From assembly GCA_035533495.1 (NCBI GenBank), contig DATLTW010000074.1, positions 25,006 to 89,005 of the forward strand: a stretch of 64,000 nucleotides of DNA, given 5' to 3'. A model generated the notes under the pieces. That model saw only the letters and a list, made by a program, of their open reading frames with translations, was not told where the DNA came from and ran no database searches. Shown here piece by piece: positions 1-64,000 of the stretch. Each line of letters begins with the position of its first letter. Position 1 is the stretch's first letter. The position numbers were made by a program, and so were the translations under genes. This DNA is from Acidimicrobiales bacterium (GTDB lineage: Bacteria; Actinomycetota; Acidimicrobiia; Acidimicrobiales; RAAP-2).

Positions 1-119
1 GCGTTAGCGTGGAGATGCCCCCTGGCGGAGTGCTCAGCGGGCTCACCAAGCGGATACGCACTTTTGACCAGCAGTTCGCCCCCGCCACCCTTCACGAGTT
101 ACAGGAGATTGCGCCATGA
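1..119 (+). CDS. fabD: Malonyl-CoA:ACP transacylase, C-terminal fragment (runs off window)
   Basis: Frame 3 reads VSVEMPPGGVLSGLTKRI..., matching the FabD C-terminal vE.gPG.VLsgLvkri motif; TGA overlaps the fabG ATG (ATGA). Confidence 0.75.
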   Translation, partial: VSVEMPPGGVLSGLTKRIRTFDQQFAPATLHELQEIAP

Positions 120-820
120 GTCGACACGTCATCGTCACCGGAGCCAGCCGCGGTATCGGCGCAGCTATTGCCGAGCACTTCATCCTTGAGGGCGACACCG
201 TCGTCACCCTTTCACGATCGGCCAACGCCCCCGCGGGTTGCGCGAAGTCCTTCACGGTGGACGTGGGCGACTCCACGGCCGTGAATCTCGCGGTCAAGGC
301 GTCCGTCGACGAGTTCGGCCCCGTCGACGTGGTCGTGGTGAACGCGGGCGTGACGCACGACGGCCTGGCGCTGCGGATGTCCGACGAACAGTGGCGCGAA
401 GTACTAACAACGAATCTCGACGGCGCGTTTTTCACCGCGCGCGCGGCGATGGCTTCAATGGTGCGAGCGCGCTCGGGATCGATCATCTTCATCGGTTCGG
501 TCTCGCCTTTCATGGGGGTACCCGGTCAAGCCAACTACGCCGCCGCGAAAGCCGGACTCGTCGGTCTGGCCCGCTCCCTCGCCAAAGAGCTGGCGTCGCG
601 CTCGGTGACGGTGAACGTCGTGGCGCCGGGCTTGATTGACACTGAGATGACCAGTGAACTCGGCGACGCGAGGGAAAGTATGGCCGCAATGATTCCTCTC
701 GGGCACGTCGGGGCGCCGTCGGATATCGCTGGGGTTGTCGGGTTCCTCGCCAGTAACCACGCTCGCTACATCACCGGAGCGATCATCACCGTCGACGGCG
801 GTCTCTCACTCGGCCACTAG
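116..820 (+). CDS. fabG: 3-oxoacyl-ACP reductase (SDR)
   Basis: TGASRGIG, NAG and YAAAK motifs; fab cluster context. Confidence 0.93.
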   Translation: MSRHVIVTGASRGIGAAIAEHFILEGDTVVTLSRSANAPAGCAKSFTVDVGDSTAVNLAVKASVDEFGPVDVVVVNAGVTHDGLALRMSDEQWREVLTTNLDGAFFTARAAMASMVRARSGSIIFIGSVSPFMGVPGQANYAAAKAGLVGLARSLAKELASRSVTVNVVAPGLIDTEMTSELGDARESMAAMIPLGHVGAPSDIAGVVGFLASNHARYITGAIITVDGGLSLGH

Positions 821-880
821 CGGTGCTCACCCGTAGAGGTCATTGAGTACGATGGGACGACAGATTAAAGGGGTAACACC

Positions 881-1120
881 ATGGATCGCAACCAGGCTTT
901 CGCCAAATTCACCGAGGACACCGTCGAGGTTTTGGCCGTCGACCCCGCTCAGGTCACCCTCGAAGCATCGTTCGGCGACGACCTCGGCGCAGACAGCCTT
1001 GACCTCGTCGAGCTCGTGATGGCGCTCGAGGAGACCTTCGACATTGAAGTCGCCGAAGACGAACTCAAGGAGATCAAGACCGTCGGCGAGGCCTTCGAGC
1101 TGATCTACGCCAAGCTGTAG
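881..1120 (+). CDS. acpP: Acyl carrier protein
   Basis: [12 protein letters not shown] phosphopantetheine motif, acidic 79 aa, SD AAGGGG. Confidence 0.96.
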
Positions 1121-2319
1121 TGCTCGTTGCGGTCACTCCCTCGGGGCCGGTACGCGGGCGCCGCGTAGCAGTCACCGGCCTGGGCGCTCTTACGTGCGTC
1201 GGCGAGGGCGTCGCCACGTTGTGGAGTGCACTCGCCAGGGCCACCGCGCCCGCGTCGATGCGAATCGGTGCCTTCGACACTTCCCATCTCGGAGGGCCCA
1301 AGGAACTTCGCCGGCTCGACCCCTTCGCGCTCTACGCGCTCGTCGCCGCTGACGAGGCGTGGCGCCAGAGCGGATTGCAAGGACCGCTCGACGACGCGGG
1401 CAGCATCGTCACCACCGGCATCGGTGGGCTCCAAACGGTGTTAGAGCAAGACGTGGTGCTGGGCCAAAAAGGTCCGGACCGAGTGTCACCGTTCTTGGTA
1501 CCGATGATGATGCCCAACGCGGCCACCGCGGCGGTGTCGATGCGCTTTGGACTCGGCGGACCGTGCGAGACCGTCACCACCGCGTGCGCGGCCGGGACCC
1601 ACGCCATCGGTAACGCCGCTCGTTTGGTGGCCTCGGGTCGGTGCCCGGTGGCCATCGCCGGGGGCGCCGAGGCCGTCATGGTTCAGATCGCCGAAGCCGG
1701 CTTTCGCAATATGACAGCGCTGTCGACGACGAATCTCTCTCGACCGTTCGACGTCAATCGTGACGGCTTTGTCATGGGCGAAGGCGCCGGCATTCTGATC
1801 CTTGAAGAGTGGGACCACGCGCTGGCCCGGGGCGCCACCATATTGGCCGAGGTGCTCGGCGCCGCGTCCACGGCCGACGCATATCACATCACCGCGCCCG
1901 ATCCCGTCGCCCGTGGCGCGATCCGATGCATGGAGTTGGCTCTCGCCGACGCCGAGATCAGCGCGAGCGACGTGTCGCACATCAACGCCCACGGCACCTC
2001 GACCCAGTTGAACGACTTGTCCGAGTCCGTCGCGGTGCGTCAAGTGTTCGGCAACAGCGCCCCGCCCGTCACGTCGGTCAAGGGACACCTCGGTCACTCG
2101 CTCGCCGCCGCCGGGGCGCTCGAGGGCGTCGTCTCGGTGCTCACCTTGCAAAACCAAGTCATCCCCCCCACGGCCGGCACCACCGAGATCGACCCCGCGA
2201 TAGGCCTCGACGTCGTGATCGGCGCGCCACGACCCGCCGAGGTCGACGTCGTGTTGTCAAACTCCTTTGGCTTTGGTGGCCACAACGGCAGCGTCATCTT
2301 TCGACGCGTGGTGGCCTAG
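1120..2319 (+). CDS. fabF: Beta-ketoacyl-ACP synthase II
   Basis: TACAAG (Cys), NAHGTST, KGHLGHSL and SNSFGFGGHN motifs. Confidence 0.93.
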   Translation: MLVAVTPSGPVRGRRVAVTGLGALTCVGEGVATLWSALARATAPASMRIGAFDTSHLGGPKELRRLDPFALYALVAADEAWRQSGLQGPLDDAGSIVTTGIGGLQTVLEQDVVLGQKGPDRVSPFLVPMMMPNAATAAVSMRFGLGGPCETVTTACAAGTHAIGNAARLVASGRCPVAIAGGAEAVMVQIAEAGFRNMTALSTTNLSRPFDVNRDGFVMGEGAGILILEEWDHALARGATILAEVLGAASTADAYHITAPDPVARGAIRCMELALADAEISASDVSHINAHGTSTQLNDLSESVAVRQVFGNSAPPVTSVKGHLGHSLAAAGALEGVVSVLTLQNQVIPPTAGTTEIDPAIGLDVVIGAPRPAEVDVVLSNSFGFGGHNGSVIFRRVVA

Positions 2320-2979
2320 TTAGAGACTCCACTCGTCAAAGTGACGTTCGACGTACGCGTTGTCGTACGCCCAACGGGCGTTGGCGATGAACTGACCGAG
2401 TAAAACGGGGTCCTTCACACCCGGCGCGCTCTCGACGCCGGCGCGCACGTCGACGCCAAAGACCGGAAAGTTCTGCACGACGTCCACCACGCTTGACACG
2501 CTCAGCCCCCCCGAAGCGATCAGTGGCACCCGTTGGCCAGAGTCCAACAAGAGCTCGAGCGAGTCCACCAGCGCCTCTTGTTCGTCCGATTCGGGCAGCA
2601 CCAAATAATCCACGCCGCCGAGAAGCGCGAGACGTTCGGTTCCGTCGGGCACCATTCGCAACACCGTATTCACGCGCTCCGAAATGTAGCTGAGTTCCTC
2701 GGTGGGGATGGGCCCGTCAATTTGCACCGCACTGAGTCCGAGGGTATTGGCAATCTCCACGATTCGCTGAGGGAGTTCGTTTCGAAAGACCCCTACCGAC
2801 ACGGCGCCCTGGGGCAGTCGACGCACGATGTCGTGCGCCGCGTTCACCGAAATCTGACGGGCCGTCAAAGCGAAGTCGAAGCCCACCGCACTGGCCCCCA
2901 GCCCAATCGAAAAGAGCGCGTCCTCTTCGGACGTGACGCCCGAAATCTTGATAAAGAGGCCCTCAGGGTTGAGCCGCAC
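2320..2979 (-). CDS. Phosphoribosylanthranilate isomerase (TrpF)-like TIM barrel, catalytic residues altered
   Basis: FIKISGVT..EDA, VGVF.N, SGGL...V and GVDV..GVE.APGVKD resemble TrpF, but KICG is KISG and the LLD..GGTG loop is absent. Confidence 0.75.
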   Translation of the reverse strand: MRLNPEGLFIKISGVTSEEDALFSIGLGASAVGFDFALTARQISVNAAHDIVRRLPQGAVSVGVFRNELPQRIVEIANTLGLSAVQIDGPIPTEELSYISERVNTVLRMVPDGTERLALLGGVDYLVLPESDEQEALVDSLELLLDSGQRVPLIASGGLSVSSVVDVVQNFPVFGVDVRAGVESAPGVKDPVLLGQFIANARWAYDNAYVERHFDEWSL

Positions 2980-3025
2980 GTTCCATCTCCATGGGTTGTA
3001 CGTTACTCACGGCTTTCAAAGACGC

Positions 3026-3724
3026 TCAGTCAACCTCTTCAATGGTGACGTCGACACCATTCATGTCACTCGGTGCGCTCAACAGCGTTCGGTGCGCGAA
3101 GCCAAGGCCCACGAAACGCGCGTGGCGCCACCGTCCACTGGTCACGCCTTGCGGACCGGCCGGGCCCTTGGACCTCAACACCTCGTCGACCCGCTCTCGA
3201 CTCGGACCGCTCACGCGAACGAACCGCCACGGCACGCTCGAACCTCTCGCGTCGAGGCGAGCGACGAGCTCTTGACCGGTGAAGCAGCCCTTTTGAAACG
3301 AGACGGTGGCGCCAACGAAGGCGTGGCCAAAGCTGTGGGGCGTCAGTGACGCGGCGAACTCATTTGGTCCGGGCCACGCGGCGTCTATCTGCTCGTCCAG
3401 CGTCGCGAAGGGGCCCTCGCCCACGTCGTGGTTCGTCAGCGTGCACTTGGTTCGCAACAGAAATCGCCGAAGTCTCGCCGTGGCGTCGGCGGCTAACTCG
3501 CGCGGGACGACGACGTCGAAGCCGTCGTCACGGCGGGTCACGAAACACGTCGTGACGATCACGCTGTCGGGCGCGAGCAGCAGCGCCCACGTGCCGTGTT
3601 CACCCGCGTCGGTCAGGTCCTGGCTCAGTTGCCCCTGAAGAAAGGATTCGGACTCAACGCCCCGGGCCTCGATTGCGGACCACTCGAGCACGTTCGCGCC
3701 CACGTCGTCGATCAGTTCGCTCAT
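3026..3724 (-). CDS. ygfZ: YgfZ/GcvT-family folate-binding protein
   Basis: KGCFTGQELVAR signature; N-terminal FLQGQLSQD. Confidence 0.88.
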   Translation of the reverse strand: MSELIDDVGANVLEWSAIEARGVESESFLQGQLSQDLTDAGEHGTWALLLAPDSVIVTTCFVTRRDDGFDVVVPRELAADATARLRRFLLRTKCTLTNHDVGEGPFATLDEQIDAAWPGPNEFAASLTPHSFGHAFVGATVSFQKGCFTGQELVARLDARGSSVPWRFVRVSGPSRERVDEVLRSKGPAGPQGVTSGRWRHARFVGLGFAHRTLLSAPSDMNGVDVTIEEVD

Positions 3725-3784
3725 TGACTATTACAGTATTCGCCAACGCAACGAAACTTGCCGAAGCACCGAGGGTGGCCACCA

Positions 3785-3973
3785 ATGAGCATGCAGACCG
3801 AACTAAACACCATCACCTCAACGATGACGGAGCTCTCAACGCGCATCACCCTCCTCGTCGAATCAGAGGGAAGCGCCATGCCCCCGGAGATCTTCGCCGA
3901 ACTCGTCGAGGCGGAACGCACCGTGGGCGCGTTGTTGCGCCGACTCACTCGTGTGGCCGGTCGGTCTCTCTAA
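3785..3973 (+). CDS. Small helical hypothetical protein (62 aa)
   Basis: ATG at 3785 with upstream GAGGG; amphipathic coiled-coil-like sequence MSMQTELNTI...; fills the gap between ygfZ and mshD. Confidence 0.65.
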   Translation: MSMQTELNTITSTMTELSTRITLLVESEGSAMPPEIFAELVEAERTVGALLRRLTRVAGRSL

Positions 3974-3995
3974 CTCTCGCCGGTAGTGTTCGGCT

Positions 3996-4841
3996 ATGGC
4001 TTCTGCGTGGTGGTACGTACTCTCCTTATCACCACAACAACGTCTCGATGTTCTCAACTTGTTGAACCGCACGGAGTCGCTCCTCGGACGTGAGGCGATC
4101 GATGAAGGACGCCGGCGTACCGTCGTGCACGGATGGCGAGCTCAGCACTGGCTCTCCTACGAAGGAGCCGTCCTCGCCAAGTACGCCATGTCCAACGGGG
4201 ACGAGGACGCCACGGTCGAGATGTGCGGCGGCGAGTTCGACAAAGAACTACTCCAGGATCTCTTGGCCGCGCACGACGTCGTGGACTGGTGGACCCGGGG
4301 CCCACAGGCCAGCCCCTACGATCACGGCAACGTCATACGCATGCTCCAACTGCTACGGGTCAAGCTACCGGTCGCTCTCGAAGCGGTGCCCGAAGGAGCG
4401 GTACTGCGCAATTTCGAGACCCATCGCGACGAGGACGCCTGGCTCGAACAGAACAACGCCGCCTTCGCCCACCACCCTGAGCAAGGAGCCTGGCGTCTGG
4501 CCGATCTCGACGCGCGCACCCACGAGCCCTGGTTCGACCCCTCGGGATTCCTGCTCTTGGAGATCGACGGGCGGATCGCCGCGTCGTGTTGGACCAAGGT
4601 GCACGAACTGCACCCCGATCGCTTCGGCGAGATCTACGTCGCGTCGGTGCACCCGGACTTCCAAGGACGCCATCTCGGTCGCGTGATGGTCACCCAAGGT
4701 CTCAACGTCTTGTGGCGAAAGGGCGTCACCGACGCCGTGCTGTTCGTGGACGAGTCCAACGACACCGCCAAGAAGCTCTATGACTCGCTGGGCTTTCGAC
4801 TTGAGCGAGAGGACCGACTGATTCGATTCACGCGTCCTTAA
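3996..4841 (+). CDS. mshD: Mycothiol synthase (tandem GNAT)
   Basis: NNAAFAHHPEQG.W, EPWFDPSG, CWTKVH, GEIYV and LFVDESN motifs. Confidence 0.92.
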   Translation: MASAWWYVLSLSPQQRLDVLNLLNRTESLLGREAIDEGRRRTVVHGWRAQHWLSYEGAVLAKYAMSNGDEDATVEMCGGEFDKELLQDLLAAHDVVDWWTRGPQASPYDHGNVIRMLQLLRVKLPVALEAVPEGAVLRNFETHRDEDAWLEQNNAAFAHHPEQGAWRLADLDARTHEPWFDPSGFLLLEIDGRIAASCWTKVHELHPDRFGEIYVASVHPDFQGRHLGRVMVTQGLNVLWRKGVTDAVLFVDESNDTAKKLYDSLGFRLEREDRLIRFTRP

Positions 4842-5539
4842 TGGGCGCCTACCAGGACACCGACGCCAAACGTCACCGCTGAAGCCAGGGCCGCGATGAA
4901 GAACGACCGGCACGCGGAAAAGAGTATGCCCCGGTGCGTGTAAAGACCGACCGCCGCCCCAACACCGAGCGAGGCGGCCGCGGCGACGCCGATCGACCAC
5001 CACACGACGTTGCCCGTGGTGGTCACGAGCCAGGGCAGTAGAGGTATGAGCGCCCCGATCGAGAACATGAGGAACGAATACGAAGACGCCATCCACGGCG
5101 ATCCCGTCGCCGAAGGATCGATCCCGAGCTCTTCGCGCGTGTGGGTGCGCAGCGCCAGGTCGGGATTCTTCATCAAATCCGTGGAGAGTCGTTCGGCAAG
5201 TTCCGAATCAATCCCTCGCCCGAGAAAGATATCGCGCAGTTCCAAGCGCTCAAGTTCGGGCTCGGCCGCCAACGCTCGCCGCTCGACGTCAATCTCGTGC
5301 TCGTAGAGTTCCTTTTGCGCGCGCATCGAGAGGTACTCGCCACTGCCCATCGAAAACGCACCGGCGACGAGGCCGGCCAGACCCGCGAGTCGCACAATGT
5401 CGTGACCCGGATTAGCGCCGGCGAAGCCAAGAATGAGTGACACGTTCGTCACGAGACCATCGGAGAGACCAAAGAGGGCGGCGCGAAAGCCACCACCGCT
5501 TATCTGGCGATGGTGCGATTCAGTAACCGGGGAGCTCAC
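4838..5539 (-). CDS. VIT1/CCC1-family Fe/Mn transporter
   Basis: RAALFGLSDGLV, AGAFSMGSGEYLS, REELGID. Confidence 0.92.
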   Translation of the reverse strand: MSSPVTESHHRQISGGGFRAALFGLSDGLVTNVSLILGFAGANPGHDIVRLAGLAGLVAGAFSMGSGEYLSMRAQKELYEHEIDVERRALAAEPELERLELRDIFLGRGIDSELAERLSTDLMKNPDLALRTHTREELGIDPSATGSPWMASSYSFLMFSIGALIPLLPWLVTTTGNVVWWSIGVAAAASLGVGAAVGLYTHRGILFSACRSFFIAALASAVTFGVGVLVGAH

Positions 5540-5616
5540 GTTGAGAGTCTATTAGTGGCCCCCGCGTCGAAACGGTGGCTTCGTAGCGAAAGATAGAGTT
5601 GGCTCGGAGGTACACC

Positions 5617-6072
5617 ATGGCAACGAACGTCAACAGCATCGAAGAATTGAGCGCTCTCGTCGGCACCCATCTGGGATACTCCGACTATCGAACGGTCACC
5701 CAGGAACAGGTGAACCTCTTCGCCGACGCCACCGGCGATCACCAGTGGATCCACGTTGACCCCGAGCGCGCCGCCAAGGGTCCCTTTGGTCACACCATCG
5801 CGCACGGCTACCTCACGTTGTCGCTGATTCCAGTGCTCTTGGGCGGCATGTTGAAAGTCGAGGGCGTCACGATGGGCGTGAACTACGGCACGAACAAGGT
5901 TCGCTTTATCTCACCGGTACCCGTAGGGTCAGAGATACGCGCCGGCGCCACGTTGGCCTCGGCCGAAGAGGTCGCCACTGGCGTACAGATCGCGATGGAC
6001 GTCACTGTGGAGATCAAGGGAGCGCCAAAACCGGCCTGCGTGGCGCAAGTGATCTCCCGGCTCTACCGATAA
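5617..6072 (+). CDS. MaoC-family (R)-specific enoyl dehydratase
   Basis: FADATGDHQWIHVD hydratase-2 motif and TIAHGYLTLSL; SD GGAGG before ATG 5617. Confidence 0.9.
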   Translation: MATNVNSIEELSALVGTHLGYSDYRTVTQEQVNLFADATGDHQWIHVDPERAAKGPFGHTIAHGYLTLSLIPVLLGGMLKVEGVTMGVNYGTNKVRFISPVPVGSEIRAGATLASAEEVATGVQIAMDVTVEIKGAPKPACVAQVISRLYR

Positions 6073-6076
6073 CACC

Positions 6077-6769
6077 TTGACCGGCTCCACCCTCCCTCAG
6101 GGCGTCGAAAAGACTGAGCATGTTCGCAAAATGTTTGACGCCATCGCTCCGCGCTATGAGCTTGTGAACAAGCTCATGACTTTCGGCCTCGACGCCAGAT
6201 GGCGCCGTCGCGCCGTCAGCGACCTTCGCCTCACCCCAAACAGTGTGGTCCTCGACGTGGCCGCGGGCACCGGGGACTTCACGCGCGAGCTCCGCCGCCA
6301 AGGTCAGCGCGCCGTGGCCACCGACTTAAGTTTCAACATGCTCACCACCGCCCGAGGCGTCCCCGCGCGCGTTCAGGCCGACGCCTCGTTATTGCCCTTT
6401 CGACGCGCCAGCTTCGATGGTGTCACCTGTGGCTACGCGCTGCGCAACTTTACGGACCTGAAGGCATCGTTCGACGAGATGGCGCGAGTGCTTCGCCCCG
6501 GCGGACGCCTCTCGCTGCTCGAGGTCGCCGAGCCCAATTCCGGACTCTGGCGCATTGGTTTTCGGATCTGGTTCCGTAAAGTCGTGCCGTTCATCGGCTC
6601 GCTCGTGTCGGACCGCGCGGCGTACCACTATCTCCCGGCGTCCACGGCGTACTTGCCTTCGCCCAGCGAGATCACCGCGATGTTGAATCGCGCCGGCTTC
6701 AGCGCCGTCAATAATCGACGGGTCATGGGCGGATTGAGCCAACAGTTCCTAGCGACGAGGATCGCGTGA
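6077..6769 (+). CDS. menG: Demethylmenaquinone methyltransferase (UbiE/MenG)
   Basis: MFDAIAPRYE..N, VLDVAAGTGD, LRNFTD..EMARVLRPGG. Confidence 0.88.
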   Translation: MTGSTLPQGVEKTEHVRKMFDAIAPRYELVNKLMTFGLDARWRRRAVSDLRLTPNSVVLDVAAGTGDFTRELRRQGQRAVATDLSFNMLTTARGVPARVQADASLLPFRRASFDGVTCGYALRNFTDLKASFDEMARVLRPGGRLSLLEVAEPNSGLWRIGFRIWFRKVVPFIGSLVSDRAAYHYLPASTAYLPSPSEITAMLNRAGFSAVNNRRVMGGLSQQFLATRIA

Positions 6770-8004
6770 GATTCCAACGTACGAGCATCGCTCCGCTACG
6801 GGCGGACACCCTTCGAACATTGGGCGCGCGTGACGGGTGGCTCGTCGAAACGCCCGACGTGCTTCGCGTGGGCTTTGGTCGTCTGGTCGACCAGGTGCAC
6901 CTCGCGGGTGGCCTTGGGACGCCGACGAACGCAATGACCGCGTTACGCCGCCACGAACTCGTCGGCGACCCTGGCCCCGCGGGGACCGGCGTCGTGGCCT
7001 TCGCGGCACTGCCCTTTGACCGTAACGCCCCTGGTGAACTCCAGATTCCAGAGTTCTGTGTCACGCAGACGAGATCGGGCCAAGCGTGGGTGAGTTCGCT
7101 CGAGGGTTCGAACCTGTGGCGTGAACTCCTCGAGTCGGTCCTGGCGCCCACCCAGGAGACTCAGAGTCTTCGCTCCCTCACCTATCAGCCCACCCCGGAG
7201 GAGTACGCCCACAACGTCGCCCTGGCGGTGGAAATCCTTCGACGTAAGGAGATCGACAAAGTCGTGCTCGCGCGCGCCGTCTTAGGATCGGTCCCCGAAC
7301 CCATCGACCCCGCCGCGATCGCCCAACGCCTACGCCTGCGAGAGCCAATCTGTACCCTCTACAGTCTTCCGACCACCGACGGGCGTCGATTCGTGGGGGC
7401 CAGCCCTGAACTGCTCGTTCGTCGCAGCGGCGCCGAGATTCAGTGCAATCCGCTCGCCGGCACGATCGCCTTGCCGCCGAACGTCGCCCCTGACGACTAC
7501 CAAACCTGGCTGCTCGGCAGCACCAAGAATCTCCACGAGCACGCCGTCGTGGTCGATGAGATTGTCCGCGTCCTCGCCAACGTCTACGACGACATCAGTG
7601 CCGACGCCGAACCCTCCATCGTGACGCTGCGCACGGTGGCCCACCTGGGTACCTGGATAAACGCTCGCAGTCACGACCCGCACGCGCCCGACGCGCTCGA
7701 CGTGCTGAGAATGCTCCATCCCACGTCGGCGGTTGGCGGCATCCCCCGAGAGAGTGCTTACGAACTCATCTGTCGTCTCGAACAACGTGATCGTGGATAC
7801 TTCGCCGGACCGCTCGGCTGGATCGACGCTCAGGGCGACGGCGAGTGGTGGATTGGACTTCGGGGCGTCTTAATTTCGGGACAAGCGTTCGAAGCGTGGG
7901 CCGGCGCGGGCATCGTCAGTGAGTCGGACCCCATTGCCGAGCGCGAAGAGACCAAGAACAAACTCGCCGTGGTACTTTCGACCGTGTTGGTTGATCTCGT
8001 CTAG
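6766..8004 (+). CDS. menF: Isochorismate synthase
   Basis: KVVLAR, FVGASPELL, PLAGT, KNLHEH, LHPT.AVGG, AGAGIV. Confidence 0.88.
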   Translation: MRFQRTSIAPLRADTLRTLGARDGWLVETPDVLRVGFGRLVDQVHLAGGLGTPTNAMTALRRHELVGDPGPAGTGVVAFAALPFDRNAPGELQIPEFCVTQTRSGQAWVSSLEGSNLWRELLESVLAPTQETQSLRSLTYQPTPEEYAHNVALAVEILRRKEIDKVVLARAVLGSVPEPIDPAAIAQRLRLREPICTLYSLPTTDGRRFVGASPELLVRRSGAEIQCNPLAGTIALPPNVAPDDYQTWLLGSTKNLHEHAVVVDEIVRVLANVYDDISADAEPSIVTLRTVAHLGTWINARSHDPHAPDALDVLRMLHPTSAVGGIPRESAYELICRLEQRDRGYFAGPLGWIDAQGDGEWWIGLRGVLISGQAFEAWAGAGIVSESDPIAEREETKNKLAVVLSTVLVDLV

Positions 8005-8720
8005 CCAATGTGGCGCTGAAATGGCCGCTCCAGAGCCCACTTGGTTACGAGGGCCAACGCTTCGATCACAATCGCCTTGGACATCTTCGACTCACCGCGT
8101 TGACGGTCCGTGAAGAAGATGGGAACTTCGATGATGGTCGCGCCACTGCGGCGCGCCCGGTACGTCATCTCAATTTGAAAACCGTACCCATCGGCCGTCA
8201 CGGTCTCGTAGCTCATCTTCTTTAAGGCAGAAGCGGAGTAGACGCGATAGCCCGACGTCGAGTCAGCCACGCGAAGTCCGAGCACGATCGACGCGTACTG
8301 ATTACCCCCACGCGAGAGCAGGCGTCGCGACCAGGTCCAGCGCGGGATGTGACCGCCCTCAACATAGCGCGAGCCAATGACCACGTCGTGACGGCGCGCT
8401 TCCACCAAGAGCGCGGGCAGGGCCAGTGGATCATGGGAAAAGTCGCAATCAATCTCGACCACGTGGTCGTAGCGGTGTTCGAGGCCCCACGCGAATCCCG
8501 CTCGGTAGGCTCCGCCGAGTCCACTCTTGGCGTCTCTTTCGAGCACCTCGATCTGACCTAGTTCTTCACCGACGAGGCGAGCCCGCGCAGCGGTGCCATC
8601 GGGACTGTTGTCGTCAACGACCAGCACGTCACACTCGGGCACCACCTCGCGCAACGTGCGAAGCATCAGTTCCACGTTGAGAATTTCGTTATAGGTGGGA
8701 AGCACCACGAGCGTGCGCAT
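8001..8720 (-). CDS. ppm1: Polyprenol-monophosphomannose synthase (GT2)
   Basis: PTYNE, VDDNSPDGT, DCDFSH and GYGFQIEM..GESKM. Confidence 0.88.
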   Translation of the reverse strand: MRTLVVLPTYNEILNVELMLRTLREVVPECDVLVVDDNSPDGTAARARLVGEELGQIEVLERDAKSGLGGAYRAGFAWGLEHRYDHVVEIDCDFSHDPLALPALLVEARRHDVVIGSRYVEGGHIPRWTWSRRLLSRGGNQYASIVLGLRVADSTSGYRVYSASALKKMSYETVTADGYGFQIEMTYRARRSGATIIEVPIFFTDRQRGESKMSKAIVIEALALVTKWALERPFQRHIG

Positions 8721-8805
8721 TAGGGAATACTACGAGTTGTCCTAGACTTGGCCAGTCGTGTTCCGCCCTATCAGCTTGGGAACGTGACACGCCTAAGGAA
8801 GCCCT

Positions 8806-9834
8806 ATGCCCGACGCTGCCCCAAAGAAGCGCTTCGCACTCCCTCGCGAGATTCGATTGATTCTTAGCTTTGGCTCGTTGATCTTCGTCTTGGGATATTT
8901 TGTTTTGCCCCAGATCGGCTCGGCTCATCACTCACTGCCGTTGCTCGCCTCGGTCAATCCCTTCTTAGTCATGATTGGCGTCGCGTTGGAGGTCAGCGCG
9001 ATCCTCGCTTACGTTGAGCTGACTCGTACGGTGTTGTATCCTTACGCGCCCAGCCGTCTGATCACCCTTCGGGTGAACATGGCCGCGCTGGCCATAAGTC
9101 ACGTGGTTCCCGGGGGCACGGCACCCGCGGGTGCCTTCTCCTTTCGGATATTCAACGAACTGGGCGTACCCAAAGAGACCAACGCTTTTGGACTGGCGGC
9201 CCAGGGCGCCGGCTCGGCGGTCGTGTTGAACATCATTTTCTGGATAGCCCTGGTCATTTCCATTCCGCTGAACGGGTTCAACCCCGCGTACGGTTTCGCC
9301 GCACTGGCCGGGGTCTTTTTGCTGATGGCCTTCTTTGGCACGATTCTCTTAATCACGCGGGGCCAGCGCCACGCCGATGCGTGGTTGCGCGCCATCGCTC
9401 GTCACGTCCCCTCGCTCAATCCCGAAGCCATCACCGCACTCTTGGCCAAGGTGGCCGATCGAATTACGCTCCTAATCGCCAACCGGCGCACGCTGTGGTG
9501 GGCCTTTACGTGGGCCACGCTCAACTGGCTCTTGGACGCGACCTGTCTTTGGGTCTTTCTCTGGTCCTTTGGCGCGGTCGTCTCACCAATCGACCTCCTA
9601 GTCGCGTACGGACTCGCGAACGTGCTCGCGGCGATTCCCCTGACACCCGCCGGATTGGGCGTCGTCGAAGGCGTTCTGATTGGCACGCTCGTTGGCTTTG
9701 GGGTACCGCACAGCCAGGCGATTCTGGCCGTACTCGCCTACCGTCTCGTCAACTTCTGGATTCCGATTCCACTCGGCGGAGCCGCGTACGCGAGTTGGCA
9801 GTGGCGCCGGCCGGCAGAAATTACACCTGGGTAA
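8806..9834 (+). CDS. Lysylphosphatidylglycerol-synthase TM domain / flippase-like (YbhN) membrane protein
   Basis: Multi-TM; TPAGLGVVEG and YRLVNFWIP motifs; divergent from ppm1. Confidence 0.82.
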   Translation: MPDAAPKKRFALPREIRLILSFGSLIFVLGYFVLPQIGSAHHSLPLLASVNPFLVMIGVALEVSAILAYVELTRTVLYPYAPSRLITLRVNMAALAISHVVPGGTAPAGAFSFRIFNELGVPKETNAFGLAAQGAGSAVVLNIIFWIALVISIPLNGFNPAYGFAALAGVFLLMAFFGTILLITRGQRHADAWLRAIARHVPSLNPEAITALLAKVADRITLLIANRRTLWWAFTWATLNWLLDATCLWVFLWSFGAVVSPIDLLVAYGLANVLAAIPLTPAGLGVVEGVLIGTLVGFGVPHSQAILAVLAYRLVNFWIPIPLGGAAYASWQWRRPAEITPG

Positions 9835-11890
9835 GCGAGCGGGAGCGATCCATCGTGAGACGTTTGAACTCCCACTGCGCCGAAAATTCATTCACCGGTT
9901 GAAGGCGCCGCCACCGTCGATCGGTTCCTAATACCCAGGTGAAGAGGTCATCACGCCACGTGATCTCAAAGGCTTCGCGCAGTTCACGTTGGAGCGAGGG
10001 GTCTTCAATGGGCACCATGACCTCCACACGCCGATCGAGGTTGCGCTCCATCAGATCAGCGGATCCGATGTAGACCGAGAAGTCCGGCTCACCCTCGCCT
10101 CCGAAGATGAAAATGCGCGAGTGCTCGAGAAACTCACCCACTACCGAGTGAACTTTGATGTTCGCCGACAGACCCGCCACGCCGGGGCGAAGACAACACA
10201 ACGTCCGGACTACCAAACGTATCTCGACGCCCGCGCCGCTCGCTTCGTAGAGGGCATCAATGATCGTGGGGTCGGTGAGCCCGTTGACCTTGATGGCGAT
10301 CTTGCCTAAAGCACCGCGGTCGCGCTGAGCGTTAATTAACTCTACGACCCGCGTCCTCGTGAACAGCGGGCTCACGATGAGCTTTTCGTAGTTGCCAATG
10401 CGTGCGAAGCCCGTGAGGAAGTTAAAGAGCTCGCCCACGTCGTGGGTGATTGCCGGATCACTGGTCAACAGGCCAAAATCCTCGTAGTTCCGGGCGGTCT
10501 TGTCGTTGTAGTTCCCGGTGCCGACGTGCACGTAGCGCACCGTGGTGTCCCCCTCGGATCGCAACACCAACGTGATCTTCGAGTGCGTCTTTAGCCCGAC
10601 GATGCCGTAGACCACGTGCACCCCCGCGTCTTCTAACGCCTTGGCCCACTCGATATTGGCCGCCTCGTCAAAGCGAGCCTTCAACTCCACCAAGGCGACC
10701 ACCTGCTTCCCGCGTTCGGCGGCATGAATTAACGATGCGACGATTGGTGAATCGCCCGACGTTCGATAGAGTGCCTGCTTTATCCCCACCACCTTGGGAT
10801 CGAGGGCCGCTTGCGCCGTGAACGGCTCGACCGAGTCCGTAAAGGAGTCGTAGGGGTGGTGCAGCAAAATGTCGCCCTCGCGAATCGCCGCCAGCACGTC
10901 GCCGACGTGTTCGCCGTCCAGTAGACGCTTGGGCGTGCGGGGTGACCAACTCTCGCCCTTGAGGTCGGGTCGATCGATCTCATAGAGGTTCCACAAGTCG
11001 CTGAGACCGAGCATGGCGTCATTGACGTAGACGTTCTCGGGGTCAAGTTCGAGCTGGTCTATAAGGAGTTTGAGAAACTCCTCGGACATCCCGCGTTGGA
11101 TCTCCACGCGAAGTGCCTTGCCAAAGCGACGACGACGAAGTTCCACCTCGAGCGCCACGAGTAGATCATCCGCTTCATCCTCTTCCAACGTGAGGTCCGC
11201 GTTGCGGGTCACGCGAAAGAGATCAGCTTGACCGATGCTCATGCCGGGAAACAGGCGCCCCAGGTGAGCAATGATGAGGTCTTCGAGTAGACACCAGCGT
11301 TCGGGGCCGGCCCGTAGAAATCGAGGCAGTGAGTTCGGCACTTTCACGCGCGCGCTGCGTTCGTCGTCGGTCAACTCATCGCGCACCGAGACCGCGATAT
11401 TGAGCGAAAGATTTGAGATCATCGGGAAGGGGTGACCGGGGTCGACAGCCAGCGGCGTGAGCACCGGATAGACGTTCTCATCAAAGTATTTCGCGAGGAT
11501 CTCTTTCGCCTCGTCGTCGAGGTCGCGGTACGGCACAATCGCGATGCCACCCTTGGCGAGCTCGGGGAGTATCGAGTCGAGCATGAGGCGATCTTGGCGC
11601 TCCGTAAGTTCGAGCACTCGCTCACGGATCTCGGCGAGCTGTTGGCGTGGTCGCACGCCGTCGACCGAAGGCGTCTGCACGCCGGCGGCCACCTTGTCTT
11701 CTATGCTCACGACGCGAACTTGAAAGAACTCGTCCACCATGTCGGCGAAGATCGCCACGAACTTGCAGCGCTCGAGGATGGGCAACTTCTGGTCATCGCC
11801 GAGGTCTAAGAGGCGCGCGCCAAACTCCAGCCGTGACATCTCGCGACTGGAGAACCTCTCGGGTCCAAACGACGACAGATCGGTGCTCAA
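9821..11890 (-). CDS. ppk1: Polyphosphate kinase 1
   Basis: HHPYDSF, ELKARFDE, KTHSK, GTGNYN, FLEHSR, GSADLMERNLDRRVE; TTG start at 11890 with SD AGAGGA (shorter than the ORF track call). Confidence 0.95.
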   Translation of the reverse strand: MSTDLSSFGPERFSSREMSRLEFGARLLDLGDDQKLPILERCKFVAIFADMVDEFFQVRVVSIEDKVAAGVQTPSVDGVRPRQQLAEIRERVLELTERQDRLMLDSILPELAKGGIAIVPYRDLDDEAKEILAKYFDENVYPVLTPLAVDPGHPFPMISNLSLNIAVSVRDELTDDERSARVKVPNSLPRFLRAGPERWCLLEDLIIAHLGRLFPGMSIGQADLFRVTRNADLTLEEDEADDLLVALEVELRRRRFGKALRVEIQRGMSEEFLKLLIDQLELDPENVYVNDAMLGLSDLWNLYEIDRPDLKGESWSPRTPKRLLDGEHVGDVLAAIREGDILLHHPYDSFTDSVEPFTAQAALDPKVVGIKQALYRTSGDSPIVASLIHAAERGKQVVALVELKARFDEAANIEWAKALEDAGVHVVYGIVGLKTHSKITLVLRSEGDTTVRYVHVGTGNYNDKTARNYEDFGLLTSDPAITHDVGELFNFLTGFARIGNYEKLIVSPLFTRTRVVELINAQRDRGALGKIAIKVNGLTDPTIIDALYEASGAGVEIRLVVRTLCCLRPGVAGLSANIKVHSVVGEFLEHSRIFIFGGEGEPDFSVYIGSADLMERNLDRRVEVMVPIEDPSLQRELREAFEITWRDDLFTWVLGTDRRWRRLQPVNEFSAQWEFKRLTMDRSRSLTQV

Positions 11891-11950
11891 GACAACGGGT
11901 TCCTCTGAAGAGTCAATTGCTTTACACCATCGTACGACTACTGTTGAAAC

Positions 11951-13315
11951 GTGCCAAGACACGTCAACATCGACGCACCTGGCCAGGCGCCCACAACGCC
12001 TGATAGCAAACGGAATCGCCGCTATACCGAACTGGGCTTGATGGCGGTGGCCTGGATTATTACCACCGCCTTTTACGTCTTGGCCTTCTTGGGGGCACAA
12101 GGCAAGATGCCCCCGAGTTTTCTCTTTTTCTTCGCGGGCATTGTGCTGATTTCATTGCTGATGCACTTCGCGATCGCGCGCTACGCCCCCAACGCCTCGG
12201 AGATTCTCCTCCCCATCGCGACGTTGCTCAACGGCATTGGTTACGTCGAGATCGCCCGCTGGGATCCGACGGAGGCCCGAAATCAGGCACTCTGGTTCCT
12301 CGTGAGCGCGGTGGTCCTCGCCGTGACTCTCAAGGTGGTCCGCCACGTTCGAGACCTCGATCGCTATCGCTACTTGACCCTCGTGGCGGCACTTGCGTTG
12401 CTAGCCGCGCCACTCGTGCCCGGGGTGGGTACGACGGTAAATGGCGCGCGCCTGTGGATCTATTTCGGACCCTTTTCCTTTCAACCGGTAGAGATCGCCA
12501 AGATTTTGCTGATCTTCTTCTTCGCGTCGTACTTTGCGGCCAACCGAGATCTCCTTTCGACGCCCACCCAACGGCTCGGGCCGCGCAGGATCGTGCCGCC
12601 AAAGGTCCTCGTTCCGATTTTCGTCGCCTGGGGTCTCTCAATCGCCATAGTGGGCGCGGAGAACGACCTCGGATTCGCGCTCTTGATTTTCGGTCTCTTT
12701 ATTGCGTTGCTCTGGGTCACGACCGGGCTCAAGTCGTACGTCTTGCTCGGTCTTGGGCTGCTCGTCGGTGGAGCGTTCGTGGCGGACCAACTGTTCTATC
12801 AGGTGCAAGCTCGTATCAGCGAGTGGCTCGACCCGTGGTCGGTCGCGAACTTTACCTACTCGCACCAACTCGCCTTTGGCTGGTTCTCCATCGCCGCCGG
12901 AGGAATCACCGGGACCGGCTTGGGCCTTGGCCAGTCGGGCACCGTTCCGTTCATCACGTCGGACATGATCTTTGCCGCCGTGGCGGAAGAGCTTGGTTTC
13001 CTCGGCGTCATCTTAACGCTCTGCCTCTTCGCGGCTTTCGTCGGCGAGGGTTTTCGCATCGCACAACGCGCGTCGTCAGACTTCCTTCGTCTCACCGCCA
13101 CCGGTCTTACCGCCTTGATCGGTTTTCAGGCCATCTTCATCATGGCCGGCGTCCTTCGCTTGCTGCCCTTCACCGGCATCACCTTGCCGTTCATGGCTTA
13201 CGGCGGCAGCTCGCTCATCGCAAACTATCTGGTGGTAGCGATTCTGCTGCGAATATCCGACGAAGGCAACAGCGAAAAACGCGGCGGCGAAGTGCTCGCC
13301 GTCCACCTCGCTTAA
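11951..13315 (+). CDS. SEDS (FtsW/RodA/SpoVE) peptidoglycan polymerase, actinobacterial RodA type
   Basis: NGARLW, FQPVEIAK, DLG, SDMIFA..EELG, TGITLPFMAYGGSS. Confidence 0.92.
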   Translation: MPRHVNIDAPGQAPTTPDSKRNRRYTELGLMAVAWIITTAFYVLAFLGAQGKMPPSFLFFFAGIVLISLLMHFAIARYAPNASEILLPIATLLNGIGYVEIARWDPTEARNQALWFLVSAVVLAVTLKVVRHVRDLDRYRYLTLVAALALLAAPLVPGVGTTVNGARLWIYFGPFSFQPVEIAKILLIFFFASYFAANRDLLSTPTQRLGPRRIVPPKVLVPIFVAWGLSIAIVGAENDLGFALLIFGLFIALLWVTTGLKSYVLLGLGLLVGGAFVADQLFYQVQARISEWLDPWSVANFTYSHQLAFGWFSIAAGGITGTGLGLGQSGTVPFITSDMIFAAVAEELGFLGVILTLCLFAAFVGEGFRIAQRASSDFLRLTATGLTALIGFQAIFIMAGVLRLLPFTGITLPFMAYGGSSLIANYLVVAILLRISDEGNSEKRGGEVLAVHLA

Positions 13316-13803
13316 GCGAAGTAGGACTCCAGCACATCCTCCGAACACAAGATGGGGGCCGGCACACGTTGGCGCAGGGCCATCGAGAGTGCGTCACTGG
13401 TGCGACAGTCAAAGACCTCTTGGCCCTGGGGAGTCATCACATCGAGTTCAGCGTAGAAAATTCCGCCGTCGTATCGAACGATGCGCGCCGCGATCACTTC
13501 GGCCTGCAGGCGCGTCAAGATGGTCGTCATGAGCTCATGGGTACTCGGGCGTCGGCTGACTATCGCCCCGTGGGCGTGCTGGAGCGCAATCGCGTCGCCG
13601 AGCGCCAGCGGGATGACGAGATAGCGAAACGGCGCCTCGGCCTCGAGAAGATGGGCCATCGGCGAAGGATCCGTGAGGTCGAAGAGGACCGAATCGAGAT
13701 GCATCACGCGAAAGGCGACGTCGGGCGATATCGGAGCCTCGAAGGAGCCTTCAGTAGTCCCTTTCGGCGTGGACTCCTCCGCGCTGGGCGATTCGTCACT
13801 CAT
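13312..13803 (-). CDS. Bifunctional nuclease family (DUF151)
   Basis: RPSTHEL, FYAEL and DCRTSDAL.MALR..PI motifs. Confidence 0.85.
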   Translation of the reverse strand: MSDESPSAEESTPKGTTEGSFEAPISPDVAFRVMHLDSVLFDLTDPSPMAHLLEAEAPFRYLVIPLALGDAIALQHAHGAIVSRRPSTHELMTTILTRLQAEVIAARIVRYDGGIFYAELDVMTPQGQEVFDCRTSDALSMALRQRVPAPILCSEDVLESYFA

Positions 13804-13815
13804 CGAGCACCCACC

Positions 13816-14958
13816 CTAACTGCTGACTCGCCGAGAGACCGAGAGCACCGCGCCGCCCGCGACAAAGAAGACCAGGGCCGAGGATCCACCGTAACTCAAG
13901 AGTGGGAGCGGAATGCCAGTCACGGGCATGATGCCCATCGTCATCCCGATGTTCTCAAAACAGCTGAAGGCGAAGAAGATAAAGACTCCGATGCAAAGCA
14001 GTCGCCCCATAGTGTCCTTCGCGTTCTTGGCAATCATGAACATCCGAAAGCCGACAAAGGCCAAGAGCACGATGATGAGGACCGAGCCGACGAAACCTAA
14101 CTGCTCGCCGATGGCGGTAAAGATGAAGTCCGTACGCTGTTCGGGAACGTAACCGAGCACCGTCTGTAACCCATGAAACAGACCCGCGCCACGCACGCCA
14201 CCTGAACCAATGGCGCTCTTCGCGTTATTGACTTCGTAAATGAGGCTCGCCAGATTGGGGTTCGTGGAGTTTTGATTCAGGAACGACACAAAACGGTCAA
14301 CCTGGTATCTCTGCAGGAGGTCGAGATAGATCGCCGCGGCCAGACCCATCGAGCCCAAGACCGCTAGCAACGTCATGAAACGCGGCGGTACTCCGGCGAC
14401 CACCATCATCGCCGAGACGATCAAGACGATAATCACCGACGTGCCGATATCGGGTTGTTTGACAATCAACGCCAACGGCACGGCAGCCATGACGAGCAGG
14501 CGCATCACGTCGTACATCGTGAGCCCCTCCGGGCGGCGAGCGCAGAACGTCGCTATCGCCAATATCAAGATCAACACAGTAAACTCACTGGGTTGAATCT
14601 GAATTGAGCTACCAAAACTGTACCAGCGTTGCGCGCCGAGGGCGCTTTGACCGATCACGAAGACGCCCGCCAGGGCGAAGAGCGAACCCACGTACAACGG
14701 CGTCGCCGCCATATCAAATCGGCGATAGTCGATGCGCGAGAGGATGTACATGCACGTGACGCCCAGTAGCACGAAGAGTCCCTGGCGTTCGAGGTAGTAG
14801 TGCGGGTTGTACCCGGCATTGACGAGCGCCTGACGCGTCGCGCTGTAGATCATTATGACGCCGATGAAACCGAGGGCAATCATTCCCAGAAACAGCCCCG
14901 AGTCGAAGGAGTCCTTCGCCCGAAAACGGCTCACCAGCGCGCTCAGCGCGTCGCTCAT
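13816..14958 (-). CDS. rodA: Rod shape-determining SEDS protein RodA
   Basis: GAQRW, QPSEF, QPD.GT, PEQRTDFIF, TGIPLPLLSYGGSS. Confidence 0.9.
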   Translation of the reverse strand: MSDALSALVSRFRAKDSFDSGLFLGMIALGFIGVIMIYSATRQALVNAGYNPHYYLERQGLFVLLGVTCMYILSRIDYRRFDMAATPLYVGSLFALAGVFVIGQSALGAQRWYSFGSSIQIQPSEFTVLILILAIATFCARRPEGLTMYDVMRLLVMAAVPLALIVKQPDIGTSVIIVLIVSAMMVVAGVPPRFMTLLAVLGSMGLAAAIYLDLLQRYQVDRFVSFLNQNSTNPNLASLIYEVNNAKSAIGSGGVRGAGLFHGLQTVLGYVPEQRTDFIFTAIGEQLGFVGSVLIIVLLAFVGFRMFMIAKNAKDTMGRLLCIGVFIFFAFSCFENIGMTMGIMPVTGIPLPLLSYGGSSALVFFVAGGAVLSVSRRVSS

Positions 14959-15737
14959 TGCAGCACCTCAAGCAGTTTGGCGCCCTCTAAGGATACGCCC
15001 CACCACCACTGCATCTGCAGCGCCGCTTGGTAAGCCAACATCGCGAGCCCATTCATCGAGCGGCATCCCGCGTCCATGTAGAGCCGGCGCCAGGGCGTCA
15101 TTCGAGGTTCGTACAACAAGTCAACCGCGACGGTCTCGTGATGCACACCCTGGAGAACCGCGGCCTCTTCGCCCCGGCCCACCAGGGGCAGGGTATTCAC
15201 GACCAAGTCGACCGGCCGGTACACCAGCGACCGAGAGGAGACGTTCTGGTAGCGACCAGTGAGTTCGTCCACCTTCGCCTCGTTTCGAGCGAGCACCACC
15301 GCCGAGGCCACGCCCTGGTGCACCAGGGCATCGACAATCGCACTGGCTGCGCCGCCGGCGCCCAGGATGACGGCGTGAATGTTCTCAAGCGCGAAGCCCA
15401 TTTCGTTGCTCAAGGCGTTAACGAATCCAGGGCCATCAGTACTCTCGCCAAGAAGCTTCCCGTCACGTTGGACGAGCGAGTTAACTGACTTCGTGCGCTT
15501 GGCGACTTCGCTTCGTTCGTCGCAGATTTCGTTGGCCACCACTTTCAGCGGACTCGTCACCGACAACGCGTCGAACTTCGTCGTCGCGAGCACCCTCAAC
15601 TGATCGGTGCCGTCAAGACCCAACTCCACGCGCGTCGACGTACCGTCAAGGCCCGCGAGTTTAAGGCCCGCCATCTGTAATTGTGGCGAAAGAGAGTGTT
15701 CAATGGGCGAACCCACCACGCCGATTCGCCAGTTCAT
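14955..15737 (-). CDS. aroE: Shikimate dehydrogenase
   Basis: G.PIEHSLSP, VT.PLK, TDG.G, LGAGGAA, GLAMLAYQA. Confidence 0.9.
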   Translation of the reverse strand: MNWRIGVVGSPIEHSLSPQLQMAGLKLAGLDGTSTRVELGLDGTDQLRVLATTKFDALSVTSPLKVVANEICDERSEVAKRTKSVNSLVQRDGKLLGESTDGPGFVNALSNEMGFALENIHAVILGAGGAASAIVDALVHQGVASAVVLARNEAKVDELTGRYQNVSSRSLVYRPVDLVVNTLPLVGRGEEAAVLQGVHHETVAVDLLYEPRMTPWRRLYMDAGCRSMNGLAMLAYQAALQMQWWWGVSLEGAKLLEVLQ

Positions 15738-16747
15738 CCCACCCCCCTTGAGGCGGCGAGTCTCTCGTTCTTCAGTTGCTGGGCGAAAGTGGTGGAAAAG
15801 GCCTCGTCACCTCGCTTATTGATCACGGTGAAGTAGAGCCACGGTCCCGCAGGCGCGTGCAGGACGGCCTTGAGCGCGAAGGTCGACACCGCACAGATCG
15901 GCGTCGGCGTGAGGCCGGTGTTCAGATAAGTGTTGTAGGGGGTCGGCGTCTCCAACATGATGTGCGTGACTGCTCCCCCGTCGCGTCCGAGGAAGTAGAG
16001 CACCGTCGCGTCCATCTGAAGTGGGCCGCCTCGCGCCAATCGATTGAAGATCACGCGGGCCACTTGGGGCATATTGCGAGGGTAGTAGCCCTCTTTTTCG
16101 ACGATCGAAGCGGCCACGATCAACTGATAGGCGTTAAGTCCTCCCACGACCGTGGACGGCGTGAGACCGACCGACGCCGCCTCTTTTTGGAAACTACGCA
16201 CCATATCTTTCACGAGCTCGCGCGGTGTCGTCGTGGGCTTGATGACGTAGTTTCGGGCCCCAATGAGTCCTTCGAGGGAGGTGCCCTGATCGAACGTACT
16301 CGGCGTCTGCTTGGTCGTGGCGTCGGCAACAAAGGCGTTGGCGAACTTCGCGCCCTTGATGCTCACGAGGTTGTGGGCCACCTCGTGCAATGTCAGACCC
16401 GGCGAGACGGTCACCACAACGACGTTGGGCGCAGCACCAAGAATTGCCCGAACGCTGGCGAAGGAGGAGCCCTGGCGAAACTCGTACGTACCGGCTCGAA
16501 TCAGTGGGGTGCCGAGGAAGAGATTCTCCAAGCGGAAGGCGAAGGGCGACGCAATGACGCCGTCCGCGTGCAACTCTCCGGCAATCGTGGCCAACGAATC
16601 GCCCGGGTGCACGGTGACGATGACCTCCTTGCCCTTACCGGCAAAGATTGGATCGATCTGCAAGATGAACCAGCCCGCCACCAGCACGACGAGGACAGTG
16701 ACGCCGAGCAGCACTCGTCGAATCGGCCTAGTGAGCATGGTGGCCAT
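15734..16747 (-). CDS. mltG: Endolytic transglycosylase MltG
   Basis: N-terminal TM; ASIVEKE, V..NRL, LQMDAT, PYNTY..GL.PTPI; follows ruvX; start approximate. Confidence 0.92.
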   Translation of the reverse strand: MATMLTRPIRRVLLGVTVLVVLVAGWFILQIDPIFAGKGKEVIVTVHPGDSLATIAGELHADGVIASPFAFRLENLFLGTPLIRAGTYEFRQGSSFASVRAILGAAPNVVVVTVSPGLTLHEVAHNLVSIKGAKFANAFVADATTKQTPSTFDQGTSLEGLIGARNYVIKPTTTPRELVKDMVRSFQKEAASVGLTPSTVVGGLNAYQLIVAASIVEKEGYYPRNMPQVARVIFNRLARGGPLQMDATVLYFLGRDGGAVTHIMLETPTPYNTYLNTGLTPTPICAVSTFALKAVLHAPAGPWLYFTVINKRGDEAFSTTFAQQLKNERLAASRGVG

Positions 16748-17144
16748 CGACGTAGTTTTGCAGCATGATGACCGCCGCGGCGCTGTCCACGTGGTCACGA
16801 TGCTGCTTGGCCTTTAGCCCCGCTCGTGAAAGTGAGCGGTGCGCTTCGAAGGTCGTGAGGCGCTCGTCCCACTGCGTCACCGAAAGGTCACCGAGCGCCC
16901 CCACCAATTCGTGGAACAGCTCGTCCGCTTGCTTAGTACTCGAGGTCTCGTTGCCCGACAGCGCCACCGGCCGGCCGACCACTACCGCCTCGACCCCTTC
17001 GTCGACAATCAACTGTTGCAACGAAGTGATCAGAGCCTCGTCGTTCGCGAGGGCCGTGCGCGGAAAGGCCATCGTCTCGGCGGAATCAGTGATCGCAATG
17101 CCACAGCGCGCCGCACCGGGATCGATGCCAAGAAGCCGGGCCAT
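16728..17144 (-). CDS. ruvX: YqgF/RuvX pre-16S rRNA nuclease
   Basis: LGIDPG..RCGIA, WDERLTT, DSAAAVIMLQ. Confidence 0.93.
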   Translation of the reverse strand: MARLLGIDPGAARCGIAITDSAETMAFPRTALANDEALITSLQQLIVDEGVEAVVVGRPVALSGNETSSTKQADELFHELVGALGDLSVTQWDERLTTFEAHRSLSRAGLKAKQHRDHVDSAAAVIMLQNYVDGHHAH

Positions 17145-17151
17145 CCAGTTC

Positions 17152-19710
17152 TTAGAGCGCCTTCGCGGCGGCTAACACCGCGTCGATGCCCTTGGGATCG
17201 CGTCCGCCAGCGAGCGCCACACGCGCCGAGCCCCCACCCACTCCCCCGAAGTGCGTGGCGAGCGTCTTGACGGTGTTCGACGCGTCGAGCGACTCATCCG
17301 TGGCCACGGCCAACGACACCTTGTCCTCGTACACGCCGACCAACACCACGACCCGCCGACCGCGGTGTTGCAGATCCTGGGCCAGGGAACGTAACTGGTC
17401 ACCGGGATAGCCGTCCACGCGAGCAACGACGACATCGCCGCTACTGATCGCGTCGAGCTCGGTGGCGAATTGGGCGAGTTGGGCCTGGCGCAGCGAGCCG
17501 ATCTGCTTTTCCACGTCGCGCTGGCGCTCGAAGAGTCGTTCGAGGGCGGGCACCACGTCTTCAAGGGACGTCTTTAACAACGCCGCGACCGATCCGAGCG
17601 CCTGTTCCATCTCGTAACTTCGCCGATGAGCACCCAGGCCGCTCACCGCTTCCAGGCGACGGGTATTGGCACCGATTGAGGACTCACTGACCACTTGAAT
17701 CTGGCCAATATCGCCCAGACGCGCCACGTGCGTTCCCCCGCAGAACTCGAGACTGTGTCGACCCGCGCGCACTACGCGCACCCGGTCGCCATACTTGTCG
17801 CCAAAAAAAGCCACGGCGCCCATCGTTTCGGCCTCGCGTTTGGTGGTTTGGATGGTGTCCACGTGCTCGTTGAGAACGACGTCGGTATTCACCATGGTCA
17901 GTATTTCCTTGGTCTCCTCTTTCCTCAACGGGGCGCCGTGCGAGAAATCGAAACGCAGGCGCTCGGGTCCCACGTAAGAACCTTGCTGGCGAACGTGATC
18001 GCCCAGTACCGTGCGTAGCCCCCCGTGCAAAAGGTGCGTGGCGGTGTGATTGCGCCTCGTCGCCTCACGGCGCTCGGGCTCAATCGTCGCAATGGCGGTT
18101 TGACCCGGGAGGATCTCACCCGTTAGTCGACCCCGATGCGCGACGAGCTCACCGGCCACGTTTTGGGTGTCCAAGACTTCAAAGCGTCCCGTTTCGGTCA
18201 CCACCGTGCCGGTGTCGCCGACTTGGCCACCGGACTCGGCGAAAAACGGCGTCGAATCGAGAAACAACTCGCTCTCGCCGTCTTCGCCGGCCAGAACGGC
18301 CAGTACGGCGGTCTCGACGCTGTAACGATTCACGTCGCGCCCGACGAACTCGGTCGCCCCGTGACGTTCGATCAGTTCTCGGTACTCCGCGTCGTCGGCC
18401 ACGCGCAGCGACTTGGCGTTCGAGCGGGCCCGTTCGCGTTGGAGGGACATCGCCTCGTCAAAGGCCCGACGTTCCACGCTCAGTCCGACCTCGGCGACGA
18501 TCTCTTCGGTCAACTCGATAGGGAAGCCGTGCGTGTCGTGCAACTTAAACGCCGCATCACCAGGAAAGATGGTCAAGCCGCGGGCCAGCACCTGACGCTG
18601 GGCGTCTTCGAGCAGCGCGAGACCGGTTCGCAGAGTTCGAGCGAAGCCCGCTTCTTCACGCTCGAGGACCTCAACAATGAGGTCACGGTCGTGCACGAGC
18701 GTGGGATAGACCCCACCCATCTTTTCTATCGTCGCGTCGACGAGCGAGGCGGCCATCGCGCCTTCGGCCCCGGCGCGCCGGGCGGCGAGCACGGCGCGCC
18801 GGATGATCCGGCGCAACACGTAGCCGCGCCCCTCGTTCGAGGGCAGTACCCCATCGGCCACCAGCATCGTCATCGCGCGTCCGTGATCGGCGATTCGACG
18901 AATCGCCACGTCCGAGGTCTCGTCACGGCCATAGGGGACATTGAGCGCGCGCGACGCCGCGTCGAGCAACGGCGCGAAGAGATCGGTGGCAAAGACCGTC
19001 TCGACACCGTTGAGGATCGCCAACGTTCGCTCAAAACCCGCGCCGGTGTCGATGTTCTTCTTGGGCAGTTCCGTAAGCGACCCGTCCGGCCCCTTTTCGT
19101 ACTGGGTGAACACCAAGTTCCAGAATTCGACGAATCGATCTTCGTCGCCCGTGGCCGGTCCCCCGTCGTCGCCAAAAGCCGGGCCCTTGTCGAAGAAGAT
19201 CTCCGACGACGGTCCGCACGGACCGACCTCGCCCATGCTCCAGAAGTTGTCCTCGCCCATTCGCTGTATCCGCTCAGGCGCAATGCCAATGAGGTCTCGC
19301 CACAGTTCAGCGGCCTGATCGTCAGAGTCGTGCACCGTCACCCAAAGGCGTTGCGGGTCGAGACCGAAGTCCTCGGTGACGAGCTGCCAGGCGTAGGAGA
19401 TGGCGCCTTCTTTGAAGTAGTCGCCGAAGGAAAAGTTACCGAGCATCTCAAAAAACGTGAGGTGACGCTGCGTCGTGCCAATGATGTCAATGTCCAGCGC
19501 GCGAAAGCACTTCTGCACCGAGACCGCGCGCGCGTAGGGGGGGACCTCTTCGCCGGTGTAATAGGCCTTAAAAGGCACCATGCCCGCCACGGTGAACAAC
19601 AGCGACGGGTCGTAGGGGATCAGGCTCGCCGAGGGCACGACGACGTGGCCGTTCGCGGCGAAATAGTTCAAGAAAATCGAACGAAGTTCGGCGGCTTCCA
19701 CGAGAGTCAC
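17152..19710 (-). CDS. alaS: Alanine--tRNA ligase
   Basis: LLFTVAGM, HLTFFEMLGNFSFGDYFK, NHTATHLLH, EFCGGTHV; GTG start overlaps the rarA stop. Confidence 0.97.
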   Translation of the reverse strand: MTLVEAAELRSIFLNYFAANGHVVVPSASLIPYDPSLLFTVAGMVPFKAYYTGEEVPPYARAVSVQKCFRALDIDIIGTTQRHLTFFEMLGNFSFGDYFKEGAISYAWQLVTEDFGLDPQRLWVTVHDSDDQAAELWRDLIGIAPERIQRMGEDNFWSMGEVGPCGPSSEIFFDKGPAFGDDGGPATGDEDRFVEFWNLVFTQYEKGPDGSLTELPKKNIDTGAGFERTLAILNGVETVFATDLFAPLLDAASRALNVPYGRDETSDVAIRRIADHGRAMTMLVADGVLPSNEGRGYVLRRIIRRAVLAARRAGAEGAMAASLVDATIEKMGGVYPTLVHDRDLIVEVLEREEAGFARTLRTGLALLEDAQRQVLARGLTIFPGDAAFKLHDTHGFPIELTEEIVAEVGLSVERRAFDEAMSLQRERARSNAKSLRVADDAEYRELIERHGATEFVGRDVNRYSVETAVLAVLAGEDGESELFLDSTPFFAESGGQVGDTGTVVTETGRFEVLDTQNVAGELVAHRGRLTGEILPGQTAIATIEPERREATRRNHTATHLLHGGLRTVLGDHVRQQGSYVGPERLRFDFSHGAPLRKEETKEILTMVNTDVVLNEHVDTIQTTKREAETMGAVAFFGDKYGDRVRVVRAGRHSLEFCGGTHVARLGDIGQIQVVSESSIGANTRRLEAVSGLGAHRRSYEMEQALGSVAALLKTSLEDVVPALERLFERQRDVEKQIGSLRQAQLAQFATELDAISSGDVVVARVDGYPGDQLRSLAQDLQHRGRRVVVLVGVYEDKVSLAVATDESLDASNTVKTLATHFGGVGGGSARVALAGGRDPKGIDAVLAAAKAL

Positions 19711-21029
19711 TCTACTGGCGCGGGTGGTTCGCCCTGGTGAGAGCGGTTCGTTCGCGCGCGCCACTGCTCAACGAGCGCGCCCTCACGTCCGTAGTGCGAC
19801 GGATCGAAAAACACCGCCGCCTTTAGTTCGTCGGGCAGATACTGCTGGTCGACCCAACCTTCGGGATAGTCGTGCGCGTAGCGGTACTCGGTGCCAAAGC
19901 CGAGCAGCGCGGCGCTGCGATACGACGCGTCGCGCAGATGATTAGGCACCGGTGCCGACCCGCCGGACTGCACCGCAGCGGTCACCGCGCCGAGCGCGCG
20001 CGTCACTGAATTGCTCTTGGGCATGAGCGCGAGGGTGAGCGTGGCGTGCGCCAGGGTGAGGCGCGCCTCGGGCAACCCGACGAACTCCACGGCCCTGGCC
20101 GCCGCCTCGGCCACGAGTAGACCGAGAGGCTCGGCGAGTCCGACGTCTTCACTGGCCAGAATGACGAGACGCCGTGCGAGAAAGCGCGCGCTCTCACCGC
20201 TCTCCAGCAGTGTCACCAGCCAGTAGAGCGCGCCGTCGGGATCTGATCCTCGCACTGACTTGATGAAGGCGCTGATTTGGTCGTAGTGCGTATCGGCGGA
20301 TTGGTGATAAAGACGCCCGTCTCGAGCTCGCGCGACGTGACCCACGTCGACGGGCTCCCCCGGGTCTTCGATGTTCACGAGCACGATGGCGGTGTCGAGC
20401 GTCGTGAGGGCACTGCGCGCGTCACCCTCCGCTGACGAAGTCACGGCCCGCAGCGCTTCGTCGGTGATCGTCGCCCCTCGAAGCTCAAGGCCGCGGTGCA
20501 CCAAGGTGACGAGATCTTCCTCACCGAGTGGGTGAAGTCGCCACAGCGTGGACCGACTCATCAGAGCGGCATTGACCTCAAAGTACGGGTTCTCGGTCGT
20601 GGCGCCGATGAGGACCACCTCGCCGGTCTCGGTCGCGGGCAACAAGAGATCCTGTTGGGCCTTGTTGAAACGGTGCACCTCGTCGATGAAGAGCACCGTT
20701 CGCTGACCCCGTTCGCCTAAGCGTTCGCGAGCGCGCGTCAACGCTTCACGAACGTCCTTGACGCCGCTCGACACCGCCGAGAGGCTTTCGATGACGTAGT
20801 TCGCCGAAGAGGCCAGAATCCGAGCCAAGGTGGTCTTGCCCGTACCCGCCGGACCCCAGAGGATCATCGACGTCAGTTGGCGGGCCTCGGCCAATCGCCG
20901 CAGGGGTCCGTCAACGCCCACCAAATGGTCTTGGCCCACGACCTCGTCGAGTGTCCGAGGCCGCAGCAGCTCGGCCAGCGGCGCCGACTCGCGCAGGCGC
21001 TCGTTGACGGCGTCGTCAAAGAGTGACGT
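19707..21029 (-). CDS. rarA: Replication-associated recombination protein A (AAA+); start uncertain, likely ACG at 21029
   Basis: [42 protein letters not shown]; frame is open upstream of the called GTG through SLFDD...[17 protein letters not shown]. Confidence 0.92.
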
Positions 21030-21032
21030 AGC

Positions 21033-22781
21033 TCACGAACCTTTTTTGGTGAAACGCAAGCGCAGCTCGTCCAAATGCCGCGCGGTGAGGGCCTTGGGCG
21101 CGCCCGTCATGAGATCAGCCCCCGACTGGGTCTTGGGGAACGCGATGACCTCACGGATGTTCTCCTCGCCGGCGAAGATCGCCACGAGCCGGTCGATCCC
21201 GAAGGCGAAGCCGGCGTGGGGTGGCGCGCCGTACTTAAAGGCGCCGAGCAAAAAGCCAAAGCGGCTCTGCGCGTCGTCGTCGCTGATGCCTAGAGCTCGA
21301 AAGATTCGTGACTGGATGTCGGCGCGATGGATTCGCACCGATCCACTGCCGAGCTCCCATCCGTTCAAAACCAGGTCGTACGCCTCGGAGCGAACCTTCA
21401 AGGGATCGCTCTCAATGAGTTCGAGATCTTCGGGATGGGGCATCGTAAAGGGATGGTGCGCCGCCTGAAGGCTGCCCTCTTCGTCGAAACCCTCGAACAA
21501 CGGAAACTCGGTCACCCACACGTACTGGTGGGGACCTTCACCCACCGATGGCGAGCCGAGGCTCACGCGCAGCGCCCCAAGCACCCGGCACGCCGGCGCG
21601 TACTCGTCGGCAACCACGAGCACCAAGTCGCCGATCTGTGCGTCGTCCACGCTTCGCAGGGCCGCCGCCTCGCGCTCGCTGAGAAAGCGCGCCAGTGGTG
21701 AGTCCAGTCCCTCGCTCGTCACGCGAAACCACGCCAGCCCTTTCGCGCCCAGTTGCTTCGCCTGGTCGACGAGCTGATCAAGCCGGGCCCGCGAAAAGCT
21801 CGCTCCATCGATCACGCGCATCGCCTTCACCGTTGGCGCGGCGAACGCCTTCACGTCGCTCGCGGCGAACACCTCGGACAGATCGAACAGGGTCATGCCA
21901 AATCGCAGATCGGGCTTGTCAGTGCCGTAACGTGCCTGCGCCTGCGCCCAGGTCATTTTCGCAATGGTGCCAGGACGAACGCCCGTGGCCACTTCGGCGG
22001 CGTCCATGACGGCCGAGGACACGAAACCGATGATGTCGTCTTGGGACACGAAGCTCGCTTCGAGGTCGAGTTGGACGAACTCAAACTGTCGATCGGCCCT
22101 TAGGTCTTCGTCGCGCAGACACCGCGCGATCTGGTAGTAGCGGTCAAAGCCCCCCACCATCAAGAGCTGCTTCGCGATCTGGGGGCTCTGGGGCAAGACG
22201 TAGAACTCACCGGGTTTCAGACGCGAGGGCACCACGAACTCACGTGAACCTTCGGGCGTCGGCGCCCAGAGCAACGGGGTTTCTACTTCACAGAAGCCCT
22301 GGGCGTCCATGGACCGCCGCAGGGCCCCGTTCACCTTGGCGCGAAGACGTAGGTTGTGCTGCATCTTGTCGCGACGAAGGTCCAGGTAGCGATAGCGAAG
22401 GCGCACCTGTTCTTCAATGTCCACCCGGTCGTCGAGTTGAAACGGCGGCACCTCGGCCAGCGAGAGTACTTCGATTTGACAGTCGCTCAACTCCACCGCC
22501 CCGGTCGACAAATGCTGGTTGACCGTGCCTTCGGGGCGGGGTGTGACGGTGCCGGTGACGCGAACGACGTACTCACTCTTGACTTCAACCGTGCCCGCAA
22601 CGACCACCTGAACCACGCCCGAACGGTCACGAATGTCGAGGAAGGCCAGGTGCTCCCCGTGCTCGCGTCGCTTGGCGACCCAGCCACAGACGCTGACGCG
22701 TTCGCCCACGTGATTCTCACTGATCGAGCCGCAGAGCAGGTCGCGCATGCTGGTGGCTTCGAGGTCGTCGGGCATCGTCAC
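21033..22781 (-). CDS. aspS: Aspartate--tRNA ligase (probably non-discriminating Asp/Asn)
   Basis: RYRYLDLR, LPQSPQ, RDEDLRADRQ.EF, GAPPH.G; His in RREHG and Gly in RPEG fit the non-discriminating type. Confidence 0.96.
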   Translation of the reverse strand: MTMPDDLEATSMRDLLCGSISENHVGERVSVCGWVAKRREHGEHLAFLDIRDRSGVVQVVVAGTVEVKSEYVVRVTGTVTPRPEGTVNQHLSTGAVELSDCQIEVLSLAEVPPFQLDDRVDIEEQVRLRYRYLDLRRDKMQHNLRLRAKVNGALRRSMDAQGFCEVETPLLWAPTPEGSREFVVPSRLKPGEFYVLPQSPQIAKQLLMVGGFDRYYQIARCLRDEDLRADRQFEFVQLDLEASFVSQDDIIGFVSSAVMDAAEVATGVRPGTIAKMTWAQAQARYGTDKPDLRFGMTLFDLSEVFAASDVKAFAAPTVKAMRVIDGASFSRARLDQLVDQAKQLGAKGLAWFRVTSEGLDSPLARFLSEREAAALRSVDDAQIGDLVLVVADEYAPACRVLGALRVSLGSPSVGEGPHQYVWVTEFPLFEGFDEEGSLQAAHHPFTMPHPEDLELIESDPLKVRSEAYDLVLNGWELGSGSVRIHRADIQSRIFRALGISDDDAQSRFGFLLGAFKYGAPPHAGFAFGIDRLVAIFAGEENIREVIAFPKTQSGADLMTGAPKALTARHLDELRLRFTKKGS

Positions 22782-22782
22782 T

Positions 22783-24066
22783 TCACTTCTTCAGCAGGTT
22801 AGTGACCGTCGAGACGATGTCGCTTTGGACCACGCGCAACTGCGCCTGCGCAAAGTCCTCGCTTCGAAGGTCCCTAATCGTAACCTCACCGGTCTGGAAC
22901 TCCTCGGGGCCCAGGAGCAGCGCCAGACGCGCGCCCGACTTGTCGGCCACCTTCATCTGGGCCTTCATCGAACGCTGGTCGTACGCGCGCTCCGTCGCAA
23001 AGCCGGCTTCGCGCAACCGCTCGACCAGAACCGTCGCGACGTCCTGGCCAGATGTATCGATGACAAAGACGTCGAGCGTGCGATTAAGGAGTTCGCTCGT
23101 GACGCCTTCAGCGTGGCGCGCGAGCAAGATCCGCTCGACGCCACCGCCAAAGCCGATACCGCTGGTGGGTTTGCCACCCAATTCTTGCGCCAGTTTGTCG
23201 TAACGCCCGCCCCCGCCTATCGCGTTTTGGGCGCCTTCGAGCGCGTCGGCGACGAACTCAAAGGTCGTGCGCGTGTAGTAGTCAAAGCCGCGTACCAGTC
23301 GAGGATCGAGGGTGCTCTCGATGCCCAGTGACGAAAGTCCCGCGAGTACGTGGTCAAAGTGCCTTCGACAGTCCGCACAGAGATGATCGATCAGCAGTGG
23401 TCCGTTGGCGGTGACCTCGACGCAGGGGTCTCGCTTGCAGTCCAGTACGCGTAGCGGGTTCTGGCGCCAGATCGTACGGTGCTCTTCACAGAGTTGGTCT
23501 TCGTGGGCGGCCAGGTACTCGCTCAGTTGAAGCACGTACGCGCTCCGACACACGTCGTGGCCCATGGAGTTGACGAGCAGGCGCACCCGTCGCAGCCCGA
23601 CGTCTCGGAAAAAACCGTTCGCCAACGCGATGACCTCCACGTCCACGGCCGGGTCGTCGGTGCCGAGTACTTCGACGCCGAGTTGATAGTGCTGGCGGTA
23701 CCGTCCGGCTTGGGGCCGTTCGTAGCGAAAGGCCGGCGTGGCGTACCAGGCTTTCCACGGCGTGGTCGGCTGGTGCTGGACAAAGGCGCGCACCACCGAC
23801 GCGGTGCCCTCGGGGCGCAGCGCGTAGCGCCGCTCGCCGCGATCCTCAAAGACGTACATCTCCTTGGTAAAGACGTCGCTCTGCTCGCCGATGCCTCGAA
23901 GAAAGACCCCCACGTCTTCAAAGAGCGGATTTATCACTAAAGAGAAGCCATAACGGTACGCACGCTGGGCGAACGCGGCGAGAAGACCTTCCCACAGCGT
24001 CGATTCGGGTCCGAGCACGTCGTGCGTGCCGACCGGGGCCCGAAAGGGAACGCTCGGCTCACTCAT
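22783..24066 (-). CDS. hisS: Histidine--tRNA ligase
   Basis: LRPEGTA, FRYERPQAGRYRQ, LVRGFDYY, GGGRYD. Confidence 0.97.
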   Translation of the reverse strand: MSEPSVPFRAPVGTHDVLGPESTLWEGLLAAFAQRAYRYGFSLVINPLFEDVGVFLRGIGEQSDVFTKEMYVFEDRGERRYALRPEGTASVVRAFVQHQPTTPWKAWYATPAFRYERPQAGRYRQHYQLGVEVLGTDDPAVDVEVIALANGFFRDVGLRRVRLLVNSMGHDVCRSAYVLQLSEYLAAHEDQLCEEHRTIWRQNPLRVLDCKRDPCVEVTANGPLLIDHLCADCRRHFDHVLAGLSSLGIESTLDPRLVRGFDYYTRTTFEFVADALEGAQNAIGGGGRYDKLAQELGGKPTSGIGFGGGVERILLARHAEGVTSELLNRTLDVFVIDTSGQDVATVLVERLREAGFATERAYDQRSMKAQMKVADKSGARLALLLGPEEFQTGEVTIRDLRSEDFAQAQLRVVQSDIVSTVTNLLKK

Positions 24067-26273
24067 GAGGTCTTGTTCTGACCCGGCAATGAGCGAAAGG
24101 CGTCAAAGACGCCATCAACTTCCTTCAGCGCCATCAGAAGGCTCGAGAGGTGCGCCGGGTCGGCGAGTTCGACGTCAAAGATCATGCGCACGATCCGCGC
24201 CCCCGACGTCGTGGAACTGCTCGAGATGATGTTGAGGTGATACTCCGCGACCACTTTGGACACGTCGAGCAAGAGACGCGATCGGTCAAAGGCCATAATC
24301 TCCAAGACAGCCCGATACTGACCGCCCGCGGAGCCGTCCCACTCCACGTCAATAATTCGCTCGCCGAGGCGCTGGGCCAGCGCCACGGCGTTCGAACAGT
24401 CGTCACGGTGCACCGACACTCCCCGACCCTGGGTGATAAAGCCCATGATGCTGTCACCGGGCACCGGCGAACAGCACCGAGCCAGGTGAATCATGACGTC
24501 GTCGAGTCCTTCTACGTAGACCCCCGCCGTGCGGCGCGAAGTGCGATACGCCCGCGGCGCCTTGGTAACCGTCGTGGGCATCTGTTCGGCGTCGCCCCCT
24601 CGCAGCTCGCGGTCCAGACGTTGCACGACCGCGAGGGCGGAGATCTGATCACTATCGATCGCCATAAACAGCGCGTCGTGGTCCTCTAAGTTCATCGACG
24701 CGATAACCGCGTCCAGAGCGCTCGAAGTGAGCGACGTCGCGATGGGCAATCCCTCACGGCGCAGGGCCTTGGTCAGTTCCTCACGTCCCCCTTCGATGGC
24801 GTCGTCGCGGCGCTCGCGTTGGAACCACTGGCGAATCTTGGACTTGGCCCTGGACGATTGGGCGATGTTGAGCCAATCGCGTGACGGACTGGCGCTGTCG
24901 TTCTTGCTCGTGACAATCTCAACGACGTCGGCCGATCGCAGCACAGTATCCAGTGGCACCAAGCGGCCATTCACCTTGGCGCCCACGCAGTGGTGTCCGA
25001 CCTCGGTGTGCACCGCGTAGGCGAAGTCGATGGGGGTCGCCCCTTCAATGAGGGGAATGACCCGACCCTTGGGGGTGAAGATATACACCTCGTCCTGGCC
25101 GAGGTCGAGCTTTAACGCTTCGAGGAAGGCGATGGGGTCGTTCTCCTCCTCTTCGACGTCGGCCAATCGCTGCATCCAGGCCACTTCCTTGGCCGAGGCG
25201 CCTTCTTTGTAGCTCCAGTGTGCGGCCACGCCGAACTCGGCGCGACGGTGCATCTCTTGGGTGCGCACCTGCACTTCGACTGATTTGCCACGCGGACCGA
25301 TGACCGTAGTGTGCAACGACTGATAGAGGTTGAACTTTGGCGAGTTGATGAAGTCCTTGAAGCGACCTTGGACCGGCGACCACAGCGCGTGAATGGCCCC
25401 CAACGCCGCCCAGCAGTCGCGCTCGTCTTCGACGATGAGCCGCAGTCCCACGAGGTCGAAAATCTCGTCGAACTCCTTGCCACCCACCACCATCTTTTCG
25501 TAGATGCTCCAAAAGTGCTTCGGTCGACCGCGCACGTCCGCCTTGATGCCGAACTCGTCGAGCTTGGCCGAGAGCGTCGACATCACTTCACTGAGGTAGG
25601 CCTCACGTTCGGGCTGGCGCGCGGCGACCATCTGCTCGATCTCGGCGTACCGCTTCGGGTGCAGCGTGGCAAAACTTAGATCCTCCAGCTGCCACTTCAC
25701 CTGTTGCACCCCGAGTCGGTGAGCCAAGGGCGCGTAGACGTCGAGTGTCTCTTGCGCGATGGCGCGTTGGCGATGCATCGGCATCACCGAGATGGTGCGC
25801 ATGTTGTGAAGTCGATCGGCCAGCTTGATCAAAAGCACGCGCCAATCCTGGGCCATGGCGATGAACATCTTGCGGATCGTGGCGGCCTGCTGGGCCTCTT
25901 TGGAGTCAAACTCGAGTCGATCCAGCTTGGTGACCCCGTCAACCACGGCCGCCACCTGGGCGCCGAACTCCTTCGCCAGCCACTTCGTGGTGATTCCGGT
26001 ATCTTCCACCGCGTCGTGCAAGAGGGCCGCCGCGATTGTGGTCTCGTCGAGACCCAGATCGGCCGTAATCCCGGCCACCGCGATGGGGTGGGTGACGTAA
26101 GGTTCGCCGGTTCGGCGTAGCTGACCCTCGTGGGCGTTAATGGCGGCTATTCCGGCGCGACGAATCAGGTCCGCGTCGCCGTCGACGTGGTGCTCGCCAA
26201 AACGCGCGATCAGGCGCTCAATCGAACTCAGCAGCGCCGGGTCGGCGGTGGAGCGTGAAGTGAGACTAACCAT
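24063..26273 (-). CDS. rel: Bifunctional (p)ppGpp synthetase/hydrolase Rel
   Basis: HD (LLHDAVED), RFKD, YQSLHT and EVQVRT motifs; TGS and ACT domains. Confidence 0.96.
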   Translation of the reverse strand: MVSLTSRSTADPALLSSIERLIARFGEHHVDGDADLIRRAGIAAINAHEGQLRRTGEPYVTHPIAVAGITADLGLDETTIAAALLHDAVEDTGITTKWLAKEFGAQVAAVVDGVTKLDRLEFDSKEAQQAATIRKMFIAMAQDWRVLLIKLADRLHNMRTISVMPMHRQRAIAQETLDVYAPLAHRLGVQQVKWQLEDLSFATLHPKRYAEIEQMVAARQPEREAYLSEVMSTLSAKLDEFGIKADVRGRPKHFWSIYEKMVVGGKEFDEIFDLVGLRLIVEDERDCWAALGAIHALWSPVQGRFKDFINSPKFNLYQSLHTTVIGPRGKSVEVQVRTQEMHRRAEFGVAAHWSYKEGASAKEVAWMQRLADVEEEENDPIAFLEALKLDLGQDEVYIFTPKGRVIPLIEGATPIDFAYAVHTEVGHHCVGAKVNGRLVPLDTVLRSADVVEIVTSKNDSASPSRDWLNIAQSSRAKSKIRQWFQRERRDDAIEGGREELTKALRREGLPIATSLTSSALDAVIASMNLEDHDALFMAIDSDQISALAVVQRLDRELRGGDAEQMPTTVTKAPRAYRTSRRTAGVYVEGLDDVMIHLARCCSPVPGDSIMGFITQGRGVSVHRDDCSNAVALAQRLGERIIDVEWDGSAGGQYRAVLEIMAFDRSRLLLDVSKVVAEYHLNIISSSSTTSGARIVRMIFDVELADPAHLSSLLMALKEVDGVFDAFRSLPGQNKTS

Positions 26274-26529
26274 GGCGTCAGTCTACCGGCGCGTTCGCGC
26301 ATGTTAGGGCGCGCTACGGCTGTCGACGACGGTTCGAAGGGCTCACCAATCGTGGTGACGCCGCGCCACGAAGGGCGCCGCCATGATGATTCGGTGTGAA
26401 GTCGTGCGTTGACGTGCGACGCTACAGTACGTTCGAACAACCACGTGACCGTCGCCAATCGAGAGGACCGCGTCCGCCTCGAACCATCAATCGATGCAGC
26501 GATACGCTTGACTATCTTGAAAAGCACCC

Positions 26530-27990
26530 ATGACTTCAATCGCTGACGTCCTCGGCGGGCACTACCGCCTCGTCCGATTACTCGGCCGAGGCGGCATGTC
26601 CGATGTCTATGAAGCGCTCGACGAACGAAACGGCTCCACCGTGGCGCTGAAGATCGTGCGCTCAGGTGACCCCGAATTCGTTCGGCGCCTAACGCAAGAG
26701 GCCCGGGCCCTTGAGAGTTTCGAACACCCGGGACTCATCCGACTGCTAGACACCGGTCTTGCCGGTGATGACGCGTATTTGGTGATGGAGTTCGTGGACG
26801 GACCGACGCTCGCCGAGTCGCTCAAAAAAGGTCCGCTCAGCGCTCCAGCGACGGGCGCCCTCGGCGCGAGATTGGCCGACGCCTTGGCGTACGTGCACGA
26901 ACGCGGAATCGTCCACCGTGATGTGAAGCCGTCGAACATCCTGCAGTCGTCCACGGGCGAAGCCTGGATCGGGGACTTCGGCGTCGCCCAACTCCATGAC
27001 GCGACGACACTGACCGCGGTGGGCACCGCGTTGGGGACCGTCGTCTACATGGCACCAGAACAACTCGAAGGCGGCCAAGTCGGTCCCAGCGCCGACATCT
27101 GGTCGCTGGGCATCGTGCTGCTCGAGTGCCTGACGGGGCGACGCGTTTATCAAGGCTCGCCGAGTGAGATCGTCGCGAGCCGAATGGCCGGTCCAGTACC
27201 GGTGCCAAAGGATCTACCCGTGCCGTGGAAGCTGGTCCTGGGCGGGATGCTCGACTTTCGACCGGAGCAGCGCTTGAGCGGCGCCCAGGTCGCCACACTT
27301 TTGTCGACCTCGGTGTTCGCCACGCCCTGGCGGGCGTCCAACAGCGACGAAACCGAACGCTTGTCGGCTGTCTCACCCGAGGACCTCACGGTACTCATGC
27401 CAGGCGTGGGCGCCGCCCTCACGCCAAGCGGCGACGACACCGTCATTGACACGCCCTCACGGGGCGCCACCACGGCGCCGCGACACCTCGGCACTCGACG
27501 CTTGCGGCCAGCGTGGCTCATGTCAGGTGCCGTCATCGCGGCGGCGGCGGCCGTCGCCTTGATCTTCTTGCTCGGGTCGAACCCCTCCAAGCCACCCACG
27601 ACGACCCTGGCGTCGACGACCACCACGTCAAGCACCATCATCTCCAGCTCGAGCGCACTCGCGCGTTTGGTCAGTGACTTAGCATCAGCTCAGGCCGCCG
27701 GCGCGATCGACCCCGCTTCGCAACAGAGCATCTCTCAAGACGCCAACCAGGCACTCATCGACCAAGGGGCAGGAAACTTAACGCGAGCCGAAAACGATCT
27801 GCAACGAGCGGCGAACGTGCTCGCCAACGCCATCCAGGGCGGGCAGATCAGTTTAAGTGAGGGTGCGATCCTTCAGCGTGATCTCTCGGCACTGGCCGCT
27901 TCGCTCGGCGTGGCCGCGCCCAGCGCGACGACGACGCCTACGTCACCGGGTAACCCTGGCCCCGGTCACGGCAAGGGCAAGGGCCATTGA
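26530..27990 (+). CDS. Hanks-type Ser/Thr protein kinase with TM and small extracytoplasmic helical domain
   Basis: LGRGGM..V, VALK, HRDVKPSN, DFG, YMAPE; TM AVIAAAAAVALIFLL; Thr/Ser linker. Confidence 0.92.
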   Translation: MTSIADVLGGHYRLVRLLGRGGMSDVYEALDERNGSTVALKIVRSGDPEFVRRLTQEARALESFEHPGLIRLLDTGLAGDDAYLVMEFVDGPTLAESLKKGPLSAPATGALGARLADALAYVHERGIVHRDVKPSNILQSSTGEAWIGDFGVAQLHDATTLTAVGTALGTVVYMAPEQLEGGQVGPSADIWSLGIVLLECLTGRRVYQGSPSEIVASRMAGPVPVPKDLPVPWKLVLGGMLDFRPEQRLSGAQVATLLSTSVFATPWRASNSDETERLSAVSPEDLTVLMPGVGAALTPSGDDTVIDTPSRGATTAPRHLGTRRLRPAWLMSGAVIAAAAAVALIFLLGSNPSKPPTTTLASTTTTSSTIISSSSALARLVSDLASAQAAGAIDPASQQSISQDANQALIDQGAGNLTRAENDLQRAANVLANAIQGGQISLSEGAILQRDLSALAASLGVAAPSATTTPTSPGNPGPGHGKGKGH

Positions 27991-28011
27991 CGTGAGACAG
28001 GCGCCGGCGTG

Positions 28012-29154
28012 TCAACGGCGCTTGGGCTTTCGCGCGCGAGGTTGAATGGTCCCCCCCATGATGCCCGAGCGCGTCGGACGAACGGTCCTCACGCTGCCCT
28101 CGGCCCCTAAGAGCGCCGCGCTCGAGGCGGTCAAGGTCTGACGTTCCGAGCGCTGGTTGACGCGTGCGGCGAGTTCTTGGTAGCGCGGTTCGCGTTCTTT
28201 CAACCACGCAAGTATCGGGCTCGCAATAAATATTGAAGAGTACGCCCCGCTCATAAGTCCAACAAAGAGTGCCAAGCCGTAGTTCTGTAGCGTCGTCGCG
28301 CCCAAGAGATCAGCGCCAATCAGCAATACCGCGAGTACCGGCAAGATGGCCACCAGCGAGGTATTAATTGATCGCGCCAACGTCTGGTTCATCGAGAGGT
28401 TGACCATGTCGCTGTAGGTGAGGTCCCCGCCCTTTAGGACGCCCTGGGTGTTATCGCGTACTCGGTCAAAGACGACAACCGTGTCGTAGAGCGAGTACCC
28501 GAGAATCGTCAAAATCGCGATTACCGTGTCGGGCGTGATCTGGAAGCCAAAGAGCGAGAACACCCCCACCGTCACGAGCAAGTCGTGCACCATCGCGATG
28601 AACGCGGCCACGGCCATCTTGGGCTCGAAACGAATACTGATGTAAGCCACCACCGCAATGAAGAAGACAATGAGCGCCTCGAGCGCCTTATTGGTGATCT
28701 GACCACCCCACGTGGGGCCAACGTTGCTCGTGGACACCTGATTGTTCGTGGTACCAGCGACCTTGGCCATGGCGGCGACGACGTTATTCGTCTCGGTGAG
28801 CTGTTGGGCCTGGGAGAGCGAGTTGATGTTGGCCGTCACCTGGTAGGTATCTGAACCCAACTTCTCCACGCTCGGATTCGTGAGACCGGCTTTTTGAACG
28901 GCATTGGTCATGTTGGTGATGGACGTATGAGGAGCCAGCACTTCCCAGGAGCTGCCGCCCTTGAAGTCGATGCCGAGGTTAAATCCGCGAATGGCTAGAG
29001 AACCCATGCCAACGACGATGATGATCGCCGAGACGGTGAACCAGATCTTGCGTCGACCGACGAAGTCAACGGTCGTAAGCCCGTGGTAGAGACGACCAAT
29101 AGGACCGTAGACCTTCGTCTCGGGAGGCGTCGTCATGTCAGTGTCGCTACTCAC
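28012..29154 (-). CDS. secF: Protein translocase subunit SecF
   Basis: GIDFKGG, VGPTWG, GYSLYDTVVVFDRVR, RSINT. Confidence 0.96.
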   Translation of the reverse strand: MSSDTDMTTPPETKVYGPIGRLYHGLTTVDFVGRRKIWFTVSAIIIVVGMGSLAIRGFNLGIDFKGGSSWEVLAPHTSITNMTNAVQKAGLTNPSVEKLGSDTYQVTANINSLSQAQQLTETNNVVAAMAKVAGTTNNQVSTSNVGPTWGGQITNKALEALIVFFIAVVAYISIRFEPKMAVAAFIAMVHDLLVTVGVFSLFGFQITPDTVIAILTILGYSLYDTVVVFDRVRDNTQGVLKGGDLTYSDMVNLSMNQTLARSINTSLVAILPVLAVLLIGADLLGATTLQNYGLALFVGLMSGAYSSIFIASPILAWLKEREPRYQELAARVNQRSERQTLTASSAALLGAEGSVRTVRPTRSGIMGGTIQPRARKPKRR

Positions 29155-30664
29155 TGGCGACTCCCGCCTGCATTCCCGCCGCCATCGACAGTGCCGAGGT
29201 GCTCGACGAGCCTCTACGACCGAGCAAGATCACGAGCGGACGGGTGAAGTACCAGGTGATGACGACGTCCATGATCGTCGACAGACCGAGGAAGAAGGCG
29301 AAGCCTCTCACGTCGCCCACCGCGATGATGTAAAGCAGGACCGCCGCGAGCAAGCTCACCGTGTCCGCGGCCAATACCGTTCGCCAGGCCGAGCGAAACC
29401 CGCGGTCGACGGAAGATCGTACCGATCGCCCCGCTCGAGCCTCGTCCTTTAATCGTTCGAAGTACACCACGTAACTGTCCACCGTGATACCGATCGACAC
29501 AATTAATCCGGTGACACCGGCCAGGTCGAAACTTGGCGCGAAAGCCGTATGGCCGAGCGCCGAGATGATTGCCCACAAGAGCGACGCCGTGACAATGAGT
29601 CCAAAGACGATGACGAGTCCGAGCGCGCGGTAGTAGAGAATCGTGTACAGCAGCACTAAGGCCAGGCCGGCCAGGCCGGCGCCGAGACCGGCGATCAGCG
29701 CCGAGTGACCCAAGGTTGGTGAGACGGTCACAGTATTGAGGGCCTGGAGCCGCACGGGCAACGCGCCGAAGTTCATCGCGAGGGCCAGATTCTTCGCCGA
29801 GCCCTCGCTGAACGATCCCGAGATCTGACCGGTGCCCTGGAAACTAGTAAAGGTGCTCTGCGTGGGCTGAATGATGGGCGCGGACTGCACCACCCCGTCG
29901 AGTTCAATGGCGAGGAGCTGATGGAAGTTCTGGCTGGCCACTTTGTCCCAGAGTGGACTACCCGCGGAGGTCAGGGTGTAGTTGACGACCCACGCGCCGG
30001 TCTGGTCCTGTTGGGCCACAGCCTTTTTGATGGATTGACCCGTCAGCTCTGACGGTCCCAAGACGTAGCGCACACTTGGTTGGCCCAAGAGCGGCAAGAG
30101 AACGGAGTCTTTGGGCAGATCGCTACTGGGCTGGGTGGAGGCGAGATCGGTGAAGGCGGGATCGGGCGGAAGGTTGTTGCTCGTAAATCCCGCCACGTTG
30201 TTCGCCGGCGTGACGGCCAGATTGGCCTCAGTCATTTGGTAAGTGGCCCCACACGCGGGTAGAGCTTTCTTACCCAGTGGCGCGAGCTTGGAGCCAACCG
30301 CGGCTTGACATATGACGGGACGAAACAGTAGTTGGGCAGTCTCACCTACGAGCTGGAGAACCTTGCGCGCGTCATGGACCCCGGGCACGCTCACCACGAC
30401 GTCCTTGCCTTGGAGATTGACCTGCGCGCCGGAGACGCCGAGCCCGTTGACTCGATTCGAGAGGATCGTCACCACCTCTTGCATGTCGGCAATGGACGCC
30501 GGGGTCGTGGGCTTGTAGACGACCGAGAGACCGCCCGCCAGGTCCAGACCGAGCTTGGGCCCCCAGCCGAGCGACATCGTCGCGGCCAGAGATCCAAAGG
30601 CAATCACGACGGTGAGAATGAGACTGACGATCAAAGATCGTCGTGAGCCAACCTGTGGTGGCAT
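29147..30664 (-). CDS. secD: Protein translocase subunit SecD
   Basis: LGLDLAGG, RVNGLGV, GALP, GITVDSYVVYFER. Confidence 0.96.
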   Translation of the reverse strand: MPPQVGSRRSLIVSLILTVVIAFGSLAATMSLGWGPKLGLDLAGGLSVVYKPTTPASIADMQEVVTILSNRVNGLGVSGAQVNLQGKDVVVSVPGVHDARKVLQLVGETAQLLFRPVICQAAVGSKLAPLGKKALPACGATYQMTEANLAVTPANNVAGFTSNNLPPDPAFTDLASTQPSSDLPKDSVLLPLLGQPSVRYVLGPSELTGQSIKKAVAQQDQTGAWVVNYTLTSAGSPLWDKVASQNFHQLLAIELDGVVQSAPIIQPTQSTFTSFQGTGQISGSFSEGSAKNLALAMNFGALPVRLQALNTVTVSPTLGHSALIAGLGAGLAGLALVLLYTILYYRALGLVIVFGLIVTASLLWAIISALGHTAFAPSFDLAGVTGLIVSIGITVDSYVVYFERLKDEARAGRSVRSSVDRGFRSAWRTVLAADTVSLLAAVLLYIIAVGDVRGFAFFLGLSTIMDVVITWYFTRPLVILLGRRGSSSTSALSMAAGMQAGVASE

Positions 30665-30987
30665 TACTTGGCGTCACCTTCCGTGGGGTGATCATCGCTG
30701 GACCCAGGAACAACTGGGTCGAAGCGGCGCGCGATGGCCGAGGGGATGAAGTCGAGCTCCACGCCACTAGCGCTGCGCAAAGTCACCAGATCGCTCTCGT
30801 TCTTCACGACCGTACCCACGAAGCCGCCGATGGTCTGGGCGCGCTGGCCCACTTCGACTTTGCGGGACTGTTGACGCTGGGCCTTTTGCTTCTTCGAGCG
30901 AGGACGCAGGTAAAAGAAATAGAGCCCGCCGAAGACCACAACGTAAATGATGAGAATCGACGACGAACTGGAGCTGGCAACCAACAT
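30664..30987 (-). CDS. yajC: Preprotein translocase subunit YajC
   Basis: TM followed by RP..K.QK and TIGGFVGTV; upstream of secD. Confidence 0.9.
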   Translation of the reverse strand: MLVASSSSSSILIIYVVVFGGLYFFYLRPRSKKQKAQRQQSRKVEVGQRAQTIGGFVGTVVKNESDLVTLRSASGVELDFIPSAIARRFDPVVPGSSDDHPTEGDAK

Positions 30988-31042
30988 GAGGAATTCCTTC
31001 GTTAACGGACAGGGAAACTCTAGTCGCTAGGTACCTTGAGGG

Positions 31043-32083
31043 TTAGAACAGGCCACCGTGACGTGGCTGGATGCCTAAGTGTTGGTACGCCCGCTCGGTC
31101 GCCACGCGCCCGCGTGGAGTGCGAACTAACAGCCCGGCTCGCAGGAGATAAGGCTCGTACGCGTCTTCGATCGTGAAGGGCTCCTCGCCACAGGCGTGCG
31201 CCAGGGTTGTCAGTCCTACGGGCTGCGCGGCGAACTGTTCACAGAGCAGCGTCAGGATTCGCCGATCGATCTTGTCCAGCCCAAACTCGTCAACCCCAAA
31301 CAACGAGAGCGCGTCCAGGGCCACTTGCGCGTCGACTTTCTCGTGGCCCTTCACCGAGGCGTAGTCGCGCACCCTTCGCAGGAGTCGGTTCGCGATGCGC
31401 GGCGTACCGCGACTGCGCGACGCGATGATCTGGCCCGCTTGAGGCTCGAGTGCGATATTGAGCAGTCCGGCGGAGCGTTGGGCGATGAGGGACAGCTCGT
31501 CCACTTCGTAGAGGTCGAGCTGTCCGATGAAACCGAAGCGGTCGCGAAGTGGCGCGGCCACCAGACCGGTCCTGGTGGTCGCGCCCACCAACGTGAAGTT
31601 CGGCAGATCCAGACGAATTGACCGAGCTGAGGGACCGCGTCCGATCATGACGTCGAGTCGAAGCTCTTCCATGGCGGGATAGAGGATCTCCTCCACGGCG
31701 CGCGAGAGTCGATGGAGTTCATCGATGAAGAGCACGTCGCCGTCTTGTAGATCGGTGAGGAGCGCGGCCAGGTCACCGGGGCGCGAGAGCACCGGACCCG
31801 ACGTCACGCGAAAACCCGAGCCCATTTCGCTCGCCACAATGCTCGCGAGCGACGTCTTACCGAGTCCGGGCGGTCCGGCGAAGAGCAGGTGATCGGCGCA
31901 TTGGTGACGAGCCCTCGCCGATCCGAGCACAACTTGGAGGTGACCCACCAAGTCGCGCTGACCGACGAAGTCCTCGAGCGTCTGAGGGCGCAACGACACC
32001 TCCGTTCGTCGCTCTTGCTCGATCGCTTCGGGCGACGACACCTGCACCCGTAGTTGCTCGAGGTTGAGTTCGCGTTTGGTCAC
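31043..32083 (-). CDS. ruvB: Holliday junction helicase RuvB
   Basis: GPPGLGKT, LFIDELHR, GATTR, RGTPRIANRLLRR, RTPRGR. Confidence 0.97.
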   Translation of the reverse strand: MTKRELNLEQLRVQVSSPEAIEQERRTEVSLRPQTLEDFVGQRDLVGHLQVVLGSARARHQCADHLLFAGPPGLGKTSLASIVASEMGSGFRVTSGPVLSRPGDLAALLTDLQDGDVLFIDELHRLSRAVEEILYPAMEELRLDVMIGRGPSARSIRLDLPNFTLVGATTRTGLVAAPLRDRFGFIGQLDLYEVDELSLIAQRSAGLLNIALEPQAGQIIASRSRGTPRIANRLLRRVRDYASVKGHEKVDAQVALDALSLFGVDEFGLDKIDRRILTLLCEQFAAQPVGLTTLAHACGEEPFTIEDAYEPYLLRAGLLVRTPRGRVATERAYQHLGIQPRHGGLF

Positions 32084-32652
32084 GATCGTCTCAACAGCTG
32101 AAGGGCGGTGCGCAGGGCCTCGGACTCGTTCGTGGGCAAGACCACGTCGTTCAGAGCCTCGCGCACCTCGTGGCTGGTGTAACCAAGTGAGCGCAGGGCG
32201 TCGTCGACTGCTGCGTTGACGTGCGCGAGTGGTGGCGTGACCTCATAGGAGCCGTCCAGGGGCACCTTGCCCTTTAGTTCGAGCACGATGCGACTCGCCG
32301 TTTTGGGCCCGATGCCGGGAATCGTGGCCACCTTCTTGGCGTCGCCACTCTCGATGGCCAGAGCCAGTTCAGCCACGCTCATCGTTCGAAGGGCGCCCAG
32401 CGCCGTTGACGGACCGACGCCAGGGGTAACGATAAGGAGTTCAAAGAACTCACGCTCCTCGGCGGTACGAAATCCGAACAGATGGATGGCGTCCTCGCGC
32501 ACCACCGTGAAGATAAAGAGTTCGACCAGCTCGTCGAAGGGGAGCGGCTCACTCGAGGCGACGTGGACCTCGTACCCCACGCCCTGGACGTCAACCAGAA
32601 GGGCCCCATTTCGCAACTGGCGAAGAACTCGCCCACTCAGCCAACCGATCAC
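32080..32652 (-). CDS. ruvA: Holliday junction branch migration protein RuvA
   Basis: DVQGVGYEV, VRED..LFGF, HhH motifs GVGP and GIGPKTA. Confidence 0.96.
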   Translation of the reverse strand: MIGWLSGRVLRQLRNGALLVDVQGVGYEVHVASSEPLPFDELVELFIFTVVREDAIHLFGFRTAEEREFFELLIVTPGVGPSTALGALRTMSVAELALAIESGDAKKVATIPGIGPKTASRIVLELKGKVPLDGSYEVTPPLAHVNAAVDDALRSLGYTSHEVREALNDVVLPTNESEALRTALQLLRRS

Positions 32653-33161
32653 GTGAGACTCCCGAGAGGATAGCGACGCTCCACGCGCACGATCATGAAG
32701 TAGGCAATGCCCAGTGCCAGCGCGTCCGCGGCGTCGGGCGGCCGGGGAATCTCACTGAGTCCACAGAGCCGAGCGACCATGCCCTGGACTTGTGACTTGC
32801 TGGCCGCGCCGTAGCCCGTGACCGCCAGTTTGACCTGCTGAGCGGTGAATTGGCGCACGACGACGTCTTCGCCGCCGACCAGGGCGATGGCGACGCCACT
32901 GGCCTGAGCGACCGAGATCGCGGTCTTGACGTTTCGTTGGTAAAAGACCCGCTCCACGGCGACCGCGTGTGGAGCCGTCTCTTTGAGAAGTTGGTCGAGT
33001 TCGACGTGCAGTTGGCGGAGCCGTTGCTCGACAGGCATCTTGGGATCGGTCTCAATGGTGCCAGCGCGAACCGCTCGAAATGACTCCACCCCTTCAAAGG
33101 ATCCCTCCACCAGCCCGTACCCGCAACGGGTCAGGCCAGGGTCGATCCCAAGTACGAACAT
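32649..33161 (-). CDS. ruvC: Crossover junction endodeoxyribonuclease RuvC
   Basis: LGIDPGL, AVERVF, DAADALA; ATG at 33161. Confidence 0.96.
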   Translation of the reverse strand: MFVLGIDPGLTRCGYGLVEGSFEGVESFRAVRAGTIETDPKMPVEQRLRQLHVELDQLLKETAPHAVAVERVFYQRNVKTAISVAQASGVAIALVGGEDVVVRQFTAQQVKLAVTGYGAASKSQVQGMVARLCGLSEIPRPPDAADALALGIAYFMIVRVERRYPLGSLT

Positions 33162-33169
33162 ACGTTCGA
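33154..33169. promoter_or_regulatory. LexA operator (SOS box) overlapping the ruvC start
   Basis: ACGAAC-ATAC-GTTCGA matches the actinobacterial TCGAAC-N4-GTTCGA consensus; -10 TACTAT (minus strand, 33169-33174) lies 7 nt before the ATG. Confidence 0.85.
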
Positions 33170-33201
33170 TAGTACTCGCCAAGGGGCCCTACGACTGGGA
33201 A

Positions 33202-33951
33202 TTAGCCCTCATACGCGGCCAGCAACTTATCGGAAATATCGAAGTTCGCGTAGACGTTCTGCACGTCGTCGTGATCGTCCAACGCGTCCAACAGGCGCAA
33301 CACCTTCTTCGCTTCGCCCTCCTCGGAGACAGGAACCGTGTTCTGGGCGACCAGGGTCAGTTCGGCGCTTAGGACCTTGAGTCGTTGCTGTTCTAAGGCA
33401 TCGCGCACCGACGCCAGGGCGTGGGGCTCGGTCGTGACCGTGTAGTTCGGGCCGTTGGCCTCATAGTTCTCAGCGCCCGCCTCCATGATCCATTCGAGGA
33501 GTTGATCCTCGTCCAAAGGACCCTGCACCTCGAGCACGCCCTTACGTTCAAACTGCCACGCCACGGCGCCGGGCTCGGCGATCGCTCCCCCATTTCGCCC
33601 GAAGAGGTGTTTAATCTCAGAACTCGTACGATTTCGATTATCACTCAGGGTCTCAACGATGACCGCGACGCCGCTTGGTCCGTAGCCTTCGTAACTGGTG
33701 GATTCGTAGCGAACGCCCTCGAGCTCACCGGTGCCGCGCTTGATGGCGCGCTCGATCGTGTCCAGAGGCACCGACGCCTCGCGGGCCTTTTGGTACATCG
33801 TGCGCAGCGCGGCGTTGGTATTGGCGTCCCCGCCGCCCTCACGCGCGGCGACCTCGACTTGGCGAATCAGTTTGGCGAAGACCTTGGCGCGGGCCGAGTC
33901 CTTGGCGCCCTTGCGGTGCTTGGTCGTTGCCCACTTGGAGTGGCCGGACAT
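33202..33951 (-). CDS. yebC: YebC/PmpR-family protein
   Basis: MSGHSKW, YEGYGP.G, DNRNRT, DDVQNVY.N; SD GGAGG. Confidence 0.95.
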   Translation of the reverse strand: MSGHSKWATTKHRKGAKDSARAKVFAKLIRQVEVAAREGGGDANTNAALRTMYQKAREASVPLDTIERAIKRGTGELEGVRYESTSYEGYGPSGVAVIVETLSDNRNRTSSEIKHLFGRNGGAIAEPGAVAWQFERKGVLEVQGPLDEDQLLEWIMEAGAENYEANGPNYTVTTEPHALASVRDALEQQRLKVLSAELTLVAQNTVPVSEEGEAKKVLRLLDALDDHDDVQNVYANFDISDKLLAAYEG

Positions 33952-33991
33952 TGTTCCTCCTGTCCTGAGGGCTTGGCTATCGTAGCGAAAT

Positions 33992-34576
33992 TTAGAGGGA
34001 GTCGACGAAGAGCCGATGAAGTCGTGGGTCACCGGCCAACTCGGGATGAAACGCGGCGCCCCAGACGTTCTCTTGACGCACCAGAACCGGATGCTCGCCT
34101 CGACCGTCACCGTGATCGAGCGTGGCGAGCACTTCCACGCCGTTCTCCCACGACACGATCCGCGGTGCACGGATGAAGACCCCCCACATGGATCCGATCC
34201 CCTTGACTTCAAGGGGCGACTCGAAACTCGCGATCTGGCGGCCGTAGCCGTTGCGGCGCAGCGACACCGCCAAGGCGCCGTAGCTCCACTGGTCAGCGCG
34301 GCCGTCCAATACCTCAGAGCTCAAGAGGATCAACCCCGCGCACGTGCCAAAGACTGGGAAACCCGCACGGAGCTTCTCGCCCAGGATGTCGCGCAGACCC
34401 GAGGTCACCAGCAGGTGCGCGATCGTCGTGGACTCCCCACCGGGCAAGACCAGCGCGTCGACGCTCTCGAGCTGTTCGATCGTTCGTACCTTTACTACGA
34501 CACTCTCGAGCGACTCGAGCACCGTGACGTGCTCGCCCACGTCACCCTGGAGGGCCAGTACGCCAACGCGCTTCAC
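33992..34576 (-). CDS. pdxT: PLP synthase glutaminase subunit
   Basis: GVLALQG, PGGESTT, GTCAGLI, FIRAP, FHPEL. Confidence 0.96.
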   Translation of the reverse strand: MKRVGVLALQGDVGEHVTVLESLESVVVKVRTIEQLESVDALVLPGGESTTIAHLLVTSGLRDILGEKLRAGFPVFGTCAGLILLSSEVLDGRADQWSYGALAVSLRRNGYGRQIASFESPLEVKGIGSMWGVFIRAPRIVSWENGVEVLATLDHGDGRGEHPVLVRQENVWGAAFHPELAGDPRLHRLFVDSL

Positions 34577-35472
34577 TACCAGCCGCGTTCGGCGAGTCGC
34601 TGCTCGAGCGACGACGTCTCCCAGCCCTTCATGGCCGATCCGAGACCGGTAGAGACCTTGGCCACGACTCCGGCGTCTTGGAAGTGGGTGGTCGCTTCGA
34701 CGATGGCGCGCGCCATGCGAGTAGGGTCCTCACTCTTAAAGATGCCCGAACCGACAAAGACCGCTTCAGCGCCGAGTTGCAAGACGAGGGAGGCGTCGGC
34801 CGGCGTCGAGATGCCCCCCGCGCAAAAGAGCGGGACGGGCAACTTGCCACTCTGGGCGACCTCTTGGACCAGGGGCAGCGGCGCTTGGAGATCCTTGGCC
34901 AGGGCGAACAGCTCGTTCGCGTCGGCACTGTGCAGTCGTCGCATTTGAGTGTTTATCGTTCGCAGGTGCCGTACCGCTTCGACGACGTTGCCGGTCCCCG
35001 CTTCGCCCTTGGAACGAATCAAACACGCGCCTTCACCGATTCGACGCAGCGCCTCACCCAGGTTCGTCGCGCCGCACACGAAGGGGATGGTAAAGGCCCA
35101 CTTGTCGATGTGGTGCTCTTCGTCGGCCGGCGTGAGGACCTCGGACTCGTCGATGTAGTCGACGTCGAGTGCTTGGAGGATCTGGGCTTCGGCGAAGTGG
35201 CCAATGCGCGCCTTGGCCATGACTGGAATGGTCACGGCGGCCTGGATCTCTTGAATCATCAAGGGGTCGCTCATTCGAGCGACCCCTCCGTCGCGGCGAA
35301 TATCGGCCGGTACACGCTCCAGGGCCATGACCGCGACGGCACCGGCGTCTTCGGCGATCTTGGCCTGCTCGGGGTTGACGACGTCCATGATCACTCCACC
35401 GCGCAACATGTCGGCCAGTCCGCGCTTCACCAGCGCCGTCCCGGTGAGGGCGGGATTTTTCGAAGGACTCAT
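34576..35472 (-). CDS. pdxS: PLP synthase lyase subunit
   Basis: [29 protein letters not shown]. Confidence 0.97.
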
Positions 35473-35495
35473 GGCCCCAGCCTAATGGCCGAGCC

Positions 35496-36398
35496 CTACC
35501 ACTCTTCGAGGGCGCGCGCTCGAAGTTCGACGTCGTCGAGGTCGCCGAGGTCGCCCTCACGACGATCACTCCACTGATTGAAAAAGACCCATCGCCACTG
35601 GGCGTACGTCGAAGTGCCAAAGAAGGAGTCCTCGCCCAGCGATTGGCGGGCGCACCGACGCAGTGCCCCGGCGAGGCCGAGCGGGTAGCGGATACTGGCC
35701 GCGGCGACTTCGTCGGCCCGGTAAGTCTTGCCCACTCCGGCCAGGGTCTTTCGCTGTTCGTCACTGAGCGAGATCACCGCGGCCAAACTCTCGCGATCTA
35801 CGAGGCCGAGTCGCTGACGAGCCAGGCAGTGCGCCACCACGCCTTCGAGTTCGATCAGTTCAAAGTCCTGGATGAGCGCGCTCGTCACCAGTAGCGAGAA
35901 ACTGTTTCCATTCGGCACGAGAGCGGCGTTGTAGCCCGGGTCGCGCACGATAAAGGCACTCACGCCGTCGACGCCAAAGGTCGCGGCCAAACGGTCCAGG
36001 ACCGTTACGAGACGCACCCGTTCGGCGGCGTCGCCGCCCGGTGAGAACTGCGCGAGTAGCAAACTACCCAGGCTTTGACCGTGACGTGAGTAACTCGCGA
36101 TCACCCGACGTAGGTCCCAGGCGTACACCAGGGCGACCAGCACGCCCAGCGCGGGCAGCCACGGCACCACCACCACGCCGGCGATAAGTGCGAGGGCCAC
36201 GGCACCCACGACGAGCGTCTGGGGCAGACGCCGTTTGAACGCGAAGCGTCGCACGACACGTTGATTGTGATGGCGTTCGCTCGCCGAAGGGGCGTACGGG
36301 TTCTGCCACGTGGGATCGAGCACCGGTGCCACAAAGCGCGGACCGCGATCGCGCGAGAAATTCGAGCGACGAGAACGTGAACGCTGCTTGGTTGCCAC
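35496..36398 (-). CDS. Membrane protein with degenerate M48/HtpX-like domain
   Basis: Two TMs, NAA, LVTSAL, ELEGVVAHCLAR (HExxH lost), ADEVAA..RYP.GLA.AL. Confidence 0.65.
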   Translation of the reverse strand: MATKQRSRSRRSNFSRDRGPRFVAPVLDPTWQNPYAPSASERHHNQRVVRRFAFKRRLPQTLVVGAVALALIAGVVVVPWLPALGVLVALVYAWDLRRVIASYSRHGQSLGSLLLAQFSPGGDAAERVRLVTVLDRLAATFGVDGVSAFIVRDPGYNAALVPNGNSFSLLVTSALIQDFELIELEGVVAHCLARQRLGLVDRESLAAVISLSDEQRKTLAGVGKTYRADEVAAASIRYPLGLAGALRRCARQSLGEDSFFGTSTYAQWRWVFFNQWSDRREGDLGDLDDVELRARALEEW

Positions 36399-36407
36399 CC
36401 TGTCAGG

Positions 36408-37517
36408 TTACCTGGTCGCTTGAAATCGCCGAATGGCTACGTCGTAGCGCACGTCGTAGGCGTCCATCAACGACGCCATTGACCACCGCTCGGCGTACTG
36501 TCGCGCCGCCGCGGCGCTGGTGTCGCTTCGTGAGGCCAGCGCACTTGCGATGGCCTCTTTTAAAGACGCCGCACTCGCGGGACGAAAGAGCGTCGCGTGC
36601 CCACCGACCGCGTCGCGGTAGCCCTCGATGTCACTGGCCACGACGAGGGTCTCACTCGCCATTCCCTCGAGGAGCACGAGGCCGAAACTCTCGCCCCGCG
36701 TCGACGGCGCGATCAGCGCGTCCGCTCGGCGAAGCCACGCACGCTTGGTCGCGTCGTTCACGAGTCCCACAAAGACGATCTTGTTATCGTGCGCCGCGAG
36801 CGCTTCGAGGCGGCGGCGTTGAGAGCCCTCCCCCGCGATGACCAGTTGCCACGGTGTCGCGCCGTGGGCGTTGTGCTCGCGCACCGCTTCGATCGCGACC
36901 GCCACGCCCTTGCGTTCCTCGAGCCGGCCCACAAAGAAGAGAACGGTCTCAGTGCCCCGCGCTCGAGGTGTGGCCACGAATCGATCGGTCTCGATGCCAT
37001 TGAAGAACACCACGCTCTCCAGTGCGCAGGCGTGTCGTAGGGTGCTCGCCGCACTCTCACTCACCGACACGGCGTCGTCCAGCCCATCTGCCAATCGGTG
37101 CAGCAACGGCCCGGTCAGGGTCAGTGCCGGACCGCGACCGCTGCGATGGAACGTACCGAGCGCGGGGTGACGGTGACTTCGCAAGGTGGCCCAACCGAGC
37201 AGTGGCGCGAAGGGCTCGTGAAAGTGCACCACGTCAGGCTTAAAGGCGTCGACGGCGGACTTGGTTCTCCTCGCCGCCGCGGGCGAAAACGTCAACGGGG
37301 CCCGCGAGCCATTGGCCGGCATCGACCAACGTTTGCCTAGGCGAAGGACCTTCGCCGGGGTGTCGTAGATCGCCTCGTCAGAAGCGTCGGGTGCAACGAT
37401 AAGTACGTCGCAACCGCGAGCGCATAGTACGCGACTCATCGCCAGGACCTGTTCTTGAACCCCGCCATAGACACTTAGCGCGTACGGCGACACGAGAGCA
37501 ACACGCTGGACGTTCAC
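36408..37517 (-). CDS. pimA: Phosphatidyl-myo-inositol mannosyltransferase (GT4)
   Basis: SPY...GGVQ, ANGS, HEP, GRLEERKG, ESFGLVLLE.MA; pgsA-patA-pimA synteny. Confidence 0.85.
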   Translation of the reverse strand: MNVQRVALVSPYALSVYGGVQEQVLAMSRVLCARGCDVLIVAPDASDEAIYDTPAKVLRLGKRWSMPANGSRAPLTFSPAAARRTKSAVDAFKPDVVHFHEPFAPLLGWATLRSHRHPALGTFHRSGRGPALTLTGPLLHRLADGLDDAVSVSESAASTLRHACALESVVFFNGIETDRFVATPRARGTETVLFFVGRLEERKGVAVAIEAVREHNAHGATPWQLVIAGEGSQRRRLEALAAHDNKIVFVGLVNDATKRAWLRRADALIAPSTRGESFGLVLLEGMASETLVVASDIEGYRDAVGGHATLFRPASAASLKEAIASALASRSDTSAAAARQYAERWSMASLMDAYDVRYDVAIRRFQATR

Positions 37518-38401
37518 GATGAAGTGAAACGAGGTTGCAACACGTGCCACTGTTCGGGCGCGCGGCGAATGAGACCTTCTAACTCGGTGGCGATCAGTTG
37601 GGTTACCCGAGTCACGTCCTCGCGCAGCCTCGCGGTGCGCTCGACTTCCACGGGCGGCGTCACCACCGCAAAGTGATCGTGGCCCGGTCCGGCGTAACAG
37701 GCTGCCGCGACCAGCGTGGCGCCGGTTCGCAACGCCAAGGTTGCCGGTCCGGCCGGCATGGTCACACGCTCACCGAAGAATTCGACTTCCACGCCGTTGC
37801 CTTGGAGATCACGATCACAGAGCAGTCCCACCACGCCGCCCTCGCGAAGGGTCCTTAAGAGCACCGAGCCGACATGTTCGTTCAACGCTTCGATGCGAAT
37901 GCCGATGGACTCTCGCTTCTCCTTAAACCATTCGAAGAGTTCGGGTGGGTTCAACTCTTCGGCGACGGCCGTCATGCCCAGGCCCAAAGAGTCCAAGAAA
38001 GCACCACCCCACTCCCACGAGCCAACGTGGGGCAGGGCAATGATGACGCCCCGCCCGCGCTCTTTTCCCCGGCGGAGGTGTTCGAGTCCCTCGGCGATCG
38101 TGAAGCGCTCGTCGACCGTCGCCTTGGCCAGGGCCGGAAGCTTGGCGCCCTCGGCCCAGTATTGGCCGTAACTGCGAAAACCGCGCGCGACGAAGTGTTC
38201 GAGCAACGACGCGTCCTGGGCGCAGCCTCCCGGGAACAGGACGTGGTCGAGGTTCATCGTGAGACCCGCCTGCGCCTTTCGACTGCGCCGTCCGAGCAAT
38301 CCAGCGAAGGCGCTCGCCACCGCGACGTCCACCCGTTCAGGCAAAAACTCCATGACGGCGCCCACGGACTTAAAGAGCGCCAGGCGCGCCGTGCCGGCCA
38401 C
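37514..38401 (-). CDS. patA: Phosphatidylinositol mannoside acyltransferase
   Basis: LPHVGSWE, LLCDRDL, FFGE...PAGPA, PEQWH..QP. Confidence 0.88.
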   Translation of the reverse strand: MAGTARLALFKSVGAVMEFLPERVDVAVASAFAGLLGRRSRKAQAGLTMNLDHVLFPGGCAQDASLLEHFVARGFRSYGQYWAEGAKLPALAKATVDERFTIAEGLEHLRRGKERGRGVIIALPHVGSWEWGGAFLDSLGLGMTAVAEELNPPELFEWFKEKRESIGIRIEALNEHVGSVLLRTLREGGVVGLLCDRDLQGNGVEVEFFGERVTMPAGPATLALRTGATLVAAACYAGPGHDHFAVVTPPVEVERTARLREDVTRVTQLIATELEGLIRRAPEQWHVLQPRFTSS

Positions 38402-39066
38402 TAGTGACGCGAGGCGCGACTAAGACCCCGGCGAAGACGCCGACTGTGCTGGCGGGCACGAAGTGTCGACGACGGCGAGGGCACCGGACGCGCCGCCACC
38501 CGCCACACGCGCCAAAAACGTCCGCCCGCGGTCATCGCCGTCAGGGCCAACATGAGCCAGAGCACGGGGATGAAGATGGGGGTCGCGATGAGTCCCACGC
38601 CCAAGAGGATCATCCGCTCGGCGCGCTCCATCAAACCGCCCTTGGCGTCTAACCCGAGACTCTCGGCCTTGGAACGTTGATAGGAGATCATGAAGGTCGT
38701 GGTCAGAATCGCGAAGGGCAACAAGACGAGCTGGCCGTGATGACGCGCCGTCAGGTAGTACGCGACGCCGCCGAGGATAATGGCGTCGGCCACGCGGTCC
38801 GAGACCGAGTCAAAGAAACTGCCGCGCTGGCTCGCGCGCTGGGACGCTTTGGCGACCGCGCCGTCAAAGATGTCGTGAAAACCCGTCAACGTCAAGAGGA
38901 CAATCGCCCAAAAATGCATGCCGATCGCGATAGCCCAGGCCGTCGCGCCGGCGAACACCAATCCCGAGGCCGTGAGCACATCGGCTGAAAAACCTATCCG
39001 AACGAGCCAGCGCCCAATCGGCGCGGTCGTCGCGTCTACCGACTGGCGGAACTTGCCGTCGAACAT
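38401..39066 (-). CDS. pgsA: CDP-alcohol phosphatidyltransferase (PI-phosphate synthase)
   Basis: DIFDGAVAK...G.FFDSVSDR motif, ERAER; PIM operon. Confidence 0.88.
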   Translation of the reverse strand: MFDGKFRQSVDATTAPIGRWLVRIGFSADVLTASGLVFAGATAWAIAIGMHFWAIVLLTLTGFHDIFDGAVAKASQRASQRGSFFDSVSDRVADAIILGGVAYYLTARHHGQLVLLPFAILTTTFMISYQRSKAESLGLDAKGGLMERAERMILLGVGLIATPIFIPVLWLMLALTAMTAGGRFWRVWRVAARPVPSPSSTLRARQHSRRLRRGLSRASRH

Positions 39067-39121
39067 CGACCCTCTTGGCTCATGACGCCGAGTCTACCGG
39101 AGGCGCCAACATCTAGGGGAC

Positions 39122-39622
39122 TTAGAGATGGGCGTGCACCTTCTGCCACGTGACTTGTAGAGACTCAGGCAAAACGCGCGTTTCACCGATCGTCGTCATG
39201 AAGTTGGTGTCGCCATTCCAACGTGGCAGCGCGTGCGCGTGCAGGTGCTTGGGAATGCCCGCGCCCGCGGCGTGACCGAGATTGAGCCCGAGGTTCATGC
39301 CGTCAGGTTCGTAGGCCCGCTTGAGCGCCGTGACCGCATCACGCATCAGGAGAAAGAGGTCGGAGTACTCCTCGATCTCGAGCTCTTCGAGCGAGTCCAC
39401 GTGACGTCGCGGCACGACCAAGAGATGGCCCGAGCCGTACGGGAAGGCGTTCAAGACCACGTAACTATATTGACTTTGGCGCAAAACGCCCGTCGACTCA
39501 TCAACCGGCTCGGTACCCAGGACGCAAAAGACGCATTCGACGCCCTCGCGCGCGTTCTCCTCGGCACTGACGCTCGTGACGTAGCCCTCGCGCCACGCGG
39601 CCGAGAAACGCTCTAGGCCCAC
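39122..39622 (-). CDS. HIT-family protein (Ap4A phosphorylase-like)
   Basis: CVFC, NAFPY.SGH, GAGI..HLHAH, PRW.GDTNFM. Confidence 0.92.
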   Translation of the reverse strand: MGLERFSAAWREGYVTSVSAEENAREGVECVFCVLGTEPVDESTGVLRQSQYSYVVLNAFPYGSGHLLVVPRRHVDSLEELEIEEYSDLFLLMRDAVTALKRAYEPDGMNLGLNLGHAAGAGIPKHLHAHALPRWNGDTNFMTTIGETRVLPESLQVTWQKVHAHL

Positions 39623-41604
39623 GTGGGCGTCTCGGGTGAGGCGTGCACGCGTATCTCATCAAGCAGGCGTAGAGAGAACGCACTCACGCTCACGCCGCGT
39701 TCGGGGTCGTTGGATCCGCGCGCGTTGACCCCAAGCGTGCCATTGGCGACGTCCTCGTCGCCCACGACCACCACGTAGGGAATCTTTTCGAGCTTGGCCC
39801 TTCGAATACGGGCGCCCAGTGGTTCACTCGCCGCTTCGACGCTGACGCGAACTCCCGCTTGGCGAAGCTGCGCGGCCACCGCGACGGCGTAGTCGTCATG
39901 GTCGTCACGAACACCCAGCACGCGCACCTGTTCGGGACTGAGCCACGTCGGTAAGTTCCCGGCGTAGTGCTCGATCAGAATCGCCATGAAGCGCTCCACC
40001 GAGCCAAAGAGCGCACAGTGAATCATGATCGGGCGTTGACGCGAGTTGTCGGGCGCGACGTACGTAGCGTCGAAATTCTTCGGCTGCTGGAAGTCCAGTT
40101 GAATCGTCGAAATCTGATGCGTGCGGCCGATCGCGTCTCGCGCCTGCACCGAGATCTTCGGGCCGTAGAACGCGCCACCCCCGACGTCGAGCGCCAGATC
40201 GAGTCCCTCGGCCTTGGCCACGGCGGCGAGGGTGGCTTCGGCCTCGGCCCACTCTTCCTCCGTACCGGACGCCTTCATCGGCGGGCGCGTCGAGAGCTCT
40301 AAGTAGAACTCCGTGAGTCCAAAGTCGCGCAGTAAGTCGAGTACGAAGGCCAGGAGGCTCGCCAACTCCTCAGCCATCTGTTCGCGCGTACAAAAGATAT
40401 GCGCGTCGTCTTGGGTCATTCCCCTCACGCGCGTCAGCCCCTGCACGACGCCCGACTTCTCGTAGCGGTACACCGAGCCAAATTCGAACATCCGCAACGG
40501 CAGTTCACGATAACTGCGCTGGCGCGCCTTGAAGATCAAGAGGTGAAACGGGCAGTTCATGGGTTTCAGGTAATAGTGCTGGCCATCATCAAGCACCATC
40601 GGCGGGTACATGCTCTCGGCGAACCACGCGAGGTGACCGGAGGTCTCGAAAAGCTCGGCCTTGGAGATGTGCGGGGAGTACACGAGCTCATAGCCCGACA
40701 CCTCGTGGCGTTGACGCGAATACTCCTCGAGGACGCGTCGAATGATACCGCCCTTGGGATGAAAGACCGCGAGTCCCGGCCCGATCTCACTGGGGAACGA
40801 AAAGAGGTCGAGTTCCTGACCGAGGCGGCGATGATCGCGTTTCTCGGCCTCGGCCAGCTGGGCCAGGTGCGCGGCCAATGCCTCCCTAGACTCCCACGCG
40901 GTTCCATAGATTCGCTGCAGTTGAGGTTGAGTCTCGTCGCCGCGCCAGTACGCGCCCGCGACCCTCGTCAACTCGAAGTAGCCCAGTCGCGACGTACGGG
41001 GCACGTGGGGTCCACGACAGAGATCCACAAAAGGAACGGCGTTCGAATAGACCGAGATCGTGTCGCCGCCAGCGGTTTCGTCAAGGTCCTCCCCACTGGC
41101 GCCTCTCGCTACCGCCTCAATGATCTCAATCTTGAATGGCTGATCCTTAAAGAGCGCCAAGCCTTCGTCGATCGAGTACTCGCTGCGAGTGAAGGGTTGA
41201 TCCTCTTCGACAATCGCCCGCATCTCCGACTCGACGCGAATGAGATCGTCGTCACTGAAATGCTGCGCGTCCGGTAGTTCGAAGTCGTAGTAGAAGCCGT
41301 CTCGAATCGCCGGACCGATGGCGTAATGCGCGCCAGGCCACAGACGCGTGACGGCTTGGGCCAAGACGTGCGCCGAGGAGTGGCGCAACACTTCGCGACC
41401 GTCGTCACTGGCCGGAGTCACAATCGCCACGCGGTCCCCGCTGTGGAGCGACGTCGAGAGATCGGTCAACTGATCATTGACCCGCGCGGCCAGGGCGTCT
41501 TTGGCGAGCCGGGGTCCGATGGCCTTCGCGAGGTCGAGGGCGGTCGACCCCTCTGGCAGGGTTCGAACACTTGCGTCAGGTAACTCAATGCTGAGATCGG
41601 ACAT
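39613..41604 (-). CDS. thrS: Threonine--tRNA ligase
   Basis: RHSSAH, DLCRGPH, RDHR.LG, KPMNCP.H, FYGPK; ATG at 41604. Confidence 0.97.
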   Translation of the reverse strand: MSDLSIELPDASVRTLPEGSTALDLAKAIGPRLAKDALAARVNDQLTDLSTSLHSGDRVAIVTPASDDGREVLRHSSAHVLAQAVTRLWPGAHYAIGPAIRDGFYYDFELPDAQHFSDDDLIRVESEMRAIVEEDQPFTRSEYSIDEGLALFKDQPFKIEIIEAVARGASGEDLDETAGGDTISVYSNAVPFVDLCRGPHVPRTSRLGYFELTRVAGAYWRGDETQPQLQRIYGTAWESREALAAHLAQLAEAEKRDHRRLGQELDLFSFPSEIGPGLAVFHPKGGIIRRVLEEYSRQRHEVSGYELVYSPHISKAELFETSGHLAWFAESMYPPMVLDDGQHYYLKPMNCPFHLLIFKARQRSYRELPLRMFEFGSVYRYEKSGVVQGLTRVRGMTQDDAHIFCTREQMAEELASLLAFVLDLLRDFGLTEFYLELSTRPPMKASGTEEEWAEAEATLAAVAKAEGLDLALDVGGGAFYGPKISVQARDAIGRTHQISTIQLDFQQPKNFDATYVAPDNSRQRPIMIHCALFGSVERFMAILIEHYAGNLPTWLSPEQVRVLGVRDDHDDYAVAVAAQLRQAGVRVSVEAASEPLGARIRRAKLEKIPYVVVVGDEDVANGTLGVNARGSNDPERGVSVSAFSLRLLDEIRVHASPETPTWA

Positions 41605-41620
41605 CGCGGCCTTTCTTCGC

Positions 41621-42742
41621 TTACAGCGTAATGCCGAGCAACGACGCCGCCGAAGCCACACTCGATCCGGCGTGCGCTGCGGCGTCTATCGCGCGAAGCG
41701 CTTCGGGCGTGTTGAGGTCGTCATCGAGCGCGTCGCGCACGTCGTCGAGCACGGACGAAAGGCGCCCGGTCGTCAATGTCGAGCGCCACGTCGCCAGTCT
41801 TGACTGAGCGTGTAGCAACAACTCGTCCCGCCACTCCCAGTCGTCGCGGTAGTACTGATCAAGGAGCGAGAGTCGCACCGCCGCCGGTTCAGAGCGTTGC
41901 ACCAACTCGTGCACGAAGATGAGATTGCCCAGTGATTTACTCATCTTCACGCCGTTGAGCGCCACCAGCCCGGTGTGCATCCAGTGCTTGACGAACGGCG
42001 CGCCGGTGACCGCTTCGCACTGGGCCGCTTCGCACTCGTGATGGGGAAACGCGAGGTCTCGCCCGCCGCCGTGCACGTCGACCGTTTCGCCGAGTTCGCG
42101 TAGGGCTAAAGCGGAACACTCGATGTGCCAGCCGGGACGGCCCGCTCCCCAGCGGGACTCCCACGCCGGCTCGTCCTCGAGTGATGGCTGCCAGAGTACA
42201 AAATCAAGCGGGTCACGTTTGTTCGGATCGCCCGGTCGCCCCCCGTTCGCGGCCGCCAGTTCGAGCATCACTTCTCGTGGCTGGTGGCTGATCTGACCAA
42301 AGCGGGGAAACTTCGACACCTCAAAGTAGACGCTCCCTTCGACTTCGTAGGCGTATCCAAGGTCGAAGGTTTGACCGATCAAGGTAAGTATTTCGGGGAT
42401 CGCGCCCGTGGCGCGAGGTTCGGCGTAGACCGCCAGGAGATTGATGAGTTTCATGTCGCGCTCGAAGGAGACCATCTCTTGCGCGGCGAGGTCGAGGTAG
42501 TTGACCCCGAGCTCACGGGCCTTGCGCAAGATGTCGTCGTCGACGTCGGTGACGTTGCGCACGCAGCGCACTTCATGGCCCCCATCGAGCAGACGGCGCG
42601 TTAAGACGTCAAAGGTGAGATAGACGAAGGCGTGACCGAGGTGCGCCGATTCGTAGGGCGTGATGCCACAGCTATAGAGCGTTACGAGCGGGCCGGCCTC
42701 GAGGGGAAACACGCTCCGACGCGCACTGTCGTAGAGCTGCAT
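41621..42742 (-). CDS. mshC: Cysteine:GlcN-Ins ligase (CysRS paralogue)
   Basis: CGITPY..HLGH, NVTDVDD, GRPGWHIECS, KMSKS; lacks the CysRS anticodon-binding domain. Confidence 0.85.
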   Translation of the reverse strand: MQLYDSARRSVFPLEAGPLVTLYSCGITPYESAHLGHAFVYLTFDVLTRRLLDGGHEVRCVRNVTDVDDDILRKARELGVNYLDLAAQEMVSFERDMKLINLLAVYAEPRATGAIPEILTLIGQTFDLGYAYEVEGSVYFEVSKFPRFGQISHQPREVMLELAAANGGRPGDPNKRDPLDFVLWQPSLEDEPAWESRWGAGRPGWHIECSALALRELGETVDVHGGGRDLAFPHHECEAAQCEAVTGAPFVKHWMHTGLVALNGVKMSKSLGNLIFVHELVQRSEPAAVRLSLLDQYYRDDWEWRDELLLHAQSRLATWRSTLTTGRLSSVLDDVRDALDDDLNTPEALRAIDAAAHAGSSVASAASLLGITL

Positions 42743-43404
42743 CAGTGCTTGAGCCCAGAGAGCTTTACGTAGCTGTACGACTTCTGGCGAAGGTTGATCG
42801 AGATGCACACCGCCGTGAAGGCCTCGACGGCGCTGGCCAGAGACATCGAACCCGCTACTACCGCGTGCAGACCAGGCATCGATTCCACAATCGCGGCGAC
42901 CTCTTGACACGCCTTGGCGTCGTCGGAGCACAGGATCACGTCGGCGTCGAGTTGGCTGTCCAGATCTTGCATCTGTTTTGCCGGAAGATGGTGAAACGCG
43001 GCCACGATCGTGCTCTCGGGCAAGGCGAAGGCCAACTGAGCGGCCATCGAGCCGCGCGAAGGATACAGCGGAAGCACCTCGGTTGCTTCTCTTACGAGTG
43101 CGTTGACCATCGAAATCACGGTCTTGTGAGCGAGCGAATCTCTAAGCGCGCTGACGGTGGCGACCGCGGCGTCCCAGGGCGTGGCGACGATGACGAGTTC
43201 ACAGTCTGCGGCCACCTCGTTGGATGCGCCGCGCACGACGCCGTTACCGCGCGGCAAGAGTGTGGTGGCCGTCATCTCGGCGCGCGCCGCGTCGCGAGAG
43301 CCGAGCATCACGTCAAAGCCCGCGCTCGCGAGACGAATCGCCACGCCACGTCCGGCCGGTCCGGTACCTCCCAAAATGCCCACTGTCGTCATCGTCGTCC
43401 TCAT
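42742..43404 (-). CDS. npdG: NADPH-dependent F420 reductase
   Basis: GGTGPAGRG, GSRD..RA, ATPW, GS.A, AAFH..A. Confidence 0.85.
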   Translation of the reverse strand: MRTTMTTVGILGGTGPAGRGVAIRLASAGFDVMLGSRDAARAEMTATTLLPRGNGVVRGASNEVAADCELVIVATPWDAAVATVSALRDSLAHKTVISMVNALVREATEVLPLYPSRGSMAAQLAFALPESTIVAAFHHLPAKQMQDLDSQLDADVILCSDDAKACQEVAAIVESMPGLHAVVAGSMSLASAVEAFTAVCISINLRQKSYSYVKLSGLKH

Positions 43405-43435
43405 TGCTTAGAAAGCCTAGAAGTACGCTAACAAC

Positions 43436-44215
43436 ATGGCACTCCTCAGCGATCACCGCATTCTGGTCACCGGCGTCTTGACCGACGACTCCCTCGCCTT
43501 TGGCATCGCCCGCCGAGCGCTGGCAGAAGGGGCCACGATCGCTCTCTCGGGCGCCGGACGCGGTACATCCATCACGCGGCGCACCGCGAAAAAATTAGGT
43601 GACGTCGGCGAAGTCATCGAACTCGACGTCACCAGTCCCGAGCAGATTACCGCGGCGGTTAGCGAGATTGAAGCTCGATTCGGGCGCCTCGATGGACTGG
43701 TGCACGCCATTGGCTACGCGCCGCCCAGCTGCCTTGGAAGCGGCATGTTCACGGCGCCCTACGAAGACGTGGCCACCGCGATGCACGTGTCGACCTACTC
43801 CCTGGCGGCCCTCGTGGGTGCTTTCCGTCCGCTCTTACAAAAGAGCACGGCCCTCGGTGGCGCGTCGGTCGTCGCGTTGGACTTTGACGGATCCCGGGCC
43901 TATCCGATGTACGACTGGATGGGCGTGATGAAGGCGGCCCTCGAATCGCTGGGCCGTTACCTAGCGCGCGAAGTGGGCAAGGACAAGATCCGAGTCAACA
44001 TGCTCGCCGCGGGGCCTATCCGCACGGTGGCCGCCAAATCAATCCCGGGTTTTTCGCTCTTTGAGGACTCGTGGGGCGAGCGGGCACCCTTGGGCTGGGA
44101 CGTGCACGATGCCAGCGCCGTCGCCGACACCGCGGTCGCGCTGTTGTCGCCATTGCTGCGCGCCACGACCGCATCGGTCATCCACGTCGACGGCGGCGCC
44201 TACGCGATGGGTTAG
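43436..44215 (+). CDS. fabI: Enoyl-ACP reductase (FabI/InhA type)
   Basis: VTGV.T..S.A, YDWMGVMKAALE (Y-x6-K), AGPIRT.A, APLGWD. Confidence 0.92.
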   Translation: MALLSDHRILVTGVLTDDSLAFGIARRALAEGATIALSGAGRGTSITRRTAKKLGDVGEVIELDVTSPEQITAAVSEIEARFGRLDGLVHAIGYAPPSCLGSGMFTAPYEDVATAMHVSTYSLAALVGAFRPLLQKSTALGGASVVALDFDGSRAYPMYDWMGVMKAALESLGRYLAREVGKDKIRVNMLAAGPIRTVAAKSIPGFSLFEDSWGERAPLGWDVHDASAVADTAVALLSPLLRATTASVIHVDGGAYAMG

Positions 44216-46086
44216 TCCTCTTGACCCGCGAACTGAGTCTCGTAAAGATCGCGGTAGAGGCCGTCGCGAGCGTGTAACTGCGCGTGCGTGCCGCTGGCGA
44301 CGACACGTCCTTCGTCGATCACAAGGATCTGATCGGCGTTTCGAATCGTCGAGAGCCGGTGCGCGATGACCAGCGACGTGCGTTGGCTCATCGTTTCATC
44401 GAGCGCTCTTTGCACCGCCGCCTCACTCTCGGCGTCGAGGTGCGCCGTCGCCTCGTCGAGCACGACGAGGTGGGGGGACTTCAGCAGTAGTCGCGCCAGC
44501 GCGACGCGCTGCTTCTCGCCGCCCGAGAGTCGATAACCCCGTTCCCCAACCACGGTGCTCAGGCCCAGGGGTAAGGTCGCCACGAGGTCTGCGATCTGGG
44601 CCGCGGCCAGCGCCCGCGCGACTTCATCGTCGGTGGCGTCGGGTTTGGCGAACAGCAGATTGGCGCGAAGAGAGTCATGAAAGAGGTGGGCGTCTTGGGT
44701 GACCACGCCCACGGTCGCGTTGAGCGACGCCGTCGTCGCATCGCGCACGTCCACGCCATTGATCGACACTGCTCCGCCGTTGACGTCATAGAGGCGAGAG
44801 ACCAACATGGATATCGTCGTCTTGCCGGCGCCGCTCGGGCCCACGAGAGCCGTCATCGTGCCCGGTTCAACCACGAAACTGACGTCGTGCAGTACCGCGG
44901 TACGCGGAGTGTCCTCGAGTCGCGCCACGGCCTCGAGTGAAGCCAGCGAGACTTCGTCCGCACCCGGGTAGGAAAAATCAACGTGGGAGAACGTCAACTT
45001 CGCCGGGCCCGGCGGAATTGGCCGAGCGTCCGGGCTCTCCTTGATCATCGGTTCGAGGTCGAGCACCTCAAAGAGCCGCTCGAAGCTCACCATGGCCGAC
45101 ATGTAATCGATATTGAGATTGGAGAGCTGCGTGAGGGGCCCGTACAGTCGCCCGAGGTACGCAGTGAGCGCGACGACCGTACCGACGAGCAACACGCCGT
45201 GCACGGCCTCCACTCCACCAAAACCGTAAGCGAAGGCTGTGGCCAGCGACGCGGTCAACGACAACGAGATGAAGAAATAGCGCTGATACATGGCCTGATG
45301 GATGCCAATGTCCCGCACCTGCGCAGCTCGGTGCTCGAATCCCTCGCGCTCTTCCTGGGGACGACCAAAGAGCTTCACGAGCATCGCGCCGGCCACGTTG
45401 AAACGCTCCGACATGACCATATTCATCTCCGCGTTCAACTCCATGCCGCGCTGAAAGAGGGTGCCCAAACGCCGTCCGACCCGGCGCGCCGGTAGGAGGA
45501 AGACCGGGACGAGAATCAACGCCACGAGGGTGATCGGCCAGCTCAGGAGAAACATCACCACGAGAATGATGACCACGAGAATCACGTTGCCCACGACGTT
45601 GGAAAAGAGGTCGGTGAAAGCCTGTTGCGCTCCGATGACGTCATTATTGAGACGACTGATCAGCGCGCCGGTTTGCGTTCTCGAGAAGAACGCAATGGGC
45701 ATCTCTTGAATATGACGGAAGACCTCAGCACGCAGATCGTAAATCAGACCTTCGCCAATTATCGCCGAGATCCGTCGTTCAATCAGCTGGAGTCCCGCAT
45801 CAAAGATGGCGAGAATCGCCGTGAGTACCGCGAGCCCGACGACCAGGTCGGCTCGATGGTTTTTTATCCCCACGTCGATGATCTCGCGCAACAAGAGTGG
45901 CGAGACGGAAGAGATGATGGCATCGACGATGACGACGGTCAAGAAAAATATCAACGCCGGGCGGTAGTGCGCCGCGAACTTCAAGATACGAGGCAGCGTG
46001 CCCTTTTTGAGCCGGTGCTCGAGGATCTTGCGGTCGCGCTGCATCGAACGCATTCCCATTCGCCCGCCGGCGCCGTGCATACTCAT
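44212..46086 (-). CDS. ABC exporter, fused permease + ATPase
   Basis: TM domain plus GPSGAGKT, LSGGEKQR, LDEATAHLD. Confidence 0.95.
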   Translation of the reverse strand: MSMHGAGGRMGMRSMQRDRKILEHRLKKGTLPRILKFAAHYRPALIFFLTVVIVDAIISSVSPLLLREIIDVGIKNHRADLVVGLAVLTAILAIFDAGLQLIERRISAIIGEGLIYDLRAEVFRHIQEMPIAFFSRTQTGALISRLNNDVIGAQQAFTDLFSNVVGNVILVVIILVVMFLLSWPITLVALILVPVFLLPARRVGRRLGTLFQRGMELNAEMNMVMSERFNVAGAMLVKLFGRPQEEREGFEHRAAQVRDIGIHQAMYQRYFFISLSLTASLATAFAYGFGGVEAVHGVLLVGTVVALTAYLGRLYGPLTQLSNLNIDYMSAMVSFERLFEVLDLEPMIKESPDARPIPPGPAKLTFSHVDFSYPGADEVSLASLEAVARLEDTPRTAVLHDVSFVVEPGTMTALVGPSGAGKTTISMLVSRLYDVNGGAVSINGVDVRDATTASLNATVGVVTQDAHLFHDSLRANLLFAKPDATDDEVARALAAAQIADLVATLPLGLSTVVGERGYRLSGGEKQRVALARLLLKSPHLVVLDEATAHLDAESEAAVQRALDETMSQRTSLVIAHRLSTIRNADQILVIDEGRVVASGTHAQLHARDGLYRDLYETQFAGQED

Positions 46087-46203
46087 GTCAACTCTCCCGT
46101 CTAGGCAGTGTAGGAAGACCCACGCCCACGGCGCGCGGAACGATGATGAGTTCGCGAGTGCGGCTTGGGCGACGTCCCACTGAAAACGTGGCCGTAGCCG
46201 ACG

Positions 46204-46857
46204 TTACGAGGTCGCGGCACTGAGCAGAATGATTACGCCCAGGGTCATCATCACGCACGCACCAACTGTTCGCAACACCACCAGGCGCGCCGGAGATCCC
46301 GAGAGCCACTGCCTCGCGGTGCCGGCGATGACACCCCAAGTTGCGTCGCTGCAAAAAGCCATGACGCTAAAGAGCACACCAAAGAGCAGTAGCTGCGACG
46401 TGACGTTCCCCTTGGAGCGATTGACAAAGTGAGGAAAGACCGCCGCGAAAAAGACCAGCGACTTGGGATTCAGTATTCCGACGGTGAATCCCTGGCGAAT
46501 GACGTGGACGTTCTTCGGTCGCTGATTCTCACGCTGGACCATGGCTCGAGCGTGCTCGTGACGTTGGCGCAGCGCGTCGTAGCCGAGCCAGAGCAGATAC
46601 GCGCCTCCGACGAGCTCCAAGACGACGGTGAAGGTCTTGGAGTGCGCCAGGAGGGGGCCCAAACCCACGGCGACAATCACCGAGAGGACCAAGGTGCCAA
46701 TGCTGTTGCCGAGCACGGTCAGCACCGCAACGCCTCGGCCCCAGGCGACGCCGCGCGCCAACGTAAAGAGCACGCTCGGCCCGGGCACGATGATGATCGC
46801 CATCGAGGCCACCACGAACGTCGCGAACTGCCCGCCGCTGATCACGACGAAAACCAC
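46204..46857 (-). CDS. LysE/RhtB-family translocator
   Basis: PGPS, GGAYL.WLG, NPK..FF.A.FP.F. Confidence 0.9.
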   Translation of the reverse strand: MVFVVISGGQFATFVVASMAIIIVPGPSVLFTLARGVAWGRGVAVLTVLGNSIGTLVLSVIVAVGLGPLLAHSKTFTVVLELVGGAYLLWLGYDALRQRHEHARAMVQRENQRPKNVHVIRQGFTVGILNPKSLVFFAAVFPHFVNRSKGNVTSQLLLFGVLFSVMAFCSDATWGVIAGTARQWLSGSPARLVVLRTVGACVMMTLGVIILLSAATS

Positions 46858-47492
46858 GAGACGAGCGATTCGGTCACGCGCAAACTGGCGCCGATGCTAA
46901 AGCCAATGGTCGCCGCAAAAAGGGCGGTTCCCACGCCGACGGTTCCCCCCATCAACCAGCCAACGACGAGTACCGTCACTTCCAGCGTGAGGCGGATGTA
47001 GACCACGCTGACGCCCCAGTGCCGATGCAGACTCGTCATGAGACCGTCGCGTGGACCGGGTCCGAGTCCGGTCGTCAGATAGAGCGCGCTACCAATCCCA
47101 ATGACCATAACGGCGCCGACCACGTAGACGGACTTGAGCCAGTAGGCGTGGGGCACGGCGAGATTCGTCGAGACGAGATCCAAGACATAGGCAATGATGA
47201 TCAAGTTCGCGATCGTGCCAAAACCCGGTCGCTCTCTAAGGGGAAACCACGCGGCCAACACCGCGAGGCTGATGACGGCCGTCGACCAGCCGAGCGACCA
47301 GTGCGTGTGCTTTGCGACGCCTTGGGCGAACACCGTCCACGGGGTCGCCCCCCACTGGGATTGGACCAACAGTCCTTCGCCGAGACCAAAGAGCGAGAGA
47401 CCAAGGATCAGCGGCGGGGCCATTCGAGGACGAATGGTCCAGGGGGTAGCGGCTCGCCACGGCGTCACTGGAATCTTGTGGCTGAGTCTCAT
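46842..47492 (-). CDS. YczE/YitT-family membrane protein
   Basis: G..PW.VF.QG, PG.GT, G.GPRDGLM, GG.VGVGT. Confidence 0.88.
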   Translation of the reverse strand: MRLSHKIPVTPWRAATPWTIRPRMAPPLILGLSLFGLGEGLLVQSQWGATPWTVFAQGVAKHTHWSLGWSTAVISLAVLAAWFPLRERPGFGTIANLIIIAYVLDLVSTNLAVPHAYWLKSVYVVGAVMVIGIGSALYLTTGLGPGPRDGLMTSLHRHWGVSVVYIRLTLEVTVLVVGWLMGGTVGVGTALFAATIGFSIGASLRVTESLVSWFSS

Positions 47493-47578
47493 GGTCGAAG
47501 TAACGCTAGTGGGCCCTCTTTAAACGACTCCCCCTGGTCGAACGTGAGATGGATCTGCACGACGGACTCTCTCGCGAC

Positions 47579-49543
47579 TTAAACCATTTCCCAACGTTGT
47601 CGCGACTCGATCAACTGATTGATGGCCGCGGCGGTCATCGGTCGAGCCAAAAAATAACCCTGACCGCGCTGACAACCCAACGCGCGAAGCTGCGCCAGTT
47701 GACTTTCATTTTCGATTCCCTCTGCGGTCACCGACAGTTTGAGCGCGTGCGCCATGGCCACAATGGCCTCGACGAGCGCCGTGTCCGAGGCGTCGGTGCC
47801 GAGTCCCTTGACGAATCCCTGATCCACCTTCAACTCATCAATGGGGTAACTCTTCAAACGCCCCAACGACGAGAATCCCGTGCCGAAGTCGTCGATCGAG
47901 AGCCGCACACCGAGCGCCTTGAGCTCTGCGAAAGTCCTGCCGAAGTAGTTGACGTCGTCCATCAAGACACTCTCCGTCAACTCAAAACAGAGTCCCGCTC
48001 CCGAAAATTTCGTACGCTCCAAGGTTTTTTGCGTGACTTGGACGATGTCCGCCGCCATCATCTGGAGCACGGAGACGTTCACCGCCACGGTCACGTCGTG
48101 GCCGCCCGCGTGCCATTGCGCCAATTGCGTGCACGCTTGCTCAACGACCCACGCCCCGATCTCATCGATGAGGCCCATCTCTTCAGCGCAGGGAATGAAT
48201 TCCGCCGGCGTCACGGGCCCCAATTCGGGATGATTCCAACGAAGCAGCGCTTCGGCCGACGCCATGAAGCCCGTCGACAGGTCGACGATTGGCTGGTAGT
48301 AGACGGTGAGCTCGCCTCGCTCCAATGCTCGACGCAGTCCGACCATTAAGACGGCTCGCCTCTCGGACTTCCATCGCAGCGATTCATCAAAGTACTCAAT
48401 TCGGTTGCCGTCTTGTTCCTTGCCGCGAGAGACGGCGACCTCCGCGTCACGCAGCAACCCGGTGGCCGTCGATTCATTCGTAGCCATATTGACGCCCAGG
48501 CTCGCCGTGACCAGAAGTTGGTGACCCATGAGTTGGAACGGCTCTCGAATCGATTCGAGGACCAAACGAGCGAGCGTCCCGGTCTCCGATCCGGTGCAGT
48601 CATCACTCACGATGATGAACTCATCGGCGCCTACGCGCGCCAGGGAATCTGCCGGGCGTATCACGGCTATGAGACGTTGCGCGACTTGGCGAAGGAGCTC
48701 ATCGCCAAAATCGTGCCCGAGCGACGAGTTAATTAGTTTGAAGTGGTCGAGATTCAAGGCAACCACGCCCAGGGACGTACCCTGGCGTCGCGTACGGCTT
48801 AGTCCGTTCTCCAAGCGGCTGATCAGCAACGTTCGATTGGCGACGCCGGTGAGCGGGTCGTGCAGACCTTGGAAATCACGCTGCTCGTCGATTTTCTTTT
48901 GATCGGTGAGATCTGGCATTTGGGCGACGTAGTGCAACGGCTCTCCGTCGTCGCCTCGAACGATTGAGACGTACGCAGACGTCCACACGAAAGTGCCGTC
49001 GAAGCGAACAAAGCGCTGTTGGTCGACGAAACCATCTTCCCCCGCTACAACCTGACCAATAACTACTTGCCATTTTTCTACGTCGCCGGGATGGGTGTAG
49101 TCAGTCCACTGATGTCCCAGGATGGCGCTGGCGGGTTGGCCAAAGAGTTGACAGGCGGCCCGATTGACGTGCTGCAAGGTTCCATCAAGACCGATGACGA
49201 TGGTGGCGATTCCCGATTGGTCAAACGTCAAGTCACTGTGAGTGTCTGACGAGTTGCCTTCGACCCCAGAGAGCGACTCGAAGAACGACTCCACCTTGAC
49301 GTCCTGGCCCATCGGTAAGCCCAGGAGACGGTTCGCTTTCATTTCGTAAACGTTTCGACGCCCCTCATGGCGACGAACGAGATACTCGTTCTCCACCAGG
49401 TCGGCCACGATGCCCTGCGCCGTTCGTTCGCTGACTTCGAGAGACGCAGCTATTTCGCGGATGCGAATTCTTTGATTGTTCGCGATGAGCAAGAGCGCGT
49501 TCCCGTGATTCGTGAGAAGGGGATAGTCCAGGATTTTGCTCAT
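47579..49543 (-). CDS. wHTH-PAS-GGDEF(degenerate)-EAL c-di-GMP phosphodiesterase
   Basis: N-terminal LTNH..L...IREIA..L.VSERT..IVADL....GRRN.Y; PAS (THPGD); GADEF; EAL, ELTE, DDFGTG, EGIE, QGY. Confidence 0.9.
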   Translation of the reverse strand: MSKILDYPLLTNHGNALLLIANNQRIRIREIAASLEVSERTAQGIVADLVENEYLVRRHEGRRNVYEMKANRLLGLPMGQDVKVESFFESLSGVEGNSSDTHSDLTFDQSGIATIVIGLDGTLQHVNRAACQLFGQPASAILGHQWTDYTHPGDVEKWQVVIGQVVAGEDGFVDQQRFVRFDGTFVWTSAYVSIVRGDDGEPLHYVAQMPDLTDQKKIDEQRDFQGLHDPLTGVANRTLLISRLENGLSRTRRQGTSLGVVALNLDHFKLINSSLGHDFGDELLRQVAQRLIAVIRPADSLARVGADEFIIVSDDCTGSETGTLARLVLESIREPFQLMGHQLLVTASLGVNMATNESTATGLLRDAEVAVSRGKEQDGNRIEYFDESLRWKSERRAVLMVGLRRALERGELTVYYQPIVDLSTGFMASAEALLRWNHPELGPVTPAEFIPCAEEMGLIDEIGAWVVEQACTQLAQWHAGGHDVTVAVNVSVLQMMAADIVQVTQKTLERTKFSGAGLCFELTESVLMDDVNYFGRTFAELKALGVRLSIDDFGTGFSSLGRLKSYPIDELKVDQGFVKGLGTDASDTALVEAIVAMAHALKLSVTAEGIENESQLAQLRALGCQRGQGYFLARPMTAAAINQLIESRQRWEMV

Positions 49544-49935
49544 AGGATCTTCGCTTTCACGCGCACTTGGTCAATATTAGCGCAAGATTTTGCATTAATG
49601 TAAAAGCAGCGACCCAATACCTGATACAAGTTGCCTATTTTCTTCTGGGTTCTTTTCACTGTTCTTGCACCAGTGGATAATTACGGGTTCGACCCATACA
49701 GCCCCCTAGATAGCTATTTAGCGATTCCGACTCGTCGAATTCCCGACATCAACCGTCTAGAAAGGATCTTCGCGGATTGGTTTAACTGTCCTGGTCTGGG
49801 GAGTGCCAGTAAACGACGCTTTCACTTCCCCAACACGTCAATACTCAGGGTTTACTCAGGAAGAAATCGGGTCCTCAAAGAACTCCGAGGTAGTTTCGAT
49901 AGTGAAGTGTCCCCCAAGATCCTCCGGATGGGAAC

Positions 49936-50538
49936 TTGCATGCACGATTCGATCCTGTAAAGGAGACTCGTTGGAGCAAGGTCGTGAGTTGCTCCGCCGC
50001 GTTAACCATCGTCGCGACTCTCGGTATCTGGGGTCTCTCGAGTCCCACGATCTCGTCCGCTTCAACGACGCCGACGTGCGCGACGTCGGACCTCGTGGTG
50101 TGGCTCAACACCACGGCGAGCGGCGCCGCTGGTAGCGACTACTACCACGTCAATTTCACCAATATCCCGTCACACTCATGCGCCCTTGAGGGCTATCCCG
50201 GAGTGTTGGGAATTTCGTTTCCGAACACCCCGCTCGGCAGCGCCGTCGCACACGACGCGGTTCACCCGGCCAGACTGTTCACGCTCGCCAGCGCGCGTAG
50301 CGCGACAGGTCTAGCAGCATCGAACTCGCACAACTCCGTGACGGCGATTCTTCAGTTGACTGACGTGGGCAACTACTCAGCGACAAAGTGCCCACCTGTC
50401 ACCGCCGTGGGGCTACGCGTCAATCCCCCGGGACAGACCGCGACGAGTTTGATCCCCTATCCCTTCGTGGCGTGCTCGAAGACCGGATCGCACTACCTAC
50501 ACGTCGAGGCGATTCAGAAATACGTAGCGACTCAGTAG
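49936..50538 (+). CDS. Secreted DUF4232-like protein (start uncertain)
   Basis: Hydrophobic signal-like N-terminus; C....L, GAAG..Y....TN...C.L.GYP.V, C, PPG pattern. Confidence 0.72.
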   Translation: MHARFDPVKETRWSKVVSCSAALTIVATLGIWGLSSPTISSASTTPTCATSDLVVWLNTTASGAAGSDYYHVNFTNIPSHSCALEGYPGVLGISFPNTPLGSAVAHDAVHPARLFTLASARSATGLAASNSHNSVTAILQLTDVGNYSATKCPPVTAVGLRVNPPGQTATSLIPYPFVACSKTGSHYLHVEAIQKYVATQ

Positions 50539-50599
50539 TCGACTCCGGGTCCAGATCCTCGACGTAGCGTCGAGAGATAAGGATCCGGCTCCGTGCTCG

Positions 50600-50642
50600 G
50601 TGGGCGCTGCAGAACTCGAACCTGCGACCTCAACCCTGCGAA
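50600..50642 (-). repeat. Degenerate copy of the tRNA-Val 3' half (outer attR-like site)
   Basis: 39/43 identical to 55981-56023. Confidence 0.9.
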
Positions 50643-50737
50643 AGTGCTCCGATACTTTCAATGAGGCGACGTCGTCCGGCCCGACACCACGTGTCCGGGA
50701 ACGAAGACCTTACGGCGCGACAATGGAAAACATCACA

Positions 50738-50768
50738 CGACGCGATTTGTGGAGCATTTTGTGAGGCA
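50738..50768. repeat. 31-bp motif, copy 1 (putative recombinase arm-type sites)
   Basis: CGACGCGATTTGTGGAGCATTTTGTGAGGCA, identical to 54555-54585; contains a TTTGTG direct repeat. Confidence 0.85.
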
Positions 50769-50876
50769 GTACGACCGCAGACATAGGTGAATCCGGCCCC
50801 GAGCGGGTCACCAACCCATGTCACGCGAGACCGTGACCCGGCGGCGATGCCTAGGTCGCGCCTCGAAGGTGGACCG

Positions 50877-51311
50877 ATGGCGTCGGTCAAGCAGATCCAA
50901 GTTGCCTTCGACTGCGCAGAACCCGAGCGCGTCGCTCTATTCTGGTGCGAGGTGCTGGGGTACGTCGTACCGCCGCCGCCGGAGGGATTTGCTACGTGGG
51001 ACGATTTCGAGCGTGCACTGCCGCCTGAGCATCGGGGTTCAGCGTTCGCGTGCATTGATCCCTCAGGTGTTGGTCCGCGACTGTACTTCCAGCGCGTTCC
51101 AGAAGGCAAGGTCGTCAAGAATCGGCTGCACCTTGACGTGCGGGTGGCGATCGGGCTCGTGGGTGAAGAGCGCCTGGCCGCGTTGAAAGCCGAATGCGCA
51201 CGATTGGTCGAACTCGGCGCGGCACGCGTACGACTACTGCATGCCGATGGCATCAACGAATCGTGCCTCGTGATGCAGGACATCGAGGGCAACGAGTTCT
51301 GTCTCGACTGA
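50877..51311 (+). CDS. VOC/glyoxalase-like protein
   Basis: FDCAEP...FW, FQRVPEGK..KNRLHLDV, DIEGNEFC. Confidence 0.92.
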   Translation: MASVKQIQVAFDCAEPERVALFWCEVLGYVVPPPPEGFATWDDFERALPPEHRGSAFACIDPSGVGPRLYFQRVPEGKVVKNRLHLDVRVAIGLVGEERLAALKAECARLVELGAARVRLLHADGINESCLVMQDIEGNEFCLD

Positions 51312-51391
51312 GTGGCCGCGATCGTGCTTGAGTCGACGCCGATAATCCTCTCCAGGGTCATATCCAGGGAGAATCCCAAAGACAGCGCTGC

Positions 51392-51613
51392 CTACAACAA
51401 ATCGATGAATTGGCTCACGGTAATCCCGGACTGTCGAAGAATTGCCGAGAGTGTCCCTCGAGCGAGTTCCCGGTGAATCGGGACAATAACCGTTCTGCCT
51501 TCTTGATCACGAAGTTTCACGTGGCTACCTCGCTGACCGACTTGTTCGAAGCCAATCTTCCCAAGTGCCGTGACGACCTCTTGGCCGGAAACAACAGGTA
51601 GCGCGGGACTCAC
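51392..51613 (-). CDS. hicA: HicA-family mRNA interferase toxin
   Basis: L.K.GF....RGSH, VP.H.EL..GTL..IL.Q. Confidence 0.92.
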   Translation of the reverse strand: MSPALPVVSGQEVVTALGKIGFEQVGQRGSHVKLRDQEGRTVIVPIHRELARGTLSAILRQSGITVSQFIDLL

Positions 51614-51810
51614 GCAGGAATCAGGACAGTGGTAATGATCGGTGGCTCAAGCGAGTCGGGAAGATCCTCCCCTTCGAAGTACAAACCGAGTGCTTCTTCG
51701 AGATTCGCAACAGCGCCTTCAACAGTCTCGCCTTGACTGACGACGTCGACGTCGAGGCACCTCGCGACATACCAAGGTGCTTCGTGAGTGACTGCGACAG
51801 TGAACTTCAT
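51610..51810 (-). CDS. hicB: HicB-family antitoxin (no DNA-binding domain)
   Basis: YVA.C....SQGETVE.A..NL.EAL.LY; 66 aa from ATG 51810; overlaps the hicA start. Confidence 0.9.
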   Translation of the reverse strand: MKFTVAVTHEAPWYVARCLDVDVVSQGETVEGAVANLEEALGLYFEGEDLPDSLEPPIITTVLIPA

Positions 51811-52078
51811 AATCCAAATCGTACCAGCGACCTGTGTCATAAGGTCGGAGTGGACCGTAGCGGCCGGCTTTCAAACCATTCCCGTCTCCTTACCGGACTG
51901 ATCAAACACGCTGAAGACATTGGCGCAAGCGAAAACGTGAAACTATTCGTCAAATGGAAATACGTTGTACGACTGACAACGATGCGCGGGCCCTAGCGGA
52001 CAGCTTTCAAACCTTTCTCTGCCGCTCGCCGATCCGATCGAATAAATCGAACAAACTGTGCGCGTTCAAAGTGGACAA

Positions 52079-53491
52079 CTAGACGAGCAGGGCCTCAAGT
52101 TGTGCGCGGTCCGGGCCCGGAATCACGTAAGTCGGATTCTGTCCAGCGACCTCTAGCACCCGTTCGATGACGCCAGGGCGTGCGAACAACTCACTGGGCT
52201 GCGTCAGACACGAACCGAGTTCTGAACTCCAGGCGAGGACCTGAGGGTCGTAGTGCGCCGCCGAGGAGAAGGCCCGTGCAACAGCCACTGAAGAATCGGA
52301 GGGGTCGTGAGGATCGGGTTCACCCAACCGCAGCGCTTCGACCTCGGGGCCCCGGACCCGGTCGAATTGCACCGTGGCGTCGTGCCACGGCACCGCCTCT
52401 CGCCTCGTCGTCTCATCCCACGCCGTCGCGAGCTCCTTCGGATGGCCCACGTTCGCCACCACCACGTCGCTAAGTGCGACGGCGTGATTCAGTCCTAGAA
52501 ATATGCCCCGACCGATTGACGGATTCGTGAAGCCCCAGGCGTCCCCGATGGGCAACAGACCAGTGGCGCAAGGGCGACCGTCGACCACGAACTGACGAGT
52601 GGTGTTCGCGGTACTGACCATCGAGTTGACCTCGGTCACCGCCTCGCCGTCAATCCAATGCGCGTGGTGGGGCATCGAGCGCACCACCTTGTCGAAGACA
52701 TCGGGGTCACGCACCTTTCGCATCGGCTTGTCCTTCGGCGAGTGATAGATCGTCACACTCCAATGGTCGCGATCGCCCGGCACGGTGAGCACCGAGATCG
52801 ATCCCATCGGCGACAAAAGTGGGGCACGGTACTCGGGCTGGTTCAGCCCCTGGAAGTATCGCGTGTTGTACACGAAACCGTACTCCTCGGAATGCTCAGG
52901 CGGCCTAAGTCCCCCCGCCGCCTCAATCAAAGATGAGAACGGGCTGCGACGTCCAGCCACGTCAAGCACAAGATCCGCGGTCACCACCTCACCTGACTCG
53001 GTCTTGACGCCAATTACGTGTGGCACATCGCGTACCACTTCGGGACCGAGGACCAGTTCGGTCACCGGACAGTTGTAGCGAATCTCGACGTCGGGGCACG
53101 CCCTTGCCGCGGCCGCGAAACCGAACTCCAACACCGGGCGACGACACGTCGAGCGAGTGAAGAACCTTGAGAAGTCGACGCCACCGGCCCCACCCGGCAG
53201 ATTTCGAGCCAGCTGCTCGGCAACGTTGAACTGCCCCACGCCAGCCGCGACCAGTTGATCGATCACGCTCGGCAGTTGGTCTTCGAGAAGCGCCCTCGCG
53301 CCAGGCAGAAGGAGATGGACTTGGTGGAACTGGGCCACGCTCCGCCTCTCCCACAGGTCCCACGCTTGCTCCACGTCAACGGGAGGAGGGTTGTCTCGAT
53401 CGAGCACGACGACGTCCATGCCACGCGCGGCGAGGAGCATCGCCGCTGACAGGCCCGTGGGGCCACCTCCCACCACCACAACCCGAGTCAT
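52079..53491 (-). CDS. FAD-dependent oxidoreductase/monooxygenase
   Basis: VVVGGGPTGL, D..GRRS, IGDA...TNP..GRG. Confidence 0.88.
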   Translation of the reverse strand: MTRVVVVGGGPTGLSAAMLLAARGMDVVVLDRDNPPPVDVEQAWDLWERRSVAQFHQVHLLLPGARALLEDQLPSVIDQLVAAGVGQFNVAEQLARNLPGGAGGVDFSRFFTRSTCRRPVLEFGFAAAARACPDVEIRYNCPVTELVLGPEVVRDVPHVIGVKTESGEVVTADLVLDVAGRRSPFSSLIEAAGGLRPPEHSEEYGFVYNTRYFQGLNQPEYRAPLLSPMGSISVLTVPGDRDHWSVTIYHSPKDKPMRKVRDPDVFDKVVRSMPHHAHWIDGEAVTEVNSMVSTANTTRQFVVDGRPCATGLLPIGDAWGFTNPSIGRGIFLGLNHAVALSDVVVANVGHPKELATAWDETTRREAVPWHDATVQFDRVRGPEVEALRLGEPDPHDPSDSSVAVARAFSSAAHYDPQVLAWSSELGSCLTQPSELFARPGVIERVLEVAGQNPTYVIPGPDRAQLEALLV

Positions 53492-53550
53492 GAATACTCC
53501 CCCGAAATCACCTTGCGACAGAGACTATCGGTGGGTGTCAGACTCTGCTG

Positions 53551-54285
53551 GTGATTGTTTTCGTCCACGGAGTCCCCGAAACCGCTCGACTGTGGGACGG
53601 CGTGCGGGCGGCGATCGGCATGGAGTCGCTCGCACTGACCATGCCCGGATTTGGTTGTGAGCGCCCCGAGGGCTTCGGTGCCACGAAGGACGACTACGTC
53701 AGCTGGTTGGTCGAAGAACTCGACCGGATCGTCGAGCCCGTTCATCTGGTGGGCCACGACTGGGGTGCGGCCCTGACCTACCGCGTCGCCACCGCGTACG
53801 GCGACCAGTTGGCCAGCTGGAGCGCGGACGTCGCAAACGTCATGCACCCTGATTACGTGTGGCACGATCTCGCGAGGTTCTGGCAGACCCCCGGGGCGGG
53901 CGAGTCGCTACTGGCCGACCAACGCGCCACTTCGGTCGAGATACGGGCTGCGCGCTTCGAGACCTTGGGTGTCAACCACGATGATGCCGTGGCGATGGCC
54001 GGCGCCGTAGATGAGACCATGGGATCGTGCATCCTCGATCTCTATCGCTCCGCGCTTCCCAACCCTTACGCCCATTGGCGCGACAAATGGGGCCCCACGG
54101 CGGCTCCAGGTATGGTGCTCTGGCCGAGTGCGGACCCCTTCGGCGACGAATCCATGTCGATCGAGGTGGCGGCGGGCCTCGGTGCGCATCACGAGACACT
54201 CGAGGGCATGGGTCACTGGTGGCCGCTGCAGGCTCCGGCCCAGGCCGCCGTAGTGCTCGCCAGTTATATCTCATCGATCAACTAG
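53551..54285 (+). CDS. Alpha/beta hydrolase (epoxide hydrolase/dehalogenase-like)
   Basis: VHGVPET, GHDWG (Asp nucleophile), GHWWP. Confidence 0.88.
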   Translation: MIVFVHGVPETARLWDGVRAAIGMESLALTMPGFGCERPEGFGATKDDYVSWLVEELDRIVEPVHLVGHDWGAALTYRVATAYGDQLASWSADVANVMHPDYVWHDLARFWQTPGAGESLLADQRATSVEIRAARFETLGVNHDDAVAMAGAVDETMGSCILDLYRSALPNPYAHWRDKWGPTAAPGMVLWPSADPFGDESMSIEVAAGLGAHHETLEGMGHWWPLQAPAQAAVVLASYISSIN

Positions 54286-54416
54286 GCACAAGGGCGACCG
54301 CACTAAAACAGTTGCGAATTCGATCAGTTGCTCGTCCACCACGTTGGAAACTTCAAGAGGCGGGGTGAACTGACTGCGCCAAGCGAAGGAGAGCGTTGTA
54401 AATCTGACAACGGTGC

Positions 54417-54459
54417 GTGGGCGCTGCAGGACTCGAACCTGCGACCTCAGCCGTGTGAA
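54417..54459 (-). repeat. Perfect copy of the tRNA-Val 3' half (inner attR-like site)
   Basis: 43/43 identical to 55981-56023; identity ends in the anticodon loop. Confidence 0.93.
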
Positions 54460-54554
54460 AGTGTTAAGAACCTTTGCACCAGACGATGCGACACGACGGC
54501 ATAGCACTTGACGAGGAACAATGACAACGCGAGACGACGTGAGAAATCTGCACG

Positions 54555-54585
54555 CGACGCGATTTGTGGAGCATTTTGTGAGGCA
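54555..54585. repeat. 31-bp motif, copy 2
   Basis: Identical to 50738-50768, at the same 138-bp offset from its tRNA fragment. Confidence 0.85.
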
Positions 54586-54754
54586 AGATAACACTGCAAG
54601 CAATCGACCGAAGTGTTAGCTCCACCGCACGAGGATCTGTGAAGCGCCAAAGAACGATGCAACGATTTGGTTCGCTAATACGACCTCAAGAGATGAATTA
54701 ACGGAATCTCCAAACGACTGGGAATCACACCTATGTCCACGAATGTCTTCGAAA

Positions 54755-55186
54755 CTAATCTCGAATCACTTCGACGTCGACTTGGAGCGCCCTGTACACG
54801 GGAAGAGCTCGTGCATCTCGGGTGAGAAGGACCAGACCACTCTCGGCTGCTGCGGCTCCAATGAGCGCATCGTACACCGATCCACCGGCGATTCCCAGGC
54901 TCGCGAATTTTGGCAAAAGTCCTTCGGTGGCCAACGTTGTCAGGTACTTGATCGATGGGAAATTCGCGCTTATTAGCCGAACTGCCGCCTCCGGTGATCG
55001 CCGAGCAGGCGGGGGCAGACGCGTCAGGACCGAGAATGTCTCGAATGCGGCATGACCCGCCAGACCCAAACTGCGGTTGCCAATGGCACGCAGTGTGGCT
55101 GCGTGGTGCTCATGATCCTCCACAACAATGGCGATTGCCACACTCGTGTCCACTAGAGCGTCCACACCACTACTTTTGATCGGCAT
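54755..55186 (-). CDS. vapC: VapC/PIN-domain toxin
   Basis: LVDTS, E, YDALI and TRD acidic tetrad; overlaps the antitoxin. Confidence 0.9.
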   Translation of the reverse strand: MPIKSSGVDALVDTSVAIAIVVEDHEHHAATLRAIGNRSLGLAGHAAFETFSVLTRLPPPARRSPEAAVRLISANFPSIKYLTTLATEGLLPKFASLGIAGGSVYDALIGAAAAESGLVLLTRDARALPVYRALQVDVEVIRD

Positions 55187-55403
55187 CCCTCAACTCCCGA
55201 ACAAACTCATCGGTGATGGTGGCATTGGAAGCAGGGATGACGAGGCGACCGCCTTTCTCAACGAGCGAATCGTCGAAGACCGGCTCGACGCGAAGTGACG
55301 CGCCGTCGGCCGTTATCTCAACTTCGCCGGAATGAAGTCCTAGTCGGTCCCGCAGCGCCTTCGGTACAACCAGGCGGCCTGCCTTATCAATGGTTGTTCT
55401 CAT
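55170..55403 (-). CDS. vapB: AbrB/MazE-type antitoxin
   Basis: MRTTIDKAGRLVVPKALRDRLGL; ATG 55403 is 6 nt after a TATACT -10. Confidence 0.9.
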   Translation of the reverse strand: MRTTIDKAGRLVVPKALRDRLGLHSGEVEITADGASLRVEPVFDDSLVEKGGRLVIPASNATITDEFVRELRDADQK

Positions 55404-55412
55404 CCCATCAGT

Positions 55413-55430
55413 ATACCAGATGAATGGTAT
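55413..55430. promoter_or_regulatory. Inverted repeat over the vapBC promoter (probable autorepression operator)
   Basis: ATACCA-N6-TGGTAT overlapping the -10 TATACT. Confidence 0.7.
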
Positions 55431-55532
55431 GAGATGATTATCCAACGCCAAATTCCTAGACGAACAGACTTGGATGGCATTTTTGGCTCATCGAAGTGCT
55501 GGCGCCGTACGCCTTATTATCGCGGCTCGGGC

Positions 55533-55877
55533 TTAGGAGTCAGCTCGTAGCAACTGCTCGTCCAGTCGGAGCCACGTGATCCCCGCGGCATCGGCTGGCG
55601 GAGTGGTGTCGCGCATGATTCGGTGGAGTGCGCCGGTAGCCAGTTCTTCGGCGAGCCAGAGCTTCTCGTGGACGTCTTCGCCAGGTGCCTTGGCGCGGTA
55701 ACCGAAACGTGCATCCGGAAAGTCACTGTGCGAGAAGAAAAGCTCCACTCTCTAGCCACCGTCGCTGATAGTGGCGTCTGCCGCTTGCACCTGCGGTGCA
55801 CCGAGCTGGTGCGCAAAACCAACGAAGAGCTCGAAACTCGTCAGTTGCTCGTCGAGGGTACGCGCATTGGGCGTCAC
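55533..55877 (-). pseudogene. Hypothetical gene interrupted by an in-frame TAG (55752-55754)
   Basis: Two ORF-track fragments share one frame (...TISDGG*RVELFF...); GTG 55877 lies 7 nt after a TAAGAT -10. Confidence 0.6.
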
Positions 55878-55981
55878 CTTCGAAATCTTAGGGGGTATCG
55901 TTTTCCGAATTAGCGCACCCCGCGGAAATCCGATGAACCTGTAATACTGACAACGAGTGATCACTGCAGTGGGCGCTGCAG

Positions 55982-56055
55982 TGGGCGCTGCAGGACTCGA
56001 ACCTGCGACCTCAGCCGTGTGAAGGCTGCGCTCTAACCAACTGAGCTAAGCGCCC
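55982..56055 (-). tRNA. tRNA-Val(CAC)
   Basis: GGGCGCT/AGCGCCC acceptor stem, AGCTCAGTTGGTTAGAGC D-arm, CAGCC-TTCACAC-GGCTG anticodon arm, GGTTCGAGTCC T-loop; CCA not encoded. Confidence 0.97.
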
Positions 56056-56118
56056 GGGAGACTCATGTTACCGGCTTACAAAGATGACGACATTTGCCTC
56101 GCGTTGTAGCCTTCAGCC

Positions 56119-56784
56119 GTGCCAGAAAACCCTGACTCGACGTCCCCGCTAACGTCGCGACTACGTCGGGCCCGACGTCCCTCGGTGGCCCCCCGAGAGA
56201 TGGTCCTCGGCCTCGATAGTTTTGAGCGAAAGATCAGCCTCGTGGGCGCGGGCACCGCCTTGATTTTCGCTCTCGCGACGGTGGTCGAATGGGTGCGCAA
56301 CGCCGCCACCATCGTCACGCTGACCCCCTCCAAGACCAACACCTGTACGAACGGTTATCACTTCGTGAAGGTGACCTCGCTCTGTGAAAAAGTGACCCAC
56401 ACCTCGCGCAGCGAGTGGGAGGTGCGATTCCTCTTCATCACCGTCGTGGCCCTTTGCATTCTGTACTTCGCCCTTCGCCGCAAACGCGCCGGCGTGGCCT
56501 GTTTCTCCATCTTCTTGGGCTTGGGCCTTGGGGTCAGCACCGGACTCGTCTTTTTCTTCTTAGGTGCGTGGCTGATCGTGCGGGCGTATCGACTCCAGAA
56601 ATATGGTGACGCGAGTTTCTTTGGTTCAAACCGGGTGGCCAAGGAGACCGGACAAGCCAAACGCGCGGATCGCGTGAGCAGATCGACTGCCAAGACCGAG
56701 GCCGCACGAGCCACGCCAAAACCCGCCGCGCCACCGGCGGCCTCAAAGCGATACACCCCGAAAAAGCCTCCTCGCCGCCGCTGA
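56119..56784 (+). CDS. Hypothetical membrane protein with basic C-terminal tail
   Basis: About four hydrophobic segments; TAGCCT -10 is 6 nt before the GTG; heads a short operon with the acyltransferase. Confidence 0.75.
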   Translation: MPENPDSTSPLTSRLRRARRPSVAPREMVLGLDSFERKISLVGAGTALIFALATVVEWVRNAATIVTLTPSKTNTCTNGYHFVKVTSLCEKVTHTSRSEWEVRFLFITVVALCILYFALRRKRAGVACFSIFLGLGLGVSTGLVFFFLGAWLIVRAYRLQKYGDASFFGSNRVAKETGQAKRADRVSRSTAKTEAARATPKPAAPPAASKRYTPKKPPRRR

Positions 56785-56787
56785 ATC

Positions 56788-57522
56788 ATGACCAGATTAG
56801 GCATGGACTATCCAACGAAGTGGGGCCGTGGCTACAGCGCGCGTTTCGCGCGAAACGTCATCCACAGCTACCTCATGGGACCCTACGTCCGCTACCTCAC
56901 GACGCTCGAGGTTCGGGGCGTCACGAACATTGTGGGTAAAGGACCCTTCATCTTCGTCGCCAACCACTCGAGTAACGCCGACACCATCATTCTCCTGTCG
57001 GCGCTGCCGGTCGAGGTTCGCCGGCGCACGATCGTCGCCGCGGCGATGGACAGCTTTTTCATGAACGCCCGTGACGCCTTCAAAACCGTGCTGGTCTACA
57101 ACGCGATCCCCGTCGACCGGCTAAGGGTCAATCGGCGCAGCGCCCAACTGGCGCTCGAACTCGTCGAAGACGACTGGAATCTCGTGATCTACCCCGAGGG
57201 CGGTCGCACGCCTGACGGCAACCTGCATGAGTTCAAGGGCGGCGCGGCGTACCTGGCGGAGCGTTCGAAGGCGATGGTCATCCCGACCTATCTTCACGAA
57301 GCCGGAATGCTCAAAGGACCCAAGTACGCCAAGGCGCCCCAGTACGTCGACTCACCCAGTCAGCGTCGTCATCACGTCATCGTGGCCTTTGGATCGTCGA
57401 TGCATTGCGACGAGGGCGAGAACATGCGACGCTTCAACGTTCGAATTCAACACGCGGTGTCCGCTCTCGGCCGTGAGGTGAGCGGCGACCCGACTTACGG
57501 GACAATCGTCGACGACCATTAG
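56788..57522 (+). CDS. Lysophospholipid acyltransferase (PlsC family)
   Basis: NHSSNAD (Hx4D), YPEGGRT, FKGGAA. Confidence 0.9.
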   Translation: MTRLGMDYPTKWGRGYSARFARNVIHSYLMGPYVRYLTTLEVRGVTNIVGKGPFIFVANHSSNADTIILLSALPVEVRRRTIVAAAMDSFFMNARDAFKTVLVYNAIPVDRLRVNRRSAQLALELVEDDWNLVIYPEGGRTPDGNLHEFKGGAAYLAERSKAMVIPTYLHEAGMLKGPKYAKAPQYVDSPSQRRHHVIVAFGSSMHCDEGENMRRFNVRIQHAVSALGREVSGDPTYGTIVDDH

Positions 57523-58217
57523 CGTGCGAGCAGCGCTCGGCGCTCCTCGTAGAGTTGATCGGCCACCGTTGCCAGGGGTTCAAGCTCGAGACCGAGAACC
57601 CGCTCGAGCACCTCGTCGGCGAACCAGGGATTCATCGCCAACACCGGGCCGTGCGCGTAGCTCGCCCAAAGGGTGGACGTCGCAAAACCGTCGACGGCGC
57701 CGTCATTGCCGCGACCTCGCTCCACCGTGCCGAGCGCCTCGACGCCTGGACCCAATGTCGTACGTCCCCCGTGGTTCTCAAAGCCGACGAGGAGACGTCC
57801 GTTCCGCCGAACAAGGAGATCACCGACCGAGCGACTCTCCCCGCGGTGTGTCTTAATGTCCACGAGGCCCAGTCCTTCGAATTCGTCGTCGCCTTCGACG
57901 GCAAAGCTGGTGCCGAGAATCTGTAGTCCCGCACAGACCGCCAAGACGTAACCCCCGTCTCGGACCCTCGAAGAGAACGATGATCGGCGCAGTAAATCAG
58001 CCCCTAAACGTTGTGGACCATCTTCTCCCCCACCCAGGAGATAGATCGACGCGCCGGGCACTTCGTCGTCGATGCCCACGTTGATGATTTCAGCATTGAC
58101 GTTGCGGCGTCGCGCGCGCTCGGCCAAGACCAGAGCGTTGCCCCCGTCCCCGTAAGTTCCCAGCAGTTCGGGGTAAATGAGGCCGATGGTCAGCACGCGC
58201 GCGACCTTGTTCGCCAC
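57519..58217 (-). CDS. gatD: Lipid II isoglutaminyl synthase, glutaminase subunit
   Basis: YPELLGTYGD.GN, GGGED, VCAGLQ, GFENH.G, HGP. Confidence 0.92.
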   Translation of the reverse strand: MANKVARVLTIGLIYPELLGTYGDGGNALVLAERARRRNVNAEIINVGIDDEVPGASIYLLGGGEDGPQRLGADLLRRSSFSSRVRDGGYVLAVCAGLQILGTSFAVEGDDEFEGLGLVDIKTHRGESRSVGDLLVRRNGRLLVGFENHGGRTTLGPGVEALGTVERGRGNDGAVDGFATSTLWASYAHGPVLAMNPWFADEVLERVLGLELEPLATVADQLYEERRALLAR

Positions 58218-59404
58218 TCTTGAAAGGCGGTGTAGTTGGCCAGTAGCGCGACCGGAACAGCCGACACTGGGATGGACGAGTCGTCATTCACCACGACGTA
58301 GTCCACGTTCGCGTACTCGAGACGCGTCGCCAGGTCGAGTCGGCGATCACCGAAGCAGAAGACTCGGTGGCCCCGCAACAGTTCAAAAGGCACGTCGTAG
58401 AGCCACGAAGGATCATGTCCGTCGGCGACGCGCGCGTTGATCGCCACCCACACGTTCGATCCGTCGCGCTCGAGTGTCAAAAGCATGGCCGCGAAGCCGG
58501 CCGGGTTCTTCGCGAGCAGTAGACGAAAACGATGGCTTCGCCAACGTCGAACGCTATACCGTCCCGCCACGCTCGTCAGTGCGTTGACTCTCGCCACGGC
58601 CAGCGCTAGGTCGACGCCCACCAGCGAGAGCGCGGTCAGTGCCATGGCGGCGTTGGCTTGGTTGAACGCGCCGGGCAGCTTCAAGTCGAGCGCAAGTGGC
58701 GTACCTCGCACGACCAGGTTGTCGCGAAGCGTCGTGGCTATGTTGTTCGGCTTGGCGAAACCACAGTCGCACCACCACGACGACTCGGTGAAGTGAAGTG
58801 GTTGGGTACAGTGAGGGCACGAAACGGCGTCCGTCGTCCACGGCGTTGGTACGTCGCACCAGGCCACGCTGGTAGCGAGTTCCGCGGCGTATACGACCAG
58901 CGGATCGTTGGCGTTCGCGATCACCTGGGACTCCCTCGCGTTGGCGAGCAGTACGCGCCAACGATCAGCGATCCGGCGCACTTCGTTCGCGCGATCGAGC
59001 TGGTCGCGGGAGAGATTCAACAGTGTGATCGTGCGCGCGCCGGTCGCCTGGGTGACGTCCGGCAACCATGATTCGTCAACTTCAAGTACCGCCGAATGAC
59101 TCTTTGACGCCACCAGCGCGGCGACGAGCCCAGCGGGCATGTTCGAGCCAGTGTCGTTCGTCGCCACGGCGCCGCCCCAGCCCGCGGCAATCATGGCCGA
59201 TGTGGTCGTCTTGCCATTCGTTCCGCTCACCAGGATCACGTCTCGACGATGCGCGAGATCGGCCAACAGTTCGGGCGCCAGAGCGAGTCCCACTCGGCCC
59301 CCAACGACGGTTCCCGAGCCCCGAGAAGTGAGCCGAGAGAGGAAGTTGACCGTGCCAACAGCCCTTCTTGCGATGTCATCGCGAAAAGAGGACCCACTTG
59401 GCAT
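58190..59404 (-). CDS. murT: Lipid II isoglutaminyl synthase, Mur-ligase subunit
   Basis: GTNGKTTT, EVDE, NLSRDQLDR, CPHC/CDCG zinc finger, LAKNPAG, DG.D.SWL.DV. Confidence 0.92.
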   Translation of the reverse strand: MPSGSSFRDDIARRAVGTVNFLSRLTSRGSGTVVGGRVGLALAPELLADLAHRRDVILVSGTNGKTTTSAMIAAGWGGAVATNDTGSNMPAGLVAALVASKSHSAVLEVDESWLPDVTQATGARTITLLNLSRDQLDRANEVRRIADRWRVLLANARESQVIANANDPLVVYAAELATSVAWCDVPTPWTTDAVSCPHCTQPLHFTESSWWCDCGFAKPNNIATTLRDNLVVRGTPLALDLKLPGAFNQANAAMALTALSLVGVDLALAVARVNALTSVAGRYSVRRWRSHRFRLLLAKNPAGFAAMLLTLERDGSNVWVAINARVADGHDPSWLYDVPFELLRGHRVFCFGDRRLDLATRLEYANVDYVVVNDDSSIPVSAVPVALLANYTAFQEWRTRSRAC

Positions 59405-59433
59405 TAACGCAACGCTAACAATCCCTAAACGGC

Positions 59434-59466
59434 AAAAGGACCAACCGGGGGGCGGTTGGTCCTTTT
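59434..59466 (-). terminator. Intrinsic terminator (second hairpin of the sRNA)
   Basis: Perfect 14-bp inverted repeat AAAAGGACCAACCG/CGGTTGGTCCTTTT. Confidence 0.85.
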
Positions 59467-59511
59467 ACAAAACCCTAGGATTACTCAAGGGGGGTTCGAG
59501 TAAAGCAGGCT
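59434..59511 (-). ncRNA. 6C-type small RNA (~78 nt)
   Basis: Two hairpins, each with a six-C run (UUACUC-GAACCCCCCUU-GAGUAA and AAAAGGACCAACCG-CCCCC-CGGUUGGUCCUUUU); own -35/-10 promoter; ends in a U-tract. Confidence 0.8.
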
Positions 59512-59517
59512 GTTATC

Positions 59518-59546
59518 AGTATGGCGGTCCACTTTATATCTAGCAA
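59518..59546 (-). promoter_or_regulatory. Housekeeping-sigma-type promoter of the sRNA
   Basis: TTGCTA (59546-59541), 17-nt spacer, CATACT (59523-59518); predicted TSS about 59511. Confidence 0.7.
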
Positions 59547-59568
59547 GTGAATAGGAGAGATACTTTGC

Positions 59569-59583
59569 ATCTATATAGTAGAT
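59569..59583. promoter_or_regulatory. LysR-type recognition site (T-N11-A)
   Basis: ATCTA-TATAG-TAGAT inverted repeat, centred 65 nt upstream of the predicted sRNA TSS and covering the lysR -10 TATAGT. Confidence 0.72.
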
Positions 59584-59585
59584 AG

Positions 59586-60515
59586 GTGGAGATACGCCAG
59601 CTAGAGGCCCTGGTCAGCATCGCCGATCACGGGACCTTCTCTCACGCCGCCGAGGCCCTGGGCACGGTCCAGTCCAATATTTCGAATCGGGTGGCTCGCT
59701 TGGAACGCGAACTTGGTACCGAGCTAGTCGATCGCGCCACGGGCAACTTAACCGAGTCCGGCACCATCGTCGTGGGACGCGCGCAACGAATACTCGTCGA
59801 ACTACGAGCTATTGCGTCAGACGTTTCGGAACTCAACGCGGATATCTACGGTCAAGTGACCCTTGGGATGATCGGCACGGCGGGCCGTTGGATCGTGCCC
59901 CTACTACTGGAGAATCTGCGAAAGCGCTACTCGCATATCACCCTTCAAATAAGCGAGGGGACCAATTCGGCAATCGAACCGCGCCTCGTCAACGGCCAAC
60001 TCGACCTCGCGGTACTCGCGTGGCCCGTTCGAGCCGAAGAACTGACCGAAGTTGATCTCTTTACCGAAGATCTCGTGGTCATCGCCGCGCGAGATCACCC
60101 GCTCGCTCAGCTGATGGGTCCTCTCCCCTTTTCCACGCTCGCCCAATACGAGATTCTGCTCCCGATGCGTGGCACGCCCATTCGCCGAGAGATCGACGAG
60201 GCAGCTCACCAGGCTGGCATTGAGTTGCATCCCCTGATTGAACTTGACGGAATACGAACCATCGCGTCGATGACGTTCGACGGACACGGCCCGTCCATTC
60301 TGCCGGCCACCATGTTGTCGCCTCACCTTCGGGCCAACTTCGTCGCTCTCCCGATCAAAGACATTGCCAAGCGTCGCGTGGTATTGGCGACGCGACAGTT
60401 CGGCTTCCCGGCCGCACCGGTTCGCGCCATCCACGCTCTCCTGCTCGACGTCGTCGCCAACGCCACGAACGTGCCCGACGGCGTCTACCTGCCCGCCAAG
60501 AATTCTCTGCAATAG
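59586..60515 (+). CDS. LysR-family transcriptional regulator
   Basis: MEIRQL...GTFSHAAEAL..VQS.IS..V..LE.ELG..L HTH plus substrate-binding domain; no Cys. Confidence 0.95.
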   Translation: MEIRQLEALVSIADHGTFSHAAEALGTVQSNISNRVARLERELGTELVDRATGNLTESGTIVVGRAQRILVELRAIASDVSELNADIYGQVTLGMIGTAGRWIVPLLLENLRKRYSHITLQISEGTNSAIEPRLVNGQLDLAVLAWPVRAEELTEVDLFTEDLVVIAARDHPLAQLMGPLPFSTLAQYEILLPMRGTPIRREIDEAAHQAGIELHPLIELDGIRTIASMTFDGHGPSILPATMLSPHLRANFVALPIKDIAKRRVVLATRQFGFPAAPVRAIHALLLDVVANATNVPDGVYLPAKNSLQ

Positions 60516-60522
60516 TCAACGG

Positions 60523-61152
60523 GTGCCCACGCCGCTATCACCCGACGAGATAGCCGCCTCAATTATTAAACGAGATCGAGCTTTCAAGAAACTCATCAAG
60601 GAAATCGGATCTCCGCCGCCTCGGCGCAGCGCTCCGGTCGCGCAACGCTTTCCCACATTGGCCCGTTCGATCACGTACCAGCTCCTCGCGGGCAAGGCCG
60701 CAAACACCATTCATCAAAGAGTCATCGATCTCTGTGACGGCCACGTCAGCGCCGAATCGATCACGAGTGCCGGTCACGAGAGATTGCGGGCCGTGGGACT
60801 TTCGAATGCGAAGGCGGCCGCCATGCTCGATCTGGCCGAGCGAACCCTCGACGGACGCGTGCAATTGGCCCGACACGGTCGGATGAGCGACCACGAGGTC
60901 CTCGTCGACGTGGTGGCCGTTCGCGGCGTTGGGCCCTGGACCGCGCAGATGTACCTAATGCACACTCTGGCGCGCCACGACGTGTGGCCGGCGGGCGACT
61001 TTGGGGTGCGCAACGGTTGGTCGATCGTGCACAATCTCGACGAACTCGTGAGCGAGGGCGAACTGGGAAAAGAAGGCGACGCCTTCACCGGGGTACGTTC
61101 GGATGTGGCGTGGTACTGCTGGGAGGCCGTGGGCCTGTCGCGCGCAAAGTAA
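60523..61152 (+). CDS. alkA: DNA-3-methyladenine glycosylase II (HhH-GPD)
   Basis: I.YQ.L..KAA, GLS..K, VRGVGPWTA.M, PAGD.GVR. Confidence 0.88.
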   Translation: MPTPLSPDEIAASIIKRDRAFKKLIKEIGSPPPRRSAPVAQRFPTLARSITYQLLAGKAANTIHQRVIDLCDGHVSAESITSAGHERLRAVGLSNAKAAAMLDLAERTLDGRVQLARHGRMSDHEVLVDVVAVRGVGPWTAQMYLMHTLARHDVWPAGDFGVRNGWSIVHNLDELVSEGELGKEGDAFTGVRSDVAWYCWEAVGLSRAK

Positions 61153-61162
61153 CCTCGCAATC

Positions 61163-62557
61163 GTGGCCCTACTTTCACTCCGTGACTTCGAAAACAACGC
61201 CCTCGAAACCTTGAGCGAATTCGCTGCGATTCCGGCTCTTTCCCCAGGGTTCGACGCCGACTGGGAAGATCACGGGTACTTAGAAGAGGCCGCCCAACTT
61301 CTCGCGGCGTGGGCCCGGAAGCGCCAACTGGCCAACTTTGAGGTCAAGATTCACCGTCTCCAGGGACGGACCCCGACACTTCTCGTGACCGTCGAATCCA
61401 CCGCTGGCGACGGCGGCACGGTCGTGCTCTACGGGCATCTCGACAAGCAACCGCCCCTCGGTGATTGGTCCGAAGGTCTGGCTCCATTCAACCCAGTTCG
61501 TCGCGGGAATCGTCTTTACGCGAGGGGGGTCTCGGACGACGGCTACGCCCTCTTCTCAGCACTCAGCGCCATCGAAGCGATGGAAGCCAACGGCCTAGCG
61601 CACGCCCGTTGCGTCGTGTTGATCGAGGGGAGCGAAGAGAGCGGCAGCCCCGACCTCGAGGCCTACCTCGACGCCTTGGGCGAGCAACTGGGCACGGTCG
61701 AACTGCTCATCTGTCTCGATTCGGGTGCCCTCACCTACGACCGGCTATGGGTGACGAGTTCGTTGCGTGGCGTCCTCAATGTCGAAGTGACGGTTGAAGT
61801 ACTCGCCCAAGGTCAGCACAGCGGTTCGGTGAGCGGCATCGTGCCCTCATCATTTCGCGTACTTCGTCAACTGCTCGATCGCCTCGAAGACGCCCGCAGC
61901 GGCGACATCCTCGTCGACGAGATGCACGTGGAGATTCCCGCGGCGCACCTCAAGTCGGCGCACGATATCGCCGAAGAGTTCGGTGACGTCATCGCCCGCG
62001 AGCTGCCGACACTGCCCGGCGTGACGTTGATGGGCGCCAGCGCCGAAGAGCGCCTCTTACGTCGCACCTGGTACCCGACGCTGTCGGTGATTGGCATGGG
62101 CGGCATACCGACTCCCGACATCGCGGGCAACGTGCTTCGCCCCTTTACGACAGCCGTGCTCTCGTTTCGACTCCCGCCGAGCGCTGACGCCGTGGCGGCT
62201 GGCGCGGCCGTGCAACGACTACTCACCTCTGACGTGCCGTCGAACGCCCTCGTAAGTGTGACGCTGCACCCCGCGGACGGATGGGTCGCGCCCGAACTGG
62301 CCCCTTGGCTTGCGCCGGCCCTCGAACAGGCGTCGCTCGACGCCTTTGGGCGCTCGGTGGGATTTACCGGCGAAGGCGGTTCAATTCCCTTTCTCGCCTC
62401 TCTGGCCAAACGGTACCCCGGAGTGCAGTTCGTAGCGACCGGCGTTGGCGGCCCGCAGTCCAACGCACACGCGATCGACGAGATGCTCGACCTACCCACG
62501 GTGGTCGGCGTCACCAACGCCGTCATTACTGTGTTGAAGGCGCACGCGACCAAGTAG
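61163..62557 (+). CDS. M20/M25/M40-family metallopeptidase
   Basis: YGHLDKQP, RG.SDD, EESGS, HSG, NAH..DE. Confidence 0.92.
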   Translation: MALLSLRDFENNALETLSEFAAIPALSPGFDADWEDHGYLEEAAQLLAAWARKRQLANFEVKIHRLQGRTPTLLVTVESTAGDGGTVVLYGHLDKQPPLGDWSEGLAPFNPVRRGNRLYARGVSDDGYALFSALSAIEAMEANGLAHARCVVLIEGSEESGSPDLEAYLDALGEQLGTVELLICLDSGALTYDRLWVTSSLRGVLNVEVTVEVLAQGQHSGSVSGIVPSSFRVLRQLLDRLEDARSGDILVDEMHVEIPAAHLKSAHDIAEEFGDVIARELPTLPGVTLMGASAEERLLRRTWYPTLSVIGMGGIPTPDIAGNVLRPFTTAVLSFRLPPSADAVAAGAAVQRLLTSDVPSNALVSVTLHPADGWVAPELAPWLAPALEQASLDAFGRSVGFTGEGGSIPFLASLAKRYPGVQFVATGVGGPQSNAHAIDEMLDLPTVVGVTNAVITVLKAHATK

Positions 62558-62566
62558 GGAACCACG

Positions 62567-63169
62567 ATGAGCGAACCGGTAGATCTCTGGGTGGACCCCG
62601 TGTGTCCCTGGGCGTGGGTGACCTCGCGGTGGCTCTTAGAGGCCGCCCAAGTCCGCGACTTTGAGGTTAACTTTCACGTCATGAGTCTGGCCGTGCTGAA
62701 CGAAGGTCGTGACCTATCCGAAAAGTACGTCGAGCTGCTGCAAAAGGCGTGGGGACCGGTCCGAGTGCTCATCGCCGCCGAGTCGCGCCACGGTCACGAA
62801 GTCGTCGAACCGCTCTACAGCGCCATGGGCACGCGCTACCACGTAAGGGGTGAGAAAGCCTTCGACCAGTTGATCACCGACGCACTCCACGACGTTGGAC
62901 TCGAGGCCGATCTCGCCCAGGCCGCGACCAGTACCGAGTTCGACGAGGCTCTGCGCGCGAGTCACCATAAGGGCATGGATCCCGTGGGTTACGAAGTCGG
63001 TACTCCGGTCATTCACGTGGGCAAGGTCGCCATCTTCGGTCCCGTCGTGACGCCCGCTCCCAAAGGTGAAGCCGCCGGCAAGCTCTTTGACGGCGTGCTC
63101 TTGGTGGCGAGCACTCCGGGGTTTTATGAACTCAAACGAACGCGAACCGACGGACCAAGTTTCGACTGA
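62567..63169 (+). CDS. DsbA-like mycothiol-dependent reductase (Rv2466c family)
   Basis: DPVCPWAW.TSRW, VGTP, FGPV, ELKRTR. Confidence 0.87.
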   Translation: MSEPVDLWVDPVCPWAWVTSRWLLEAAQVRDFEVNFHVMSLAVLNEGRDLSEKYVELLQKAWGPVRVLIAAESRHGHEVVEPLYSAMGTRYHVRGEKAFDQLITDALHDVGLEADLAQAATSTEFDEALRASHHKGMDPVGYEVGTPVIHVGKVAIFGPVVTPAPKGEAAGKLFDGVLLVASTPGFYELKRTRTDGPSFD

Positions 63170-63184
63170 GCGTCTAACCGGCCC

Positions 63185-64000
63185 CTAGCCGCGCGGAACA
63201 TCCTTCCACGCGACGTCCTTATCGTTGCGCGGCTCACCCGGAAGTCCGAGGACGCGCTCGCCAATGATGTTGCGCATGACTTCGCTGGTGCCACCCTCGA
63301 TGGAGTTGGCGCGCATTCGAATGAAAGCCTTTCGCATGTCGCCACCGGTCATGGCCGACTCCGTGGGACGAATTTGGGGATAGTTCGAGCCGTAGAGCAT
63401 GCCCTCGGCGCCCAGCAGGTTCACGCAAAGTTCGCTCGTGCGCTGATTCTCTTCAGCGAAGGCCAGCTTGGCCACCGATCCCTCGGGTCCGGGCGTGCCG
63501 GCCCGACGCAAATCATTGGCCCGCCAATTGGTGAGACGCCCCACCTCGTTACGCACCCAGGCGCGCATCAAATCGCTTCGTACGGCGATCGCGTGCGCGT
63601 CGCGGCGAGTGGCCCAACGTTGTCGCCAGATCTTCAGGGCTTCGCCAATGAGGCCCGAACTGCGCGGCGGCACCGTGCCACCAATGGACACTCGCTCGTT
63701 CATCAATGTGGTAATGGACACGCCCCAGCCCTCGCCGACGCCGCCCAGACGTCGGGTGTCGGGGATGCGCGCCTCATTGAAGTAGCACTCGTTAAACTCG
63801 GCCTCGCCGGTCGCCTGATAGAGCGGCAACACCTCCACGCCCGGCGCGCGCATGTCCACGAGGAATGCCGTGATGCCCTTGTGCTTGGGGACATCGGGAT
63901 TCGTCCGCGCGATCAATAGCCCGTAGGCCGACAGGTGCGCGAGCGTGGTCCACACCTTTTGGCCGGTCACGATCCACTCGTCACCGTCGAGTTCCGCCCG
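63185..64000 (-). CDS. Acyl-CoA dehydrogenase (N-terminus off window)
   Basis: DGDEWIVTGQKVWTT, KHKGIT.F, EFNE, SIEGGTSEVMRNIIGERVLGLP. Confidence 0.93.
   Translation of the reverse strand, partial: RAELDGDEWIVTGQKVWTTLAHLSAYGLLIARTNPDVPKHKGITAFLVDMRAPGVEVLPLYQATGEAEFNECYFNEARIPDTRRLGGVGEGWGVSITTLMNERVSIGGTVPPRSSGLIGEALKIWRQRWATRRDAHAIAVRSDLMRAWVRNEVGRLTNWRANDLRRAGTPGPEGSVAKLAFAEENQRTSELCVNLLGAEGMLYGSNYPQIRPTESAMTGGDMRKAFIRMRANSIEGGTSEVMRNIIGERVLGLPGEPRNDKDVAWKDVPRG

Follow-up and report, generated by a model that had tools for sequence, protein, structure and literature searches.

A conserved gene for a small RNA with C-rich loops, likely of the 6C type, divergent from a LysR-type regulator gene in the Acidimicrobiales

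What is encoded in the 181-bp gap between murT (ATG at 59404, minus strand) and a lysR gene (GTG at 59586), and could the LysR-type regulator (LTTR) be the one that controls it? The question goes back to a reading of the DNA made without database searches, here called the sequence-only reading, which had placed a small RNA gene in this gap and had inferred that a ligand-sensing LysR directly controls a 6C-like sRNA. The window, meaning the whole 64-kb stretch of DNA that was analysed, belongs to a genome of 1.75 Mb with 62% G+C that is 89% complete. 6C is one of the few sRNAs common to Actinomycetota, with effects on growth, cell division, DNA replication and the SOS response in mycobacteria and corynebacteria. 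To our knowledge, no dedicated signal-sensing regulator has been assigned to it. The promoter, the two hairpins with C6 loops, the terminator, the LTTR box and their coordinates, all of which had been proposed at the outset, held in every detail checked, and the locus can be described as follows.

57519-58217, following murT: gatD.
58190..59404, minus strand: murT, starting with ATG at 59404, for which, together with gatD, Pfam gives MurT_C, Mur_ligase_M and GATase_3; it is the neighbour 3' of the RNA and lies outside the module.
59412..59417, minus strand: murT -10 element TAGCGT, 7 nt 5' of the ATG, so that murT is leaderless by prediction.
59427..59511, minus strand: sRNA by prediction, about 78-85 nt long, with its start near 59511 and its end in the U-tract 59434-59427; both ends are predicted and unmapped.
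59434..59466, minus strand: hairpin 2, the intrinsic terminator, with a 14-bp stem, a C-run (59452-59447) in or at the loop, and a U-tract.
59482..59502, minus strand: hairpin 1, with a 7-bp stem, the loop ACCCCCC and its C-run at 59494-59489.
59518..59523, minus strand: sRNA -10 element CATACT, separated from the -35 element by a 17-nt spacer.
59541..59546, minus strand: sRNA -35 element TTGCTA (TTGACA or TTGACT in most other families).
59538..59583, minus strand: 46-nt promoter module, made up of ATC-N9-GAT, 7 nt, ATC, 18 nt including the -35 element, and GAT.
59569..59583, no strand assigned: LTTR recognition box ATCTATATAGTAGAT, that is ATCTA-N5-TAGAT (ATC-N9-GAT, T-N11-A type), predicted from the sequence without binding data.
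59574-59579: lysR -10 element TATAGT, inside the box and 6 nt 5' of the lysR GTG.
59586..60515, plus strand: lysR, GTG start, encoding a LysR-type regulator of 309 aa with Pfam domains HTH_1 and LysR_substrate; probably leaderless.

The box is centred at 59576, 65 nt from the predicted sRNA start at 59511. It had been claimed that a T-N11-A box at -65 covers the -10 element of a divergent leaderless lysR; the sequence part of this claim held, and the leaderless state of lysR is probable. The 3' arm of hairpin 2 ends in UUUU, which is followed by GCCGUUU. The stretch carrying murT's own -10 element, TTGTTAGCGTTG, is kept across the genus in the alignment.

In order to judge whether the gap holds a real RNA gene we looked at its fold and its conservation. 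A stretch of 111 nt folds at -40.7 kcal/mol (z = -4.3), and none of 200 shuffled sequences folds as well. The minus strand of the 64-kb window contains only five runs of at least six C, the two of the sRNA being 37 nt apart, and pairs of such runs within 60 nt are found nine times in the whole genome. The sRNA promoter matches 8 of 12 positions and is not called by a simple sigma-70 scan, which requires 9, so the case for this promoter rests on conservation. By blastn, 17 of the 24 genus members share the gap, and in the alignment the -10 element CATACT is identical in all 18 genus sequences, the C-runs are conserved and the stems change in a compensatory manner; an order-wide -10 consensus, cA.AAT, occupies the same position. 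RNAalifold predicted 24 base pairs for the genus alignment, 11 of them with double (compensatory) changes. For 90 sequences from the order compensatory changes were seen at 24 of 24 pairs, with 92% of the cells paired versus 37-53% when the partners were slid, and with a covariation score of 0.64 versus at most 0.16. Hairpin 2 has order-wide compensatory changes at 15 of 15 pairs and 97% of the cells paired, and hairpin 1 shows compensatory changes both in the genus and in the order. As the order-wide alignment was fitted to the structure of a covariance model, it leans towards that structure.

Two covariance models were used, R1, which was built from the genus sequences, and R2. They score the window RNA at 98.8 and 82.4 bits, respectively, and it is present as a single copy in the genome. 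R1 also matched over its full length in many further families of the order, C5-C8 runs are kept in all relatives, and some other families have three C-loop hairpins. These relatives belong to Acidimicrobiales/Acidimicrobiaceae of the phylum Actinomycetota and come from uncultured soil and peat MAGs. Matches of R2 outside the order were plain terminators at gene ends and were rejected as homologues. We conclude that a conserved gene in the murT-lysR gap encodes an RNA of about 80 nt with two C-rich loops; its structure and conservation are shown, and the ends of the transcript are inferred.

For the discrete transcript of about 78 nt that had been predicted, public RNA runs gave no usable evidence. 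Run X1 yielded one contig of 153 nt (59497-59649), which crosses both promoters and is uninformative about a discrete RNA. In run X2, which may be DNA, pieces of 37-38 nt cover the terminator hairpin at depths of 68-100 (about 500 when summed) with flanks at 2-3; this depth is ambiguous because many relatives share the terminator hairpin.

The RNA goes with lysR and not with murT. Among 25 order-wide RNA matches tested, an orthologous lysR (40-56% identity) adjoins divergently in 16 loci and murT in three; murT was found beside the RNA in three further loci, giving six loci from at least five families in all. Starting from lysR instead, 79 of 80 loci in public genomes (44-86% identity) carry the RNA 63-219 nt upstream on the opposite strand; at the one remaining locus the upstream DNA is just 79 nt long. 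In a second, independent sample, 34 of 36 genomes from the order contained the lysR orthologue, with scores of 321-472 bits. The RNA is divergent from it in 29 of 29 loci, 24 of them recognised by R2 and five by eye; these five form a variant in which the two loops are C5 and the terminator is a separate element. In genome G061 (97% complete) a different promoter precedes the RNA, and a lysR orthologue was looked for there and not found. The lysR-RNA linkage is thus conserved across the order. The gene 3' of the RNA varies: it is murT in this genus and a few other families, a fusion gene of a HAD and an acyltransferase part occupies this place in 47 lysR-anchored loci, and a HAD gene adjoins the RNA in 13 order-wide loci. 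The downstream gene may begin as little as 20 nt or more than 300 nt after the RNA, whose terminator does not coincide with the end of any coding gene. A conserved TAnnnT -10 element stands 6-8 nt before the start codon of murT and of the HAD-acyltransferase gene, both of which would therefore be leaderless. A downstream gene that varies between families and has its own leaderless -10 favours a stand-alone RNA, which supports the initial argument from murT's own -10 element against an attenuator.

The promoter region is conserved in a way that ties the box to the RNA. The pattern ATC-N9-GAT-N21/22-TTG-N3/4-GAT is present in 110 of 112 lysR-upstream regions of the order, always with a total length of 46 nt, and in these 110 regions exactly 30 nt separate the dyad centre from the first T of the sRNA -35 element, which puts the centre at about -65 from the predicted start. 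The dyad can be anywhere between 1 and 84 nt away from the lysR start, and we therefore regard the sRNA promoter as the one that the box is placed to serve. Additional ATC and GAT half-sites next to or overlapping the sRNA -35 element are candidate activation sites, inferred from sequence alone. A recognition site of the T-N11-A type combined with activation sites is the established layout of LTTR-controlled promoters (PMC11495319), and such a layout, a T-N11-A dyad near -65 with half-sites near -35, is present here. Taken together, the properties that the sequence-only reading had named to be looked for beside orthologous lysR genes all held: the stems covary, and the C-runs, the promoter and the -65 box are kept in more than 100 genomes from many families.

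On the side of the protein, the recognition helix TVQSNVS is invariant in the lysR orthologues. The sister-order LTTRs that come with the same module retain it in 17 of 18 cases despite an overall identity of only 35-38%, so helix and box are conserved together across divergent LTTRs. This co-conservation supports binding of LysR to the box only indirectly; binding and the response to a ligand remain inferences. No NCBIfam equivalog reaches its cut-off for the LysR protein, the best one being CynR with 145 bits versus 277. OxyR could be ruled out, as the protein of 309 aa has no cysteine and thus is not a thiol switch of the OxyR type, and the OxyR model gives 115 bits versus a cut-off of 329.

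How does the RNA relate to 6C? A search with the Rfam 6C model (RF01066, gathering threshold 47 bits), which had been suggested as a check, stayed below threshold. There was no match on 58900-60100 even at E <= 10, scanning the window at Rfam gathering thresholds and the region at E <= 10 returned only chance matches and one tRNA, and the best RF01066 match in the window genome (19 bits) is located elsewhere than the window RNA. Homologues from three other families (L033, L035 and L037) reach 34-36 bits with RF01066 at the RNA itself. Across the order, RF01066 stayed under its cut-off in all 151 genomes searched, which is weak evidence of absence with about 29 candidates scored per genome; when applied to 151 genomes from the phylum, this type of search recovered canonical 6C in only 7. 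In the reverse direction, R1 with its filters switched off found canonical 6C genes at their exact positions with 16-19 bits. As the Rfam model remains below threshold, the label '6C-type' rests on architecture and synteny.

The architecture is that of 6C (RF01066; B11/ncRv13660c in M. tuberculosis and cgb_03605 in C. glutamicum): both are RNAs of about 80 nt from Actinomycetota with two hairpins of at least six C each, the second of which is the terminator. As to synteny, all seven canonical 6C loci sampled have a HAD gene that shares about 30% identity with the HAD domain beside the Acidimicrobiales RNA, and this domain has the 6C-adjacent gene as its genome-wide best match in 5 of 5 genomes with canonical 6C (tblastn). 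In most families of the order the RNA adjoins this best-hit HAD counterpart, so that a contrast with the HAD-adjacent B11, drawn in the sequence-only reading, held only in part, namely for this genus: in the window it is murT and not HAD that follows the RNA, and the HAD gene of the genome (contig C31) has no adjoining C-loop RNA. The HAD gene is co-directional and fused to the acyltransferase beside the RNA of the order, whereas it is divergent beside canonical 6C. Other differences are the primary sequence, the number of hairpins (two to three or more in other families) and the divergent lysR with its LTTR-type promoter module. No lysR was found within 1.5 kb of canonical 6C at the seven loci, and genome G099 contains both a 6C-like match without lysR and a lysR-linked RNA. 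The 6C RNA of C. glutamicum has a SigA/SigB promoter tuned by LexA and RamA and not by an LTTR (PMC5014011). No paper in the literature searched joins 6C with a LysR regulator or with Acidimicrobiia, in agreement with the initial statement that no such pairing was known. We consider it likely that the RNA is a diverged 6C-type sRNA, probably the positional orthologue of 6C, which has a LysR partner in this order.

Beyond the order, the best LTTRs of other Acidimicrobiia orders score 207-252 bits. The same 46-nt module is present in 16 of 18 regions upstream of these sister-order LTTRs, where it drives a gene of the WhiB family (Pfam Whib), and LTTR and whiB are arranged back to back in 12 of 12 loci. 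The whiB leader of about 100 nt forms one long hairpin with a C6-7 loop, which R2 aligns to hairpin 2 of the sRNA; an Rfam scan of the sister-order whiB leaders gave no match. The LTTR-whiB divergon hence shares with the sRNA loci the module, the helix TVQSNVS and an alignable C-loop hairpin. It differs in that the hairpin sits within the whiB leader and that there is neither a first hairpin nor a stand-alone RNA, showing that a cis role exists in this family. The particular WhiB of these loci was found at full length only in the sister orders. Within the order, genome G052 has a second copy of the module 5' of a whiB paralogue without an adjacent lysR.

From these data we propose a mechanism that we regard as likely as a whole, in which a stand-alone, trans-acting sRNA is under the control of LysR. 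The minus strand of the gap would encode this sRNA of about 80 nt with its own promoter of the sigma-A type, and its two hairpins would display the C-runs, the second also terminating the transcript. The divergent LysR would bind the box near -65 and weaker half-sites overlapping the -35 element and would control sRNA transcription upon an unknown non-thiol signal, activation being the most likely direction. The same binding event would cover the -10 element of lysR and thereby lead to autoregulation. The C-loops would probably pair with G-rich ribosome-binding regions as those of 6C do; in M. tuberculosis 6C acts via its C-rich loops on G-rich 5' UTRs (PMC6486639). The binding of LysR, the direction of control, the ligand, the ends of the transcript and the targets are all inferred. 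The initial idea of a ligand-sensing LysR acting directly on a 6C-like sRNA is thus supported by comparison, and its direct control, ligand sensing and discrete transcript remain inferences.

The search for targets did not add to this model. A duplex scan with the whole sRNA produced only meaningless long duplexes, and no target predicted in the target scans exceeded the controls. In the scan with the loops only, aroE came first with a true 12-nt complement at 15741-15752 and -27.2 kcal/mol. This candidate is unsupported, since a control with reversed loops reaches -29.7 kcal/mol; its G-run is kept in only two of 15 other members of the genus (G014 and G006).

Three other explanations have to be considered, all of which we judge to be very unlikely. 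According to the first, the RNA works in cis, as the leader or attenuator of the gene that follows it in the same direction (murT-gatD in the window, the HAD-acyltransferase gene in other families), and LysR controls this gene via read-through of the terminator. In favour of it, the terminator ends only 29 nt before the murT ATG, murT is found 3' of the RNA in several families, and the sister orders do have a C-loop hairpin in a whiB leader under the same module. Against it, neither the identity of the downstream gene nor its spacing (20 to >300 nt) is constant between families, murT as well as the HAD-acyltransferase gene would be leaderless given the conserved -10 element that each has of its own, and the terminator in the window is strong with 14 bp and a U-tract.

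The second explanation accepts the sRNA as real and takes it to be constitutive, the box serving only the promoter or autoregulation of lysR and the pairing being mere neighbourhood. It can draw on the coincidence of the box centre with the lysR -10 element in this genus, on the good -35 and -10 elements that the sRNA promoter has by itself, and on C. glutamicum, where 6C runs without an LTTR (PMC5014011). It is contradicted by the distance of the box, which is exact with respect to the sRNA -35 element and anything from 1 to 84 nt with respect to the lysR start, by the extra ATC/GAT half-sites overlapping the -35 element, and by the use of the same module in front of whiB in the sister orders and in front of the G052 whiB paralogue, which has no adjacent lysR. 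The third and least probable explanation, that the RNA is simply this lineage's copy of the known 6C with a LysR neighbour of no special meaning, would fit the shared architecture and phylum, the HAD synteny and the sub-threshold reciprocal model matches, but RF01066 fails on the window RNA, none of the seven canonical 6C genes has a lysR within 1.5 kb, G099 harbours both types of locus in one genome, and the literature searched connects 6C neither with LysR nor with Acidimicrobiia.

The control of a stand-alone sRNA by LysR therefore remains our preferred reading. A bolder version of it, which we regard as unlikely, would join LysR, the C-loop RNA and WhiB regulators into one class-wide circuit: an ancestral whiB driven by the LTTR would have carried a C-loop leader, and in the Acidimicrobiales this leader would have become a free 6C-type sRNA whose targets in trans are whiB-family mRNAs with G-rich ribosome-binding sites. 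The leads to it are the shared module with the alignable hairpin, the module copy in G052, and the finding that a G5 run lies at the ribosome-binding site in three of the four whiB-family genes of the window genome, versus 1.7-6.9% of ORF starts. This count was made after the fact and can only point to possible targets.

The linkage of the RNA to the same LysR at nearly all loci of the Acidimicrobiales genomes checked provides this RNA class with a candidate dedicated regulator. A whole order with a 6C-type RNA that is not detected by Rfam, located beside one conserved LysR and a readable operator, offers a testable entry to the signal of this RNA, and the RNA is now also linked to the whiB leader of the sister orders. 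In practical terms, such loci can now be annotated with the two covariance models and the consensus of the operator.

Among RNAs of other phyla, RsaE/RoxS of the Firmicutes resemble the proposed mode of action, as their unpaired C-runs pair with G-rich Shine-Dalgarno regions. They differ in being unrelated in sequence and lineage and in being controlled by ResD/SrrA and Rex without a divergent LTTR. The arrangement of the locus is closest to OxyR/OxyS and GcvA/GcvB of E. coli and VtlR(LsrB)/AbcR of Rhizobiales, in each of which an LTTR gene lies back to back with an sRNA gene. The LTTRs in question activate the sRNA from a site upstream of its -35 element while binding over their own promoter. 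The OxyS, GcvB and AbcR systems are proteobacterial and Hfq-dependent and their RNAs are unrelated to the one described here, whereas the window LysR has no cysteine and its control of the RNA is only inferred; of the analogy to GcvA/GcvB and OxyR/OxyS drawn in the sequence-only reading, the layout matches and the thiol sensing of OxyR does not. With the locus described here, the LTTR-sRNA divergon known from Proteobacteria would be extended to the Hfq-less Actinomycetota.

In the public sequencing run X2, the hairpin that forms the terminator of the predicted 6C-like sRNA (window 59434-59471) is covered by contigs of 37-38 nt with depths of 68-100, adding up to approximately 500, compared with a depth of only 2-3 on the flanking genes. 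This run is labelled as RNA-Seq, yet it is possibly DNA. Among the loci L066-L127, many families carry a CGGGGG or UGGGGG run within about 5 nt 3' of the sRNA terminator stem, which is complementary to the C-loops of the sRNA.

A homologous C-loop RNA with a differing promoter is located 5' of murT in a relative (L138, G061:C52:11636-11736); no lysR orthologue was found in this 97%-complete genome. The genome holding the window (G000) possesses a further CCCCCC-loop hairpin outside the window on the minus strand (G000:C1:34320-34420; CUCCGAG-CCCCCCA-CUCGGAG), with a second C6 run 5' of it and an ATG within approximately 6 nt on its 3' side; the RNA models gave no match to this hairpin.

Regarding G-runs at gene starts, three of the four whiB-family genes of G000, all outside the window, show a GGGGG run in the ribosome-binding region, a count that was made after the fact and against a background of 1.7-6.9% of ORF starts:
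C25:7922-8113, whiB-family gene with GGGGG run
C25:9032-9223, whiB-family gene with GGGGG run
C31:38213-38428, whiB-family gene with GGGGG run

For aroE, the G-run is retained in the closest relatives only, and its G6 Shine-Dalgarno sequence lies within the coding end of the preceding frame, the stop codon of which overlaps the aroE ATG as ATGA (window 15734-15752):
15734-16798, minus strand, frame preceding aroE, called mltG in the sequence-only reading

The HhH-GPD glycosylase gene, when taken in its longest frame (window 60364-61152), runs over the final 150 nt of lysR; its true start is likely a later one, 3' of the lysR stop at 60515.

In other orders of Acidimicrobiia (L195-L224) an LTTR gene and a WhiB-family gene are arranged back to back, the WhiB protein having a long conserved C-terminal tail (REYGFWGGESEEERAAAGYRVDMPVGRVARYPKG). 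The whiB leader of roughly 100 nt contains a single long GC hairpin, the loop of which is C6-7, and is preceded by the 46-nt module that the sRNA promoter also has. A second copy of this module (ATC-N9-GAT...TTGGAATGAT) is present in the relative G052 upstream of a whiB paralogue (L235, G052:C10:77018-77921), where no lysR adjoins it, and the same genome also possesses the lysR-sRNA pair. This copy gives a hint that a LysR regulon might extend beyond the sRNA.
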